DNA from: an uncultured Chloroflexia bacterium
GTDB lineage: Bacteria; Chloroflexota; Chloroflexia; Thermomicrobiales; UBA6265
Reading direction: 5' to 3'
NCBI GenBank assembly: GCA_963737985.1
Contig: CAVTUU010000001.1
Coordinates: 130,414-194,413 of the forward strand
DNA: 64,000 nt
Position numbers and translations under genes: made by a program
Part shown: piece after piece, positions 1 to 64,000 of the stretch
How positions within the stretch are numbered: the stretch's first letter is position 1
Layout: each line of letters starts with the position of its first letter
The notes under the pieces: generated by a model
Seen by the model: the letters and a program-made list of their open reading frames with translations, nothing else
The model's database searches: none
What the model was told of the DNA's origin: nothing

Positions 1-1
1 G

Positions 2-937
2 GGCGAGTTCAAGCAACGACACGGCTGGCAAGTAGAACGAGTTTCCGTTCAACACAACGCAATGACAGCCTGTGGCTCGGTGTTGTTCAAGCGCAGTGGC
101 CCATTCAGCATTGCCTATATTCCTCGAGGTCCATCTGTCCCCTTAGACCAAGAGGCAATTACGCTCGATTTGATGAAAGAGATCGATCGAACCTGCCGTA
201 GTCGACGCGCGTTGCACTTGATCGTCGAGCCAGACAAGTTGCTTCCATTTCGTTCTGGCGAAGGCAGCTTTTCGTTCATTAATGGACCGCCTCCATTTCA
301 ACCTGCGCGCACGGTCAAAGTACTCCTGTTGGAAGATAATGAGCTTTTGAAACAGATGCACCAAAAGACTCGATATAGTGTTCGATTGGCCCAACGTCGT
401 GGGGTGGCGGTGGAGCAATGCCGATTCTCAGAACGAAACGTGGATCTCTTCTTCGGACTGCTCGAAGATACGAGTGAGCGTAACGAATTTGGAATTCATA
501 CACGCCAATACTATGCCGATTTCCTCGAGATCTTTGAGGATGATGCTTTGATGCTCCTTGCCCGTGTGGAAGGCCAGGTAGCCGCGGGTCTAGTTGCGGC
601 GAGATACGGCACAGAAGCTATTTACATGTATGGTGGTTCTTCGAGCGAACATCGAGCCCATGGCGCAGCCTTTCTGCTGCAATTTGAAGCGATGAAGTGG
701 GCACGAGAGTCCGGTTGTGTTCGCTACGACCTCTGGGGAATTCCCGAAGACGACCCTTCGACCGCGTCCGAACAGGGTGATCGAATTGCCGGCACGAAGG
801 GCGAGGATTGGCGCGGGTTGTATCGGTTCAAGACGGGATTCGGTGGGGATATCGTAACTTACCCGCCGACCCTCGAGCTCCGCTATCGACCCTTGCTCTC
901 GTCAATAGCACGCCGTCGTTATGGCAACCGAGTCTAA
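2..937 (+). CDS. FemABX-family aminoacyltransferase (peptidoglycan bridge formation), 5'-truncated by the window edge
   Basis: Frame is open from position 2 (GEFKQRHGW...). Family motifs: YIPRGP, QKTRYSVRLAQRRGV, YMYGGS, QFEAMKWA, YDLWGI, GLYRFKTGFGG. Confidence 0.9.
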   Translation, partial: GEFKQRHGWQVERVSVQHNAMTACGSVLFKRSGPFSIAYIPRGPSVPLDQEAITLDLMKEIDRTCRSRRALHLIVEPDKLLPFRSGEGSFSFINGPPPFQPARTVKVLLLEDNELLKQMHQKTRYSVRLAQRRGVAVEQCRFSERNVDLFFGLLEDTSERNEFGIHTRQYYADFLEIFEDDALMLLARVEGQVAAGLVAARYGTEAIYMYGGSSSEHRAHGAAFLLQFEAMKWARESGCVRYDLWGIPEDDPSTASEQGDRIAGTKGEDWRGLYRFKTGFGGDIVTYPPTLELRYRPLLSSIARRRYGNRV

Positions 938-2456
938 GAGCACGGCCGCGATTGAGCCAGCTGTGACGCTTGGCGAACTCGCGAGCGCTCAAGATCACCT
1001 CGAATTAGCTGGCGATCCTCTCACTCCCATTACCGGAATCACATATGACTCCCGCGCGGTTTCGAACGGGTGTCTCTTCGTCGCGTTGAAGGGAGGCTAT
1101 TTCGATGGCCACGCGTTTCTTCATGACGCGGTAGCAAGTGGGGCCGCCGCGGTTTTGGTCGAAGACGATCACGGCATAGCAATCCCTACGATCAAATCAA
1201 CGGACACGCGCGCATCGCTGGCGCCGATTGCCGCGACATTTTATGCTCGGCCGTCCGAAGGTCTCAATGTCATTGGCGTGACCGGCACTGATGGCAAGAC
1301 AACGACGACCTATCTCGTCGATGACATCTTGCGTTTTGCCGGAAAAGTGACCGGCGCCGTTGGAACTGTTTCAGTTCGAATTGCAGGCGAAGTTGTTGAG
1401 CATGAAACGAGGCAAACGACGCCCGAATCACTCGATGTTCAGCGCTATCTGCGGCAAATGGTGGACGCTGGCGTAGACACGGCGATCCTCGAAGCAACTT
1501 CACATGGACTCGATCTTCATCGCTTGGATAATGTGAATTTCGCAATTGGCGCCGTTACGAATATCACTCATGAGCATCTCGAACATCACCGGACGGTCGC
1601 TGCTTATCGCCGCGCCAAAGGGATCCTTTTCGAGAAGGTCAGCGCGAACAAAGGTGTGGCCATCATCAATCTGGACGACGAAGGCGCCCGCGAAATGCTT
1701 CCGCTTGCCCGGCACGCTCGAATTCTGACGTATTCCATGAACGATGTCGCAGCGGATATCAGTGCGGATTTGATCAAGTCGACAGCCGGTGGATCGACGT
1801 TCAAAGTCAAGTACCAGGACCAAATCGAAAATGTGGATCTTCCCATGATTGGGGGGTTCAACGTCGCCAATGCCCTCTGCGCTATCGGCATCGCTTTGGC
1901 CTGCGACATTGACATTGCCACGTCGACATCTTCTCTTCGCACGGCCTCGACCGTTCCGGGCCGGCTGGCGCGCATATCTGCCGGGCAACCGTTTTCGGTT
2001 TTTGTCGACTATGCGCACACGCCCGAGTCACTCACAAAAGTGCTTCAGTTGTTGCGCGATCTCAATCCCGTTGGACGATTGATTGCGGTCAGCGGAAGTG
2101 CGGGAGAGCGAGATGTCAGCAAGCGGCCACTGCAAGGTGGAGTATCTCAGCGTCTGGCCGACGTCAGTATCTTCACGACCGAAGATCCTCGATTTGAAGA
2201 TGCGGACGCAATCATCGCCGACATTGCGGTTGGAGCGCGCGCCGCCAATGGAATTGAAGGTGAAACCTATCATTGCGTTACGGACCGCAGAGATGCAATT
2301 CGACTCGCGCTTACCTTGGCCGGTGCGGGCGATGTAGTCTTGTTGGCGGGCAAGGGCCACGAGCGGAGTATTATCTGGGGCCAGGAAAAGCTACCCTGGG
2401 ACGAAAGCGCTGTGGCTCGCGAGCTGTTGCACGAGCTCGGGTTCTTGGAGGATTGA
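921..2456 (+). CDS. murE: UDP-MurNAc-dipeptide--diamino acid ligase MurE
   Basis: DSRAV, GVTGTDGKTTT P-loop, TTPES, EATSHGL, VDYAHTP, LLAGKGHE; specificity motif is EDPR. Confidence 0.95.
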   Translation: MATESKSTAAIEPAVTLGELASAQDHLELAGDPLTPITGITYDSRAVSNGCLFVALKGGYFDGHAFLHDAVASGAAAVLVEDDHGIAIPTIKSTDTRASLAPIAATFYARPSEGLNVIGVTGTDGKTTTTYLVDDILRFAGKVTGAVGTVSVRIAGEVVEHETRQTTPESLDVQRYLRQMVDAGVDTAILEATSHGLDLHRLDNVNFAIGAVTNITHEHLEHHRTVAAYRRAKGILFEKVSANKGVAIINLDDEGAREMLPLARHARILTYSMNDVAADISADLIKSTAGGSTFKVKYQDQIENVDLPMIGGFNVANALCAIGIALACDIDIATSTSSLRTASTVPGRLARISAGQPFSVFVDYAHTPESLTKVLQLLRDLNPVGRLIAVSGSAGERDVSKRPLQGGVSQRLADVSIFTTEDPRFEDADAIIADIAVGARAANGIEGETYHCVTDRRDAIRLALTLAGAGDVVLLAGKGHERSIIWGQEKLPWDESAVARELLHELGFLED

Positions 2457-3424
2457 TGGTAAGTAGGCGGACATTCGCAAGAAGCGTTGCGGGCGCAGCA
2501 ATCTTGACCGCGAGCCATCAATATCCAGCGATTCGGTCCACGAGCGCGCAGGAGGCCCCTCCGGGCAAAATTACGTTCGGACGAAGCGGCGACATTTGGC
2601 GCTGGCAGAATGGCGAGACTGCGAATATTTTCGAGGATGGCGCCGCAAGTGATCCACGCTGGTCGCCCGCGGGATCGGATCTTCTCTACGTGCGGAGTGG
2701 TGACAGTTTCTCCGATCTTCACGTCCGTTATCTCGCGAGTGGCGAAGACATTCAGATAACGTTCAATCAACCTGCGGGCCAACAAGGAACAGAGGAATAC
2801 GCCAACAACAGCTCATGGGCAATCGATCCCTATTGGTCGCCCTCGGGTCTCATTGGATTTTCGTCGGATTATTTCACCGACTCGAGCTCGATGATGTTGT
2901 TTCTTATCGCCAGCCTCGACGATGGCGCTTACCTTGCGCCATCAGCCCAATCTGAAGGAAATATTGATTCCGTCACACTATCAAGTGATGGACTTGTTGC
3001 TGGCTACACCGTACGCAGCACGGATGTCAACAACTACAACGTCACGTACATCGCGCTTCGTGATCTCGGCGATGGCGTCGCATATCCGATTCAGACCGAC
3101 AGCGGAGCGGCTTTTGATCCTGCCATCTCGCCCGACAACCAATTAGTTGCCTTCAGTATTCGGGCGTCGGAAACAGATCAGTCAGATGTCTGGATCGTGG
3201 ACCGGAATACTGGAGATTTGCGTCAGGTCACCCAAGACGCGCAAGCCACGAGTCCGTGCTGGTGCCCGGATGGTTCGTGGCTCGCCTACGTCAGAATGGT
3301 TGACTATAACTTCGAGATTTGGGCCGAGCCTTTTTCAAACAACGAGTTCGGTTCTCCCCAGAAGCTCGCCGGTTTCAATGATATAGATGCGCCTGGCGGA
3401 TTGTCCTGGTCATTGGCGCCCTAG
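2456..3424 (+). CDS. Tat-signal, TolB-like (PD40 repeat) beta-propeller protein
   Basis: ATG overlaps the murE stop (TGATG). N-terminus [17 protein letters not shown] is a twin-arginine signal. Repeated PxWSP-type motifs (PRWSPAG, PYWSPSG, PAISPDN, PCWCPDG). Confidence 0.8.
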
Positions 3425-5248
3425 TCTTCGGCCTCGTCCTCAAGCATTTTCTTGGTCTCGGCGCGAAGTTCCAAACCTACTTCCGCTAGCTGCTCATCAG
3501 GCACAGATGCAGGCGCATGGAACATGAGGTCCGCGCCGCGCTGGTTCTTCGGGAAAGCGATCACTTCGCGTATATTCTCTTCGTCGGCGAGAAGCATCAC
3601 GATTCGATCTATACCCATCGCAATGCCGCCATGTGGTGGCGCTCCGTATTCAAGGGCGTCGAGGATAGCGCCAAAGCGTTCGCGCCGGTCGGCTGGCGAA
3701 TGCCCCATAAGGCCGAAAATCAATTCCTGATCCTCACGGCGGTGAATGCGCACGCTTCCGCCACCCATTTCATTGCCGTTGCAGACGAGGTCGTATTGTT
3801 TCGCGCGAACCCGTCCTGGGTCAGTATCGAGTAACGGACGATCTTCCTCGAAGAATCCCGAGAACGGATTGTGAGTGGCATCCCAGCGATTTCCTTCTTC
3901 ATCCCACTCAAGCAGTGGAAATTCGTAGATCCAGCAATAGGCCAACACGTTTGGGTCGGCAAGTCCAAGACGGGTTCCAAATTCGTTACGCAGAGTGGAA
4001 AGAGACTTGGCGACGATGGGCGGTTCGCCGGCAACCATCCAGTACCAGGTCCCCGTCAGTTGCGCCGATTCCTGATGTTAGCGCCATTAGTTCGTCTTCG
4101 GACAGAAATTTCGCGATCGACGACTTTACTGCGCCTTCTGTGAGCGCAATAGTCGTGAGATCTCGAGCGCCAGCCTGTTTCGCGATCATCTTAAGTTCGT
4201 CGATCTCGCGTCGTGAGTATCCGCCACATCCCGGAATCACCAGCGCTTTGACCTGACCCCCACCAGTAACGATGGATCGGAAAACGTCGAATCCGGAATT
4301 TCCTAGACTCTCCGAGACATCCCGCAATTCGAGTCCGAAGCGTAGATCAGGGCGGTCGTTTCCGAACCGCGCCATTGCATCGTCGTACGTCAGTCGAGGG
4401 AACGGTTTGGACTGAATTTGCTTGTTCGAGAAGTTTTCGGACAACTCTTGATAGAGAAGCTCGATGAGGGTAGTGACCTCTTCTTCTCGGGTGAACGAGA
4501 GTTCGATGTCAAGTTGGGTGAACTCCGGCTGGCGATCGGCTCGATGCGGCTCGTCCCGAAAACAGCGCGCAACTTGGTAATACCGATCGTATCCCGCAAC
4601 CATCAAGAGTTGCTTTCGTTGCTGAGGCGATTGTGGAAGCGCGTAAAAATTGCCGGGCGCGGAACTGCTTGGTACGAGAAAGTCGCGCGCACCTTCTGGC
4701 GTGCTCTTGATGAGCATCGGTGTTTCGATTTCGAGAAATCCGCGTTCGTCGAGAAAGTCGCGCATGTACTTTGTCAAATGACTGCGCAGGATGACCTTGC
4801 TTTGCATTGACGGTCGCCGCAAATCGAGATAGCGGTATTTCAGACGTAATGACTCGTCGACATCGACCTCTTCGTTGATGTAGAAGGGCGGAGTTTTCGA
4901 AGGATTGAAGACCGTCACATGTCTGGCTTCAATTTCAATTGCGCCGGTTGCCAACCGAGGATTCTCGGTTTCAGGGGGACGGCTGCGCACGATGCCTTCA
5001 ACGCTGAGGACAAACTCATTTCGCACGTCGCTCGCCGCCTGATGCGCATCGGGCTGATTCTCGGGATTGAAGACGATTTGCGTAAGGCCATACCGATCGC
5101 GAAGGTCGATAAAGATTAGACCGCCGAGGTCGCGTCGCCGGTTCACCCAACCGTTCAAGACGACATCGCGACCGACATCGTCTATGCGGAGCGATCCGCA
5201 AGTTATCCTGCCTTCTATCGCGCTTTCAGTTCCGACCACGCTCGACAC
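3421..5248 (-). CDS. aspS: Aspartate--tRNA ligase, split by an apparent 1-nt insertion at ~4039-4040
   Basis: N part: [52 protein letters not shown] part: [29 protein letters not shown]. Removing one G joins ...GDLVL-MVAGEP.... Confidence 0.95.
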
Positions 5249-5291
5249 GCTGAATATTCCTTCCCATCACTCGCATGATTTCAATAATGCA

Positions 5292-6625
5292 CTAATTTGA
5301 TTCCGCGACGAAGAAATGCTGTTTCACTTGGTCTTCCAAGACTTGCTCTGGATCTAAACCCGCGGCAACAATTGCTCGAACCATCCCGAATAAGTTAGCA
5401 CCAAGCTTCTTGCGGATTTCGATTTTTCTCGAAGGTATCAAGATTCTCGTTTGCCAGAACCTTCGCGACCCGGGTGAGTGCCGGCATCGATCTTGGAAGT
5501 CGATCAAACGGATGAACTTCTTCTGAGGCTCGAATAGAAGAACGCTCAGCCCTCTTCACACTTTCCCACGTGGCGACAACCTGGTCCGGTGTTTCCGCGA
5601 CAACGTCGCCGAAGACGTGCGGATGGCGGCGAATAAGTTTGGTGGAAATCTGCTCAAAGACATCTTCCAGTGCGAAATCCCCCGATTCGAACGCTATTTG
5701 GCTGTGCATGGCGACCAATAGAAAAAGGTCGCCGAGTTCTTCGCTGAGATGGTAGGAATCGCCGTCGTCAATAGCTTCGACCACTTCAAAGGCTTCCTCA
5801 AGAATGGCATCGCGTAGAGATTTATGCGTCAGCTTACGATCCCACGGGCAACCGTCTGGGGCTCGGAGGCGCGCGACAAGGCGCTGCACGGCGATTGCGG
5901 TTCTATACGACTCCAACGCCGCCAGTGGGGGCAGAAAAAGCGATGTCAAATGGTCGCTCTGGTGGTGGTCAACTTCGTGTAGCAGGCATTGGATGACTGA
6001 TTCTTGAGAGGGCACACCCGCCGCTCGTATCACTGTGACTTCGTGATCCTCAGGATAGAGTCGAGCTAGAGCTAATTTGACGTGAGAAGCGATTCGAGTC
6101 GAATACATTTGAGTCACGAGAACAGGTCGAGTCGGGACGAGCCCGAGCCTCCCTCCCGCGAACGGTTCCGCAGTCCAGGTTTCGTCAAGTTCTTCGGCGT
6201 CGACGATTTGAACTTCGTCCGCCATGGGGTCGAGATCAAGGGCCGAGACGATTGCATCGATCGCGCTGACCGCAGTTCCTACGACGACCTCGATGCCTCT
6301 ATCGCCGGCGACACCGAGAATCGTCCGGACCGATCGCTCGCCGAAATCGCGGGTGGCCAGGAACAGCGAAGACCACGTCCCTCTTGTCGGCAGCTTCAAG
6401 AACTCGCTCTGCAATTGCTTGATAGACTCTTTCAAAGTTGTCCAACGATTCATAGAGATCGTCGCAAGAAGAGACTCGCGGATCGCCACTGAGGTCATCT
6501 ATTCCTGGGTGAATCCGCGTTCGTAAGATGATTGTCGACGCATCGTCGAGCACAGTCTGTGTTCCGACTGTCCGTAACGACGGATCACCTGGGCCAAGTC
6601 CGACGATGGTAATTTTGCCGGCCAT
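5292..6625 (-). CDS. mazG: YabN-like fusion: tetrapyrrole-methylase-like domain + MazG NTP pyrophosphohydrolase; two apparent 1-nt insertions (~6345, ~5425)
   Basis: MAGKITIVGLGPGD...VFAVPGHP in one frame, then RLRAPDGCPWD, EEAFEVVEAI, EELGDL, KLIRRHPHVFG in the next, then LGANLF...GLDPEQVL in the third. Confidence 0.85.
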
Positions 6626-6629
6626 CGGA

Positions 6630-8462
6630 CTAATTCTTGGTCGCGGCAGCCTTGTCGCCAAGACTGAGGACCGCCATAAAGGCCTCTTGAGGTATTTCGA
6701 CGCTGCCGACCACCTTCATGCGCGCTTTTCCTTCTTTTTGCTTTTCGAGCAATTTGCGCTTCCGCGTGATGTCGCCGCCGTAACATTTCGAGATGACGTT
6801 CTTGCGCATGGCACGAATCGTTTCGCGCGCAATAATCCGACTGCCGATAGACGCTTGGACAGGTACATCGAACATTTGGCGTGGGATCAAACCTCGCAAC
6901 GTCTGCACGAGATCTCGCCCTTTGGCATATGCGTCATCGCGATGAGTGATGAGCGAAAGCGCGTCCACAGGTGCCGCATTGACGAGGACATCCAGCTTCA
7001 CCAGGTCGGCATCGCGTAGGTCGCCGATCGTGTAATCAAGTGACGCATAGCCTTGAGACCTACTCTTGAGTTGATCGTAGAAGTCGACAATCAGCTCGGC
7101 AAGCGGCATATCGAATCGCAATTGAACTCGGTTTTCATCGAGAAAGAGCATTTCGTGGTAGATGCCGCGTCGCCCAGTCACGAGTTCCATGATGGAACCG
7201 ATGAATCTCGACGGAGTGATGATATTGAGATGCACCCAAGGCTCGAGAATCTGCTCAATTTCGCCCGCCGAAGGCATGTCCGCTGGATTGTCGACGACAA
7301 GCCGTTGACCTCCGCGGAGGATGACTTCGTATTCGACACTTGGCGCGGTCGCGAGTAGATCGAGATCGTATTCGCGCTCAAGCCGTTCTTGAATAATTTC
7401 CATGTGCAAGAGACCGAGAAAGCCACAGCGAAAGCCAAAGCCCAGGGCCAACGAAGACTCGGGCTGATAAGTCAGCGATCCATCGTTGAGTTGCAAGCGT
7501 TCTAATGCATCGCGCAAGAGCGGATAGTCTTCACCATCGACAGGATAGAGGCCCGCGAATACCATCGGTTTCGCCGGTCGATAACCAGGGAGAGGCTCAG
7601 TTGCGGGTCGAGTAGCAAGCGTGATCGTGTCGCCAACTTGGAGATCTTTAACGACTTTCAATCCAGTGGCGACATAGCCGACTTCGCCAGGGCCGAGCTT
7701 GCTCGCAGAGATCATCGTCGGCGAAAAAAAGCCGATCTCGAGCACATCTGCCTCTTTACTTGTCGACATGAGTCTAATGCGCTCGTTGGATCGGATTGAA
7801 CCTTCGATGACCTTCACGTAAGCGATGACACCCTTGAACGAGTCATAGTGAGAGTCGAAGATCAGCGCTCGGGTCGGGAGTTCGGGATCGCCTGTTGGCG
7901 GCGGGATATGCTGAACAATCGCTTCGAGCACGTCATCGATCCCAATGCCCGACTTCGCCGAAGCGAATACTATTTCGTTATCGAGCAAGCCAATGAACTT
8001 GCCAACTTCCTCGGCGACTTTTTGAGGTTCCGCGCTCGGCAGATCGATCTTATTGATCACGGCAACTATCGCCAGGTCAAGATCGAGGGCTAGATAAACG
8101 TTAGCCATCGTCTGTGCCTCAATCCCTTGAGCGGCATCGACGACGAGTAGCGCCCCTTCACAGGCGGCGAGACTGCGACTCACCTCGTAGGAAAAGTCGA
8201 CATGCCCGGGCGTATCGATGAGGTTAAGCTCATACTCAAGACCGTCTTTCGCGGTGTAACGCATTCGCACCGCACGGGCCTTGATCGTTATTCCCTTTTC
8301 CCGTTCGAGATCCATCGAATCGAGAACTTGTTCGACCATTTGCCGCCGATCAACTGTACCGGTGCGTTCGAGCAACCGGTCGGCCAGAGTCGACTTCCCG
8401 TGGTCGATGTGGGCGATGATGCTGAAGTTTCGAATGCGTTCTCTAGGAATTTCATTGGTCAT
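6630..8462 (-). CDS. lepA: Elongation factor 4 (LepA)
   Basis: [67 protein letters not shown]. Confidence 0.98.
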
Positions 8463-8531
8463 CTGATGTATTTGTGCCTCGTCGAATCCAGACCGACTTG
8501 CAAGTATAGCTGAGTGCTTAGTTAGGTAGAA

Positions 8532-10205
8532 TTACATGCCGAGAATGCCGAAAATTCGCGACGCGCCCGGAAGATATCGACAAATTAAATCGATGCCATT
8601 TCGAACCTGGCGTACATGTAAGAAATACGCGGCCAAGAAGTATATGAGCGCCACGAGAGTCAACGCATAGCCGAGCAAAAATAACTGTATGAGTCTTGGC
8701 GCTGCCCCGGGAATTGTGGCGTCTGTGAGTCTTGGGGCGATAGCTTCGGAAGCAAGTGCCATCACCGCGGACGCTATGGCAACTCGGCCAAGCCACGCAC
8801 CAAACGAAGGTGGAAAGCGGCCAAGTCTCTTGCGGAGAACTGCCGCAAGCGCTAGTGCTTCGATCCCCGTAGAAACGCTCAAGCTCAAAGCGAGCCCGAC
8901 GTAACCGACATGATCGACGAGGATCTTCCCGAGAATGACGTTCACGATGATGATCGCGACACCGGTGACGACAGGGGTTACGGTATCGTGCATCGCATAG
9001 AAAACGCGTGTCAGAACTTCAACGAGTCCGTACCACGCCAAGCCAATTGCCAGGAACGCGAGCGGGTCGGCCACAAGGCGAGTCGACAATCCAGAAAACT
9101 GTCCAGACTGGAAGATCGTTTGCACGATCGGCACACGAAAAACATAGAGGCCGATTGAAGCCGGTAGAATCAAAAAGAGCAATGGTTGAAGCGAGCGCAT
9201 AAATGTCGCTCGCACCGCGGGCATGTCGCCTCGCTGATAAAGACGTGCCATTGTGGGAAACACGACAGTCGAAATGCTCAACGCTAATACGCCGTGGGGC
9301 AACATCATGAGTTGCCAGGAGTAATTGAGTGCCGAAACCTTGCCTTCACCGTCGTGCGAGGCGAGATAGTTCACCACGATGAAGTTGATTTGGAACGCCG
9401 CCAGTCCTATGACCCGTGGCAACAATAATCGCCCGACTTCACGAACTCCCTCGACGCGGGTCGAGAGCGTTGGCGTGAATTGCAGACCACTTCGCAGCAA
9501 ACCTGGTATTTGTATGAGAACGTGCAAACCTGCACCAACGACAACGCCAATTGCGACACCGTAGACGCCCATAGATGGAGCGAGTATCAGGGCAAAGATG
9601 ATGATCGCCAGGTTGTAGAGAACAGGCGCCAAGGCCGGAAGTGTGAATTGGTCCTGCGCCTCGAGAATTCCCTTCGCGGCAATGCCTAGCCCAAGAAGGA
9701 TCGGCGAAAGTAAGAGGATTCGCATCGTCTTGGTGGCGATGTCGTGAAGATCGCCGGTCAATCCCGGAGCAACGAGATGCGCCATGATCGCGTCGGCGAA
9801 GATGAACGCAATGATGGCGAGAACGACGGTAATGACCGCAGAAAGCGAGATAACCGCGGAGGCAAGATGCGATGCTTTTTCGCGCTCGCCGTGCGTGACG
9901 AATCCCCCGAACACTGGGATAAACGCCGCGCCAAATGCACCGGCCATCACCACAAGGAAAAGGAGATCCGGCACGCGGAAGGCGCTGACGTATGCATCGT
10001 ATTCGCCAGAGGTTCCAAATTGGCGAGCGAGAATAATTTCTCGTACAAGACCCAACACGCGACTGACAATGAAGGCGGAGCCGACGATTGTGGCGCTCCG
10101 TCCAAGCGAATGTCCAGCGCCAATTCCCGCAGTTACGGGCTCGGTTGCGGGAGCCGCAACACTCGATCGAGGGCGACGATCAACCACGGGGGCCGCAACG
10201 GTCAT
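8532..10205 (-). CDS. murJ: Lipid II flippase MurJ (MviN)
   Basis: SRVLGLVRE, AFRVPD, AFIPVF, many TM helices, RVFYAMHDTVTP. Start placed at MTVAAP; upstream ATG at 10262 is also possible. Confidence 0.93.
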   Translation of the reverse strand: MTVAAPVVDRRPRSSVAAPATEPVTAGIGAGHSLGRSATIVGSAFIVSRVLGLVREIILARQFGTSGEYDAYVSAFRVPDLLFLVVMAGAFGAAFIPVFGGFVTHGEREKASHLASAVISLSAVITVVLAIIAFIFADAIMAHLVAPGLTGDLHDIATKTMRILLLSPILLGLGIAAKGILEAQDQFTLPALAPVLYNLAIIIFALILAPSMGVYGVAIGVVVGAGLHVLIQIPGLLRSGLQFTPTLSTRVEGVREVGRLLLPRVIGLAAFQINFIVVNYLASHDGEGKVSALNYSWQLMMLPHGVLALSISTVVFPTMARLYQRGDMPAVRATFMRSLQPLLFLILPASIGLYVFRVPIVQTIFQSGQFSGLSTRLVADPLAFLAIGLAWYGLVEVLTRVFYAMHDTVTPVVTGVAIIIVNVILGKILVDHVGYVGLALSLSVSTGIEALALAAVLRKRLGRFPPSFGAWLGRVAIASAVMALASEAIAPRLTDATIPGAAPRLIQLFLLGYALTLVALIYFLAAYFLHVRQVRNGIDLICRYLPGASRIFGILGM

Positions 10206-10339
10206 CTCGGCTGCCCCTTCACGTGAAGATCGGTTGTTGATTTCCGCCTGGTTTGGTACCATCGCGCTGCAGCGGCAGAAATGCCGTTATTTTGAGTACG
10301 CCTAATTAATTCAAGCCAAGAGGCAAGGGGAAGTTCAAG

Positions 10340-10612
10340 TTGGCAAATAGCAAATCCGCCGAGAAGCGCATTCGAGTCGCTGAGCGGCGCCGGCAGCGGA
10401 ACCGGCCGTATATTTCGGCCGCCCGCACGTACGTCAAGAAGGCCGAGTTGGCGATCAAGGACGGCGATCAAGAGGTCGCCGCGCTCGCGGTTGGCGATGC
10501 GCTGAGCATGCTCGATCGGGTCGCTGGCAAGCACATTATCCATAAGAACAACGCTGCCCGACGCAAGTCTAGGTTGATGGTAAAGTTCAACCATATGGGC
10601 GCCACGGCCTAG
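10340..10612 (+). CDS. rpsT: 30S ribosomal protein S20
   Basis: MANSKSAEKRIR...IIHKNNAARRKSRL; TTG start after AAGGGG RBS. Confidence 0.97.
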   Translation: MANSKSAEKRIRVAERRRQRNRPYISAARTYVKKAELAIKDGDQEVAALAVGDALSMLDRVAGKHIIHKNNAARRKSRLMVKFNHMGATA

Positions 10613-10634
10613 GTTTCCGACCTTCAATTGATCC

Positions 10635-10690
10635 GAAAAAGCAACTCGCCGGAGCATTAGCTACGAACTGCTCCGGCGAGTTGCTTTTTC
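10635..10690. terminator. Probable bidirectional intrinsic terminator between convergent rpsT and holA
   Basis: Perfect 22-bp inverted repeat GAAAAAGCAACTCGCCGGAGCA / TGCTCCGGCGAGTTGCTTTTTC with a 12-nt loop; A5/T5 tracts at both ends. Confidence 0.8.
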
Positions 10691-11725
10691 TTGTTTTGCC
10701 TCCGCGAACCACGTCATCAAAGAATAGATCGAATCGCTAAAGTCCTTGATTCTGCCAGTCTTGATTCCGCGATCAACCTCGTTGGCGAATAGGATGCTCT
10801 CGGTCGGAAACGCTGAGCTTGGAGCGCGTGCCACGCCGAACATCCGATTCGGATTCGATAGTCCCAACTCCCTCCCGACCGCAACCGGGTCGTTCTTTGC
10901 CGGCGCTGATCTCAGTACCACTGACAGTTCCAGTTGTTGATAGAGCTGATTTGACGCTCGATGGGCGTCGTCACCATGCAAGTCGAAGGACGCTAAATCT
11001 TGCGTCGCCTTCGCCAGATTTCCGGCAATCGACTGTTCCACAAATTGGAAAAGGCGATCAGCGGACAAACTCTCTGCCATTTCTCGAACATGCAAGACGC
11101 CGATCTGGTTGGGATGAGCAAAAAGAGCGAGTTTCGAGATTTCGGTCGAGAGCTGGTCAAGGTCCGGCGGGCGATCAAAACGAGGATTCGAAGGTTTCGC
11201 CGACCAGGATTGAGGAAACAATCCTTCGGCGAGCGCCTGCGCAGCCTGCTGATCAATGCTCGAACCCGCGAACGTCGCCTGCGATTGCATCCACCCGATC
11301 AAAGTGTTTCCTCGCGGAGGTTCACTCGTCAAGATTCGAACGTCTTTCGAAAGTGCCTTAGCGATTTGCTGTGGAACTGCTGATAGCGATTGCTCAACTA
11401 AAATAAGAAGGTTATCTGGATGCACTGAAGATAGGAGAGTGCCTATTTCCGTCGTAGTCGCCGCGTTCCTTGAACTTCGATTTGAATCCTCCAGCGTCTC
11501 GTCAGCCGCGCCGCGAGAGGACTTCGAGAGCAGGTCATCAACAATGATGACGCGGCCTGTGCCGAAAAACGAAGGTGTGCCCGCCATCGACGTTATTTCA
11601 GCGACCTTTGCCGTTTTGCCATCAAGTCGAGAGGTATTCGTTCCGTCACGATCATGGTCTGAGGCAAGTCTCTTTGTTTCAGTTCTGCAGATCGCTGCAT
11701 CAGGTCCAAGAACGATGGCAATCAT
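10661..11725 (-). CDS. holA: DNA polymerase III delta subunit (HolA-like)
   Basis: N-terminal IVLGPD, TPSFFGTGRVIIVDD, LSTEISKLALF; ~350 aa; adjacent to rpsT as in many bacteria. Confidence 0.8.
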   Translation of the reverse strand: MIAIVLGPDAAICRTETKRLASDHDRDGTNTSRLDGKTAKVAEITSMAGTPSFFGTGRVIIVDDLLSKSSRGAADETLEDSNRSSRNAATTTEIGTLLSSVHPDNLLILVEQSLSAVPQQIAKALSKDVRILTSEPPRGNTLIGWMQSQATFAGSSIDQQAAQALAEGLFPQSWSAKPSNPRFDRPPDLDQLSTEISKLALFAHPNQIGVLHVREMAESLSADRLFQFVEQSIAGNLAKATQDLASFDLHGDDAHRASNQLYQQLELSVVLRSAPAKNDPVAVGRELGLSNPNRMFGVARAPSSAFPTESILFANEVDRGIKTGRIKDFSDSIYSLMTWFAEAKQEKATRRSSS

Positions 11726-11769
11726 TTGGCAGATGAACTCTCCACGACGCACAATAGTGCAAGAAAAAT

Positions 11770-11927
11770 GGCCAGCCCCACCTGAGCCGTGTGCATCGGA
11801 GTCTCGAACCTGCTCTCGCAGGTGGGCGCCACGCCCCAGTGTGCCAAGACACCCAGTTTGCGGCTCCCGAAACTCATTCTATCGGCCCGAGACCACGAAG
11901 ATCATCACGTACACTGCAGGGCTGGCC
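11770..11927 (-). ncRNA. ssrS: 6S RNA (SsrS)
   Basis: Ends pair (GGCCAGCCC / GGGCTGGCC). Internal motifs recognised as 6S-like: CCCTGCAGTGTACGTG, GGGAGCC, CCCACCTG..CAGGTTCGAG, CACACGGC. U-rich tract follows; promoter upstream. Not confirmed with a covariance model. Confidence 0.8.
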
Positions 11928-11934
11928 TCGAACG

Positions 11935-11964
11935 AGGGTAACACGCAGATTCAACGTGGTACAA
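11935..11964 (-). promoter_or_regulatory. Putative sigma70-type promoter for the 6S RNA
   Basis: TTGTAC-N18-TACCCT with a TG extension (TGtTACCCT), 7 nt before the predicted RNA 5' end. Confidence 0.5.
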
Positions 11965-12069
11965 CATCAAAAGGGACTTGTCGCATAGTGAGCGGAAGAC
12001 GTTGTAGGATCATCGAAACATGAAGCGTCACAGCATGCATTTTTGAAGCCGAAAACACGGAGAATACCA

Positions 12070-13317
12070 TTGGCCGAATCCAAAATGCGGGTCGTTATTA
12101 CAGGTATGGGAATCGTTTGCCCGCTCGGAAGCGATGCCGAATCCGCGTGGTCGGAGGCCAAGAAAGGGATCTCTGGCGCCGGGCCCATCACGAGATTCGA
12201 TCCCACAGGCTATGAAACAACGTTTGCAGCGGAAGTGAGGGATTTTGATCCAGAAGCGAGAGTAGGTCGCAAAGAAGCGCGGCGAATGGATCGATACACC
12301 CAATTCGCGGTCGCTGCCGCACTGGAAGCTGCCAGTCAAGCATGCCTGACCAAGGGCGCCATTCCTGGAGAGCGCATCGGCGCGCTTATCGGTACGGGCA
12401 TGGGCGGAGTTGAAACAATCGAACAAGGAGCTGAGACACTTCTTACCCAGGGACCTCGCCGGCTAGGACCATTCTTCATTCCGATGCTCTTGCCGAACAT
12501 GGCTTCGGGCGCGGTTGCGATCGCAATCGGTTCGAAGGGTCCCAACTTTGCTCCGATTTCGGCGTGCGCCAGCGCAGGACACGCCATCGGCGAAGCAACA
12601 CTTGCTATTCGCCGTGGCGCTGCCGACGTGATGTTGGCGGGCGGCTCAGAAGCTCCAATCGCCCGGCTAGGAGTTGCCGGCTTCAACGCGATGGGCGCGC
12701 TCTCCACTCGAAACGACAACCCGCGGGCCGCCAGTCGTCCATTTGACGCTGAACGTGATGGGTTCGTTCTCGGCGAAGGTGGAGCGGTGCTCGTTCTCGA
12801 GGAGCGCAGTCACGCGATTTCGCGAGGCGCGAACATTCTCGGAGAAGTCTTGGGGTATGGCGCAACCGACGATGCAAATCACATCGTTCAGCCTGGACCT
12901 GGGGGAGAAGGAGCGGCGAGAGCTATCGGGATTGCATTCGCAGACGCTGGTCTTGAACCAACTGACATTGATTACATCAACGCGCACGGGACATCGACGC
13001 AACTGAACGAGAAGCTCGAAACCGAGGCGATCAAACGCGCCTTCGGCGATCATGCTTACAAAATTCCAATTAGTTCTACGAAATCAATGACTGGACACCT
13101 TCTTGGGGCCGCGGGCTCAGTCGAAGCTTCATTTAGCCTGCTTGCAATCCGTGATCAATGCTTGCCGCCGACAATCAACTTCGAAACACCTGATCCCGAC
13201 TGCGATCTCGATTACGTACCAAACGTCGCAAGGGACGCAACCGTCAGGCATGTGCTCAGCAACTCAATGGGGTTTGGAGGACACAACGTCGCGCTGATAT
13301 TCGGTCCCGGCGATTAG
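12070..13317 (+). CDS. fabF: Beta-ketoacyl-ACP synthase II
   Basis: RVVITGMG, SACAS (catalytic Cys), SRPFDAERDGFVLGEG, NAHGTST, KSMTGHLLGAAG, SNSMGFGGHN. Start either TTG 12070 or ATG 12085. Confidence 0.95.
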   Translation: MAESKMRVVITGMGIVCPLGSDAESAWSEAKKGISGAGPITRFDPTGYETTFAAEVRDFDPEARVGRKEARRMDRYTQFAVAAALEAASQACLTKGAIPGERIGALIGTGMGGVETIEQGAETLLTQGPRRLGPFFIPMLLPNMASGAVAIAIGSKGPNFAPISACASAGHAIGEATLAIRRGAADVMLAGGSEAPIARLGVAGFNAMGALSTRNDNPRAASRPFDAERDGFVLGEGGAVLVLEERSHAISRGANILGEVLGYGATDDANHIVQPGPGGEGAARAIGIAFADAGLEPTDIDYINAHGTSTQLNEKLETEAIKRAFGDHAYKIPISSTKSMTGHLLGAAGSVEASFSLLAIRDQCLPPTINFETPDPDCDLDYVPNVARDATVRHVLSNSMGFGGHNVALIFGPGD

Positions 13318-13368
13318 CCGATTCGCCAACCAGGGTGAGTTTTCAGCTGAATTAATTGGAGTCTTTGC

Positions 13369-14520
13369 CTAATCGAGATAACCCCTTAGCTTGCGACTAT
13401 AGGTGGGGTGCCTCAATTTTCGCAGCGCTTTTGCCTCAATTTGTCGAATCCGCTCGCGCGTGATTCCGAACTCGCGACCGACCTCTTCGAGCGTCCGGAA
13501 ACGACCATCGTCGAGCCCGAACCGCAATACGATGATCTTTCGCTCGCGCTCTGTCAATTTGTTGAGCGCGTCGCTTATTTGTGACTTCAATAATTGCTGA
13601 GAAGCAAGCTCGATCGGCTGAGGCATCGTCTCGTCTTCAATGAAGTCACCGAGAAATGCGTCGCCGTCTTGCCCGACAGGAGCTTCGAGCGAAACGGGAT
13701 GTCGAGAAACATCCAGGACTTGTCGGACCTTATCATCCGAAATATCCATTGCCCGGGCGATTTCTTCTTGTGTTGGTTCCCGCTCGAGAATCTGTTGCAA
13801 GCGATGACCGGTCTTTTTGACCCGGTTAATCGTTTCGCCCACGTGAACTGGTAATCGAATGGTGCGGCTTTGGTCAGAGATCGCGCGAGTGATTGCTTGA
13901 CGAATCCACCAGGTGGCATAAGTGCTGAACTTGTAGCCGCGTGTGTAATCGAACTTATCGGTGGCTTTCATAAGGCCGATGTTGCCCTCCTGAATCAGGT
14001 CCAGGAAAGACAATCCGCGGCCGACATACTTCTTCGCAACCGAAACGACCAATCGCAAATTGGCCTGAATGAGGTGGGCGCGCGCTCGATCGCCATCCAG
14101 TTGATCGGCGAGCAATTCTTCGCGTTCGTCTCGGGTCAAATCAATGATTTGGAGTCTGTGCTCGCCGACTTTTCCTCGCTCCATCCGCTTGGCGAGCCAA
14201 ACTTCTTCTTGCATCGTAAGGAGATCTGTTTCACCGATCTCTTGGAGGTAGAGCCGCACAGAGTCGCTGACCCCGACTGAGAGCGCATCTGCAGCTTCTG
14301 CACGGTCGACCGGCGGCAATTCCTTCAATTTGATTGGATATTTGGCCGGTGCTTGATCGACGACGTCGATCCCTTCGGCAACGAGGGAGGAATAAAACTC
14401 ATCAAGTCCATCAACGTTTTCTTCCGCGTTTGGGAAGAGCGCGATGATGTCATCAGAAAGAAGGAAACCCTGGTCTTTACCTTTGGCAATGAGGCTCGTC
14501 ACCATAGAACGCTTCACCAC
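13369..14520 (-). CDS. RpoD-family (sigma70 group 1/2) RNA polymerase sigma factor
   Basis: Region 1.1-like N-terminus, [57 protein letters not shown]. Start may be ATG 14505. Confidence 0.95.
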
Positions 14521-14573
14521 CTCACGTACTGAGCGCAGCCGTTGGAGCGATGAGAGGGAGACGGGCGCGCGGC

Positions 14574-14605
14574 AAACAAAACCCCCACCCTGCAGCTCGG
14601 TGGGG
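14574..14605 (-). terminator. Intrinsic-terminator-like hairpin inside the sigma factor 5' leader
   Basis: Minus strand CCCCACC-(9 nt)-GGTGGGG, then G-TTTTGTTT; lies between promoter and CDS. Confidence 0.65.
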
Positions 14606-14622
14606 ACCGTCGATCGGGTTTC

Positions 14623-14658
14623 CTAATTTGGAGGAACGCGGGTTCCGCGGGCTGTCAT
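14623..14658 (-). CDS. Putative 11-aa leader peptide MTARGTRVPPN
   Basis: GAGGGG immediately before TC-ATG; TAG lies 17 nt before the terminator stem. Confidence 0.4.
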   Translation of the reverse strand: MTARGTRVPPN

Positions 14659-14700
14659 GACCCCTCGCCAATTGCATGCGATTGCGGTATTCGTGCCTGG

Positions 14701-14729
14701 AGTCTAGCGTAGGTTTAAAGACTTTTCAA
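14701..14729 (-). promoter_or_regulatory. Sigma70-type promoter for the sigma factor gene
   Basis: TTGAAA-N17-TAGACT. Confidence 0.7.
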
Positions 14730-14791
14730 GGTCTCCGGTAGTTTCTTATGCAGAATACCTTGCAATGCTCACTCAAAAGAAGGGAAAACAC

Positions 14792-16129
14792 CTAATCGTC
14801 TCCCTGGTCGCCACCGCTCGTCGGCATTGCTCCATGGTCGATTGGAATCGTCGTTTCTTCAACTTCTCGAGTCGGTTTGGGGACCGGTTTTCGCAGAGAC
14901 CAGCCACCTGCCGGATTGCTACGTGCCGTATCGACCAGCTTGACGCCGATGACGAGCACAAGCGCTGCTGCGATCGCCAGTATTTTGTAAAGCGAATTGC
15001 CTCCGCCTGACGAATTGTCTGAACTACCTGAAGAATCTACGGATTCAAGTGATGGAGCTAGCGTGGGGGATCCAACTGGCACTACGGCTTTCGAAGGCGT
15101 GGCGGCCGAAGGAGCAAGATTCCTCGCGACTTGGCCCGTCGTTGCGCCTCCGACGACAACAGAATTCGCTACAAGCGCCGCGGCTGGATCGACATAACTT
15201 ACAACATCGCCAACAAACGGCTTACCTGATTTCTCTCGTTCGGCCTTTGTATCGAACGCATAATCGAGCAGCACGCGGTTGTCGTCGTACCAGTCGTCGG
15301 GCGCAACGCCGTCAAGTGTCACCGAAATCATGGTTGTGTCGCCGCGCTTAGCGACTTCGATCAAGCAATAACCCGCATCATCGTCATAGCCTGTCTTGCC
15401 TCCGATAATGCCGGGATAGGTATTCAGCATTTTGTTCGTGTTGGTGACTTCGTATCCTCCTGATTGTGTGTCATAGATTGGAGTGGAGATTAAGTCAACG
15501 AATGTCGGGTACTGCAACGCGTATCGAGTGAATGCGGCAAGGTCGTATGCAGAAGAGTAGTGGTTTGGGACTCCCCAACCGTGGGGATTTGACAGGTGAG
15601 TGTCTACCAGACCCATCGCCAGCAAGCGCTGATTCATCCAATCAACAAATCGATTAGACGAATCTTCTCCGGTCTTGTCGCCATCCTCTGCGCCGAGTCC
15701 CCTGGCGATTGCGTGGGCAGCGTCATTGCCCGAAGGGAGCATCATCCCGTAAAGAAGATCCTTGAGACTAAATATTTCGCCGGGACCGAAGCCCATCGTC
15801 GTCGCCGCGGCGTCCATCATGTCGCTGTCGTCGGTCGTAATATCAGCGGTCAATGGCGCTCGGTTGAGCGCCTCGATGGTCGTGAAAACTTTCGTCAAGC
15901 TTGCCATTGGCGCGTGGTGATGAGCACCTCGCTGGGCGTAAATCTCTCCCGTATCAGCGTCAAGGACAACATAGTACTTCGAGGTTATTTGGAGTTCAGG
16001 CACCTCTTGAGCGCCGATAGGTCGAGCAACGAACGCGCTGCCAAAAAGCCAAACCGCAATGAGCGCGCGGGCGACTCTATGGCAGGTCAGATTTCGACAA
16101 AATTGAGCGGGGCGTTTCGAAGGCATCAT
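14792..16129 (-). CDS. Serine D-alanyl-D-alanine carboxypeptidase (peptidase S11) with C-terminal membrane anchor
   Basis: ASLTK (SxxK), SGN (SxN), KTG, NPHGW; signal peptide; Ser/Pro-rich linker then a TM helix. Start uncertain. Confidence 0.9.
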   Translation of the reverse strand: MMPSKRPAQFCRNLTCHRVARALIAVWLFGSAFVARPIGAQEVPELQITSKYYVVLDADTGEIYAQRGAHHHAPMASLTKVFTTIEALNRAPLTADITTDDSDMMDAAATTMGFGPGEIFSLKDLLYGMMLPSGNDAAHAIARGLGAEDGDKTGEDSSNRFVDWMNQRLLAMGLVDTHLSNPHGWGVPNHYSSAYDLAAFTRYALQYPTFVDLISTPIYDTQSGGYEVTNTNKMLNTYPGIIGGKTGYDDDAGYCLIEVAKRGDTTMISVTLDGVAPDDWYDDNRVLLDYAFDTKAEREKSGKPFVGDVVSYVDPAAALVANSVVVGGATTGQVARNLAPSAATPSKAVVPVGSPTLAPSLESVDSSGSSDNSSGGGNSLYKILAIAAALVLVIGVKLVDTARSNPAGGWSLRKPVPKPTREVEETTIPIDHGAMPTSGGDQGDD

Positions 16130-16210
16130 TGCTCGGACCAGCGAAAACCATTCTTCGGCTTGTAAACAACGACGCGAGTGAACTTCCTTGAACGATTCAG
16201 CGCGAAGCGT

Positions 16211-16245
16211 AACAAAAACCCTGACAGTCATCGCTGTCAGGGTTT
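16211..16245 (-). terminator. Intrinsic terminator after tRNA-Val
   Basis: 12-bp stem AAACCCTGACAG / CTGTCAGGGTTT, 6-nt loop, minus-strand TTTTTGTT tail. Confidence 0.85.
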
Positions 16246-16253
16246 CATTTGGG

Positions 16254-16327
16254 TGGGCGACACTGGACTCGAACCAGTGACCTCCACGATGTCAACGTGG
16301 CGCTCTAACCAACTGAGCTAGCCGCCC
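16254..16327 (-). tRNA. tRNA-Val(GAC)
   Basis: GGGCGGCTAGCTCAGTTGGTTAGAGCG CCACG-TTGACAT-CGTGG AGGTC ACTGGTTCGAGTCCAGT GTCGCCCA: cloverleaf with anticodon GAC. Confidence 0.97.
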
Positions 16328-16352
16328 AAGATTCGTCAAATGACGCTTGCAG

Positions 16353-16382
16353 AGTATAGAGATTTGCTCAAATCCGTGTCAA
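16353..16382 (-). promoter_or_regulatory. Near-consensus sigma70 promoter for tRNA-Val
   Basis: TTGACA-N18-TATACT. Confidence 0.75.
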
Positions 16383-16408
16383 GGATCGTTACATTCACAA
16401 TCGAATTG

Positions 16409-16810
16409 CTAATGACCAAGCACCCAAACCGAATTGAGGCGGGAGTGCCACTTCAATTCAGTCTTCCCGAAATGAGACATCAGTCTGACTGCCTCATCAC
16501 GCAACAATCGCAAATGTGGCTTTTTGATCTTCCAAACCCCGTTGACTTGGTTGATGACGAGCATGCTATCGCCGTGAATCGTAACGCTCACTTCCTTTGA
16601 GTGGTCGTTCACGAGTTCGAGCAGCCTTTCAAGGGCCTTAAGGAGGGTCATGTACTCAGCTTCATTGTTCGTAATCTGCTCGCCCTGTTCGCTAAAACTC
16701 AATCTATCTCGTATGCAGAGGTCCCCTGGTCCACTGATTTCAAAGCTTCCATATCCTTGGCCAGGGTTTCCGATAGCGCCTCCGTCAAACACGATCGAAT
16801 ACTCTGTCAC
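16409..16810 (-). CDS. Ribonuclease HI family protein
   Basis: FDGGAIGNPG, TNNEAEY, GDSMLVINQVNGVWKIK; GTG start after AGGAG. Confidence 0.88.
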   Translation of the reverse strand: MTEYSIVFDGGAIGNPGQGYGSFEISGPGDLCIRDRLSFSEQGEQITNNEAEYMTLLKALERLLELVNDHSKEVSVTIHGDSMLVINQVNGVWKIKKPHLRLLRDEAVRLMSHFGKTELKWHSRLNSVWVLGH

Positions 16811-16883
16811 TAAGTGCTCCTGTTGAACGTAAAGCGAGTGACGGCCAAATGCCGCCACTCGCTCCAAGGTTTGCAGTCGATCT

Positions 16884-18968
16884 TTAAACGTGGGCGGCTT
16901 CGTGCTGCTTGACAGCCTCTGCCTTAATCTGCTCCGCAATGTGGGCGGGCACTTGCTGATAATGCGAGAACTCAGTGGTAAACGAGCCGCGACCTTGCGT
17001 TATCGATCGCAAATCGGTTGCATACCGTTGAACTTCGGCGGCTGGTACTGACGCTTCAATCGTTGTCATTTCATTGCTGCCTTGGTTCATGCCGCTCACG
17101 TGAGCACGCTTCCCGTTGAGATCTCCCATGACGTCTCCGGTGTTGCCCTCGGGGACTGTTACTCGCAACGTCAAAATCGGTTCGAGCAGCACCGGTTTTG
17201 CTTGAAGCACGCCCTTCTTGATTGCTTCTTTCGAGGCAATCTTGAATGCCATCTCATTCGAATCGACGTCATGATAGCTCCCGTCGGTCAAGGTTACTCT
17301 CATATTGACAATCGGATAGCCCGCGAGTGGGCCGCCATCAAGCGCTTCCCTCACGCCCTTTTCCACAGCGGGAAAAAAGTTCTTCGGGACCGATCCTCCG
17401 ACAACCTTCACACCGAACTCAAAATCTGAGTCCTGGAGCGGTTCGAGCTCCAGGAAAACGTGACCGTACTGCCCGGCGCCGCCCGTCTGTTTCTTATGCT
17501 TGTATTCGGCCAGCGTCTTCGCCGTGATTGTTTCGCGATAGGCAACGCGAGGCAGTCCTATATCAACGTTCACGCCAAAGCGACGAGTCATCCGATCGAG
17601 CGCGATTTGAACATGCGGTTCGCCAAGACCGGCGAGAATCGTTTCGCCAGTCACCGGATCGCGACTTAAGTGAAGGGAGGGATCCTCTTCTGAAAGACGC
17701 GCCAGGGCTTGTCCCATCTTGTCGAGGTCGGCTTTGGTCCTTGGGCTAACGGCTGCCGCATACGAAGAAGGAGGAAACTGAATATCTGGAAGGACGAAGT
17801 TCTTCCCTTCATCCGTCAATGTGTCGGACGTGGTCGTGATCGCGAGTTTGCCGACTGCTCCGATGTCTCCAGCGGTAACCGTATCAGTCGGCAAATGTTC
17901 TTTTCCACGAATGTAAAAGAGTTGACCGGAGCGTTCTGGTTTGCCTTTGGAGGCGTTAAAAACTGTTGAGTTTGACTTGAACGTACCTGACACAACGCGG
18001 AAATATGAGACTCGACCGACATGCGGGTCCGCAAGCGTTTTGAATACGAATGCCGCAAGTGGACCGTTTTCAATTGCTGCGAGTTGGGTCTCGTCGCCGT
18101 TTGAGCGCGCATCGAACGTCCTGCTCGCCGCTGAAGGTAAATAATCAATGATTGCATCAAGCAGTGGCTGAATTCCTCGATTGCTCGTCGCTGCTCCGCA
18201 CAGAACAGGAATGACAAGACCGGCTTCGACGCAGTGCTCGAGTCCGGCAACGAGTTCTTCAGTGGTGATCACATCGTCTTCAAGGTAGCGAACCATCAAG
18301 TCTTCGTCTTGTTCCGCGATGGCCTCGACGAGCTGGAGACGAAACTGCCGGCACTGTTCTTGAAGCTCTGTCGGGATCGGTCCAGATTCGAAGCCGCCGT
18401 CGCGATTTTCATGGAACGAGTGCGCAGTTTCAGAGAGTAAATCAACAATGCCACTGAATGTCTTTTCGCTGCCAATCGGAAACTGAATTGGAGCGACAGC
18501 CTTTCCAAATGTCGAGCGCGCTGATTCCAATGCCTTGGCAAAATCAGCGTTCTCTCGATCCATTTTATTGATGAAGATAAGGCGAGGAATTCCTTGCTCT
18601 TCGGCGAGCCTCCAGGCTTGTTCCGTCCCGACTTCGACTCCAGCGGAAGCATCCATCAGAATGATCGCGGCGTCTGAAGCGCTGAGCGCCGATTTCACTT
18701 CTCCCAAAAAGTCGGCGTAGCCAGGAGCATCAAGGACGTTGATTTTTGTGTCGCGCCATTCTACCGGTGCGACCGCAGTGCTGACTGAAATGTGTCGTTT
18801 GGTCTCGTCGGGGTCAAAGTCACAGACCGTGTTGCCGTCTTCGACACGGCCCAGTCGCGTAATGGCTTTGGTGTCAAACAAAAGGGCTTCGGCAAGCGAC
18901 GTCTTCCCGGCGCCGCCGTGCGAAAAGAGCCCAACGTTGCGAATCCGATCGGCAGGGTACTGCTTCAC
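16884..18968 (-). CDS. fusA: Elongation factor G paralogue (EF-G2 type)
   Basis: Full five-domain EF-G (YRETI, KKQTGGAGQYG, DGSYHDVDS, LRSITQGRG) with divergent G motifs (SHGGAGKTS, RHISV); not in an rpsL-rpsG-tuf operon. Confidence 0.92.
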   Translation of the reverse strand: MKQYPADRIRNVGLFSHGGAGKTSLAEALLFDTKAITRLGRVEDGNTVCDFDPDETKRHISVSTAVAPVEWRDTKINVLDAPGYADFLGEVKSALSASDAAIILMDASAGVEVGTEQAWRLAEEQGIPRLIFINKMDRENADFAKALESARSTFGKAVAPIQFPIGSEKTFSGIVDLLSETAHSFHENRDGGFESGPIPTELQEQCRQFRLQLVEAIAEQDEDLMVRYLEDDVITTEELVAGLEHCVEAGLVIPVLCGAATSNRGIQPLLDAIIDYLPSAASRTFDARSNGDETQLAAIENGPLAAFVFKTLADPHVGRVSYFRVVSGTFKSNSTVFNASKGKPERSGQLFYIRGKEHLPTDTVTAGDIGAVGKLAITTTSDTLTDEGKNFVLPDIQFPPSSYAAAVSPRTKADLDKMGQALARLSEEDPSLHLSRDPVTGETILAGLGEPHVQIALDRMTRRFGVNVDIGLPRVAYRETITAKTLAEYKHKKQTGGAGQYGHVFLELEPLQDSDFEFGVKVVGGSVPKNFFPAVEKGVREALDGGPLAGYPIVNMRVTLTDGSYHDVDSNEMAFKIASKEAIKKGVLQAKPVLLEPILTLRVTVPEGNTGDVMGDLNGKRAHVSGMNQGSNEMTTIEASVPAAEVQRYATDLRSITQGRGSFTTEFSHYQQVPAHIAEQIKAEAVKQHEAAHV

Positions 18969-19308
18969 CGTCTTCCTCCATCGAACGATCCGAGATAGAA
19001 GACAGCGTGGGAGTCACGCGAAGTTACGGGCGTCCTGTTCTCCTGGTGACGCCTTCGTCACTGCGGTGAATCTCGAACACTGTACGCCGTTTCGCTCACG
19101 TGGCTTGCCGCGAACCGGCACGGTCGCGATCGCGAAAGAGTGCGCCGAACTTCCAGAGGTCGTTCCATCGTGGGATTGGCGCTCGCGGCGTGCCCTATTA
19201 TAGAAGCCTGAACAATTGAGGCAACAACACAACTGGGACCGCGCAGATATTGTGCGCTTGTTTTGACGGCCTCATGCGACCGTGACCTCGGGAAAGGAAT
19301 CCAGAAAC

Positions 19309-20427
19309 GTGGACGATCGAGATCAATTGAAGGCGCGACTGAAGCGTCGACTAGGAGCGTATGCCAGCATAGATGGAGTCTCCGGTCACGAACATTCGGT
19401 CGTACGTCATCTCGCCGACGATTTTCGACCACACGTTGACTCTGTCGACATCGACTCCTTCGGGAATCTCGTCGCGACAAAGCAGGGTTCGAGCGATTCG
19501 CCCGCTCTCATGATTGCAGCGCACTCTGATGAGATAGGCGGTGTCGTCAAATCTGTTGAGCCGACAGGAATGATTCGGTTTGAACGGCTCGGCGGCGTCA
19601 ATGAGACGCTGCTCGTTGGCCGCGCAGTGAGAATCAACGGTCATCGCGGAGTGATAGGCGCAAAATCGGGCCACCTGATGTCGCCCGAAGAACGAAGAAG
19701 TGTGCCCCGCTTGCGAGATCTCTACGTTGACATGGGATTTGATTCTTCAAGTGAGATCTCAAGCTTAGGCATCAAAGTGGGAGATCCCATCGCTTACGAA
19801 GCTCCAATGCGGGAATTGGCGAATCCCGATCGAGTCTCAGGAAAGGCGCTCGACAATCGCATCAGTTGCGTCATCCTTCTCGAACTCGCCGAGAGATTGG
19901 CGTCGGCGCACTTGAACTGCACGGTGCATTGGGCCGTCATGGTGCAGGAAGAAGTCGGCTTCCGTGGTGCTCAAATGACGACCTTTCGGCTCAACCCAGA
20001 CGCCGCGATTGTCGTCGACACAATGCCGGCAGGCGGCACGCCGGACGTATCGGCCGCGCAGGATCTCGCGGCTGAGATTGGCAAAGGACCCGTGATAACA
20101 CTGGGCAGTGACAGCGGGTCGGACGGTATTATCGTCCCACTGGCTATGCGCAATCTCTTATTCGCAGCAGCGGAACGGGCGCGAATTCCCCATCAACCAT
20201 CCTTGTTCTATGGAAGCAATTCCGATGCTGCGGCCGTTCACCTCGTTCGTGAGGGAATTCCAACAGGCGTTGTCAATCTTGCTCGTCGCTATTCCCACTC
20301 ACCAGTTGAAACTCTCGATCTGAATGACTGCGTGAACGCATTTCTACTGCTCGAGGATGCTGTTAAATCGTTCAGCAAGGAAACGGACTTGAGTTATTTT
20401 TCGGCGCTAGATCACAGGGAATCGTAA
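19309..20427 (+). CDS. M42 family metallo-aminopeptidase
   Basis: GVSGHE, AAHSDEIG, KALDNR, VQEEVG, RYSHSPVE. Confidence 0.9.
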   Translation: MDDRDQLKARLKRRLGAYASIDGVSGHEHSVVRHLADDFRPHVDSVDIDSFGNLVATKQGSSDSPALMIAAHSDEIGGVVKSVEPTGMIRFERLGGVNETLLVGRAVRINGHRGVIGAKSGHLMSPEERRSVPRLRDLYVDMGFDSSSEISSLGIKVGDPIAYEAPMRELANPDRVSGKALDNRISCVILLELAERLASAHLNCTVHWAVMVQEEVGFRGAQMTTFRLNPDAAIVVDTMPAGGTPDVSAAQDLAAEIGKGPVITLGSDSGSDGIIVPLAMRNLLFAAAERARIPHQPSLFYGSNSDAAAVHLVREGIPTGVVNLARRYSHSPVETLDLNDCVNAFLLLEDAVKSFSKETDLSYFSALDHRES

Positions 20428-20436
20428 AAACCGTGG

Positions 20437-21207
20437 CTAGTTGTTGAGTTGCCATATGTTGAAAGCGCCTCTCAACGTCAAATCGGGCTCATAGCGATTG
20501 AAAACTTTAGACGACTGCCAGAAAAGTGAACCATAGCCACCAGTCAAAATGACAATAGCATCGCCACCCAAGATTTCTTTGAATTGGGAAACCATGCCTT
20601 CGATCATCTTCAAGTGTCCGAGCATGAGACCTGATTGAACCGCGTGGACGGTCGTTGTCCCGATCGGCTTCTCTGGCAGTTTCAGCTCGACAGGAAATAG
20701 CAGCGCTGCTCTCGATACGAGCGCCTCATGTGATGTTCCCAACCCGGGAGCAATTGCCCCGCCCAGAAAGACACCAGAGGAATCGACAGCTTCGATTTTC
20801 GTCGCGGTGCCAAGATCAACAACGATGACGGGACCCTGAATCATTTCGTAGCTTGCTACTGCATTGCAGATTCGGTCGGCCCCCACTTCGCGCGGTTTTT
20901 CAATTGCAATCTCGATATTGAGCTTGAGATCGGCTGAGACTATGAGCGGGGTGATTCTCAGCCAACCTTCGCATTGCAGTCGCAACTCCCGAGTAATCTT
21001 GGGAACGACGCTGGATATAACCGCGCCAGTTACCAAACTCGGTTGTATCCCAGCTTGGTGCAAGAGAGGAACAAGGCTGGCACGCCAGTCATCGGCTGTA
21101 TTGTCGCGTCGAGATGCGAGACGCCAAATATGCGCGAATGAATCGTTTGAAGGCTCGCAAGCGGCAACAACAGTATTGGAGTTTCCTGCATCGACCAAAA
21201 GAAGCAC
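20437..21207 (-). CDS. coaX: Type III pantothenate kinase
   Basis: LLLVDAGNSN, SSVVP, VGADR, VVDLGTAT, GGAIAPG, LTGG. Confidence 0.93.
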   Translation of the reverse strand: MLLLVDAGNSNTVVAACEPSNDSFAHIWRLASRRDNTADDWRASLVPLLHQAGIQPSLVTGAVISSVVPKITRELRLQCEGWLRITPLIVSADLKLNIEIAIEKPREVGADRICNAVASYEMIQGPVIVVDLGTATKIEAVDSSGVFLGGAIAPGLGTSHEALVSRAALLFPVELKLPEKPIGTTTVHAVQSGLMLGHLKMIEGMVSQFKEILGGDAIVILTGGYGSLFWQSSKVFNRYEPDLTLRGAFNIWQLNN

Positions 21208-21361
21208 GTATAGTTCCAGTCCCAAAAATCGCGACCGCCGGACGCGGCTTGTTCGATTATATCCACGTCTGGACACAACTCTTGATGTTGGTCCACTCGG
21301 TATTTCTCAGCCTATCATCCAATAAACGCGGCAGAACTCGTTTCCGCATGGGGTTGACACA

Positions 21362-22720
21362 GTGAAAGAACCAAACGATCAAGATCCAGTTGACGTCGAA
21401 CAATCGGAACATACCGTCGAGCCTGCTCCGAATCAATCCCCAAGAACTGGTGGGCGGGGGTGGACGATCGCGCTTATTTTGAGTTCGGCAATTCTCATCC
21501 TCATGACCGGATTCATTTTTGGCATGCTTTCCGAAAGAAAGGTCTTCAGCGATGGTGGCATCGTCATCGCTGGAAATCGGTATCTCGACAGCCAAACGCC
21601 TGGCGACTTCAAGGATCTCGAAGAAGTTCACAAGCTCATCGAAGACGAGTACTACTATCTTCCGGACGATCCGGCGGATAAAGCCGCCTTCGAGAAGAAA
21701 CTTGAATACGACGCTATCCAGGGCATGACTGGCGGACTTGAAGACGACTACACGGCCTTTTTACCACCAGCCCAACAAGCGCCAGTCGCCGAGCAAATGT
21801 CAGGCGAATACGAAGGAATTGGCGTATGGGTCGATTTTCCAGATGGGCAGTTTCGAGTGATTTCCCCGATGCCTGGCTCGCCGGCAGAAGCTGCCGGCAT
21901 TCAGCGCGGTGATGTAATCCTAGAGGCCGATGGCCATCCGTTGACCGGAATTGGTGAGGATGTCGCGCTTCAACTCCTTCGTGGCCCGGCCGGGTCATCG
22001 GTGAACCTTACGATTCAACGCCCTGGCCAGGATCAGCCGATTTCCATCGACGTGGTTCGGCAAAAGATCGCGACGCCCGCGGTTTATTACAACTTCTTAC
22101 CGGACTCGAAAACTGCAGTCATACAGGTGACGGTATTCGGCGACAAGACCACGTCAGAACTCGATAGTGCGCTCGATCAAGCTAAGAAGGACGGCGCGAC
22201 CGGAGTCGTGCTTGATCTCCGCAACAATGGCGGAGGTTGGGTTCAAAGCGCGCAAGAGATGATCGGTCGTTTTGTCAGTCCACAAAAGGGCGTCGCGCTC
22301 TATGAAGACACCGATCCCACCGACCAAGCGTTGGACAGTGAGCCGATTCTTGGGGGAACAACGTCGGAATTTGAACTGCCATTGGTTGTACTTGTGAACG
22401 GAGGAACCGCGAGCGCCTCGGAAATTGTGACTGGAGCGTTGCGGGACTATGGACGAGCGAAAATCGTAGGCGAGAAGACCTTTGGCAAAGGTTCGGTACA
22501 GCACGTTCACGATTTCACGGATGGATCTTCCGCGAGAATCACGTTCGCGCAATGGCTGACGCCTTCAAAGACAATCATCCAGGGCGCGGGTCTTCAGCCC
22601 GATGTTGTTGTCATCGCCCAAGGCGACGATCCAGTGCATGACAACCAACTCAACGCCGCGATCGACGTACTCCACGGAAATCCAGTTCCGATGGACGGAC
22701 TTCCTCAACTTTGGAATTGA
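21362..22720 (+). CDS. S41A carboxyl-terminal processing protease (PDZ + S41), N-terminal membrane anchor
   Basis: YEGIGV, GSPAEAAGI, LDLRNNGGG, TASASEI, TFGKGSVQ. Confidence 0.92.
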   Translation: MKEPNDQDPVDVEQSEHTVEPAPNQSPRTGGRGWTIALILSSAILILMTGFIFGMLSERKVFSDGGIVIAGNRYLDSQTPGDFKDLEEVHKLIEDEYYYLPDDPADKAAFEKKLEYDAIQGMTGGLEDDYTAFLPPAQQAPVAEQMSGEYEGIGVWVDFPDGQFRVISPMPGSPAEAAGIQRGDVILEADGHPLTGIGEDVALQLLRGPAGSSVNLTIQRPGQDQPISIDVVRQKIATPAVYYNFLPDSKTAVIQVTVFGDKTTSELDSALDQAKKDGATGVVLDLRNNGGGWVQSAQEMIGRFVSPQKGVALYEDTDPTDQALDSEPILGGTTSEFELPLVVLVNGGTASASEIVTGALRDYGRAKIVGEKTFGKGSVQHVHDFTDGSSARITFAQWLTPSKTIIQGAGLQPDVVVIAQGDDPVHDNQLNAAIDVLHGNPVPMDGLPQLWN

Positions 22721-22738
22721 TCGCCGCGACCCGATTCG

Positions 22739-22814
22739 TTTACACAGTGTTAACTAAAAAGTTACACACGATTTACATTCAACTAACCGGGGACTAACAT
22801 AGCGCAACTACGCT
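22739..22814 (+). promoter_or_regulatory. Array of six Pho-box-like direct repeats (11-bp period) plus -10 element
   Basis: TTTACA 22739, TTAACT 22750, GTTACA 22761, TTTACA 22772, CTAACC 22783, CTAACA 22794; -10-like TACGCT at 22809-22814. Confidence 0.8.
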
Positions 22815-22821
22815 TTGCCCC

Positions 22822-23649
22822 GTGAACACCAATACACGCTACCAAATGAGTCGATCGTCCGGCGGGAGCTTCGCGACTGAGGTCGAACCTCAGTCCGAAC
22901 GTGAAACGGCGACTATTCTTGTTGTCGAGGATGATCCGACTCTTCTCAGTACCCTTGCGTATAACCTGACTCGAGAGGGCTATCGGGTTCTGACGGCGGC
23001 TGATGGAGAGGCTAGCCTCGAAGTCGCGCAGCGCGAAGGCAACCGAATCGACCTCGTCTTACTTGACGTCATGCTCCCACGCATGAACGGGTTCCAAGTC
23101 CTGCGCCATTTGCGCGCTGGTTCCGACGTCCCAGTACTTATGCTTTCTGCCCGGGGTGAAGAGCAAGATAAGGTCGACGGTCTCGAACTCGGCGCTGACG
23201 ATTATGTTGTCAAGCCATTTGCCCTTCGCGAGCTGCTGGCCCGCGTGCGCGCCGCGGTTCGAAGGCGAGCTGTTCCATCCGCTCGGCCTCCAGCGGTGCT
23301 CTACCGCGGTCCCCTGCAAATCGAGCCAGAGCGACGGCGGGCAATCGTCGGCCAGCATGAGCTCCAGTTACGGCCGAAGGAATTTGGACTTCTCGTCACG
23401 CTCGCAATGGAACCTGGACGAGTGTTCGGGCGCCAAGACCTTCTCGACGCCGTTTGGGGCGAAGAAATCATCGTCGACGAGCGAACGGTAGACGTTCATA
23501 TCTCATGGCTCCGGGGCAAGCTCCTCGATGCCGGAATTCAGCAAGAACTTATCCGCACCGTTTACGGTGCTGGGTATCGATTCGTCCTCCCTCCCGAGTT
23601 TGAAACCGAGCGTGTCGATTTGCTCTCGGACTCCCGTAATGAGTCTTAA
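22822..23649 (+). CDS. OmpR/PhoB-family response regulator (PhoB/PhoP-like)
   Basis: ILVVEDD, LLDVMLP, GADDYVVKPF, RTVDVHISWLR, IRTVYGAGY; heads the pst operon. Confidence 0.92.
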   Translation: MNTNTRYQMSRSSGGSFATEVEPQSERETATILVVEDDPTLLSTLAYNLTREGYRVLTAADGEASLEVAQREGNRIDLVLLDVMLPRMNGFQVLRHLRAGSDVPVLMLSARGEEQDKVDGLELGADDYVVKPFALRELLARVRAAVRRRAVPSARPPAVLYRGPLQIEPERRRAIVGQHELQLRPKEFGLLVTLAMEPGRVFGRQDLLDAVWGEEIIVDERTVDVHISWLRGKLLDAGIQQELIRTVYGAGYRFVLPPEFETERVDLLSDSRNES

Positions 23650-23739
23650 CTGGCCCCGCTCAAAGGCCGGAAAAGATACCGGGTGAGCGTCACTCGGAGA
23701 ACCCGAAATTCGAAGAACGCAAGGAGAAGGGAGAATCAC

Positions 23740-24891
23740 GTGCGGTCTATTCAGAGGTTAAAGCGGGGGGCAATGCTGAACGCCGCCATGGTGGCGGTGC
23801 TCGCTGTGTCAATTCTAGGGGCGATGGGGGTCACTCTCATGTCGCCCGAGTCGACAAGCGCGCAGGGCGAAATAACCCTCACGGGAGCGGGATCAACTTT
23901 TGTGAACCCGTTCTTTTCCAAAGCGTTTTCGGAGTACACAAGTAGCGTCAATTCAAACGTAAAGATCAATTACCAGTCAGTAGGCTCGGGCGCCGGAATC
24001 AAACAACTCACGGAGAAAACAGTTGATTTTGGAGCCAGCGACGCTCCGATGTCTGATGATCAATTGGCGGAAGTGGGCGGGCCTGAAGCGGTCGTGCATA
24101 TACCAGTAACGCTGGGCGCCGTCGCGATCACCTATAACCTTTCCGGAGTCAGCGAGCCCATCAATCTTGATGGACCGACGCTTGCAAATATCTTTCTTAG
24201 TACCGTCACGAAGTGGAACGATGACTCGATCAAGGCCTTGAATCCAAACGTTGATCTTCCAGGAACGGACATCGCCGTGGTTCATCGATCTGATGGTTCA
24301 GGAACCACAAACATTTTCGCAACGTACCTTTCAAGCGTGAGCGAGGACTGGAAGGGCACTGTGGGCGCTGGCAATTCCCTTAACTGGCCAACCGGCATTG
24401 GCGCTCAAGGAAATGACGGTGTCGCAGGGCAAATCAAACAGCTCGATGGCGCAATTGGCTACAATGAGCTCGCATATGCCGTGCAAAACAATATTGCGTT
24501 TGCGAGCATCAAGAATTCTTCGGGCGCATTTGTTCCTGCGAGTGCGGATGGCGCAACCGCTTGCGCAGCGGCATCTGCCCCCACCTTGCCCGACGACATG
24601 AGGGTTATGATCTCTGGCTGCACGGGTGATGATCCCAAGATCTACCCAATCTCGGGTTTCACGTGGGTCATCCTCTATACTGATCAACAAGACGCAACCA
24701 AGGGCCAAGCCGTTGTTGACCTGCTCTATTGGGTGATCCATGATGGGCAGCAGTACGGGAAAGATCTCCAATACGCGCCACTTCCATCTTCGGTCGTCGA
24801 CAAGGGCACTGCGAAGCTTCAGACGGTGACGTCTGGCGGGCAGGCTCTGTTGAAAGCGACTCCGATGGCGTCTCCTTCTCCGTCTTCTTAG
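23740..24891 (+). CDS. pstS: Phosphate ABC transporter substrate-binding protein
   Basis: GAGSTF, YQSVGSGAG, DFGASDAP, HRSDGSGTT, YPISGFTW; GTG start after AGGAG/GGGAG. Confidence 0.95.
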   Translation: MRSIQRLKRGAMLNAAMVAVLAVSILGAMGVTLMSPESTSAQGEITLTGAGSTFVNPFFSKAFSEYTSSVNSNVKINYQSVGSGAGIKQLTEKTVDFGASDAPMSDDQLAEVGGPEAVVHIPVTLGAVAITYNLSGVSEPINLDGPTLANIFLSTVTKWNDDSIKALNPNVDLPGTDIAVVHRSDGSGTTNIFATYLSSVSEDWKGTVGAGNSLNWPTGIGAQGNDGVAGQIKQLDGAIGYNELAYAVQNNIAFASIKNSSGAFVPASADGATACAAASAPTLPDDMRVMISGCTGDDPKIYPISGFTWVILYTDQQDATKGQAVVDLLYWVIHDGQQYGKDLQYAPLPSSVVDKGTAKLQTVTSGGQALLKATPMASPSPSS

Positions 24892-24908
24892 GGAGGTAAA
24901 GCGCGACC

Positions 24909-25907
24909 TTGATCGGACAACGATCGGCAACGGTCGAACGCTCGGAAGGAGCGGGACGACGACCACTTCGGTGGTCGTCGTCCCGCTCCGCAGACCGCGT
25001 GTTCGAAGGCGTCACCGCGGGATTCGCAATTGTAATCGTGCTCCTCGTTTTCTTGATTGCCTACGAGCTCTGGCACGGATCGAAGTTATCCCGAGAGGCA
25101 TTCGGATTTGGTTTCATAACCGAACGAACTTGGGATCCGGTTCACCATGTATTCGGTGCTGCTCCGTTCATATACGGGACAGTCCTAACATCGATAATTG
25201 CTCTTCTCATCGCGGCTCCCTTGGGTGTTGGAGCGGCAATTTTTCTCATTGAACTTGCACCGAAGTGGCTAAAAACGCCAGTCGGTTTTCTCGTCGAAAT
25301 GCTGGCCGCGATCCCAAGCGTCATTTATGGACTCTGGGCGCTCTTTGTATTGGTCCCAATAGTTCGGACGGACATTGAGCCGTTTCTTCATGACACGCTA
25401 GGATTTCTTCCATTATTTCAGGGAACGATGTACGGCGTGGGTTACCTGGCGGCTTCACTCGTTCTCGTGATAATGATTCTCCCCACCATTACCGCCATAT
25501 CTCAAGCAGTGCTAGATACTGTTCCACGATCTCAGCTTGAGGGCGCCTACGCCGTCGGCGCGACCCGATGGGAAGTAATCAGGGGAGTCGCGATTCCGTT
25601 CGCTCGAAGCGGGATCATCGGCGCCGCAATCCTCGGATTGGGACGCGCTCTAGGTGAAACACTGGCCGTCACCATGGTTATTGGCAATCGGCCCGACATC
25701 AGCACGTCGTTGTTCGCGTTAGGTCACACAATGGCGGCGGTGATCGCAAATCAATTCAACGAGGCCGACAGTCCGCTTTACGTTTCAGCGCTCATTGAGA
25801 TCGGTCTCTTGCTCTTCGTAGTCTCTGTTTTGCTCAATCTTGCCGCCAGAATCCTTGTGTGGCGACTTGGTGGCAGAGCCGGCGCCGCAAGTATTCGGAG
25901 GGCTTGA
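24909..25907 (+). CDS. pstC: Phosphate ABC transporter permease
   Basis: EMLAAIPSVIYGLW, GATRWE, LGRALGETLAV. Confidence 0.95.
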   Translation: MIGQRSATVERSEGAGRRPLRWSSSRSADRVFEGVTAGFAIVIVLLVFLIAYELWHGSKLSREAFGFGFITERTWDPVHHVFGAAPFIYGTVLTSIIALLIAAPLGVGAAIFLIELAPKWLKTPVGFLVEMLAAIPSVIYGLWALFVLVPIVRTDIEPFLHDTLGFLPLFQGTMYGVGYLAASLVLVIMILPTITAISQAVLDTVPRSQLEGAYAVGATRWEVIRGVAIPFARSGIIGAAILGLGRALGETLAVTMVIGNRPDISTSLFALGHTMAAVIANQFNEADSPLYVSALIEIGLLLFVVSVLLNLAARILVWRLGGRAGAASIRRA

Positions 25908-26767
25908 TGGATTCCCTGAGTCAGTCAAGCGGGCTCGCCTGGCGAAAAACCAAGTCAAGATTTTTCGAACTGCTTTGTGGCGCCGCTGCATTTGCCGCCG
26001 TTGGGGTACTGCTTGCAATCTTCATCTATATCACCCTCAAGGGCATTGGGGCGCTCAACTTAGATTTCTTCATCAAGACACCTGTACCCGTGGGTGAAAC
26101 TGGTGGTGGAATCGCGAATGCGATTGCCGGAACATTTCTGATCGTAGGAATCGCTGCACTGATCGCGGTTCCAATCGGCATTGGAGCCGGGACATACCTT
26201 TCAGAATTCGGTCACGGTCGATTTGCGGATCTTGTGCGGTTATTGGCGGACGTGATGACGGGGGTGCCGTCCATTGTCGTCGGATTGCTTGCCTATGAAC
26301 TTGTCGTCACAAGAACCCATCATTTTTCAGCTTGGGCAGGTGGTATTGCGCTCTCGGCATTAATGATTCCTTTGATCGTTCGGGTGACTGAGGAGATATT
26401 GCGCCTGGTGCCACGAGATTACACTGAAGCGGCGCTGGCACTTGGAGCGCCAAGATGGCGCACCGTCTTGCAGATCGTGTTTCCCGCGGCGCGAGCTGGT
26501 CTGGTCACTGGCGTGATGCTCGCTCTCGCTCGCGGCGCTGGCGAAACCGCGCCGCTCCTATTCACCGCGTTTGGCAACACGTTCTTTAACCTGAACCCAA
26601 ACGAACCTACATCGGCGATGCCACTCCAGATTTACCAATACGCAAGTTCGCCCTATGAAGATTGGCACCGTCAAGCGTGGGGGGCGGCCTTCGTTCTCGT
26701 TATGGTCGTTTTCCTTTTGAGCGCATTTGCACGCATGGTAACTAGCAGGAGCAAGTTGGGGCACTAG
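25907..26767 (+). CDS. pstA: Phosphate ABC transporter permease
   Basis: ATG overlaps pstC stop (TGATG); GVPSIVVGL, EAALALGA, ARGAGETAPLL. Confidence 0.95.
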   Translation: MDSLSQSSGLAWRKTKSRFFELLCGAAAFAAVGVLLAIFIYITLKGIGALNLDFFIKTPVPVGETGGGIANAIAGTFLIVGIAALIAVPIGIGAGTYLSEFGHGRFADLVRLLADVMTGVPSIVVGLLAYELVVTRTHHFSAWAGGIALSALMIPLIVRVTEEILRLVPRDYTEAALALGAPRWRTVLQIVFPAARAGLVTGVMLALARGAGETAPLLFTAFGNTFFNLNPNEPTSAMPLQIYQYASSPYEDWHRQAWGAAFVLVMVVFLLSAFARMVTSRSKLGH

Positions 26768-26880
26768 AACAGCGTAACAATTTGGATCGAAACTGCCAGG
26801 GAGAGCTCAGACCAACAAACAAACCGTTTTCAACTCGACCTGGAGAAATGAAGCGTTTTCCCATGCAGGAGTAAGACTCA

Positions 26881-27732
26881 ATGTCCATTAGACAGGAAGC
26901 AAGCGACGCAGCAATTCGAGTTTCTCCCCCTGCCACTGACGGAGATATTCCTAACACCCCGAGTCAAATCGGTAACGTGGTCTCTCTCAAAGATGTGAGC
27001 GTTTTTTACGGTGCGTTCCACGCAGTTTCCGGCGTCACGTTTGATGTTCCACACAATCGCATTACTGCTCTTATCGGACCTTCAGGGTGCGGCAAAAGTA
27101 CCGTTCTGCGCAGCATCAATCGAATGAACGACTTAGTTCCCGGAGCCCGAGTTGAAGGAGAAATCAAATATCACAATATAAATATTTGTGATCCGAGAGT
27201 TGATCCTGTGAGCGTCCGTCGGAGCATAGGCATGGTTTTCCAAAAGCCAAACCCCTTTCCGAAGACCATTTACGATAACGTTGCTTGGGGAGCGCGAATA
27301 AACGGGATTAAAAAAGACATGGACGAGCTCGTGGAACGATGCCTACGCCAGTCCGCTCTCTGGGAAGAAGTGAAAGATAAGCTCAAACAAAGTGGCCTTG
27401 CACTATCGGGAGGTCAACAACAACGACTTTGCATCGCCCGCACGCTGGCGATCAACCCCGATGTGATTCTCATGGACGAACCAGCAAGCGCGTTGGATCC
27501 GATCTCAACCTTGAAAATTGAAGACCTCATGCGCGAACTGGTCAAAAACTACACGATCATTATCGTGACCCACAACATGCAACAAGCCGCGCGAGTATCT
27601 GATCAGACCGTCTTCTTTTCGCTAAATGACAAACGTCAGGGAGTGTTGGTCGAGGCAAGCCCAACGCAAACGTTATTCACAAACCCGCGAGATCAGCGAA
27701 CCGAGGACTACATCACGGGGCGGTTCGGTTAA
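26881..27732 (+). CDS. pstB: Phosphate ABC transporter ATPase
   Basis: [50 protein letters not shown]. Confidence 0.97.
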
Positions 27733-27773
27733 TCCGCACGTCATCAGGTTAGTAAGGGAAAGGTTGCACGTTA

Positions 27774-28439
27774 ATGACTCGTGTGGAGTACGCCCACCAG
27801 ATCCAAGAGTTGCGTGATGATGTGGTCGCAATGTCGAGCATGGTCGACAAGGCAATCGCTCGATCTGTCGACTCACTGAAGCGTCAAGATGTCAATCTTG
27901 CCCGCCAAGTATTCAACGCAGATGCCGATATTAATCAATTGCGTTGGCGGACTGAGGAAGCGGCGCTCAACGTGATCGCTACTCAGGCGCCAATGGCGTC
28001 CGATCTCAGATTAATTTCGTCGGTGATCCACATCGTCGTCGACCTAGAACGAATGGGCGACCACGCGGCCGGCATCGCTAAGATCGTGCTCGAGACGGCC
28101 GATGAACCATTGCTCAAACCGCTCGTGGACGTTCCTCGCATGAGCGAACTTGCGCGCGCGATGCTCGCTGACAGCATTACCGCGTTCATCGAGGGCCAAG
28201 AAGAAGCGGCGCGCGAGATAGCGCAACGCGACGACGAAGTCGACCAGCTTTATGATCAAATCTATCGTGAGTTGTTGACGTACATGATGGCTGATCCCAC
28301 GACGATCAATCGAGCTACCCACCTGTTGTGGGCGGCGCACAACTTGGAGCGAATTGCGGATCGGGTGACAAATATCTGTGAGCGAGTCATTTACTCAGTT
28401 ACAGGAGAGCTCGAGGAGATTGCGGTCTCAACCTACTAG
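27774..28439 (+). CDS. phoU: Phosphate signalling protein PhoU
   Basis: PMASDLR, DLERMGDHA, DDEVD, LERIADRVTNICE. Confidence 0.96.
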   Translation: MTRVEYAHQIQELRDDVVAMSSMVDKAIARSVDSLKRQDVNLARQVFNADADINQLRWRTEEAALNVIATQAPMASDLRLISSVIHIVVDLERMGDHAAGIAKIVLETADEPLLKPLVDVPRMSELARAMLADSITAFIEGQEEAAREIAQRDDEVDQLYDQIYRELLTYMMADPTTINRATHLLWAAHNLERIADRVTNICERVIYSVTGELEEIAVSTY

Positions 28440-28918
28440 ATTTCGGGGTCTCCAGAGCCTTGAGCAATCTCATCGGCATATGGCCGGCCGGGATTCGCCT
28501 CTCGCCATTGTATGACGATCGTGTGCAAAAGCGGGATCAAGTCTTCAAGCTCAATTGGCGGAGTCAATAGCCGGTCCACTCCGACATTGAGTGCTTGGTA
28601 AGCAGATAGTTGATCAACCGAGTCTGTCAGACCGACGAGGGGAATGTCAGTTCGGGGTGTTGAACCTTCTCGACCGCTCGTGTTTTCTCGCAAGCGCTTC
28701 ACGAGCTCAACTGCGCTCATCCCACCGAGATGCAAATCGACAATCCCCAGGTCGAATGTGCGAAGTCGAAAGATCTCCAACGTCTGTAATGCACTCGCCA
28801 CCGTGCTCACCCAAAATCCGCCGATAACAAGTCCTTCGAGCAAGAACTCGCGAAGGTCCTCGTCGTCGCTAACAACGAGAACATGCGGTCGATGAAGCGC
28901 GGAACTTGGTTCTGACAT
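28436..28918 (-). CDS. Single-domain response-regulator receiver protein (atypical)
   Basis: HVLVVSDD, FDLGIVDLHLGGMSA, IPLVGLT, GVDRLLTPP; no output domain. Confidence 0.7.
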   Translation of the reverse strand: MSEPSSALHRPHVLVVSDDEDLREFLLEGLVIGGFWVSTVASALQTLEIFRLRTFDLGIVDLHLGGMSAVELVKRLRENTSGREGSTPRTDIPLVGLTDSVDQLSAYQALNVGVDRLLTPPIELEDLIPLLHTIVIQWREANPGRPYADEIAQGSGDPEI

Positions 28919-28988
28919 CCTATTCTCGTCCAAAACGACTGCGAACTCTCTCGCCAGACATGCCAGAGCAGATTATCCTTGCGGGACG

Positions 28989-29642
28989 ATGAATAATCCT
29001 AATCGTGGCGCAAAAGCGAAATTAGCCTCGCTCGTGAGCAAGCGTGGGTTTTCAGTTGCCTGCTCTGGCGAAAAAGAATTCAGTCACACGATCGATTCGT
29101 TGGATCCCGAGGTACGTTCTCACGCCCATCATTACGCCGAAATGCTGAGCCTGCCGCTAGAAGACCTCGCCATCACAACGAGTCGACTCGAATTCGAGCA
29201 ATGGCTCGGAAGAAGAGTCGGGTCCAGTATCGGCGGCGCCTATGTCTTCCTCGCCACCTCTAGCCAGCATTCAGTTTTGATCAATCTTCCAAGAATTGAT
29301 CGTGCGAAGCCAAGATCAGTCGAATTGGTCGTTGCCGAAGAATTGATTCACATGCGCGATTATCTGGACGGCGATCGGCGGCGACATGCTAAACATGGCT
29401 ATGATCGCATAGCCCTTAAAGTGGCTGAGCTGACAGGAGCCTCTCTCGATGAGATACGCTCGTGCTTGCTCCCCGTGAAACGGAGACCGTTTCGTTACCA
29501 CTATTCCTGTCCGAAATGTGGAGTGACGATTGCGCGCCGCAAGCGTGGCACGTGGTCGTGCGGACGGTGCTCGCCTCGATTTGATCGAAATCTCGTGCTC
29601 GTGCTCGTCCGCGAACTGGGCACGGAGCATGCGAGGAACTAG
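28989..29642 (+). CDS. SprT-like protein with C-terminal zinc ribbon
   Basis: VAEELIHM at the zincin-motif position, H-x2-HG, YSCPKCG...WSCGRC. Start uncertain. Confidence 0.6.
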   Translation: MNNPNRGAKAKLASLVSKRGFSVACSGEKEFSHTIDSLDPEVRSHAHHYAEMLSLPLEDLAITTSRLEFEQWLGRRVGSSIGGAYVFLATSSQHSVLINLPRIDRAKPRSVELVVAEELIHMRDYLDGDRRRHAKHGYDRIALKVAELTGASLDEIRSCLLPVKRRPFRYHYSCPKCGVTIARRKRGTWSCGRCSPRFDRNLVLVLVRELGTEHARN

Positions 29643-29806
29643 CAGGGCTGGCGAAAGGGAAGCACTGGCTCGCTAAATTAGGACCTACGGTCAAATCTGT
29701 GCGTTGCCGATCCTTCAGCGGGTCTGTAGGGTGAAATCAGCAGGTATGCGCCAATCTCGATGCGTCGTCGATCTGTTGCGCGTCGAGTGCTCGAGCGCTT
29801 AGGTAG

Positions 29807-30928
29807 GTGCAAATGATCGACTCTTGGATGAATTTCATAAGATGGTTGATCATCGCATTGGTTTCAATAGCGCACTTCAATCCCCTGATTAATCTTCCCG
29901 GTTCTTGGTCAATTGATTCCGTTACCTCGGCCATAAGCGGCGAAACTGTCGATGATATTGAAAATCCGGACGATATCACCGACGTCGTCGATGATCCATC
30001 GCTACTTCCACCCGAAGATCCCGCGGTAGTGGACAATCCCGACGGTCCTGGTGGACCAGATACCGGTCCTGGTGTGATTTCGGACCCTGCGTCGGATGAT
30101 CCCGAAGCGACAACTGAAACTGAGACGCCGACTCCGACAGAAACGGAGACACCGACCGGAACGGCAACAAGTGCAGCGACGTCAACGGCAGCTCCGACCG
30201 AAACGGCGACAGCGCTGGCGCCTGCAACGCCACGATTTGACGATCTTGTCTTACGATTTCTGCCCGAAATTCTTCAGGCGAGTGCTGTTCACGGCGTTCC
30301 TGCCAGCCTCCTGGCCGCCGAAGTTATGGTCCACTCAGGTGGATACCCCGCACTTGCCGGACCAGGCAACCGCTTTGGGCTTGCTCAGGTGCCAGGTAGC
30401 GCTCCCGCATTGTATGAACCGATGACGAATCTCGATGCTGGAGCCGCGCGACTCGCAGGATTTAAGGCACAAAAGGGAACATGGAACAGCGCGATCGATG
30501 CCGATTTGGCCGGACTCTGCGACGCACCGTGTATCCAGCAATTATCAACCGCGGTTCGTGAATGGCGATCCTATTACAACCGTATACTCGCGCATCCGAC
30601 GGCTTTTGGATTCGTTCAACTTCCTGACGATTGGCAACTGCCGCAATTTGGAGTGAAAGTCATAACGACGCCGCTTCCCGCCGTCTATCCTCCTGGTCAT
30701 CAGAATCCCACATCTACACCGACATCGAGTCCAAGTCAGACGCCGACCGATGAGCCAACAGTCACCGCAACTGAACTTCCAACTGAAACACCAACAGAGA
30801 CGATGACGATTGTTCCTACTGAGACGCCAACCGAGACACCAACGCCGACAGCGTCACCAACTCCGACCTTGACTTTGACATCGACACCCACACCTTCGCC
30901 GACGTCCACAACAACTCCGAGTCCGTAA
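29807..30928 (+). CDS. Secreted Thr/Pro-rich protein with degenerate lytic-transglycosylase (SLT)-like domain
   Basis: Hydrophobic N-terminus; two T/P/E low-complexity tracts; HGVPASLLAA..VHSGG, FGLAQV, EPMTNLDAGA. Confidence 0.6.
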   Translation: MQMIDSWMNFIRWLIIALVSIAHFNPLINLPGSWSIDSVTSAISGETVDDIENPDDITDVVDDPSLLPPEDPAVVDNPDGPGGPDTGPGVISDPASDDPEATTETETPTPTETETPTGTATSAATSTAAPTETATALAPATPRFDDLVLRFLPEILQASAVHGVPASLLAAEVMVHSGGYPALAGPGNRFGLAQVPGSAPALYEPMTNLDAGAARLAGFKAQKGTWNSAIDADLAGLCDAPCIQQLSTAVREWRSYYNRILAHPTAFGFVQLPDDWQLPQFGVKVITTPLPAVYPPGHQNPTSTPTSSPSQTPTDEPTVTATELPTETPTETMTIVPTETPTETPTPTASPTPTLTLTSTPTPSPTSTTTPSP

Positions 30929-30953
30929 TTCGTTTGGAATCACGACATCTTCG

Positions 30954-32483
30954 TCATCTCGGGCTTACTCCAAGAATGTCGGCAATAGTCTCGGCGAGAA
31001 TTCGGGCGCCAACGGCGATTTGATCGCGCTCGACGAATTCGTGCGGCTCATGAGCGAACGCGCCCGCGGGCCCAAATTCCACCAAGGTCTTGATGTTTCC
31101 CTTGTGGATCATGACGGTGGCATCAGTGCCACCGGGACATGTCTCAATCCACGGCCTGAATCCTGAGACCGCCTCCCCGTGAGCAATGATGGCTTGAACG
31201 AGTGGATCGGCGAACGCTTCCGCTTGCGACTCCGCGATTGCGCAGGGAGGTCCGCCGCCTAAAAGAGAAGCGCTTACTTCGGACGAGGTCAGTCCGGTCT
31301 GTTGAATTGCAAAGCGTTCAATGGTCTCGGCGATTCGAGAACCAATAGTTTCCTGATTTTTGTCGGCGGGCCGGGGATGCCGGCAATCAATTGTGGCCTC
31401 ACACCAATCTGAAACAACGTTGATTCCTGCGCGTGAAACGATTCGTCCATCCGATGTCTGTCGCACCGATTCGATACCGCCACCCACGATCGTGGTGCCG
31501 AGCGCGAGCGTCGCCGGTTCGAGCAAATCATCAGTAAAGAGATGAGACAGTTCCTCTGCAAGCTCTTCGGAATGAGAATCGAGCGCATGAAGCACAACTG
31601 CCATGCGAGTCACTGCGCTTGCGCCTAGGTATGGTGTCGCGGCGTGAGCCGACTGACCGAAGGTGCGAATGAGCAATTGACTGATTCCGCGGTGGCCCAC
31701 AATTGGCACAAATCCATATGAGCCATCGAGAGCAATGCCGGTTATGCCATCGCGAAACTGGAGACCTGGAGTTAGAGGTGGAAGCAATCCTTTTTGATCG
31801 AGCCAGCACCCTTCTCCGCCGGCGAACGCGTGCGTGCCGGCCATTTCTTGTTCTTCGTCGATCACGAATCCACAGACAAGCGTACCGTTGAGTCGCAGCT
31901 CCGAGCGAAAGAGTGCGTCCGCGAGAGCGACAGTTGCAAGATATGCGACCGCTACTGGACCTTTGTTGTCGAATGATCCTCGTCCATAGATGGCGGGCGC
32001 CGATTTAAAGGTTCGGGCTTCCCAGAGTCGGCTATAGCGAGGTCGAATTAAGCGCTCAATAGCGTCATCCCCAACACTAAGCCGAACTCGATTTTCACCG
32101 AGGTATTCAACAGTCCCGTCAATCGCAGCCAGTGGATCCCCGGTAAACCACTGATCGGGATTGCCGAGCGGCACTGTGTCGACGTGGGCATCCAACACAA
32201 ATGCCATTCCAGGCCGACCTTCGATTGTTGCATATATGTTCTCGCGCTCAGCTTCAACGGTCTGAAAGTCGCGAGAGAGGTTTGCTTCTTCAGAAAGCAT
32301 TTCCCAGATGAGTCCGCTGATGGTTTCAGGTCGACTGTGGGATCCCTCATTACCGGTAAGACTCTCCGTACGAATGAGTAGGCGGAGCAGCTCGATGGTT
32401 TTGTTTTCACGTTCGTCGATGGATGCTTGAATTGACTCGCTCAAACGAGTCCGCTGTTGCAGCTCCATTGTGTTTTCAACCAT
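30954..32483 (-). CDS. M20 family metallo-hydrolase (ArgE/DapE-like)
   Basis: DAHVDTV, IYGRGSFDNKG, DEE, GQSAHAATPYLG, GGTDA, FGP..AHEPHE; GAGGAG RBS. Confidence 0.85.
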   Translation of the reverse strand: MVENTMELQQRTRLSESIQASIDERENKTIELLRLLIRTESLTGNEGSHSRPETISGLIWEMLSEEANLSRDFQTVEAERENIYATIEGRPGMAFVLDAHVDTVPLGNPDQWFTGDPLAAIDGTVEYLGENRVRLSVGDDAIERLIRPRYSRLWEARTFKSAPAIYGRGSFDNKGPVAVAYLATVALADALFRSELRLNGTLVCGFVIDEEQEMAGTHAFAGGEGCWLDQKGLLPPLTPGLQFRDGITGIALDGSYGFVPIVGHRGISQLLIRTFGQSAHAATPYLGASAVTRMAVVLHALDSHSEELAEELSHLFTDDLLEPATLALGTTIVGGGIESVRQTSDGRIVSRAGINVVSDWCEATIDCRHPRPADKNQETIGSRIAETIERFAIQQTGLTSSEVSASLLGGGPPCAIAESQAEAFADPLVQAIIAHGEAVSGFRPWIETCPGGTDATVMIHKGNIKTLVEFGPAGAFAHEPHEFVERDQIAVGARILAETIADILGVSPR

Positions 32484-32661
32484 TCGAAAGCGTCTCCTCG
32501 CGTTTCGGATCATTCTCGAAATCGGAGGCTGTGATCTTCGCACAAGGCACAAAGTCGCCAATGGCAACTAGGGGGCCAAGCGGTAATTCGGAGCTGCATG
32601 AAATGAGAAGGCCAGCGACGAAGACGCCGCTGGTCACAATCTTAAAATGAAATGACGGAGT

Positions 32662-32844
32662 TTACGGAACTCGTTTTCTATACATTGTCTCAGAACCTGC
32701 CATGACAGACGCTCCAATTGGCAACGCAATCAGGGCGGCGATGATCTGAAGTGGGGACGGCAAAAAGGCGAGAATGGCAGCTAGCAAGACCAAGCTCGAA
32801 GCGATTCCAATTGCTGTTCGTCCAACGCTTTTCGGTGCTCTCAT
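32662..32844 (-). CDS. Small two-TM membrane protein, function unknown
   Basis: 60 aa, two hydrophobic segments, GAGGA RBS; a hairpin with U-rich tail follows at ~32600-32635. Confidence 0.55.
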   Translation of the reverse strand: MRAPKSVGRTAIGIASSLVLLAAILAFLPSPLQIIAALIALPIGASVMAGSETMYRKRVP

Positions 32845-33033
32845 GGCAGTCCTCGGCAGTGAAATCAATCCCGATAAGTGCTCATCTATGCTATGAGTCA
32901 GTGCCGCATGAGACTACCATCGAGTCTGGCGCTTTGGTTCTACATTCGATCGGTACTTTCGACTGCTTTGACTACCAATCGGCGCTGAGTAACTCCTGCC
33001 GGAAAGTGATTTTGCCGGCATCTGGGAGGCGAC

Positions 33034-33672
33034 ATGACCGACCGTCGAAAACTCGCCGCCGAACAGCCACCAAAGCCGTCGAAATGGCCACGAACGTCCA
33101 GACGACGCAATCGCATCGAGCAGGTTATCAATCGACGACAACCGGATCTCACTGTCGTTCTCGAAAATGTTCACGACCCACATAATGCAAGCGCCGTTCT
33201 TAGATCGTGCGACGCCGTCGGAATTCTTCGAGTTTGTCTCGTTTACACAACCGAAACGCCACCGGCTGCTTTTGCTCGGACGACATCGGCGAGCGCGGCA
33301 AAGTGGATTGAGATTGAGCTATTCGATTCCATTTCGAGCTGTTACTCGTCGTTAAGGTCGGCGGGGTTTTCGATTTATTCAACGGCTATTTCCGACCACT
33401 CTCGCGGTCTCTACGAGGTCGATCTTTCAGTTCCGTTGGCAGTTGTCTTCGGAAATGAGATGCGCGGGCTATCGGACGAAGCTGTTGAACTATCTGATGG
33501 CTCGCTAACGATTCCCATGATGGGCATGGTGCAAAGTCTCAATATTTCGGTAGCTTGTGCGGTGACGTTGTATGAAGCATTGAGGCAACGAAAAGAAAAG
33601 GGGATGTATGAGGAACCCCGTGTCTCTACTCTACTGCGACGAGCAATGATTGACGATTGGTTGAAAAGGTGA
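33034..33672 (+). CDS. trmH: TrmH/SpoU-family tRNA (Gm18) 2'-O-methyltransferase
   Basis: VLENVHDPHNASAVLRSCDAVG, VFGNEMRG, IPMMGMVQSLNISVA, YEALRQR. Confidence 0.9.
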   Translation: MTDRRKLAAEQPPKPSKWPRTSRRRNRIEQVINRRQPDLTVVLENVHDPHNASAVLRSCDAVGILRVCLVYTTETPPAAFARTTSASAAKWIEIELFDSISSCYSSLRSAGFSIYSTAISDHSRGLYEVDLSVPLAVVFGNEMRGLSDEAVELSDGSLTIPMMGMVQSLNISVACAVTLYEALRQRKEKGMYEEPRVSTLLRRAMIDDWLKR

Positions 33673-33683
33673 TGAGAGGAATT

Positions 33684-34178
33684 TCAGAGAAACCGTTCAT
33701 GGGCGCCAGGTTCGATGTGGTCCCAGTCCTTAGGAAAATAACGACGATCAACCCACCTGAAGGCCAGTAGGAACAAAAGAGTGCCTACCGCTGCCGCAAT
33801 CGGTAACAAGAAGAAACCAGCGCCAATTAGCATCCCGAGAGAAGCTGTCACCCAAATGCCCGCTGCGGTCGTCAGGTACCGTACACTTCGACCAGTCGCG
33901 AGTATGACTCCTCCCGCGAGAAAGCCAATTCCTTGGACGATAGTTGAACCAATGCGGGACGGATCATAGTTCAGATTCCCCGACTTGACCACTTCACCGC
34001 CGAGGAGAATTGACCCGACCATGAAGAGAGCCGCGCCTTCGCAAACGAGCGCGTAGGTGCGGACTCCCGCGGGTTTGTTTTGCCATTCGCGTTCTAAACC
34101 GATCCCAGCGCCGAGTGCGAGTGCAATTCCAGCGCGGATGATGGCATCGGTTTGGGTGACCGTATAGAGGTCTGCCAT
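33684..34178 (-). CDS. MgtC/SapB family membrane protein
   Basis: IGLERE..KPAGVRT, DPSRI, GIGFLAGG, LTTAAGIW. Confidence 0.92.
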   Translation of the reverse strand: MADLYTVTQTDAIIRAGIALALGAGIGLEREWQNKPAGVRTYALVCEGAALFMVGSILLGGEVVKSGNLNYDPSRIGSTIVQGIGFLAGGVILATGRSVRYLTTAAGIWVTASLGMLIGAGFFLLPIAAAVGTLLFLLAFRWVDRRYFPKDWDHIEPGAHERFL

Positions 34179-34239
34179 CGCGGAACGTGGTCCAATCTAC
34201 GAACGATCATGGTCAGGAGACTGCTTCCGAGTCGAAACG

Positions 34240-34785
34240 TTAGAACTGGAGCCGGATGTTTTGCTCGTCGCCGCTTCTTAATACTCGAATGTCGACTCCG
34301 TCGCCCGCCTTCAAAGTCTCGATCATTTGGTCGAGCATTGCCATGTCACGAACTCGCTTTCCGGCTAAGCCCGCGATGATGTCTCCAGGTTTCAGTCCGG
34401 ACTTTTCGGCGACCGAATTTGGCCGAACTTGCCCCACGTAAACACCCTTCGCGCCCACTGGCGCATTGGCCGCAGCCTCAGGATGCTGCTGCAGATATGC
34501 CTCCGCATTAGCTCCGAGGACTCCCAACGGTGGGCGTTTGGGACCGGAAAATTTATCGGCGATGCGGGCGAGACGCGCTTGATCGAAACCTACAATGACT
34601 TCGTCTTCAGTCGTGATGACCGGCACGCCTTGCTGACCCGACCGGCGAACCATTTCCATCGCGGCCCCGTAGTCATTTGAAACGTCTTTGACGACAAATG
34701 GCACGTTGCGCGAGGTGAGATATTCCTTTGTTCGATCACACCAAGGACAGGTGTTTGTGCTGTAGACCGTGACTTGTGGTTCCAT
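34240..34785 (-). CDS. Glutaredoxin (NrdH/YruB-like) - PDZ fusion protein
   Basis: VYSTNTCPWC, SGQQGVPVI, IVGFD; then LGVLG...GVYVGQVRPNSVAEKSGLKPGDII. Confidence 0.85.
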   Translation of the reverse strand: MEPQVTVYSTNTCPWCDRTKEYLTSRNVPFVVKDVSNDYGAAMEMVRRSGQQGVPVITTEDEVIVGFDQARLARIADKFSGPKRPPLGVLGANAEAYLQQHPEAAANAPVGAKGVYVGQVRPNSVAEKSGLKPGDIIAGLAGKRVRDMAMLDQMIETLKAGDGVDIRVLRSGDEQNIRLQF

Positions 34786-34797
34786 GCTGCATTGCCC

Positions 34798-36135
34798 TTA
34801 GAATTCGAATGGCAAGTTTTTGGGAACTTTGCCTTTCTTGGCCATTGCCCCGAACTGCCCCATCATCTTCTGCATCTGTTTGAATTGGGAGAGGATCTGA
34901 TTCACGTCGGCATTAGAAGTTCCGCTCCCACGGGCGATACGTCGCCGCCGGCTGCCACTAATGATCTCAGGATTTCGACGCTCCTTTGGGGTCATCGAGT
35001 GGATGATTCCTTCGAGGCGCTTGTAATCATCGTCAGAAATTTGCGCTTTGGCCTGCCTCATTTGCGATCCCAAACCAGGGATCATGTCGAGCAATTGGCC
35101 CAGGGGACCCATCTTTTTGATCTTCTGCAATTGATCCAGAAAATCTTCGAGATCAAACTGGCCTTTGATCAAGCGATCTTGAAGACGCTGGGCTTCCTTT
35201 TCGTCGGTCTGTTCCTGAGCGCGCTCTACCAGTGAAACTATATCGCCCATTCCCAGAATTCGGCCGGCGAGGCGTTCAGGGTAAAACGGTTCGAGGGCGT
35301 CTACTTTTTCACCCGTCCCAATAAACTTAATCGGGACACCGGTCACCGCGCGGATCGAGAGAGCTGCGCCACCCCGAGCGTCGCCATCCATCTTCGTGAG
35401 AATGAGTCCGGTGACGCCGAGACGGTCGTGGAAGGTTTCCGCGACTCCGACTGCCTCTTGACCAGTCATTGCGTCTGCGACCAGGAGGATCTCCGTCGGA
35501 TTAATCTTGGATTTGACGTCAACGAGTTCCTGCATCATCCGTTCGTCGATTTGCAAACGTCCGGCGGTGTCAACGATGACCGGATTGAATCCGCGTTCTC
35601 GCGCGAATTTCAGGCCATTCGCCGCGATGTCGACGGGATTTTTGGTCGTACCTTCGTCATAGACCGGGACGTTGATTTGCCGCCCAAGCGACTGGAGCTG
35701 ATTCACCGCTGCCGGTCGATAGACGTCGCCGGCGATCAGTAGGGGATTTCGCCCTTCTTTCCGCAAATGGACGGCGAGTTTCGCCGCGTGCGTCGTCTTT
35801 CCCGATCCCTGAAGTCCAACAAGCATGAGAATCTGCGGGGGTTTCTCGGGATTCTTCAATGGGACCCGGTCGGTGCCGAGGACCTTGATGAGTTCCTCAT
35901 TCACGATACCGATCGCCGTCTGACCCGGCGTCAGTGATCCCAGTACTTCTTGGCCGACGGAACGTTCGCGAACCGCGGCGACGAAATCCTTCGTGACTTT
36001 GAAATTGACGTCGGCTTCAAGCAGTGCGCGACGAACTTCGCGCATTGCTTCGTCGACATCTTTTTCCGTTAGGCGGCCCTTGCGTGAAAGCCGGCCAAAT
36101 GTTTCATTTAATCGGTCGGAAAGTGATTCAAACAT
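34798..36135 (-). CDS. ffh: Signal recognition particle protein Ffh
   Basis: MFESLSDRL, ALLEADV, GLQGSGKTT, DTAGR, TKMDGDARGG, Met-rich M domain with RRRRIARGSG. Confidence 0.98.
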   Translation of the reverse strand: MFESLSDRLNETFGRLSRKGRLTEKDVDEAMREVRRALLEADVNFKVTKDFVAAVRERSVGQEVLGSLTPGQTAIGIVNEELIKVLGTDRVPLKNPEKPPQILMLVGLQGSGKTTHAAKLAVHLRKEGRNPLLIAGDVYRPAAVNQLQSLGRQINVPVYDEGTTKNPVDIAANGLKFARERGFNPVIVDTAGRLQIDERMMQELVDVKSKINPTEILLVADAMTGQEAVGVAETFHDRLGVTGLILTKMDGDARGGAALSIRAVTGVPIKFIGTGEKVDALEPFYPERLAGRILGMGDIVSLVERAQEQTDEKEAQRLQDRLIKGQFDLEDFLDQLQKIKKMGPLGQLLDMIPGLGSQMRQAKAQISDDDYKRLEGIIHSMTPKERRNPEIISGSRRRRIARGSGTSNADVNQILSQFKQMQKMMGQFGAMAKKGKVPKNLPFEF

Positions 36136-36148
36136 GAATATGCCTCGA

Positions 36149-37114
36149 TTAGAGACCGTCGCCGACGCCGAAGAACAACGAGTCGACATACGTGTCCGGT
36201 TTAAATTCTGCTAGGTCTGTCGCCTTTTCACCTGTCCCAATGTAAGAGATTGGGGTGCCGAGCTCCTTTGCGACTGAGAAGGCGATGCCGCCCTTTGCGG
36301 TTCCGTCGAGCTTGGCAATCATAATGTCAGTGATTTCGACGGACTCGGCAAATTTCTTTGCCTGCACCAGACCATTCTGGCCGGTCGTTGCGTCGATAAC
36401 CAATAACACTTCTTGAGGAGCTTCGGGGACATGCCGTTGCATGATTCGACGAATTTTTCGCAGTTCTTCCATCAGATTGAACTTCGTGTGGAGTCTGCCA
36501 GCGGTATCGACAATCAGGACATCGTAGTTGCGATTATGTGCCGCTTCCATGGCGTCGAACACGACCGCGCCAGGATCAGAACCTTGCTGATGGGCAATGA
36601 CCGGACAGTCGAGTCGCTCACCCCAAATCTTGAGCTGATCGATTGCGGCAGCGCGGAAAGTATCGCCTGCCGCCAACATGACTTGGCGTCCGAATCGCTT
36701 GTGATAGGCAGCGAGCTTGGCAATGGAAGTCGTTTTTCCGACTCCATTTACTCCAGCGACCATGATCACGAACGGCGTTCCGCGCTGGAGAATCTTGACC
36801 TTTCTGTTTCTGGTCGCCAGCTCGAGCAGTTCGATCATTTCGATGCGCAGAATCTCTCGCGCATCAGCTGGATCACTGATTCGATCTCGCTCTACGCGTG
36901 CCCGGAGATCTCCAACGAGCTTCTGACTGACATCCCAGCCAACATCGGCTTGGATGAGAAGCATTTCAAGATCTTCGTATAAGTCTTCGTCGATATCGGA
37001 TCGATCAAAGAGGCGAGTAATTTCACTAAATACTCCGCGTCGCGTTTTCTCCAGCCCCTGCTCCAATTGGATATCAGGTTCTGCGCGGCGTCGGAAGAGA
37101 CGGCTGAAAACCAC
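36149..37114 (-). CDS. ftsY: SRP receptor FtsY (NG domains only)
   Basis: GLEKTR, LIQADVG, GVNGVGKTT, DTFRAAA, DTAGR, DATTGQN, KLDGTAKGG. Confidence 0.97.
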   Translation of the reverse strand: MVFSRLFRRRAEPDIQLEQGLEKTRRGVFSEITRLFDRSDIDEDLYEDLEMLLIQADVGWDVSQKLVGDLRARVERDRISDPADAREILRIEMIELLELATRNRKVKILQRGTPFVIMVAGVNGVGKTTSIAKLAAYHKRFGRQVMLAAGDTFRAAAIDQLKIWGERLDCPVIAHQQGSDPGAVVFDAMEAAHNRNYDVLIVDTAGRLHTKFNLMEELRKIRRIMQRHVPEAPQEVLLVIDATTGQNGLVQAKKFAESVEITDIMIAKLDGTAKGGIAFSVAKELGTPISYIGTGEKATDLAEFKPDTYVDSLFFGVGDGL

Positions 37115-37302
37115 CGGGGCTCCTCTCGGAGGAAGAACAACGGCCAGATGTGGCCATTTTCGAGGTTCAAGAAGACGCGCCGCACTGGGCGGCGCGCTCG
37201 GAATTATAACATCGCCCAGTCATCCCAAGCCCGATTTTCTAGTCTGGTGTGGCGAAGACTTACCATCTGGCCAGGAGCACGAATTCGTGCGAAATTTTCA
37301 CC

Positions 37303-38568
37303 ATGCCCAACGCTACGCTTAACGACGAAGCATTGAACGCGCCCGCCGAAGAATCGACTTCGTCGCCGAACGCATCTGATCTCTCCCTTCCCGTTTATGT
37401 TCCCGCTGCCCTGCTCGCCTTTAGTCAGGGAATACTCCTAACGGTCCTGCCGCTGTTTGCCGAGAGTCTCGGAACTTCATATGGAATCGCAAGCCTCATT
37501 GTCGCCGCGGCAGCTCTTGGCACGCTTGTCACAGACGTACCTGCTGGAGCACTCTTGAACCGGCTGGGTCTGCGGCCGGCGATGATAGTCGGCGCCTCGC
37601 TCGTCGCAGTGGGAACCGCCGGGCTCATCGTCGATGGTCCGGTATCTGTCATCGTTGCACTGAGGATATTGGCAGGTGTCGGCACCGCGCTTTGGGGACT
37701 TTCGCGACATGCTTTTATCGCTTCAGCGACGGTCGCGACCGCGCGTGGCAAGGCCATCTCGGTCTTTGGCGGCATCAATCGAATGGGACTACTTGCTGGA
37801 CCGGCAATTGGCGGAGTAATCGCAACGGCGGTTGGATTCGATTGGGCATTTCTCGCCTCTGCAGCGATGGCTGGGTTGGCGCTCGCCGTCGCAATCCGAT
37901 ACGTCACTGTCGATTCACATGACGCGCGGACGGTTAGCGGTAGGGACCGATGGAGTCTGGTCCGTCGAGTCATTCGGGACAGTCGACGTGATCTAGGAGC
38001 CGCCAGCGTCGCGCAAACACTTGCACAGATGATTCGCGCCGGCCGTCAATTTATTTTGCCGATCTACGGTGCGACCGTGATCGGTCTCAGCGCAGCTCAG
38101 ATTGGCGTTATTGTTACCATCGCTTCAATTCTCGACGTTTTGATGTTCGTTCCGGCCGGCATTCTCATGGATCGTTTCGGAAGGAAAGTTGCGGCTGTCC
38201 CCAGTTTCGCCGTGATGGCGATCGGTGTCGGAATGATTCCCTTTGCGTCTTCGTATGCAGGACTGCTCTTTGCCGCTTGTGTCATTGGTCTGGGCAATGG
38301 ACTCGGGTCGGGCACGATGATGACGCTGGGCGCAGATTTGGCGCCCAGGGGCGCGACAGGTGAGTTTCTCGGCATTTGGCGCTTGGTTGGCGACGCCGGT
38401 GCGTTTTTCGGACCCATTGCCGTCGGCATCATCGCCTCGTCGACAAGTCTCAAAGGTAGCGCTTACCTCTTGTCGGCAATCGGAATCTCGGCGACATTCA
38501 CGCTTGCATTTCTCGTCAAGGAAACTCGGCAGCCCAATTTACGGGTCGTTTCGTCAAGCGGAGGTTAA
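37303..38568 (+). CDS. MFS transporter
   Basis: About 12 TM segments; motif-A-like GALLNRLGLR and GILMDRFGRK. Confidence 0.9.
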   Translation: MPNATLNDEALNAPAEESTSSPNASDLSLPVYVPAALLAFSQGILLTVLPLFAESLGTSYGIASLIVAAAALGTLVTDVPAGALLNRLGLRPAMIVGASLVAVGTAGLIVDGPVSVIVALRILAGVGTALWGLSRHAFIASATVATARGKAISVFGGINRMGLLAGPAIGGVIATAVGFDWAFLASAAMAGLALAVAIRYVTVDSHDARTVSGRDRWSLVRRVIRDSRRDLGAASVAQTLAQMIRAGRQFILPIYGATVIGLSAAQIGVIVTIASILDVLMFVPAGILMDRFGRKVAAVPSFAVMAIGVGMIPFASSYAGLLFAACVIGLGNGLGSGTMMTLGADLAPRGATGEFLGIWRLVGDAGAFFGPIAVGIIASSTSLKGSAYLLSAIGISATFTLAFLVKETRQPNLRVVSSSGG

Positions 38569-38573
38569 GTCAG

Positions 38574-39443
38574 ATGCCTATTTCGTTCGCCGCGATCGCT
38601 CCTCATGGTTTCCCGATCATTCCCGAATTAAGCGACGACGCCGAGGGCGCAACGAAAACGCGCGCTTCGATGGTCGAACTGGGAAATAGATTCAAAGAGT
38701 CGGGATCCGAGGTCATTGTGATCGCCGGGCCTCATGGCGTCCGGGTCGAGGGGATGATCTGCTTGGCGAATGTCGCACGTGCCGCGGGCACGCTTTTTTG
38801 GCACGACCGTAAAGTTGAGCTCAACGTTCCAGTTGATGCCAACTTGACTGACGAGATTGCCGCGAAAGCAAACGCTCGCAGGGTGCCGATTGCATTGGCA
38901 GGCTACGCCGGAAATCGGCGCGATCAAAGCGTAATTCCGATGGACTGGGGCGTTCTCACACCGCTGTGGTTCTTGGGACATGGGCGACAGATGGAGGGCT
39001 ATGGACACGTCTTGGCCGACGTGCCGGAAACTGACCTTGGAGCCCCTGTCGTCATTATCACTCCTTCGCGAAGTCTTCCTCGTGAATCAATCGTCGAGTT
39101 TGGACGGGCTATTGCCGATGCGGCGGCCGAAGATCCGCGCAAGGTTGCGTTCATCGCATCCTGTGATTGGGGTCATTGCCATCGAGCTGATGGACCTTAT
39201 GGTTTCCACGAAGCCTCGGCGCGAATCGACAAAGTGGTTGTCGACGCGATTGAAAGCAATGATCTTTACAGTCTGATCGATATCACCGAGCAAGACGCGA
39301 AAGACGCTGCGATCGACGGTCTGTGGCAAACGTTGATGCTCGCCGGAATTCTCGAAGGCGTGCCTATGAAGCACAATCTGCTGAGTTACGAGGCTCCATC
39401 CTATTATGGAATGATTGTCGCCACATATGAATTAGCCAACTAA
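38574..39443 (+). CDS. LigB/MEMO-fold (class III extradiol dioxygenase-like) protein
   Basis: AIAPHG, IAGPHG, MDWGVLTPLWFL, FIASCDWGH, GPYGF, SYEAPSYYGM. Confidence 0.75.
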   Translation: MPISFAAIAPHGFPIIPELSDDAEGATKTRASMVELGNRFKESGSEVIVIAGPHGVRVEGMICLANVARAAGTLFWHDRKVELNVPVDANLTDEIAAKANARRVPIALAGYAGNRRDQSVIPMDWGVLTPLWFLGHGRQMEGYGHVLADVPETDLGAPVVIITPSRSLPRESIVEFGRAIADAAAEDPRKVAFIASCDWGHCHRADGPYGFHEASARIDKVVVDAIESNDLYSLIDITEQDAKDAAIDGLWQTLMLAGILEGVPMKHNLLSYEAPSYYGMIVATYELAN

Positions 39444-39446
39444 GAG

Positions 39447-40571
39447 GTGGTGCGAGACTTGGCGCGGCCTCGCTTGCGGGATTTGGGCATCTCAATAGGT
39501 GTAGGAACCCCTGGTCCGCTCAACGCGATTACGGATGTCGAAGGCGTCCGAGTTGGTCATGTCACGCTCATCGATGGAGAAGGATCGCTTGAGGTCGGGC
39601 GCGGACCAGTTCGAACGGGAGTCACAGCGGTCATTCCTCACAATGAATCGGTTTTCCAGGTACTTGTGCCGGCGGCGATCGAAGTGCTCAATGGCGCCGG
39701 TGAAATTACTGGACGATCTCAGATCGATGAGTATGGGACGCTCGAAACCCCAATCCTGATCACGAACACACTCTCAGTTGGCGCCGCGCATCAAGGGTGT
39801 ATTGAATGGCTCCTTGAGCGAGAACCTGACTTAGGCACTCGTGAATTCGTTCTGCCCGTCGTTGCCGAGACTTACGACGGCTTTTTGAACGATATCGGTG
39901 GGCTGCACGTCAAACCAGAACACGCAAAAGAAGCGCTCAACTCTTCCCGGTCGGGAGCAGTTCAAGAAGGAAACGTCGGCGGTGGCACCGGGATGCTGCT
40001 CTTTGGTTTCAAAGGCGGCATTGGCACCTCTTCGCGTACGTTCTCGATTGGAGACCGCTCATATACCGTTGGCGTGCTCGTTCAAGGAAATTTTGGCGAT
40101 CGCCTCGATCTCCTCGTCGACGGTGTCGCGGTGGGTCGTGACCTGTCCGACTTTTCGTTGGAAGGTTCACGTGCGCGACAAACAAAAGAAGGTTCGATCA
40201 TCGTCATCATTGGGACCGATGCTCCATTGAGCGATCGCGAATTGAAGCGCGTCTGCCGCCGAGGAATTCTCGGACTAGGACGAGTTGGCGCGATAGCAGG
40301 GAATTCATCAGGTGATCTGCTTCTCGCGTTTTCCAATGCACCCGAATGCCGAATACCGCGGCGAGATCGAGATTCGATCATATCCCAAGCGCGGTTACGC
40401 GACGACGCGATAGACATTCTCTTTCGGATGACGATCGAATCGACGTCCGAAGCGGTCCTGAACGCGCTTGTTGCGGCCGAAACAATGGTCGGGCGGGACG
40501 GAAATACAGCGCATGCTATTCCTCAAGAGCAATTAGTCGATATCATGCGCAGATACGGAAGATTGCAATAG
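39447..40571 (+). CDS. DmpA/BapA family (S58/P1) aminopeptidase
   Basis: RLRDLGI, NAITDVEGVRVGHVT, RTGVTA, PVVAETYDG, EGNVGGGTGM, autocleavage motif EG/SII, SGD. Confidence 0.92.
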   Translation: MVRDLARPRLRDLGISIGVGTPGPLNAITDVEGVRVGHVTLIDGEGSLEVGRGPVRTGVTAVIPHNESVFQVLVPAAIEVLNGAGEITGRSQIDEYGTLETPILITNTLSVGAAHQGCIEWLLEREPDLGTREFVLPVVAETYDGFLNDIGGLHVKPEHAKEALNSSRSGAVQEGNVGGGTGMLLFGFKGGIGTSSRTFSIGDRSYTVGVLVQGNFGDRLDLLVDGVAVGRDLSDFSLEGSRARQTKEGSIIVIIGTDAPLSDRELKRVCRRGILGLGRVGAIAGNSSGDLLLAFSNAPECRIPRRDRDSIISQARLRDDAIDILFRMTIESTSEAVLNALVAAETMVGRDGNTAHAIPQEQLVDIMRRYGRLQ

Positions 40572-40578
40572 CCCCATT

Positions 40579-41307
40579 TTGATCGGAGTGACTCCCTTGA
40601 GCAGGGTCTTCTCGGTAAAGGAGATCTCGCCTGAAGAACGACCGCGCGAGCGATTATTTCTGAAAGGTTCCGCTTCACTAACGAATGCCGATTTAATCGC
40701 AATCCTCCTTAACACGGGAAGCCATGGCGAGCCTGTTACTGTGCTAGCACAACGCTTGCTCCAAGAGAATGGAGGTATTTTGGGCCTTATGCGCATGGAT
40801 GTTGCCGAGCTCTCCACGATCCATGGAATTGGTCCAGCGAAGGCTGCGAAGCTCAAAGCCGCACTTGAGATTGCCAGCCGCGTTGTCGCGCTCGGACCTG
40901 ATCAACGTCCGAAAATCACGACTCCCGACGATGTTATCAATCTTGTCGGAATCGAGATGTCGGTGTTGGAACAAGAACAACTGAGGGTTGTTTTGCTCGA
41001 CACGAAGCATCGGGTGATCAATATTCGCTCGATCTATCAGGGGAGTGTAAATCAAGCTCAGGTTCGGGTTGGCGAGGTATTCCGCGATGCGGTTCGCCAA
41101 AATTCGACCGCGATCATCGCAATTCACAACCACCCGTCAGGTGATCCGACACCATCGGCCGCAGACGTTGCCCTAACCGCAGAAATACGGAAAGCTGGCG
41201 ACATGCTTGACATCGAATTGCTCGACCATCTTATTGTTGGGGCGGGAAGGCATGTTTCAATGCGTCGCCTCGGATTAGGCTTCCCCACTAACGGGGCGGA
41301 AACCTAA
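40579..41307 (+). CDS. radC: RadC (HhH + JAB/MPN) protein
   Basis: ERPRERL, GIGPAKA, EQE, HNHPSGDPTPS..D, LLDHLIVG. Confidence 0.95.
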   Translation: MIGVTPLSRVFSVKEISPEERPRERLFLKGSASLTNADLIAILLNTGSHGEPVTVLAQRLLQENGGILGLMRMDVAELSTIHGIGPAKAAKLKAALEIASRVVALGPDQRPKITTPDDVINLVGIEMSVLEQEQLRVVLLDTKHRVINIRSIYQGSVNQAQVRVGEVFRDAVRQNSTAIIAIHNHPSGDPTPSAADVALTAEIRKAGDMLDIELLDHLIVGAGRHVSMRRLGLGFPTNGAET

Positions 41308-41332
41308 CTCGGAATTTGAACTGGAGCAGCAA

Positions 41333-42121
41333 ATGGCAAGGGGTTTCGGAGTCGCGGGAACACTTGACCACTCGAGCGTAAAAGTGGTTGCCCCAGCAGC
41401 TGAGCAAGCCGGCTTTTCGACATTCTGGGCGAACGACACGCCTTCCGGCGACGGACTGGAATCCCTTGCACTTACGGCATCGCTGACGCGATCTATCCGT
41501 TTAGGGGTTGGTGTCATTCCCATCGATCGAAAACCTGCCAGGGAAATCATTGAAGAAGTCAAGCGCCTTGAGCTGCCAGAAGATCGTCTGACTGTCGGAA
41601 TCGGATCAGGCGGACTGTTCAAGGGAAGCATCGACGCCGTTCGTGACGCCGCGCTCGAATTAAAGGGCGCACTTCAGGCGAGGATTTTGGTGGGATCACT
41701 CGGACCGAAAATGACCGAATTGGGCGGAACCGAAGCTGACGGATCGCTCTTGAACTGGTTGACCCCCGAGTATGCCGCGAAATCCACGAAGCTGGTTCGC
41801 GATGCAGCCTCAAAAGCGGGTCAAACTGAAACACATATTGCGGCGTATGTGAGAGTCGCCCTTGGTCCCCAGGCATTAGCGTCGCTACGGACCGAATCCG
41901 GGCGCTATGAGGGATATCCGCAATACGCGCGTAATTTCGCGCGAATGGGCGTTTCTGCCTTCGACACGACGGTATATGGGGAAACTGCTGACCAACTCAG
42001 AGACAAACTCTCCGCGTTTGAGCAAGTTGTGGATGAGGTCGTTGTCCGAGCCATCGTCGCCAACGAAACAGTCAAAGATTATTTGGATCTCATGAATGCC
42101 ACTTCGCCAGCGGGGACTTAG
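41333..42121 (+). CDS. LLM-class (luciferase-like) flavin/F420-dependent oxidoreductase
   Basis: AEQAGFSTFW, TRSIRLGVGV, RLTVGIGSG, LGPKM..LGG.EADG.LLNW. Confidence 0.8.
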   Translation: MARGFGVAGTLDHSSVKVVAPAAEQAGFSTFWANDTPSGDGLESLALTASLTRSIRLGVGVIPIDRKPAREIIEEVKRLELPEDRLTVGIGSGGLFKGSIDAVRDAALELKGALQARILVGSLGPKMTELGGTEADGSLLNWLTPEYAAKSTKLVRDAASKAGQTETHIAAYVRVALGPQALASLRTESGRYEGYPQYARNFARMGVSAFDTTVYGETADQLRDKLSAFEQVVDEVVVRAIVANETVKDYLDLMNATSPAGT

Positions 42122-42700
42122 ATGCTGGTCGATATGCTCCCCCTTGTCTTTGACAGAGATAGTGCGATTGCATGGTCTCAAGCCGTCCTGAGTGTCTCTA
42201 ATGTTGTCTTCCTTGACACCGAAACGACCGGGCTTGATGGGGATGCGGAAATCATTGAAATCGCGATCGTCGATCAAAAAGGCACGGCACTCATAGATTC
42301 ATTTGTGCGGCCGAATCGACCGATTCCAATAAGCGCAGCTGCTATTCATGGTATTTTCGACCACCATGTTGCAACCGCTCCCCAATGGTTCGAAGTCTAT
42401 CCGACAGTCGCCGCCGCGTGTCAGGATCGCCTCGTTATCGTTTACAACGCAGACTACGATTCGCGGCTCATTCACCAAACCTGTCGATTCTCGGGCATAA
42501 CTTCGTTCGCAGCGACGTATCGTTGCGCTATGCAGGCGTTTGCGTGTTTCTTCGCCGGAGTTCCGTCGCGAGGTAGGCCGAAGAACCACAAGCTCGAAAC
42601 TGCCGCGCAGACATTTTCCCTTGAAATTCCAAATCATCGTGCCCTTGGAGATGCTCTCGCTTGCCTTGGCGTTGTTCAGGGGATGGCAAGCTCCAAATAG
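42122..42700 (+). CDS. DEDDh 3'-5' exonuclease (DnaQ-like)
   Basis: FLDTETTGL, EIIEIA, IHGI, YNADYD, HRALGDA. Confidence 0.9.
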   Translation: MLVDMLPLVFDRDSAIAWSQAVLSVSNVVFLDTETTGLDGDAEIIEIAIVDQKGTALIDSFVRPNRPIPISAAAIHGIFDHHVATAPQWFEVYPTVAAACQDRLVIVYNADYDSRLIHQTCRFSGITSFAATYRCAMQAFACFFAGVPSRGRPKNHKLETAAQTFSLEIPNHRALGDALACLGVVQGMASSK

Positions 42701-42736
42701 CGTTGGAAGTCGAATTAGTTTGCGCTTGGCGGAGTT

Positions 42737-44854
42737 TCAATAATCCGCGAAGAAGTGCTCAACCAGTTTTGGGTCAAATTGCTTTCCGGCGGAGGCGCTC
42801 AGCTCGTTGAGAGCTTCGAGTTGGTTCAGCGGTTCTCGCCAAGGCGACGCAGTTGTCATAGCGTCATACGCTTCACTAATGGCGATGATCCTCGCGGCAA
42901 GAGGAATGTACTCGCCCGCAAGGCGATAGGGATAGCCTGTTCCGTCCCAACGCTCATGATGATGTCGCAGCGCGGACGCGAGAAGCACCAATGAAGGACT
43001 CGATTCGACCAGTCGCGCTCCAACGAACGGGTGACTCCTCACGATCTGAAGTTCTCTCGAATTAAGTTGTCCACTCTTCCCAAGAATCGAATCGGGAACG
43101 GAAACTTTTCCCAGATCGTGAAATTGGCCCGAAAGACCAATTCGTTCGACTTCACGTGAATCAAGTCCAAGTCGTTGGGCAATCAAGACCGAGAGGTTAC
43201 CGACTCTCTCCCCATGACCGAGCGATAAACGCTCACGTTCCTCGACGATTCGAACGAGGCGTTTAGCGTCTTCAAGGCTGAATGCTTGACCAACTGCTGA
43301 TGTCAATTCGGGGTTGTACAAATGAACTTGGTTTCTCCCGGATCGCTTTGCCACATATGCGGCGGCGTCCGCTCGTTTGATTAGCGAATCGCGGTCGTTT
43401 GCATGTTCCGGCAAACCGGCAACTCCCACGCTTACCGACAGCCGTACCTCGACATCTGACTGGATACGAAGAGTTGTGACAGCAATTGCCTCGCGCAGTC
43501 GCTCAGCAAAAATGAGCGCGTCGTCGCTCCAAGTTCCTGGTAGTAGAATCACGAATTCTTCGCCGCCATACCGTGCGACGATATCGATTTGTCGCGCGTT
43601 CGCTCGCAACATCGAACCAATTTCCCGAAGGACTTCGTCCCCAACTTGATGCCCGTGGGTGTCATTGATTTGCTTGAATGCGTCGACATCGACAAAGCAC
43701 ACGCTTAGAGGTTGCTTGAAGCGATGTGCCCGTTCCACTTCCTCAGCGAGCCTGGCGTTCAACGCTCGGTGATTTGGAAGATCGGTCACTGAATCGGAGA
43801 GCGCCTGGCGTTCAAGTTCCGCTTCTCTAACTCGCAGGTTTTCAACGTTTTCGCGTTGTACATAGAACGCATATGTCAGACGAACAACCGACGCGATCAG
43901 ACCTACCGTGGCCAATGTAAGCGCCAGAGACAGGTGACCGCTATTGTCTGCCGTTTCAAGAATGATCACCACACCGGCATATGCGAGCGCAGAAACTCCC
44001 ACAAACAATTGACCGTGTCGTAAGTTGAATTTCGTCGCATGAGGCTGAGCGGTAAAGTTTGACAGCGAAAATACAGGTTGACGGACCGTCATACGAAAGA
44101 CTGCCGCGAGCGCCAATGTAAAAAAGGCCGAAATACCGACGAGGAATACTTGGGATTGGTCTAACTTCCTCGCTGATAGCTCGAGACCGGTTTCCCAATC
44201 GACAAGGATGAGGAACATCCAACCTATGACCAACCAACGCGCCGCCTGGATCCCTCGAATGGCCGGAGCAATTGAGATGAGGATGAGTCCGAGCGCAAGC
44301 CCTCCACCGGCCATCGTCCCGATTGCGAGGCCGATTTGAACATCGGCTGCATCGGGAGCTTTTCCGAAGACTTGGAAAGGTGCTGCTAGGGCCAGCGCGG
44401 AGATCACCATAATCACAAGCAAATCTAAGGCTTGGAGAGGAAAGCCACGCCGACAGCGAGAAAACGCAACCTCTCGAAGGAGCAACAATGAGAAGCCCAA
44501 CGATCCGCAAAAACACAGGCCCATGGAAAACGACGCGACATCACCGGTAACAGAGTTGAAATTGATTCCAAGTGCAATTGAGAGGGATGCGCCCGCGCGC
44601 AAGAGTGCCGCAAGGCCCAAACCTATCCAGATGTTGCCATCCTGTTGACGGCGGGCTATCGCGGCGACTGAGATGACAATGCCAGCCGACACGACCGCGA
44701 AGCCTGCTGAGACTACGGAACGAGTAGCTACTTCAGTTCCGACTAATAGAAGAATTGACGCTACGTAGATCGCAAATGCAACCGCAATGGTCAACATGTT
44801 GCCCGCAGGGATTTGTCTATAGGGTTCTATAGAAATCGATTGCGTAGCGTCCAT
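42737..44854 (-). CDS. Membrane-bound GGDEF + HD-GYP protein
   Basis: Multi-TM N-terminus; DSVTDLPN, FKQINDTHGH, RQID I-site, RYGGEEF; HDLGK, HHERWDGTGYP. Confidence 0.92.
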   Translation of the reverse strand: MDATQSISIEPYRQIPAGNMLTIAVAFAIYVASILLLVGTEVATRSVVSAGFAVVSAGIVISVAAIARRQQDGNIWIGLGLAALLRAGASLSIALGINFNSVTGDVASFSMGLCFCGSLGFSLLLLREVAFSRCRRGFPLQALDLLVIMVISALALAAPFQVFGKAPDAADVQIGLAIGTMAGGGLALGLILISIAPAIRGIQAARWLVIGWMFLILVDWETGLELSARKLDQSQVFLVGISAFFTLALAAVFRMTVRQPVFSLSNFTAQPHATKFNLRHGQLFVGVSALAYAGVVIILETADNSGHLSLALTLATVGLIASVVRLTYAFYVQRENVENLRVREAELERQALSDSVTDLPNHRALNARLAEEVERAHRFKQPLSVCFVDVDAFKQINDTHGHQVGDEVLREIGSMLRANARQIDIVARYGGEEFVILLPGTWSDDALIFAERLREAIAVTTLRIQSDVEVRLSVSVGVAGLPEHANDRDSLIKRADAAAYVAKRSGRNQVHLYNPELTSAVGQAFSLEDAKRLVRIVEERERLSLGHGERVGNLSVLIAQRLGLDSREVERIGLSGQFHDLGKVSVPDSILGKSGQLNSRELQIVRSHPFVGARLVESSPSLVLLASALRHHHERWDGTGYPYRLAGEYIPLAARIIAISEAYDAMTTASPWREPLNQLEALNELSASAGKQFDPKLVEHFFADY

Positions 44855-44978
44855 CCTCGTGCCTCACGGTCATGTTCGACAAAGGGACGTTTGACCCAGT
44901 CAAATTTGAGCGGGACGAGAGCACAGCAATCAACGATAATGTCAAAATATTCGAGATCCCTGAAAGAGTAGAGCATTT

Positions 44979-46256
44979 GTGAGTCAGACGAAAGATGTCT
45001 CTGTCGGAGCGATTGCGCCTCCCGCGGTGGGGCGCGATGCTGCTTCGGGGCACCATGTCCATTTACGCGAACTAAGGCATCGTGTTCAAGTTGAAGCGGC
45101 TTCCTGGGGAATTCTCACCTCAGTCAACGCAACGTTCGTCACACCGCTCCTCGTTTCCCGGGGCGCAGGTGCTGTGGCGCTTGGCATATACAACAGTCTT
45201 GCCAATCTCCTGGGCTACAGCGCCGGATTTGCTGGGCCGCACATAGCCCAACGAAAGCGAAGCGTGAGCAAAACGGCTCTCCTTTGCATGGGTTTTGGAC
45301 GCCTCGTTTTTCTCGCTATTCCGCTGGCCATGGTTGCGGTGAGCGATGGGGGTGTTCCGCTCCTGATGTCGCTCATTCTTCTCTGGGCGCTTGGTGAGGG
45401 TCTTGCCCTCCCCTTGTGGACGTCATTCCTCGCGGGAATGGTCAGCACCGAGGATCGCGGCAGGTGGCTGGCTACTCGCGCGACGGCTGCAACTGCGGCT
45501 TCAGCGGTCGTCATGGTGGTGGTTTTTGTCTTACTTCGGTTTGAGTCGAAAGAATCTGTTTTACCTGCGGCCTATGCCTGTGCGGCACTGGGCGGAGCTC
45601 TCAGCTGGTTTCAACTTCGGACACTTTTCCGAATCTCGCGAGAAGCGCCGGTGCCAAAAGCGAAAACGCTGAAAGACGTGCCAACGTCGCCAGCCGCGCG
45701 TCGGTTTCTCGCAAGCGTTGTGTTCTTTTGGTTCGGTGCAGGTCTGATTTGGCCAATTCTGCCTCCTTACATCATCAATGACCTGGGCGCGCCAACGTCG
45801 TACTTCGCAGGCGTTGCGGTGATTTCGTCGCTCTCGGCTGTAGTCGTGCAGAGACGATGGGGTCGGATGACAGATCAAAGCGGTGCATCAAAGACTCTGC
45901 TTGTTTCGGGGCTTGGAACCGCGCTCGTACCGCTTCTGTGGGCACTGACGCCCGTCTATTGGTTGGGCTTCTTCTTCGAAGTGATCGCGTCTGGAAGCTG
46001 GCCGGGTCACATGCTTGGACTCACGATGAAGTCGGTCGAGCTGGCTGATGTCGAAGCGGATCGACCGCAAATGCTCGCATGGACAAACCTTGCCCAAGGT
46101 GCGGGAGCATGTGTTTCGCCGATCATTTCATCGATCCTCGTCGGCTATACCGGAACTATTCCAATCCTCGTTGCTGCCGCTGGTTGCCGGCTCGTCGCCA
46201 GTTGTTTGCTCGGCGGGTTCTCCTTCACCAATATCAGGCATAGGACCGCCAACTAG
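44979..46256 (+). CDS. MFS transporter
   Basis: About 12 TM segments, EDRGRW, WGRMTDQSG. Confidence 0.8.
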   Translation: MSQTKDVSVGAIAPPAVGRDAASGHHVHLRELRHRVQVEAASWGILTSVNATFVTPLLVSRGAGAVALGIYNSLANLLGYSAGFAGPHIAQRKRSVSKTALLCMGFGRLVFLAIPLAMVAVSDGGVPLLMSLILLWALGEGLALPLWTSFLAGMVSTEDRGRWLATRATAATAASAVVMVVVFVLLRFESKESVLPAAYACAALGGALSWFQLRTLFRISREAPVPKAKTLKDVPTSPAARRFLASVVFFWFGAGLIWPILPPYIINDLGAPTSYFAGVAVISSLSAVVVQRRWGRMTDQSGASKTLLVSGLGTALVPLLWALTPVYWLGFFFEVIASGSWPGHMLGLTMKSVELADVEADRPQMLAWTNLAQGAGACVSPIISSILVGYTGTIPILVAAAGCRLVASCLLGGFSFTNIRHRTAN

Positions 46257-46724
46257 CTGCTCGCGAGCTTCGAAGTCCTCTCGCGAGACTTCATCTGTAA
46301 TTTCATTATCTTCTGTTGCAGCAGAAATTGGGGCCGGAGTTTCATCAGAAGCAAAGGCGCCATCCGGCCAGACGCAATCACCTTCGTGATTTCGATCGCA
46401 AAGTAGGACTGCGTTTTCGCGTCGCGCGACCTCAGTTGGTCTGCTCGCGGCAATTCCAGGACGGTGCTGCACAGGAAACGTGAGCGGGCCGACGTGGACA
46501 AAGCTCGCGCAGATCGCCCGCTCGATTCCATCGCCAAATCCCGCGGCAACACGCCGATCCTGGCTAAGTCCTCGTTTCCGCTTCCTATCGTCGGTTGGCT
46601 GCAGTCGTCGAGGCTGCCTAGATGGTTCAACGTTCTGATTATCGGTCGCCAGTGGTTCTGGGGTTGTAGGAGGGGAGACATCTGATGAACTCGCCTTGGC
46701 GATGTCCTCTTGATCTGACGTCAT
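46253..46724 (-). CDS. Hypothetical protein with Cys/His motif; 3' end uncertain (46253 if frameshifted, 46128 as written)
   Basis: Fills the gap between MFS and mreB; disordered termini; core ICAS...LLCDRNHEGDCVWPDG. Confidence 0.45.
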
Positions 46725-46902
46725 CTGAGCTTGGCTCCAATCGATTGTGCTCGTACGAACCTTGAATTTGTTACCATAATTCGAGAGAGAAAGGCCCACC
46801 CTTATGGTACAATCGCCGTCCGCTAGACACGGTGACTGGCCGTGAGGGAAAACGGCCGGCTACACCTCGTTTTTCCCCGATCTTGGATCGGAGTAATGCT
46901 GC

Positions 46903-47907
46903 GTGCCGAAACAAATTGGCATCGATCTTGGGACGGCGAACGTCCTCGTCTTTCTCCGCGGCCGCGGCATTGTCATCAATGAACCATCGGTCGTTGCGAT
47001 ATCTGCCAAGGATGGCAAGGTCAAGGCGGTCGGGTTGGAAGCTCGAAATATGCTCGGTCGAGAACCTCGTGAAACCATAGAGGTCGTTCGACCTATGCGC
47101 GATGGCGTGATCGCTGACTACGTCGTCACTCAAGAGATGCTGCGTTACTTTATCAATAAGAGTTGTGGTCGTTTCTCGCTCGTACGGCCGGAAGTCATGA
47201 TCTGCGTTCCGGCAGGTGTCACAGGCGTCGAACGTCGTGCGGTCAGAGACGCCGCTCTCAACGCTGGAGCTCGGCGCGCATATCTGATCAGCGAGCCGCT
47301 CGCGGCGGCGATTGGGGCGCGTGTACCTGTGGCCGATCCTTCTGGAAATATGATCATCGATATCGGCGGCGGCACCACCGAAGTAGCGGTCATTTCTTTG
47401 AACGGAATCGTTGTAGCGAGATCCCTTCGCGTCGGCGGCAACCGGTTTGATGAGTCGATCAGCAACTACATCAAGCGAAAGTACAACCTCCGAATCGGAG
47501 AGCGCACTGCCGAAGAGGTGAAGATCGCAATCGGCAGCGCGATGCCGGTCGAAGAAGAAATCGCGATGGAAGTTCGTGGTCGCGACGAAGTCGCGGGTCT
47601 TCCACGGACGATTCAGATTCATGCCAATGAAGTGACAGATGCCATCACCGAACCTCTGGAAGCGATTATTGGCGCAGTTCGCGCGGTGCTCGAAGAAACA
47701 CCACCTGAATTGTCCTCGGACATCATCGACAAGGGGATGATTCTTACCGGCGGTGGTGCAATGCTTCGTCAACTGCCGGACCTTCTCATGGAAGTGACCG
47801 GCGTGCCTTGCTATGTCGCCGATGATCCTCTCTCGTGCGTGGCCGTTGGTACTGGACTCGCCCTCGAACACATGGACATCCTCCGCGACAGCCTGGAAGA
47901 ACCGTAA
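46903..47907 (+). CDS. mreB: Rod shape-determining protein MreB/Mbl
   Basis: [47 protein letters not shown]; extended -10 TGgTACAAT at ~46805. Confidence 0.96.
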
Positions 47908-48043
47908 CCATCAAAATCAATCTGACCATTTAGTACCAGCGAGTCATGTCCTGTGGCTCGTCCCACGCCTATTGTTGGTCGTGGAGAGCCGCTGTCTGCA
48001 AGGCGAGAAACGCCAGCTTCGGTCCCCCTGACTCTGGTTCAAC

Positions 48044-49036
48044 ATGTTCGAGCAAGCAGCTATCGCAGCAGAAGTCGACGGCCTCGTCAAACGGTACGGC
48101 GATCATGCCGCTGTAGATGGTGTCTCGCTCTCTATGCGGTACGGCGAAGTCTTCGGCATCCTGGGTCCGAACGGCGCTGGCAAGACGACGACTATTGGAA
48201 TGATGCTCGGTGTGCTCCGGCCAAGCGCTGGCTCGGTTCGGTTGTTTGGAGAAGTTCTTAAGGGAAACGAAACCAAGCTGCTTCCACGAGTCGGCGCGCT
48301 TGTTGAGACTCCCACGTTTTACCCATATCTCGGCGCTCGCGACAATCTTCATGTCCTTGCCAAGATTGATGGCAAGACTTCGTCCGCCGCAATTGAGGAC
48401 GTCTTGAGGAAGACTGAGCTGATTGCCGCGGCCAACAAGCCTTTTCGAACATTTTCGCTTGGAATGAAACAACGACTTGGCATAGCGGCTGCCCTGCTGT
48501 GCAACCCCGAAATGATCATCCTCGATGAGCCGACGAATGGACTCGATCCAGCAGGAATAGTCGAGATCCGTTCTTTGCTCCGTCGTCTGGCCGATGACGG
48601 AAAGGCAGTTGTGCTCTCGAGTCATCAATTGAACGAGGTACAAAGAATTTGCGATCGGGTCGCGATCATCAATGGAGGCAAAGTTGTCGCGGACGGCAAC
48701 GTTATGGATTTGCTTGCTTGTCGACGAAAAACAATAGTCTCAGTTTCCGACAACAATAGGGCCATTCTGGTAATCGAGAGATTTCCATGGGTCACAAGTC
48801 TGAAATTGTCATCGGGTTCAATCGAGATAGGCGGAATAGGTCCTGATATCTTCGAGCTATCCCGAACTTTGGCAGAAGAGGGCATCTGGATTTCGTCGAT
48901 TGCGACCGCTGAAGGCAGTCTCGAGGACTATTTCCTCAATTTGACCGGTGATGGGCAAGCGACCAACAACGGTCGTTCAACTCTCCAGATCACCGAGCAA
49001 ATGGCATCGCTAACGATTGCAAATGGAGCTATATAA
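48044..49036 (+). CDS. ABC-2 type exporter ATP-binding protein
   Basis: GPNGAGKTT, FSLGMKQRL, LDEPTNGLDP, SSH, SLEDYFL. Confidence 0.93.
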   Translation: MFEQAAIAAEVDGLVKRYGDHAAVDGVSLSMRYGEVFGILGPNGAGKTTTIGMMLGVLRPSAGSVRLFGEVLKGNETKLLPRVGALVETPTFYPYLGARDNLHVLAKIDGKTSSAAIEDVLRKTELIAAANKPFRTFSLGMKQRLGIAAALLCNPEMIILDEPTNGLDPAGIVEIRSLLRRLADDGKAVVLSSHQLNEVQRICDRVAIINGGKVVADGNVMDLLACRRKTIVSVSDNNRAILVIERFPWVTSLKLSSGSIEIGGIGPDIFELSRTLAEEGIWISSIATAEGSLEDYFLNLTGDGQATNNGRSTLQITEQMASLTIANGAI

Positions 49037-49896
49037 GGTGTCGGATACTGGGATTCCTCGCTTCGGACGTCTTGTCGGGGCCGAGTTGTTTCGTCTATTC
49101 CGCAGACCGATGCTCTGGATCATGGTGGCGATCCAGGTCGGCCTGTGCGCGCTCACACCGATTCTGTTTTACCTCATTTATCGAACTTCATCTGCCGATG
49201 AATTGTCGGCAGGCATGCGCGACATTATGCACAATCGCCTTTCGTTCCCTGGAGTTTTGACGTCATCAGTTGTCTCGAGCCTGACATGGGGATTGCCTCT
49301 TCTTATAGTCCTTACCGCAAGTTCGTTTGGCGGGGAGTTTGCCTGGGGAACCCTTCGTATGTTGCTTTCGCGTGGATTGGGGCGAAAAGAGTATTGCCTG
49401 ACGAAGTCGACAGCCCTGGCGCTTTGTTGGATATTGTTGATGGTTGCTGGCACGTTCACGTCACTGATTATAGGGACACTCGCCGCACAGCTCGCCCACG
49501 GATCGGGTCCTACAGCTATTGAGGTGAACGATCTGTTCACGATGGTAAGTTATTTAGCTGTCGGGTTACTCGGCGGCGTCGCGTACGTCGCCCTCGTGGG
49601 ACTGTTCGCGATGCAAGTAAAGTCAACCTCCTTCGCTGTAGCGTCTGGTCTCGCAATCTATTTTGGAGATCGAATAGTAGGCGGTATAGCTGCAGGGCTT
49701 GGGTACGCGCCAATTGAAACGATTATCCGCGCCGGAATGACCTACAACCTTTCTTCCTTGATTGGTCAAGCAGGCGACAAACCAAACCCGTCTCTGCTCG
49801 CTAGTCAGTGTTTTAATCTTGTATACGACGTGCGCCGCAGCGGGCACGATTCGGCTATTGAAGAGGCACGACGTCGGTGTTTCGGGTATTGGCTGA
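49017..49896 (+). CDS. ABC-2 type exporter permease; apparent 1-nt insertion near 49790-49800
   Basis: AELFRL, GGEFAWGTLRMLL; the +1 frame from 49801 gives the missing last TM helix LVSVLILYTTCAAAGTIRLLKRHDV ending TGA at 49896. Confidence 0.8.
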
Positions 49897-50094
49897 TTCG
49901 TGCGGCGAGTTGGCGCGTATCGTTCTTTTCGCACGACATATCCCTATTAGGTACCACTCAATCAGATATACACGCCTATTCCCATCCCTCACAACTCCAA
50001 GTCTTTTCTTCCCGCCGTGGTAGCATGGCCGACGGCGTTGCTCACGACGTCATTTAGTCCATTTCGGGGCCCCAATTGAATTGAGTGGAGTTAT

Positions 50095-51669
50095 ATGCCC
50101 ACAGATCGTGCCAGCGGTATATTGGCCCACCCAACGTCATTTCCTGGACCGCATGGAATTGGAGATCTCGGCGAGGCTGCATATCGGTTTATCGACTGGC
50201 TCGTCGTTGCCGGACAGCGACTTTGGCAGGTCATGCCGTTGAGTCCAACCGGCTTCGGAGATTCTCCTTACGCATCGCCATCTGCATTCGCGGGCAATCC
50301 GCTTCTCATCTCGCTCGCATCGCTGGTCGGTGAACAGCTATTGGACGAGACCGACCTCGCGCTCCACGAGCCTTTCCACGATTACGATGTCGAGTTCGGG
50401 CGCGTCATTGCATTCAAGAATGATCTTCTGCGACGGGCATTTGAGCGATTCCGCAACAGCGCCAATTCGCACTTGCGATTCCCATTCGAACAATTTAGCC
50501 GTGATAACGCGAGTTGGCTTGACGACTACGCCCTCTTCATGGCACTGAAAGACCAGCATGCTGGCGCTCCGTGGTTCGAATGGGAACCTGAAATACGGCT
50601 AAGGAAGCGGAATTCAATCGCGCATTGGAACGCCGAGCTCAAGGATGAAGTTCGCCTTCACCGATTCGTGCAATTTTTGTTCAGAAGACAATGGTCCGAG
50701 CTAAAGAAATACGCCAACGATCGCCAGATTCGAATCATCGGCGACATTCCAATCTTCGTCGCCTTCGACAGTGCTGATGTCTGGGCAAACCAAAAACAGT
50801 TTCGTTTGGATGCTGCCGGCAACCCACTTGTCGTTTCTGGAGTTCCTCCCGATTATTTTTCCGCGACCGGCCAAATCTGGGGTAACCCGATTTTCGACTG
50901 GCATGAAATGCAGCGCACCGGCTACGCGTGGTGGATCGACCGAATACGAGCCACGTTACATCTTGTCGATGTCATTCGTATTGACCACTTCCGAGGGTTT
51001 TCCGCAGCATGGAGCATCCCCTATGGCGAAGCTACCGCTGCGGGAGGGCGATGGGAACCAGGACCAGGGCGTGAGGTCTTCGATGCGATCACTGACGAGC
51101 TTGGGCCGGTACCTTTCGTAGTCGAGGATTTGGGGCTCATCACTGCCGATGTGCGCGAGCTGCGGGAGGATCTCGGCTATCCAGGCATGGCAGTCCTTCA
51201 ATTTGCCTTCGATGGCGACCCCGACAATACCTATTTGCCCCACAACTATTCCCCTGATGTCGCCGTCTATAGCGGTACGCACGACAATCAAACGACAAGT
51301 GGCTGGTTTCATTCTCTGCCAGTCGAAGACCAAGAGCAGGTACAACGCTATATCGGACGTGACGGCAGCGATATTGCATGGGATTTCATTCGCTTAGGAC
51401 TGTCGTCGGTCGCTGGCATGGCGATTTTTCCGTTACAGGACATTCTCAGACTCGGAGACGAGGCGCGCATGAATACACCTGGTCGCCCAATGGGAAACTG
51501 GGGTTGGCGTTATCTCACACACCAGTTGCATCATGGGCTGGCTGCCGGGTTGGGTGAACTTACACTGGCATATGGCAGGCGACCACGACGGTTCGAAGAT
51601 GCGGGATATGATCCGTATGATTACACAGCGCCTGGAACCACTCACCCACTCTATCCAGTGAGCCTTTGA
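50095..51669 (+). CDS. malQ: 4-alpha-glucanotransferase (GH77)
   Basis: RASGILAHPTS, DSPY, IGDIPIFV, GVPPDYFSATGQ, RIDHFRG, EDLG, GTHDN, RMNTPG. Confidence 0.97.
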   Translation: MPTDRASGILAHPTSFPGPHGIGDLGEAAYRFIDWLVVAGQRLWQVMPLSPTGFGDSPYASPSAFAGNPLLISLASLVGEQLLDETDLALHEPFHDYDVEFGRVIAFKNDLLRRAFERFRNSANSHLRFPFEQFSRDNASWLDDYALFMALKDQHAGAPWFEWEPEIRLRKRNSIAHWNAELKDEVRLHRFVQFLFRRQWSELKKYANDRQIRIIGDIPIFVAFDSADVWANQKQFRLDAAGNPLVVSGVPPDYFSATGQIWGNPIFDWHEMQRTGYAWWIDRIRATLHLVDVIRIDHFRGFSAAWSIPYGEATAAGGRWEPGPGREVFDAITDELGPVPFVVEDLGLITADVRELREDLGYPGMAVLQFAFDGDPDNTYLPHNYSPDVAVYSGTHDNQTTSGWFHSLPVEDQEQVQRYIGRDGSDIAWDFIRLGLSSVAGMAIFPLQDILRLGDEARMNTPGRPMGNWGWRYLTHQLHHGLAAGLGELTLAYGRRPRRFEDAGYDPYDYTAPGTTHPLYPVSL

Positions 51670-51761
51670 TTGCCTCAGAGTAAGATTGCTCTAACAACCC
51701 ACATTGCGATCTGCGCGTTACCCGCGTTCGAACGGAGCACTGACCCGTAAAGGAATCATCC

Positions 51762-53483
51762 ATGAAGAAATCTGGTGCGTTCACATTCGTCTTGCACAGC
51801 CATCTCCCTTACGCCCGCCAGGCCGGCACATGGCCCCATGGAGAAGAGTGGGTGCATGAGGCAATCGCCGAGACATACATTCCACTGTTGAACGCTCTAT
51901 TTGATCTTCGTGACGAGGGTGTTCCATTTCATCTGACGATCGGAGTTACCCCGGTCCTCGCTGAACAACTTTCCGACCCACTGATCACCGATCATTTCGT
52001 CATTTTTGCCGCGGAACGGGCAGCATGGGCCGGCAAGGATGTCTCACGATTCGAAGAGGCTGGCGATCAAACCTTGACTGAGCTCGCGCGGTTTTACCAT
52101 CATTGGTACGCGCGAAATCTGACGAGCTTTCAGGATCGATTTAACCGGGACATTGTTGGAGCATTTCGCCAGCTTCAAGACGAAGGTTTCATCGAAATTG
52201 CAACGTCCGCCGCTACTCACGGATATTTGCCGCTCCTTGCCCGAGATTCGTCGATCTACGGTCAGCTCAAGACTGGAGTTGATGCGTATCGCCGTCATTT
52301 CAACAAGGACCCGAAGGCGATTTGGCTTCCTGAGTGCGCGTACCGGAGCGCCTTTGAAGAGAAGGAATACGGCAAAACCATCCGTCGCCCCGGCCTCGAG
52401 TCCTTCCTGGCTGAACTTGGTCTTAAAGTATTCTTCAGCGAGACCCATACTGTAGAGGGCGGAAGTCCAGTCGGTAAGGCCGCAGGTGAAGCGATTGGAC
52501 CTTACAGCGTCCCTGCACGAACTCCGGTCTCCCACGAGCACTATGAAGAACAACTTCACCCAGGTACAACCTATCAGCCCTATTGGGTTGGCGACGAACC
52601 GGGGCGTGTCGCGGTGCTTGGGCGCAACAATCAGACGGGAGAGCAGGTGTGGTCCGGCACGTACGGCTATCCCGGTGACTTTGTGTATCGCGAGTTCCAC
52701 CGCAAGGATAGCGTGTCCGGTATGCAATACTGGCGAATCGGAGGTAAGGAACTCGACCTCGGTAAGAAACCACCGTATGACCCGGCAAAAGCAGCCGACC
52801 AAGTGAAAGCACACGCTCAGCACTTCGCGTCCTTGGTCACCCGGTTGCTCGCAGAGTATGAGCAAGGGGCCGGCAAGCCTGGAGTCGTCTCGGCCGCGTT
52901 CGACACTGAACTTTTTGGTCACTGGTGGTTTGAGGGTGTCGACTGGTTAAAAGAAGTCCTTCGGCTCTTGGCGGTCGATCCGACCGTCGAATTGACCACC
53001 GCTTCGCGAATGATCGATGAGTACACGCCTCCCGGCATATTGAATCTACCGGAATCCAGTTGGGGAGCGGGCGGTGGCCACGATACGTGGTTCAACAATG
53101 AAACGAAGTGGATGTGGCCAAAGATTCATGAAGCTGAACGTCGGATGGAAGAAGTCGTCAAGCGGACGCAAGAAGGCGCCGAAACGGATGTTCTCGAACA
53201 ACTGGCGCGTGAACTGCTCCTCCTCGAGAGTAGTGATTGGCCGTTCCTGATCACGACCGGACAAGCGAAGGAATACGCGACGAAGCGGTTCAACGACCAT
53301 CTCAATCGATTCAATCAACTGGCAGATATGGCGGAATCAGACGAAGATTTGACAGAAGCGAATCTAGCGCGCGTGGCGGAGCTAGAACAGAAGGATAATC
53401 CGTTCCCGACCATCGATTATCGAGTGTTCGCTGAACGTCAAGGTTCCGCTGCGCCAGTTGCAAAGGTTGGCGCGAATCAGTAG
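51762..53483 (+). CDS. GH57 1,4-alpha-glucan branching enzyme (with DUF1957-type C-terminus)
   Basis: FVLHSHLPY, ETYIPLL, ATHGYLPL, WLPECAY, FDTELFGHWW, RELLLLESSDWPF. Confidence 0.93.
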   Translation: MKKSGAFTFVLHSHLPYARQAGTWPHGEEWVHEAIAETYIPLLNALFDLRDEGVPFHLTIGVTPVLAEQLSDPLITDHFVIFAAERAAWAGKDVSRFEEAGDQTLTELARFYHHWYARNLTSFQDRFNRDIVGAFRQLQDEGFIEIATSAATHGYLPLLARDSSIYGQLKTGVDAYRRHFNKDPKAIWLPECAYRSAFEEKEYGKTIRRPGLESFLAELGLKVFFSETHTVEGGSPVGKAAGEAIGPYSVPARTPVSHEHYEEQLHPGTTYQPYWVGDEPGRVAVLGRNNQTGEQVWSGTYGYPGDFVYREFHRKDSVSGMQYWRIGGKELDLGKKPPYDPAKAADQVKAHAQHFASLVTRLLAEYEQGAGKPGVVSAAFDTELFGHWWFEGVDWLKEVLRLLAVDPTVELTTASRMIDEYTPPGILNLPESSWGAGGGHDTWFNNETKWMWPKIHEAERRMEEVVKRTQEGAETDVLEQLARELLLLESSDWPFLITTGQAKEYATKRFNDHLNRFNQLADMAESDEDLTEANLARVAELEQKDNPFPTIDYRVFAERQGSAAPVAKVGANQ

Positions 53484-53485
53484 GA

Positions 53486-56188
53486 CTAGGACCTATCTCC
53501 ACCGACTTGCCGGTGTAGTTCATAGAGTTTAGTGAGCGCATCAAGCGGCGACATCGATTCAACATCGAGTCGTTTCAACTCTTCGACAATTGGATCAGGC
53601 TCCCCAAAGAGCGTCAATTGAAATGACAGCTCGCTTGATGATATTGGGGCCGGCGCACTGAGCTCCGCCGATCGATGTGTTCGATCCGAATGCCCGGTAC
53701 TCGTCGTCTCTAAGTCGAGCAAGATCTCGCGCGCTCGTTTGATTACGCCTTTCGGCACACCGGCGAGTTGGGCGACATGTACGCCATACGATCGGTCTGC
53801 TCCGCCTGGCACCACGTGGTGAAGAAACACGACTTCATCGCCGTCCTCGTAGACGTCCATGCGATAGCACTTTACTCTCGGCAGCAATTGCTCAAGAGCC
53901 GTCAATTCGTGGTAATGGGTCGCAAATAAGGTCCGGCAGCCGAGCCGAGGGGAATTGTGAAGAAACTCGACGATTGCTCGTGCGATCGCCAGTCCGTCAT
54001 AGGTGCTCGTGCCGCGGCCGATTTCGTCGAGCAAAACGAGGCTCTTCGCAGTGGCGTGGTTGAGAATATTTGCTGTCTCCAGCATTTCAACCATAAATGT
54101 GCTTTGACCGGAGGTAATATCGTCTTGCGCCCCGATGCGTGTAAATATTCGATCAACTAGTCCGATCTTCGCCGATCTCGCTGGCACGAATGAACCGATC
54201 TGAGCGAGCAGCACGGTGAGCGCGACCTGACGCAGCCAACTGCTTTTGCCCGCCATATTTGGGCCGGTCAGAATGACAATCTGCGTTTCTTCACAATTAA
54301 CGGTTGCATCGTTGGGAACGTACTCACCCGAGCCAATATGTGCTTCGATCGTCGGGTGACGACCCTCGCAAATTTCAATGCATTCGCGGTCATTGACCTC
54401 AGGGCGGACATAGTTCCGTCGTGCCGCCACATCTGCAAGGCTAGAATAAACATCGAGCTTAGCGAGGATTTGAGACGCCTCGAGCAGACTCTTGCTTTGA
54501 CCACTAACCTGCACAACGAGCCTGTGAAAGGCAGAAGCCTCCAGATCGGCGCTCGTTTCGTCGGCGGTTAACACGATAGTTTCGTATTCTTTGAGCTTCG
54601 GTGTGAAATAGCGGACGCCATTCGTCAAGGTCTGCTTCGGAATATAGTCGTCGGGCAAGGGGGAGCCATTCATACCGGCTTTTGCTCGATCGCGTTCCGC
54701 TGAGGCGATGGTCGCGGTGGACACCTCAAGGTAGTAACCGAAAACTTTGTTGTAACCGACCTTAAGCGAGCGCATACCAGTTCGCTCGCGTTCGTGCCGT
54801 TCAAGTCCAGCGATCCAGTCTCGCGCTTCTTTAGCTTTCAATCGCAGGGTATCGAGCTCAATTGCGAATCCGGGCCGTAACGTCGGTCCTTTGCCGAGCG
54901 CCACTGGAGGTTCTTCGACGATACTGGCCTCGAGCAGGGCACGAAGTTCTTCACATTCTGGCAGCCTGCACGCCTGATTCGCCTTTGAGAGAATTCGATT
55001 CACCTCAGGAAAACTGGCAAGCGACAAGCGAAGGGCTCCTAAATCTCTCGGAGTCGACATGCCTGAAATTGCACGATTTGTCAGTCGTTCGACGTCTCCG
55101 ATGGCTGTAATGACTCCGCGCAATTCCTCCCGCGCGAGTCGATTTGTCACGAACCACTCAACTTGATCGAGGCGAAGTTGAATCTGGTCGACTTGAAGGA
55201 GTGGTTGATTGACCCATTGCCGGAGCAATCTCGCACCCATGGGCGTACGCGTCTGATCAAGCACCGCGATCAGGCTATGCCGCCGCTCGCCGCGAGCGCT
55301 ATCGGTCAGTTCAAGATTTTTTCGTGTCTGAATATCGAGCGTCATGAAATCTTCGACGCTGTACGAAGTGAGCTCCGAAATTTGGGTGAGACCAGACAAT
55401 TGAGTTTCGGCTAAGTACTGAAGCAAACCCCCTGCGGTCATGACGGCGAGCGATTTTCCGACGCAGCCAAATCCATCGAGCGATGGCACTCCGAAGTGCC
55501 TCTGGAGGGCGTCGTACGCCCGGTCCAGGCGCCACTTCCATGGTTCAAGTTGGCTAAGAACTGGTCCCTCGATCAACCACTCAGGTCGGGAGTCTTCGGA
55601 GACAGGGTTCGTAGTTGCTGAAACGACGACTTCCCTGGGTTGCAAGCGACCAAGTTCGCGCTCGATTGCTCGCAGGATCTCTACTTCATCGGATCGTTCG
55701 AATTCTGTGCAGTGAAACTGGCCGGTCGAAATATCCGCGACCGCGATTCCGGCCCGATTACGATCTTCCAGTACCGCCACAATGTAGTTATTGGCGTGGT
55801 CGTCGAGCATCTGAGGATCGAGAACCGTGCCAGGCGTCACAACTCTCGTGACATCTCGCTCCACCAGTCCCCGGCCTTTTGTCGAACCACCAATTTGCTC
55901 GCAGACCGCGACTTTGTGTCCCGCTGAAACGAGACGCGCAATGTAACCCTCAGCGGAGTGGTAGGGGATACCGGCCATAGGCACACGTTGTCCCTTGCCC
56001 ATATTGCGACCGGTCAACACAATATCAAGGATGCGAGCCGCGAGCTCAGCATCTTCGTCGAACGTCTCGTAGAAATCGCCGAGACGAAAAAGCAGGATTG
56101 TGTCGGGAAATCGACTCTTAAGTTGCAAATACTGACGGCGAAAAGACACGGCTTGAGCATCGGCATTGTTCGCCATTGGAGTCTGCAT
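53486..56188 (-). CDS. mutS: DNA mismatch repair protein MutS
   Basis: FRLGDFYE, RVVTPGT, TGPNMAGKS, STFMVEM, DEIGRGTST, FATHYHEL, SYGVHVA. Confidence 0.98.
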   Translation of the reverse strand: MQTPMANNADAQAVSFRRQYLQLKSRFPDTILLFRLGDFYETFDEDAELAARILDIVLTGRNMGKGQRVPMAGIPYHSAEGYIARLVSAGHKVAVCEQIGGSTKGRGLVERDVTRVVTPGTVLDPQMLDDHANNYIVAVLEDRNRAGIAVADISTGQFHCTEFERSDEVEILRAIERELGRLQPREVVVSATTNPVSEDSRPEWLIEGPVLSQLEPWKWRLDRAYDALQRHFGVPSLDGFGCVGKSLAVMTAGGLLQYLAETQLSGLTQISELTSYSVEDFMTLDIQTRKNLELTDSARGERRHSLIAVLDQTRTPMGARLLRQWVNQPLLQVDQIQLRLDQVEWFVTNRLAREELRGVITAIGDVERLTNRAISGMSTPRDLGALRLSLASFPEVNRILSKANQACRLPECEELRALLEASIVEEPPVALGKGPTLRPGFAIELDTLRLKAKEARDWIAGLERHERERTGMRSLKVGYNKVFGYYLEVSTATIASAERDRAKAGMNGSPLPDDYIPKQTLTNGVRYFTPKLKEYETIVLTADETSADLEASAFHRLVVQVSGQSKSLLEASQILAKLDVYSSLADVAARRNYVRPEVNDRECIEICEGRHPTIEAHIGSGEYVPNDATVNCEETQIVILTGPNMAGKSSWLRQVALTVLLAQIGSFVPARSAKIGLVDRIFTRIGAQDDITSGQSTFMVEMLETANILNHATAKSLVLLDEIGRGTSTYDGLAIARAIVEFLHNSPRLGCRTLFATHYHELTALEQLLPRVKCYRMDVYEDGDEVVFLHHVVPGGADRSYGVHVAQLAGVPKGVIKRAREILLDLETTSTGHSDRTHRSAELSAPAPISSSELSFQLTLFGEPDPIVEELKRLDVESMSPLDALTKLYELHRQVGGDRS

Positions 56189-56345
56189 CGTGCGTTTAAT
56201 TCACTCCCGGGAGTGTGCCGTATGAGTCTCAGACCGCAGATTTTGAATGCGACTCAGTTTAGACTACGTCAGGTTCATTCCTAAGGCAATGCAAGATTTC
56301 GGCGTTCGAGTTTTCTCGAGCGCGGGAATACATTGAGGGAGTCTC

Positions 56346-56618
56346 ATGACAAAATTCGTGGCCATCTTGACGTTCCAAAACGAAGAGCAGCGAATGAAAA
56401 TCAGGCCAAAGCACAGAGAATACCTGGCGTCACTGCTCGCGGAAGGCAAACTCGTCCTCTCTGGACCATTTGCAGACGAAAAGGGTGCGCTCATCATTTA
56501 CGAAGGGCCGTCAGAAGAGGACGTGCGCGCCATTATCGCGGCTGATCCCTACTCGAGTGTTGATGCGATTGCTGATCTACAGCTTCGAGAATGGAAGCAA
56601 GTCTTTCCGCACGAGTAG
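56346..56618 (+). CDS. YciI family protein
   Basis: RPKHREYL, LSGPF, GALII, DPY; GAGGGAG RBS. Confidence 0.88.
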   Translation: MTKFVAILTFQNEEQRMKIRPKHREYLASLLAEGKLVLSGPFADEKGALIIYEGPSEEDVRAIIAADPYSSVDAIADLQLREWKQVFPHE

Positions 56619-56626
56619 TCCAATCG

Positions 56627-57325
56627 TCATAGCGGTCGGTTGGGCGGTTTCAGATGTTGAATCTTTCCTTCTCGATCTACCGTGATGACCTCACTCGCCA
56701 TCTTCAAGAACAAACCGTGATCGACCACTCCGGCCGTCAACTTGATTGCACGATCCAGTTCCTCCGGGGAGTCAATTGGACCAGATGCGCAGTCAAAAAT
56801 GAAGTTCCCGCCGTCGGACACGACCGGCAAGCCCTCGGCGGAGATTCTCAGGGTCGGCTGCAAGCCAAGGCTCTCCAGGCGTTCTCTGGTCTTGTCGTTT
56901 GCAAATTGGACAACTTCTACGGGAAGTGGAAGTCTGGTTCCTAGCTTTTCAACCAACTTCTCACAGGCGGCGACGATGACTAAACGCGAACAGGCGAGCG
57001 CAACGAGTTTTTCGTAAAGCAACGCCCCACCCCGGCCCTTGACCAAGTCGAGTTCCGGTGAGATCTCGTCTGCGCCATCGATGCCAATCTCGAGCGACTC
57101 AATATCATTGAGGTCAACGAGTCGGATTCCACAAGATGATGCAAGGCGAGCAGTTCGCATTGAGGTGGCAACACCAGAAAATATTGCGCCCTGTTCGACG
57201 CGATTGCCGAGTTCTCTGATGACTGCTTCAGCCGTTGAGCCAGATCCTAGGCCAAGAAGTGCTCCGTCCGGTACATCCGACGCGACCTCGGATGCGAGCC
57301 GAAATAATCGCTCGCTATCGTCCAT
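56627..57325 (-). CDS. rpiA: Ribose-5-phosphate isomerase A
   Basis: GLGSGST, IDGADE, KGRGGALLYEK, LPVEV, GVVDHGLF. Confidence 0.95.
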   Translation of the reverse strand: MDDSERLFRLASEVASDVPDGALLGLGSGSTAEAVIRELGNRVEQGAIFSGVATSMRTARLASSCGIRLVDLNDIESLEIGIDGADEISPELDLVKGRGGALLYEKLVALACSRLVIVAACEKLVEKLGTRLPLPVEVVQFANDKTRERLESLGLQPTLRISAEGLPVVSDGGNFIFDCASGPIDSPEELDRAIKLTAGVVDHGLFLKMASEVITVDREGKIQHLKPPNRPL

Positions 57326-57326
57326 G

Positions 57327-58115
57327 CTAGTAAGCCGGCACTCGTGAGAGTTCGGCCGCGGCGGCTTGGTCAACAAGCCACGTCAGTACTCCATTCGCCG
57401 GCATAACTACCTGCGCTGGCAAAACATCTGGCTGGTACTCGCCCTCTAGAACCCGTTTCAGCACTTCGGCTTTTCCGGAACCGGAAACGAGGAACACGGC
57501 TTGCCTCGTTGCGTTGATGAGTGGTGGAGTGAACGTCAGTCGTGCTGCATCCAGCTTCGGCACATGGTTGGCGACCACGAGATTGTTGCGTTCGCGAACC
57601 GCTGGAGTGCCAGGAAACAATGACGCGGTGTGCCCGTCTTCGCCAAGTCCAAGCAAGATGAGATCAAATCTGGGTGGATACTGATTCTCAGGCAAAACTG
57701 CGCGAATCTTGGCTTCCATCTTTGCCGCGGCGATATCAGGATCTTCGGCAGTCGTGTCATACGTGTGAACGTTTTCAGGGTTGATGGGCGCTTGATCGAG
57801 AAATCCCCGCATCGCCACGCCGGCGTTGCACTCTTCGGAATCGATCGGGACCCAGCGCTCATCTCCCCAGAAGATTTCCACTCGATTCCACGGAATTCGG
57901 CGTTGAAAGGGAGGCGTAGAGAGGACATTCCCCATAGCAATAGGTGTCGAGCCGCCAGAAAGAGCGATATAAGCCCTTCCGCGGCCAAGTTCCGCCTCCT
58001 GGGCCGCCCCAGCAAACACTTCGGCAGCACGTCGCGCGAGCGACGCACTGTCTGGCAGGACGATAACGAGACCACGCTCGCGAAAATCAATGATCTCTTG
58101 GCCGCCAGATGTCAT
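57327..58115 (-). CDS. pgl: 6-phosphogluconolactonase
   Basis: ALSGGSTP, FWGDERWVP, LGLGEDGHTASLFP, RLTFT. Confidence 0.95.
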   Translation of the reverse strand: MTSGGQEIIDFRERGLVIVLPDSASLARRAAEVFAGAAQEAELGRGRAYIALSGGSTPIAMGNVLSTPPFQRRIPWNRVEIFWGDERWVPIDSEECNAGVAMRGFLDQAPINPENVHTYDTTAEDPDIAAAKMEAKIRAVLPENQYPPRFDLILLGLGEDGHTASLFPGTPAVRERNNLVVANHVPKLDAARLTFTPPLINATRQAVFLVSGSGKAEVLKRVLEGEYQPDVLPAQVVMPANGVLTWLVDQAAAAELSRVPAY

Positions 58116-59350
58116 TCCAATTCGCCTTCTGGAACAAGTGTCGCCGCGAACGCGAGCGATTCCTCAAATACAACGTCTCGGCCGAAATGCCGCAGTTCGT
58201 GCTCCAGGAGTGAAACGTTTTCCTGGGCATGAAGATAAACCGCTCGACTAACCACTGGAGCTTCCGCGTTCTCGGTTCGAGTCATCAATGTGTTGGCGCC
58301 TGTGCGCTCAACCGAATAGAGTCCGGCGGCGGGGGCAATGGCTGCCAGTGTCAAACTAGCTAGGCAAGTGTCAACAGATTCACTTGTTGGGTGAAGGCGA
58401 AGAATGACTTCGCGTCTCCGCCCAACTTTGCCGGCTCGCAAAGTAACACGCCAGCCGTTGTGCGTGCGAACGAGCTCTCCAGGCGCCTGCCAGCCGAGCC
58501 GGGTCGAAAGCCATCCAGCCGCCATGAGCGCCGATGTGAGCCCACTTGATTTTCCATCCTGCGGCCGCTCGTAAGTGATAACGACTTCGTCGATCGTCTC
58601 CAGCGACAGCTGGGCGATGGTGGAATCAAAAAACTGTGCCACGACTTGGCGCCATGGGACGAGGCGAGTCCAGGCAAAATCACTCGCTTTCAGTCCAATC
58701 TTCGAGCGATGAATCAAATTTGAAAGCTCGATGATCGTCCGCCCGCGGTGATCCAAGGAGGCGCTGTCCACGAGCAGCCGATCAGAAATCTCGGCAAGTT
58801 CCATGAACAGCGATGTCATCGGCAGCGAGGTCCCGCACCACCACAGAAACGTTGGCAACTCGGGAACCATGAGCGAAGACGCAACGCTCGCCAATGAAGT
58901 TGGCGGCTCACCCTTCAGCGCTATTGTCAGGCATTCGAACTGCACTGCCGGGCGCATTTTCGACGACTCATGCTGATGGACTGAGAGTCGAATGCTGAGC
59001 GAAGGCGAATCACTTTCCGTGGGAGCTCTGACGAGGATGATGGTTCTCGACGGCGTCAACTCGCTGAGTTGATTGATAACCCCTTCAATTTCCTGAGCAT
59101 CGTCAATTGACTCAACTGACACGACCAAATTCAGCGTGGACGCGCGCATCAGCCCGACGTCGCCGTCCGTCGCAACATGGTTCTGACGAAGATCGCGCTG
59201 AGCAGTAAGCTCTGCCCAAAGACGCTCGAGCTCACGCTCAACTCGGCTCGTTTCGAGTTCTTCACTTTCCCACGAAGTTGAAACAGACGGAGCCGCTACG
59301 ATCAGGCGGGTTCCGCTGGTTGGCCCAGCCGCCATAAACCGTCGTGCCAT
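58112..59350 (-). CDS. opcA: Glucose-6-phosphate dehydrogenase assembly/activator protein OpcA
   Basis: RASTLNLVV, PSRTI, PELPTFLWW, DRLLVDS, DFAWTRLVPWR, GWL; lies directly after zwf. Confidence 0.9.
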   Translation of the reverse strand: MARRFMAAGPTSGTRLIVAAPSVSTSWESEELETSRVERELERLWAELTAQRDLRQNHVATDGDVGLMRASTLNLVVSVESIDDAQEIEGVINQLSELTPSRTIILVRAPTESDSPSLSIRLSVHQHESSKMRPAVQFECLTIALKGEPPTSLASVASSLMVPELPTFLWWCGTSLPMTSLFMELAEISDRLLVDSASLDHRGRTIIELSNLIHRSKIGLKASDFAWTRLVPWRQVVAQFFDSTIAQLSLETIDEVVITYERPQDGKSSGLTSALMAAGWLSTRLGWQAPGELVRTHNGWRVTLRAGKVGRRREVILRLHPTSESVDTCLASLTLAAIAPAAGLYSVERTGANTLMTRTENAEAPVVSRAVYLHAQENVSLLEHELRHFGRDVVFEESLAFAATLVPEGELE

Positions 59351-59352
59351 AA

Positions 59353-61092
59353 CTACGGCCGTCTCCACGCGCGGTTATCACGCGCGAGGAGTTGATCCGC
59401 ATCTTCCGGACCCCAGGTACCAGCTTCGTACTGCGGCAATGCGGATGGCGTGCGCTCAGCCCAACCGTCCAGAAGTGGCTGAACGAGATGCCAAGCAGTC
59501 TCGACCTCGTCCCGGCGAGCGAATAATGTTGGATCGCCGAGCATCGCGTCGAGAAGCAGTCGCTCATAGGCATCTGGCCCGGATTCGCCAAACGCGGTGC
59601 CGTACTGAAAGTCCATTCGGACTGTACGAAGGTCTGTCGTCGGACCAGGCACCTTTGCCGCAAATCGAAGTGAAATTCCTTCGTCGGGCTGAATGCGCAT
59701 TGTGAGCACATTCGGCGCGAGGTCCATGACTCCGGTCGACTTGAACATCAAGTGTGGAACATTTTTGAATTCAATCGCGATTTCAGTGACACGGCGAGGC
59801 AATCGCTTACCTGTCCTGAGATAGAACGGAACATCAGCCCACCGCCAGTTATCAATCCCAAGCTTAAGAGCGACAAAGGTCTCAGTAACGGAGTGCGAAT
59901 TTACGTTCTTCTCTTTGTGATAACCGGGCACTGGACGTCCCGCGATGAAACCGGGCGCATATTGGCCGCGGACAGTCAAGTCTTCAATTTCGTCTCCGCG
60001 TGGCGGAACTACCGAGCGCAAGACCTTGACCTTCTCGTCTCGCAACGCATTGCCGTTGAAGAGGGCAGGGGGCTCCATCGCAACGACGGTGAGGAGCTGC
60101 AGCATATGGCTCTGCAACATGTCCCGCATGGCTCCAGCTTCCTCGTAATATGCGCCCCGGCCCTCAACACCAAGCGACTCCGCTACGGTGATCTGAACGT
60201 GATCGACATAATGCCGGTTCCAAACAGGCTCAAAAAGGATATTGGCGAACCGAAAGGCAAGGACGTTTTGCACCGTCTCTTTACCGAGATAGTGATCGAT
60301 TCGATAGATCTGACGTTCGGAGAATACTTTCGCGATCTCGCCGTTAAGTGCGTGTGCGCTTTCGACGTCGTGGCCGAACGGTTTCTCAACCACAATCCGA
60401 TTCCAGCTTTCAGAGGGATCTGAGTAGATGTCCTGGCGCCGCGCGAGTCCGACTTCACCAAGATTTTCAATAATCGGACCGTAGAAACTGGGCGGGGTCG
60501 CAAGGTAGAAGAGTCGATTGCCGCCGGCCCGACGTTCTTGATCGATCGTGTCGACCTGATTCTTGAGATTTTCGTAGGCCGCTGGATCGCGGAAATCACC
60601 TTTGACGTAATACAAGGCGTTTGAGAAGGTTTTCCAGCCTTCTTCGGTCAAAGGAGTCCGCGCCCACTGCTGGATCGCGGTTTTCATTTGCTCGCGAAAA
60701 TCGTCATTCGACCAGTCGCGATGCGAAACGCCGACGATCGTAAAACCTTCCGGGAGAGGATGGCCGATGGCGAGATCGTAGAGCGCCGGCATGAGCTTTC
60801 GCGACGTCAGGTCGCCACTCACTCCAAAAATCACCATGACACATGGCGACGGGACTCGGTCGATGTGAAGACCAGCCCGAAACGGATTCGTCTGGGCTAG
60901 GAGATCGGCTTCTTCCGCCACAAACTGATGCTGAACATGATCGAGTTCGATCATGCCTGGGTCGATCGCGGTCCTGACGATGCTCGTCCTCTCCTCGTCG
61001 ATCGTTTCGAACTTGGTCATGGACGACCCCGCTTCGAAGAGTTCAAATTCTGCAGTCTTCCAAGTCGTGCTGAATGCATCGTAAAACGACAC
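59353..61092 (-). CDS. zwf: Glucose-6-phosphate 1-dehydrogenase
   Basis: IFGVSGDLTSRKL, EKPFG, RIDHYLGKE, NWRWADVPFYLRTGK, AYERLL. Start may be ATG 61020. Confidence 0.97.
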   Translation of the reverse strand: MSFYDAFSTTWKTAEFELFEAGSSMTKFETIDEERTSIVRTAIDPGMIELDHVQHQFVAEEADLLAQTNPFRAGLHIDRVPSPCVMVIFGVSGDLTSRKLMPALYDLAIGHPLPEGFTIVGVSHRDWSNDDFREQMKTAIQQWARTPLTEEGWKTFSNALYYVKGDFRDPAAYENLKNQVDTIDQERRAGGNRLFYLATPPSFYGPIIENLGEVGLARRQDIYSDPSESWNRIVVEKPFGHDVESAHALNGEIAKVFSERQIYRIDHYLGKETVQNVLAFRFANILFEPVWNRHYVDHVQITVAESLGVEGRGAYYEEAGAMRDMLQSHMLQLLTVVAMEPPALFNGNALRDEKVKVLRSVVPPRGDEIEDLTVRGQYAPGFIAGRPVPGYHKEKNVNSHSVTETFVALKLGIDNWRWADVPFYLRTGKRLPRRVTEIAIEFKNVPHLMFKSTGVMDLAPNVLTMRIQPDEGISLRFAAKVPGPTTDLRTVRMDFQYGTAFGESGPDAYERLLLDAMLGDPTLFARRDEVETAWHLVQPLLDGWAERTPSALPQYEAGTWGPEDADQLLARDNRAWRRP

Positions 61093-61104
61093 CTTGTCAG
61101 CACG

Positions 61105-62586
61105 TTAATTCTGTGTTGCCCATTCAGTGTGAAAGACGCCTTCTCGATCGATGCGCTTGTACGTATGCGCGCCGAAGAAATCGCGTTGTGCCTGTGTCAA
61201 GTTTGCCGGCAATGATGCCGTGCGATAGCTATCAACATAGTCGAGTGAAGCGCTTATCGCGGGAATTGGAATTCCGTACTCTCGCGCGAGTGATGTCACT
61301 CGCCGCACCGAGCCAGACGACTCATTGATCACTGTTGCAACCTCGGGCGCGAGTAGGAGGTTGTCAAGATCAGGATTTTGGCTAAAGGCCTGCATAATCG
61401 TGTCAAGCAGCGCGGCGCGAATGATGCAACCAGCCTTCCAGATTCGAGCGATTTCCGCCAGGTTGAGATCGTAACTGTATGTATCTGATGCCGCCCACAG
61501 GAGCGCCATCCCTTGCGCATAGGAAGAGAATTTCGCGAAGTACAGTGCGTTTTCTAAGTCTGCCAAGATTTCATCCGACGGATCAAGCTTGTCGACAGTT
61601 GGTCCAGTCAAAATTGAACTTGCTGCGACACGTTTCGCCTTCATCGACGAGATCGTTCTCGCGAAAACCGCGGCATCGATCGTCGGTACCGGCGTTGCCA
61701 GCTCAAGGGCATTCTCGCTCGTCCACCGGCCCGTGCCTTTTTGCTCCGCCTGGTCGAGAATAACATCGACTAGCGGAGAACCAGTTTCGGGATCCTGATA
61801 TTTCAGCGCTTCCGCGGTGATTTCGATCAGGAATGACGATAACTTTCCGGTATTCCATCGCGCAAAAACATCACTAATAGCGGAAGCGCTCATTCCGAGC
61901 GCCCGTCTCATGATGTCGTAAATCTCCGCGATGAGCTGCATGTCGCCGTATTCGATGCCGTTGTGAACCATCTTGACATAGTGACCGGAGCCACCTGGTC
62001 CGATATGGGTCACGCACGGACCAGAGTCAGATTTGGCGGCGATGGCGACAAGCATCGGTTCGAGAATTTCGTAGGCCGAAGCGGGCCCACCAGGCATGAG
62101 ACTCGGTCCCCAAAGGGCGCCCTCTTCTCCACCAGACACGCCCATTCCGACGAATCGCAAGCCCGCTGCTTCCAGTTCGCTCGACCGGCGCTCAGTATCT
62201 TTGAAGAAGGAGTTGCCGCCGTCGATGATCATGTCGTCTGCGGCAAGGAACGGCTTGAGCTCTTGAATAACCGCGTCAATAGCCGCTCCTGCCTTCACCA
62301 TGATCAAGATTCGGCGCGGGCGAGTAAGCGATTGAACGAAGTCTTCGATGGTGAAACTCGCCTGTACGTCCAACCTCGTCGCGCGTTCGGCAAGGAACTC
62401 CTTGGTGCGTTCAGAAGTCCGGTTATAGACGGCGATGGGGAAGCCATTACGCTCGATATTTAGCGCGAGGTTTTCCCCCATCACAGCTAAACCGACGACA
62501 CCGATATGTCGCTCTCCATACTCCTTGGTGGCGGCTGAGAGGCTCGCGGCACGATCGGACTTCGCGACCGAACCAGAATCGACCAT
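61105..62586 (-). CDS. gndA: NADP-dependent 6-phosphogluconate dehydrogenase
   Basis: GLAVMGENL, YNRT, GVSGGEEGA, KMVHNGIEY, QAQRDFFGAHTY. Confidence 0.97.
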   Translation of the reverse strand: MVDSGSVAKSDRAASLSAATKEYGERHIGVVGLAVMGENLALNIERNGFPIAVYNRTSERTKEFLAERATRLDVQASFTIEDFVQSLTRPRRILIMVKAGAAIDAVIQELKPFLAADDMIIDGGNSFFKDTERRSSELEAAGLRFVGMGVSGGEEGALWGPSLMPGGPASAYEILEPMLVAIAAKSDSGPCVTHIGPGGSGHYVKMVHNGIEYGDMQLIAEIYDIMRRALGMSASAISDVFARWNTGKLSSFLIEITAEALKYQDPETGSPLVDVILDQAEQKGTGRWTSENALELATPVPTIDAAVFARTISSMKAKRVAASSILTGPTVDKLDPSDEILADLENALYFAKFSSYAQGMALLWAASDTYSYDLNLAEIARIWKAGCIIRAALLDTIMQAFSQNPDLDNLLLAPEVATVINESSGSVRRVTSLAREYGIPIPAISASLDYVDSYRTASLPANLTQAQRDFFGAHTYKRIDREGVFHTEWATQN

Positions 62587-62658
62587 GAGTTCCTACTTTC
62601 AGTTACAAGAATCGACAAAACTCGCGATTGATTTCACGCATGATCAGTTTCGCGAGGG

Positions 62659-63804
62659 CTACCCAGTCGCAACCGCCTCTTTCAGAGCGGAGCGCTTGTT
62701 CTCGACGCCATCAAGAAGCGTTTCGAAGGACTTGGTGAACGATTCAATGCCGTCATTTTCAAGCTGAGTGGTAACTGCCCGTAGGTCGATGCCAGCTTTG
62801 GCGAGGTCGGCGATCACTCGTTCCGCTCTCTCGAAATGCTGATCAACCGTTCGTTGCACCGTGCCGTGATCGAGGAAAGCGGTAAGCGTCTTTACTGGCA
62901 TCGTATTGACCGTGTCCGGCCCAATCAATGTCTCGATGTAGAGCACGTCGCTGTACGCTGGGTTCTTTGTCCCGGTGCTGGCCCACAATGGGCGCTGGAC
63001 TTGTGCTCCCGCCGCGCGCAACGCCGCGAATCTATCGCTCTCAAAGATTTCAAGGAACTTGGCGTACGCGAGTTGAGCGTTGGCGACAGCGACTTTTCCA
63101 TGAAGCGATTGAAGCAGCTCGTTGTCGTTACCGCTCGAAGAGGCGATCTTCTCGTCAAGCTGCTTATCAACAAGCGTATCTACGCGACTCACAAAGAACG
63201 ACGCTACCGAGGAGAGGCGATCGACTGGTTCACCCGCGGCAACTCGCGCCTCAACAGCGGACACGAATGCAAGCGCGACGCGCTCATAGTTTTCGATCGA
63301 GAAAAGTAGCGTGATGTTGATATTGATGCCCTTGCGCAACATCTCTTCGACCACTGGAGCGCCTTCAGCAGTTCCGGGGATCTTCACCATTAGGTTTGGG
63401 CGGTCGACCGCGTTCCAGAGGCGCTCGACCTCTTCGCGAGTCAGGTTCGCATCGCGCGCAGCGCCGGGCGAAACCTCGATCGAGACGAACCCGTCTTTAC
63501 CTTCCGACTCGTCATAGACCGGCCTCAAGACATCTGCGGCGTTTCGGATATCCTCGACCTCGACGGCCTCGAATATCTGCGGAGCAGCCAGCCCTTGGCG
63601 AAGCAGGTTGAGGATCGCGTCGTCATAATCGGTCCCGCTCGAGATCGCCTTTTCGAAAATTGTCGGATTCGACGTTAGGCCTCGAATACCGATTTCTTCG
63701 ACCCGGCGCTTCAATTCACCCGAGTTGATCATGCCGCGACCAATGTCGTCGAGCCAAACGCTTTGACCTTCAGCAAGAAGTTGTTCGATCGTATTGTTAG
63801 CCAT
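62659..63804 (-). CDS. tal: Transaldolase
   Basis: GQSVWLDD, TSNPTIF, VKIP, NITLLFS, ASFFVSR, RPLWASTGTK. Confidence 0.96.
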   Translation of the reverse strand: MANNTIEQLLAEGQSVWLDDIGRGMINSGELKRRVEEIGIRGLTSNPTIFEKAISSGTDYDDAILNLLRQGLAAPQIFEAVEVEDIRNAADVLRPVYDESEGKDGFVSIEVSPGAARDANLTREEVERLWNAVDRPNLMVKIPGTAEGAPVVEEMLRKGININITLLFSIENYERVALAFVSAVEARVAAGEPVDRLSSVASFFVSRVDTLVDKQLDEKIASSSGNDNELLQSLHGKVAVANAQLAYAKFLEIFESDRFAALRAAGAQVQRPLWASTGTKNPAYSDVLYIETLIGPDTVNTMPVKTLTAFLDHGTVQRTVDQHFERAERVIADLAKAGIDLRAVTTQLENDGIESFTKSFETLLDGVENKRSALKEAVATG

Positions 63805-63829
63805 CTAGATGCTCCATTCTGAAGTAGAA

Positions 63830-64000
63830 CTATGAGTGACCTTCATCGCCTGATGATTGGACACCGGCGGTTTGGCCGTTGTTCACGGTGTCTATGTTGG
63901 CCGCCTCATCATTTCGACCCAGGAGCCGTAATGCTTCGGCAGCAACATGTTCGGCAGTGAACCCGAAATGGGCGAGCACCTTCGCGCCCGGTCCCGATGC
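63830..64000 (-). CDS. tkt: Transketolase C-terminus (partial, continues beyond the window)
   Basis: Translated by hand: ASGPGAKVLAHFGFTAEHVAAEALRLLG...GHS*; directly upstream of tal. Confidence 0.85.
   Translation of the reverse strand, partial: ASGPGAKVLAHFGFTAEHVAAEALRLLGRNDEAANIDTVNNGQTAGVQSSGDEGHS

Follow-up and report, generated by a model that had tools for sequence, protein, structure and literature searches.

The RpoD-like sigma-70 gene in the window described here (the whole stretch of DNA analysed, 64,000 nucleotides in length) is preceded by a leader in which a promoter is followed by a short upstream open reading frame (uORF) and an intrinsic terminator. Comparison with orthologous loci confirms that this uORF-plus-terminator leader in front of an RpoD paralogue is conserved across the family of the source genome, and the leader is apparently a real attenuator that has not been described before. 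It may well work by a ribosome-polymerase race of the pyrBI kind, in which a ribosome finishing the uORF would block the terminator and a pause at a Pro-Pro motif would let the hairpin fire, a reading that we hold at roughly even chances. Throughout, 'family' refers to the family of the source genome (Chloroflexota) and 'order' to its order, probably Thermomicrobiales.

Features of the leader

The first-pass annotation had placed a promoter, the Shine-Dalgarno (SD) sequence GAGGGG, the uORF MTARGTRVPPN*, a GC hairpin and a U-rich tail on the minus strand, and all of them were found there when the sequence was re-read (Table 1). The stem begins 17 nt past the uORF stop and 53 nt past the uORF ATG. 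The leader is counted as real because it is conserved; the signals in the window alone did not rise above chance, as two promoter-like sites were found with 1.5 expected, a strict terminator scan of the window did not call the leader hairpin, and the fold of the whole leader (z = +1.29, window alone) showed no excess stability. Rfam gave no relevant match in the window or in five related leader loci, T-box controls being detected alongside, and a riboswitch or known non-coding RNA was rejected on that ground.

Two short, mutually exclusive hairpins, also reported by the annotation, are indeed there (-5.5 and -3.0 kcal/mol). Neither reaches the terminator; being weak, away from it and lost in L002, a relative of the same genus, they were rejected as a switch. 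The stem at GCGCA...TGCGC is the minimum-energy fold in 39 of 93 family leaders but not in the window leader; it is kept in many genera, some of which have lost uORF and terminator. A pseudoknot over the sigma ribosome-binding site was dropped by eye, as this motif reads as one nested stem.

Table 1. Positions of the leader parts, the sigma gene and the second leader (window coordinates unless marked otherwise)
Feature	Position	Strand	Basis or detail
Sigma-70-type promoter TTGAAA-N17-TAGACT	14701..14729	minus	TTGAAA 14729-14724, 17 nt, TAGACT 14706-14701
Transcription start, estimated	near 14694	minus	from promoter position
uORF Shine-Dalgarno GAGGGG	14661..14666	minus	SD and start enrichment in relatives
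uORF MTARGTRVPPN*, 11 codons	14623..14658	minus	frame control and codon variation in relatives
R-V-P-P at uORF codons 7-10	14640-14629	minus	translation
C-rich CCCGC in uORF	+8..+12	minus	nucleotide-level conservation
Intrinsic terminator hairpin CCCCACC/GGTGGGG	14583..14605	minus	-13.5 kcal/mol; arm covariation
Interrupted U-tract GTTTTGTTT, then G	14573..14582 (tail 14582-14574)	minus	fits elemental-pause consensus G-10, Y-1, G+1
GCGCA...TGCGC element, just upstream of sigma ribosome-binding site, partly conserved	14527..14570	minus	alignment view
Ribosome-binding site of sigma gene GAGGTGGTG	14513..14523	minus	sequence
RpoD-like sigma-70 paralogue, 378 aa, regions 1.1, 1.2, 2, 3, 4	13369..14505	minus	TIGR02393, Pfam
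Second leader, before 91-aa SWIM-type protein	L252:190-690 (G000:C4, about 297590-298090)		promoter, SD, 11-codon uORF, terminator

Sigma gene and neighborhood

The protein encoded downstream scores above the TIGR02393 cut-off and matches the Pfam models for regions 1.1-4, by which it is classified as an RpoD-like (group 1/2) sigma-70 factor. The annotation was right to read such a gene after the hairpin, but its start is ATG 14505, from which the orthologues align, not the first GTG at 14520. A further RpoD-like sigma factor of the same genome (G000:C9:628352-629092) is 65% identical over 242 aa, and because regions 2.4 and 4.2 are nearly identical in the two proteins, the paralogue should read similar promoters. 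The nearest Atlas clusters of the sigma protein are mostly from Chloroflexota; a GTDB pattern scan returned generic RpoD loci only and no close orthologues.

The divergent neighbor of the sigma gene is yebC in 75 of the 91 family loci with enough upstream sequence (e.g., L003:571-1170), the identity of the yebC family having been confirmed on one locus; in the source genome a D-Ala-D-Ala carboxypeptidase gene precedes the sigma gene instead. YebC proteins reportedly aid the translation of polyproline. A link between yebC adjacency and the RxPP motif described below was discarded, no association being found (28/32 with RxPP, 47/59 without). Just upstream in the window lie an EF-G-family gene (PRK12740 type, 16884-18968) and an RNase H-like gene (16409-16939), co-directional with the carboxypeptidase and sigma genes, with lepA and rpsT-like ORFs nearby. 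At locus L133 (G061:C285), an internal TAG in the sigma match is accompanied by a degraded leader terminator.

Conservation

Orthologues of the sigma gene were found in 95 of 108 family genomes. The leaders compared were those of 93 family orthologues, together with 17 from four other families of the order. A promoter match is present in all 93 family leaders, with TTGAAA in 74 (the site of L022 was assigned by hand). In an automatic test, 61 of the 93 carried both an SD with start codon and a terminator, bearing out the layout that had been read in front of an RpoD-family sigma factor; 12 carried a terminator with a weak SD or none, seven an SD and start alone, and 13 neither. Ten of the 12 still hold an ATG in register, and the 13 retain promoter and sigma gene.

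For detailed comparison, 66 of the 93 leaders, all with an evident terminator, were picked by hand, and every count out of 66 is conditional on this choice. Two of them stem from genomes flagged as unpublished (G011 and G083); excluding these, the spacing result given below stands at 64/64, the number of RxPP leaders at 28 and that of genera at 22. The terminator arms pair better with their own partners than with those of other genera in 23 of 23 genera, and the pair types of the upper stem vary across leaders. An SD with start codon 38-62 nt before the stem was found in 56/66 leaders, compared with 5/66 and 4/66 in two control windows. In 58/66 the first in-frame stop comes 0-18 nt ahead of the stem and closes a frame of 9 codons or more, compared with 12/66 and 5/66 in the other frames. 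The alignment of orthologous upstream regions, a check that the annotation had proposed, thus finds uORF and terminator conserved, and the PP codons in two clades.

The other four families of the order are mostly without the uORF-terminator unit. In leaders of sigma homologues from two families elsewhere in the class (six leaders, L234-L239), a promoter is joined by two hairpins, the first small and with arms that covary, the second carrying a pyrimidine tail and TTGCC; an SD-ATG is not conserved there, and the leader of L234 gave no match in Rfam. In family f2 (L026-L028, L183, L185), a conserved ATGAAGA lies a few bases past the predicted transcription start and is followed by a hairpin, and the GGGGTGCCAC motif of L026 and L027 recurs in L234; this ATGAAGA/GGGGTGCCAC feature is possibly a leaderless uORF or an RNA motif. 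Genus g4 (L146, L152-L154, L159, L164) retains ATG, stop and terminator but hardly any SD, and its uORF holds an invariant hairpin of 6-7 bp with a varying loop.

Leader peptide

On a tree of the sigma proteins (109 rows, quick IQ-TREE), the types of leader peptide largely follow clades. The peptide of the window's clade reads MxxRxxR[V/I]PPN*. In a second clade it reads MPARTGR[Y/H]PP and its tail varies freely, and in a third (31 rows) the peptides are short and unrelated, with no PP at codons 9-10. R/H-x-P-P occupies codons 7-10 in 30/66 terminator leaders and 11/23 genera, with synonymous change. Among 32 RxPP leaders, Arg7 is written with all four CGN codons, Pro9 with three codons and Pro10 with all four CCN codons; codon 11 varies freely in the second RxPP clade. 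This combination of synonymous variation and a free codon 11 shows, on comparative grounds, that R/H-x-P-P is under protein-level selection in two clades.

Such selection, and the presence of EF-P in the source genome, speak for a part of the role that the annotation had assigned to Pro-Pro, but not for a general one, as no PP occurs within the first 15 codons of 36/66 terminator leaders. Because R/H-x-P-P is found in only 30 leaders and PP is absent from these 36, EF-P sensing cannot, on these counts, be the family-wide signal. The annotation had named PPN as the motif; Asn follows PP in only 10 of the 32 RxPP leaders, and judged by the alignment the motif is better described as R/H-x-P-P, in a RAPP-type register equal to that of the RxPP/HxPP stalling motifs (PMC10951233). 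The residue x is V, I, Y or H, and A once (H-A-P-P). In mutagenesis of ApdA and ApdP, V/I/Y/H are reported as mostly non-permissive for arrest at this position, V being intermediate in one host (PMC12992588), which makes a modest, probably EF-P-sensitive pause at R-x-P-P more likely than a hard arrest.

At codons 3-4, CCCGC is kept at the nucleotide level in 27/30 RxPP leaders, and in one clade codons 2-6 hardly vary, third positions included. The uORF ends in Pro-stop in 7/66 terminator leaders (e.g., L008, L018, L114, L137, L162), an ending that could act as another kind of pause by slowing termination, and several other uORFs carry Cys at codons 3-5.

Stop-to-stem spacing and polymerase pause

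In all 66 leaders the uORF stop lies within 18 nt of the stem or beyond the stem (within 12 nt in 46), and in eight the ORF runs into or past the stem. Ordinary gene-end terminators of the source genome peak at 20-28 nt past the stop, with 22/117 at 18 nt or less and 8/117 at 12 nt or less; as near as the 17-18 nt of the window's clade are 11/54 to 22/117 of them. In 20-kb pieces of seven other family genomes, 5/20 terminators lie within 18 nt and 1/20 within 12 nt, and for the terminators at the 3' ends of the sigma genes themselves the distance is 19-36 nt in all nine cases found (30 loci). In five amino-acid attenuators of E. coli the distance is 24-64 nt, and pyrL passes through its terminator.

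Gene-end terminators (G000 genome-wide; L192-L231) also avoid the first ~14 nt after the stop codon. Such avoidance is a prediction of coupled transcription-translation (PMC7858274), and the stop-to-stem distances suggest that the two processes are tightly coupled in this lineage. In E. coli, the ribosome is reported to repress a terminator a few bases past the stop, with efficiencies between 0.12 and 0.8 at 17-18 nt, while amino-acid attenuators keep more than 20 nt; terminators within 100 nt of the beginning of a coding region are reported to function unless the ribosome is coupled through a pause (PMC4824070). The window's clade, at 17-18 nt, is at the limit of the range in which the ribosome blocks. 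With Pro9 in its P site, a ribosome would correspond to an equivalent distance of 17-26 nt, an ordinary permissive geometry. Over 21 genera, ORF length tracks the ATG-to-stem distance, the stop staying close (permutation, p = 0.009 for the spread and 0.043 for the maximum, the genera not being independent).

The elemental-pause consensus (G-10, Y-1, G+1; PMC12288461) is matched at the U-tract in 52/66 leaders versus 18/92 gene-end terminators of the source genome, a match partly due to the G-rich 3' arm. A conserved pause hairpin inside the uORF was rejected, as it beat synonymous randomization in only 1/23 genera.

Second leader of the same design

Scans of the genome turned up a single further leader that combines promoter, SD-start and terminator (Table 1). 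In the source genome its strong terminator lies 2-4 nt past the uORF stop. The 91-aa protein encoded downstream has no Pfam match, falls into Atlas SWIM clusters and has homologues in 57/61 family genomes. The best 30 loci, two of which are supplied by the unpublished genomes G011 and G083, all carry a terminator, and 24 carry an SD with start codon 27-50 nt before the stem, compared with 10, 1 and 10 of 30 in control windows. Peptide and frame are free, the ORF enters the stem in 20/24, mostly reading through the hairpin, and only the terminator covaries. This layout is that of pyrL, and it supports the view that occlusion may be a device of the family.

Comparison with known leaders

Pyrimidine operons are the main known case of a ribosome occluding a terminator directly, with no antiterminator involved; the EF-P version is known from an engineered reporter. 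As in the leader described here, the leader ORF of pyrBI in E. coli (pyrL) lies at or over an intrinsic terminator; there the hairpin is blocked directly by a closely coupled ribosome, and this coupling depends on a pause of the polymerase (PMC4824070, PMC5021804). pyrL runs through the hairpin with 44 codons and senses UTP (PMC4824070), whereas the ORFs described here have 9-16 codons, mostly stop 0-18 nt before the stem, carry R/H-x-P-P in two clades and precede a sigma factor. By its spacing, the terminator would again be within reach of the ribosome, borderline in the window's clade, for which the case is weakened because 17-18 nt is at that edge.

In an engineered polyproline-pyrL reporter, a Pro-Pro stall upstream of the terminator raises termination without EF-P (Elgamal et al. 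2016, PMC5021804), and in rsxC a terminator lies 16 nt after a PPE motif (PMC5021804). The former is artificial and the latter internal to an ORF, whereas the leader described here would be dedicated, conserved and natural. Other leaders that couple a short uORF with proline codons to downstream transcription are mgtL and mgtP (PMC5021804, PMC12856214); their stall favors readthrough via RNA refolding or a block of Rho, whereas here an intrinsic terminator lies within predicted ribosome reach. In the RAPP-type peptides ApdA, ApdP and CruR, the Arg (once His here) stands at the same place relative to Pro-Pro, two residues ahead of it (PMC10951233, PMC12992588), but x is V/I/Y/H here, not A/G, the peptide has 10-16 residues, and there is no secretion or metal-sensing domain. 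As none of the Arg forms is R-[A/G]-P-P and H-A-P-P occurs once, the resemblance is one of working only. CruR, moreover, acts through Rho (PMC9426467), unlike the intrinsic terminator here.

The whiB7/wblC leaders of Actinobacteria likewise combine a uORF of variable sequence with an intrinsic terminator before a transcription regulator (PMC10274678), but they have an antiterminator and are induced by stalling; here none was found in tests of low power, and the spacing favors the opposite sign. In the duf1127-1 uORF of Sinorhizobium meliloti, C-rich early codons can pair with the uORF's own ribosome-binding site, as here, and that leader is proposed to monitor ribosome availability; it is Rho-dependent (PMC12218461), whereas the terminator here is intrinsic. 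Classic amino-acid attenuators (trp, his, thr, leu, phe) differ from the present leaders in their spacing of more than 20 nt (18 nt or less in 66/66 here) and in carrying a run of codons for the amino acid that their operon makes; the peptides here differ between clades and the downstream gene encodes a sigma factor. The literature covered, with subscription papers largely outside it, held nothing on this leader or on leader-peptide control of an RpoD paralogue in Chloroflexota, and the main text of a genome-wide attenuator survey (PMC2965389) has no mention of sigma, rpoD or Chloroflexi.

Proposed mechanism and alternatives

In the proposed race, a ribosome would load on the strong uORF SD and keep pace with RNA polymerase, which, judging from the consensus, would pause at the end of the U-tract and give the ribosome time. 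On reaching the end of the uORF, the ribosome would occlude the hairpin and transcription would enter the sigma gene; if it lagged or paused, the hairpin would form and transcription would terminate. In two clades, a pause at R-x-P-P would hold the ribosome just outside the blocking range and act as a brake, and the output there would depend on EF-P, YebC or Pro-tRNA. A signal could act on either runner, through faster ribosomes or through a polymerase slowed at low NTPs. We infer from the geometry that readthrough would occur when translation keeps up and not when it is stalled, opposite to classic attenuators.

The race is preferred because the stop-to-stem distance is unusually short compared with ordinary gene ends and E. 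coli attenuators, because a ribosome held at Pro9 would give the permissive geometry of an ordinary terminator, and because in the engineered pyrL construct the polyproline stall led to more termination if EF-P was lacking (PMC5021804). It is favored further by the tracking of ATG-to-stem distance by ORF length, by the enrichment of the pause consensus at leader U-tracts, by the ORF of the second leader running into its stem, and by the ATG kept in register in most terminator leaders without a strong SD. Any pause may be weak, since x is mostly non-permissive in ApdA/ApdP. More tentatively, the family may have a general race leader, with a promoter, a strong SD and start fixed 35-60 nt before a pause-bearing terminator and no antiterminator, to which two clades would have added the R-x-P-P brake; the result would be a natural sensor with the sigma factor switched on by EF-P/YebC activity, the reverse of the sign known from proline leaders. 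This wider proposal is possible, though we regard it as doubtful.

An attenuator of classic sign (whiB7 or trp type), in which a stalled or non-initiating ribosome would leave a strand, for which the G-rich SD region is the most plausible candidate, free to pair with the C-rich 5' arm of the terminator, is in our view rather unlikely. It would make the sigma factor inducible by translation stress, which is plausible for ribosome stress and has its precedent in whiB7 (PMC10274678), and it agrees with the fixed place of PP at codons 9-10, compared with a stop that may fall anywhere from codon 11 to past the stem. Several folds in which the ribosome is masked at codon 9 also show SD-region:arm pairings, the 90 nt upstream pair with the arm slightly above shuffles in the RxPP clades (8/11 genera, p = 0.08), and the terminator is lost at equilibrium at some ribosome position in 12/66 leaders. 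The 5' arm, however, covaries with no upstream segment, and the SD region prefers its own arm no more than the arms of the genome's other terminators (median percentile 0.44); the upstream arm pairing amounts to -2 to -3 kcal/mol, versus -8.7 to -9.5 for the valS T-box antiterminators of the family, and a ribosome at Pro9 would have only about 7-16 nt between itself and the stem. Folding of the leader with a ribosome footprint, as the annotation had proposed, left the terminator at a probability >0.9 at every non-overlapping ribosome position in 44/66 leaders, the window leader included. No antiterminator was found by ribosome-mask folding, own-versus-cross duplexes or shuffles, tests of low power according to their controls: of five E. 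coli amino-acid attenuators, the equilibrium test picked up a switch clearly in pheL alone and partly in thrL, and the valS T-box of the family (16/30 loci used) escaped both the own-versus-cross and the shuffle test. In the valS leaders themselves (L297-L321), a T-box with terminator was seen in 16/30, and none in g4, g12, g14 and g24 with the pattern used.

The freedom of the peptide outside two clades, the interrupted U-tract, the 13 leaders that keep promoter and gene without either element, and the lack of the unit in most other families of the order would all suit a simpler arrangement, an unregulated dampener or small dual-purpose transcript in which a strong promoter yields a short coding RNA, a leaky terminator passes a fixed fraction on to the sigma gene, and the uORF merely stabilizes the RNA or sets the basal leak. 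We think this unlikely, as protein-level selection on R-x-P-P, selection on the stop position and the spacing are hard to explain without a kinetic role. Improbable, finally, is a trans-acting decision, by an antitermination protein or by Rho on C-rich uORF codons, with the ribosome gating a short RNA element. Rho is present in the source genome, CCCGC is conserved as nucleotides and can base-pair with the SD in the manner of the DUF1127 leader (PMC12218461), the near-invariant codons 2-6 of one clade fit, and sister-order homologues have structured leaders with no conserved SD-ATG; but with a covarying intrinsic terminator and its U-tract there is no need for Rho, the C-rich element is absent from the PP-free clade, and the pairing of SD and uORF does not covary.

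Significance

Leader-peptide control of an RpoD-like sigma factor, if true, would mean that the state of translation resets transcription globally in a little-studied phylum. The natural variants with and without Pro-Pro, together with the second leader, form a test set for how the distance and speed of a ribosome cancel a terminator.
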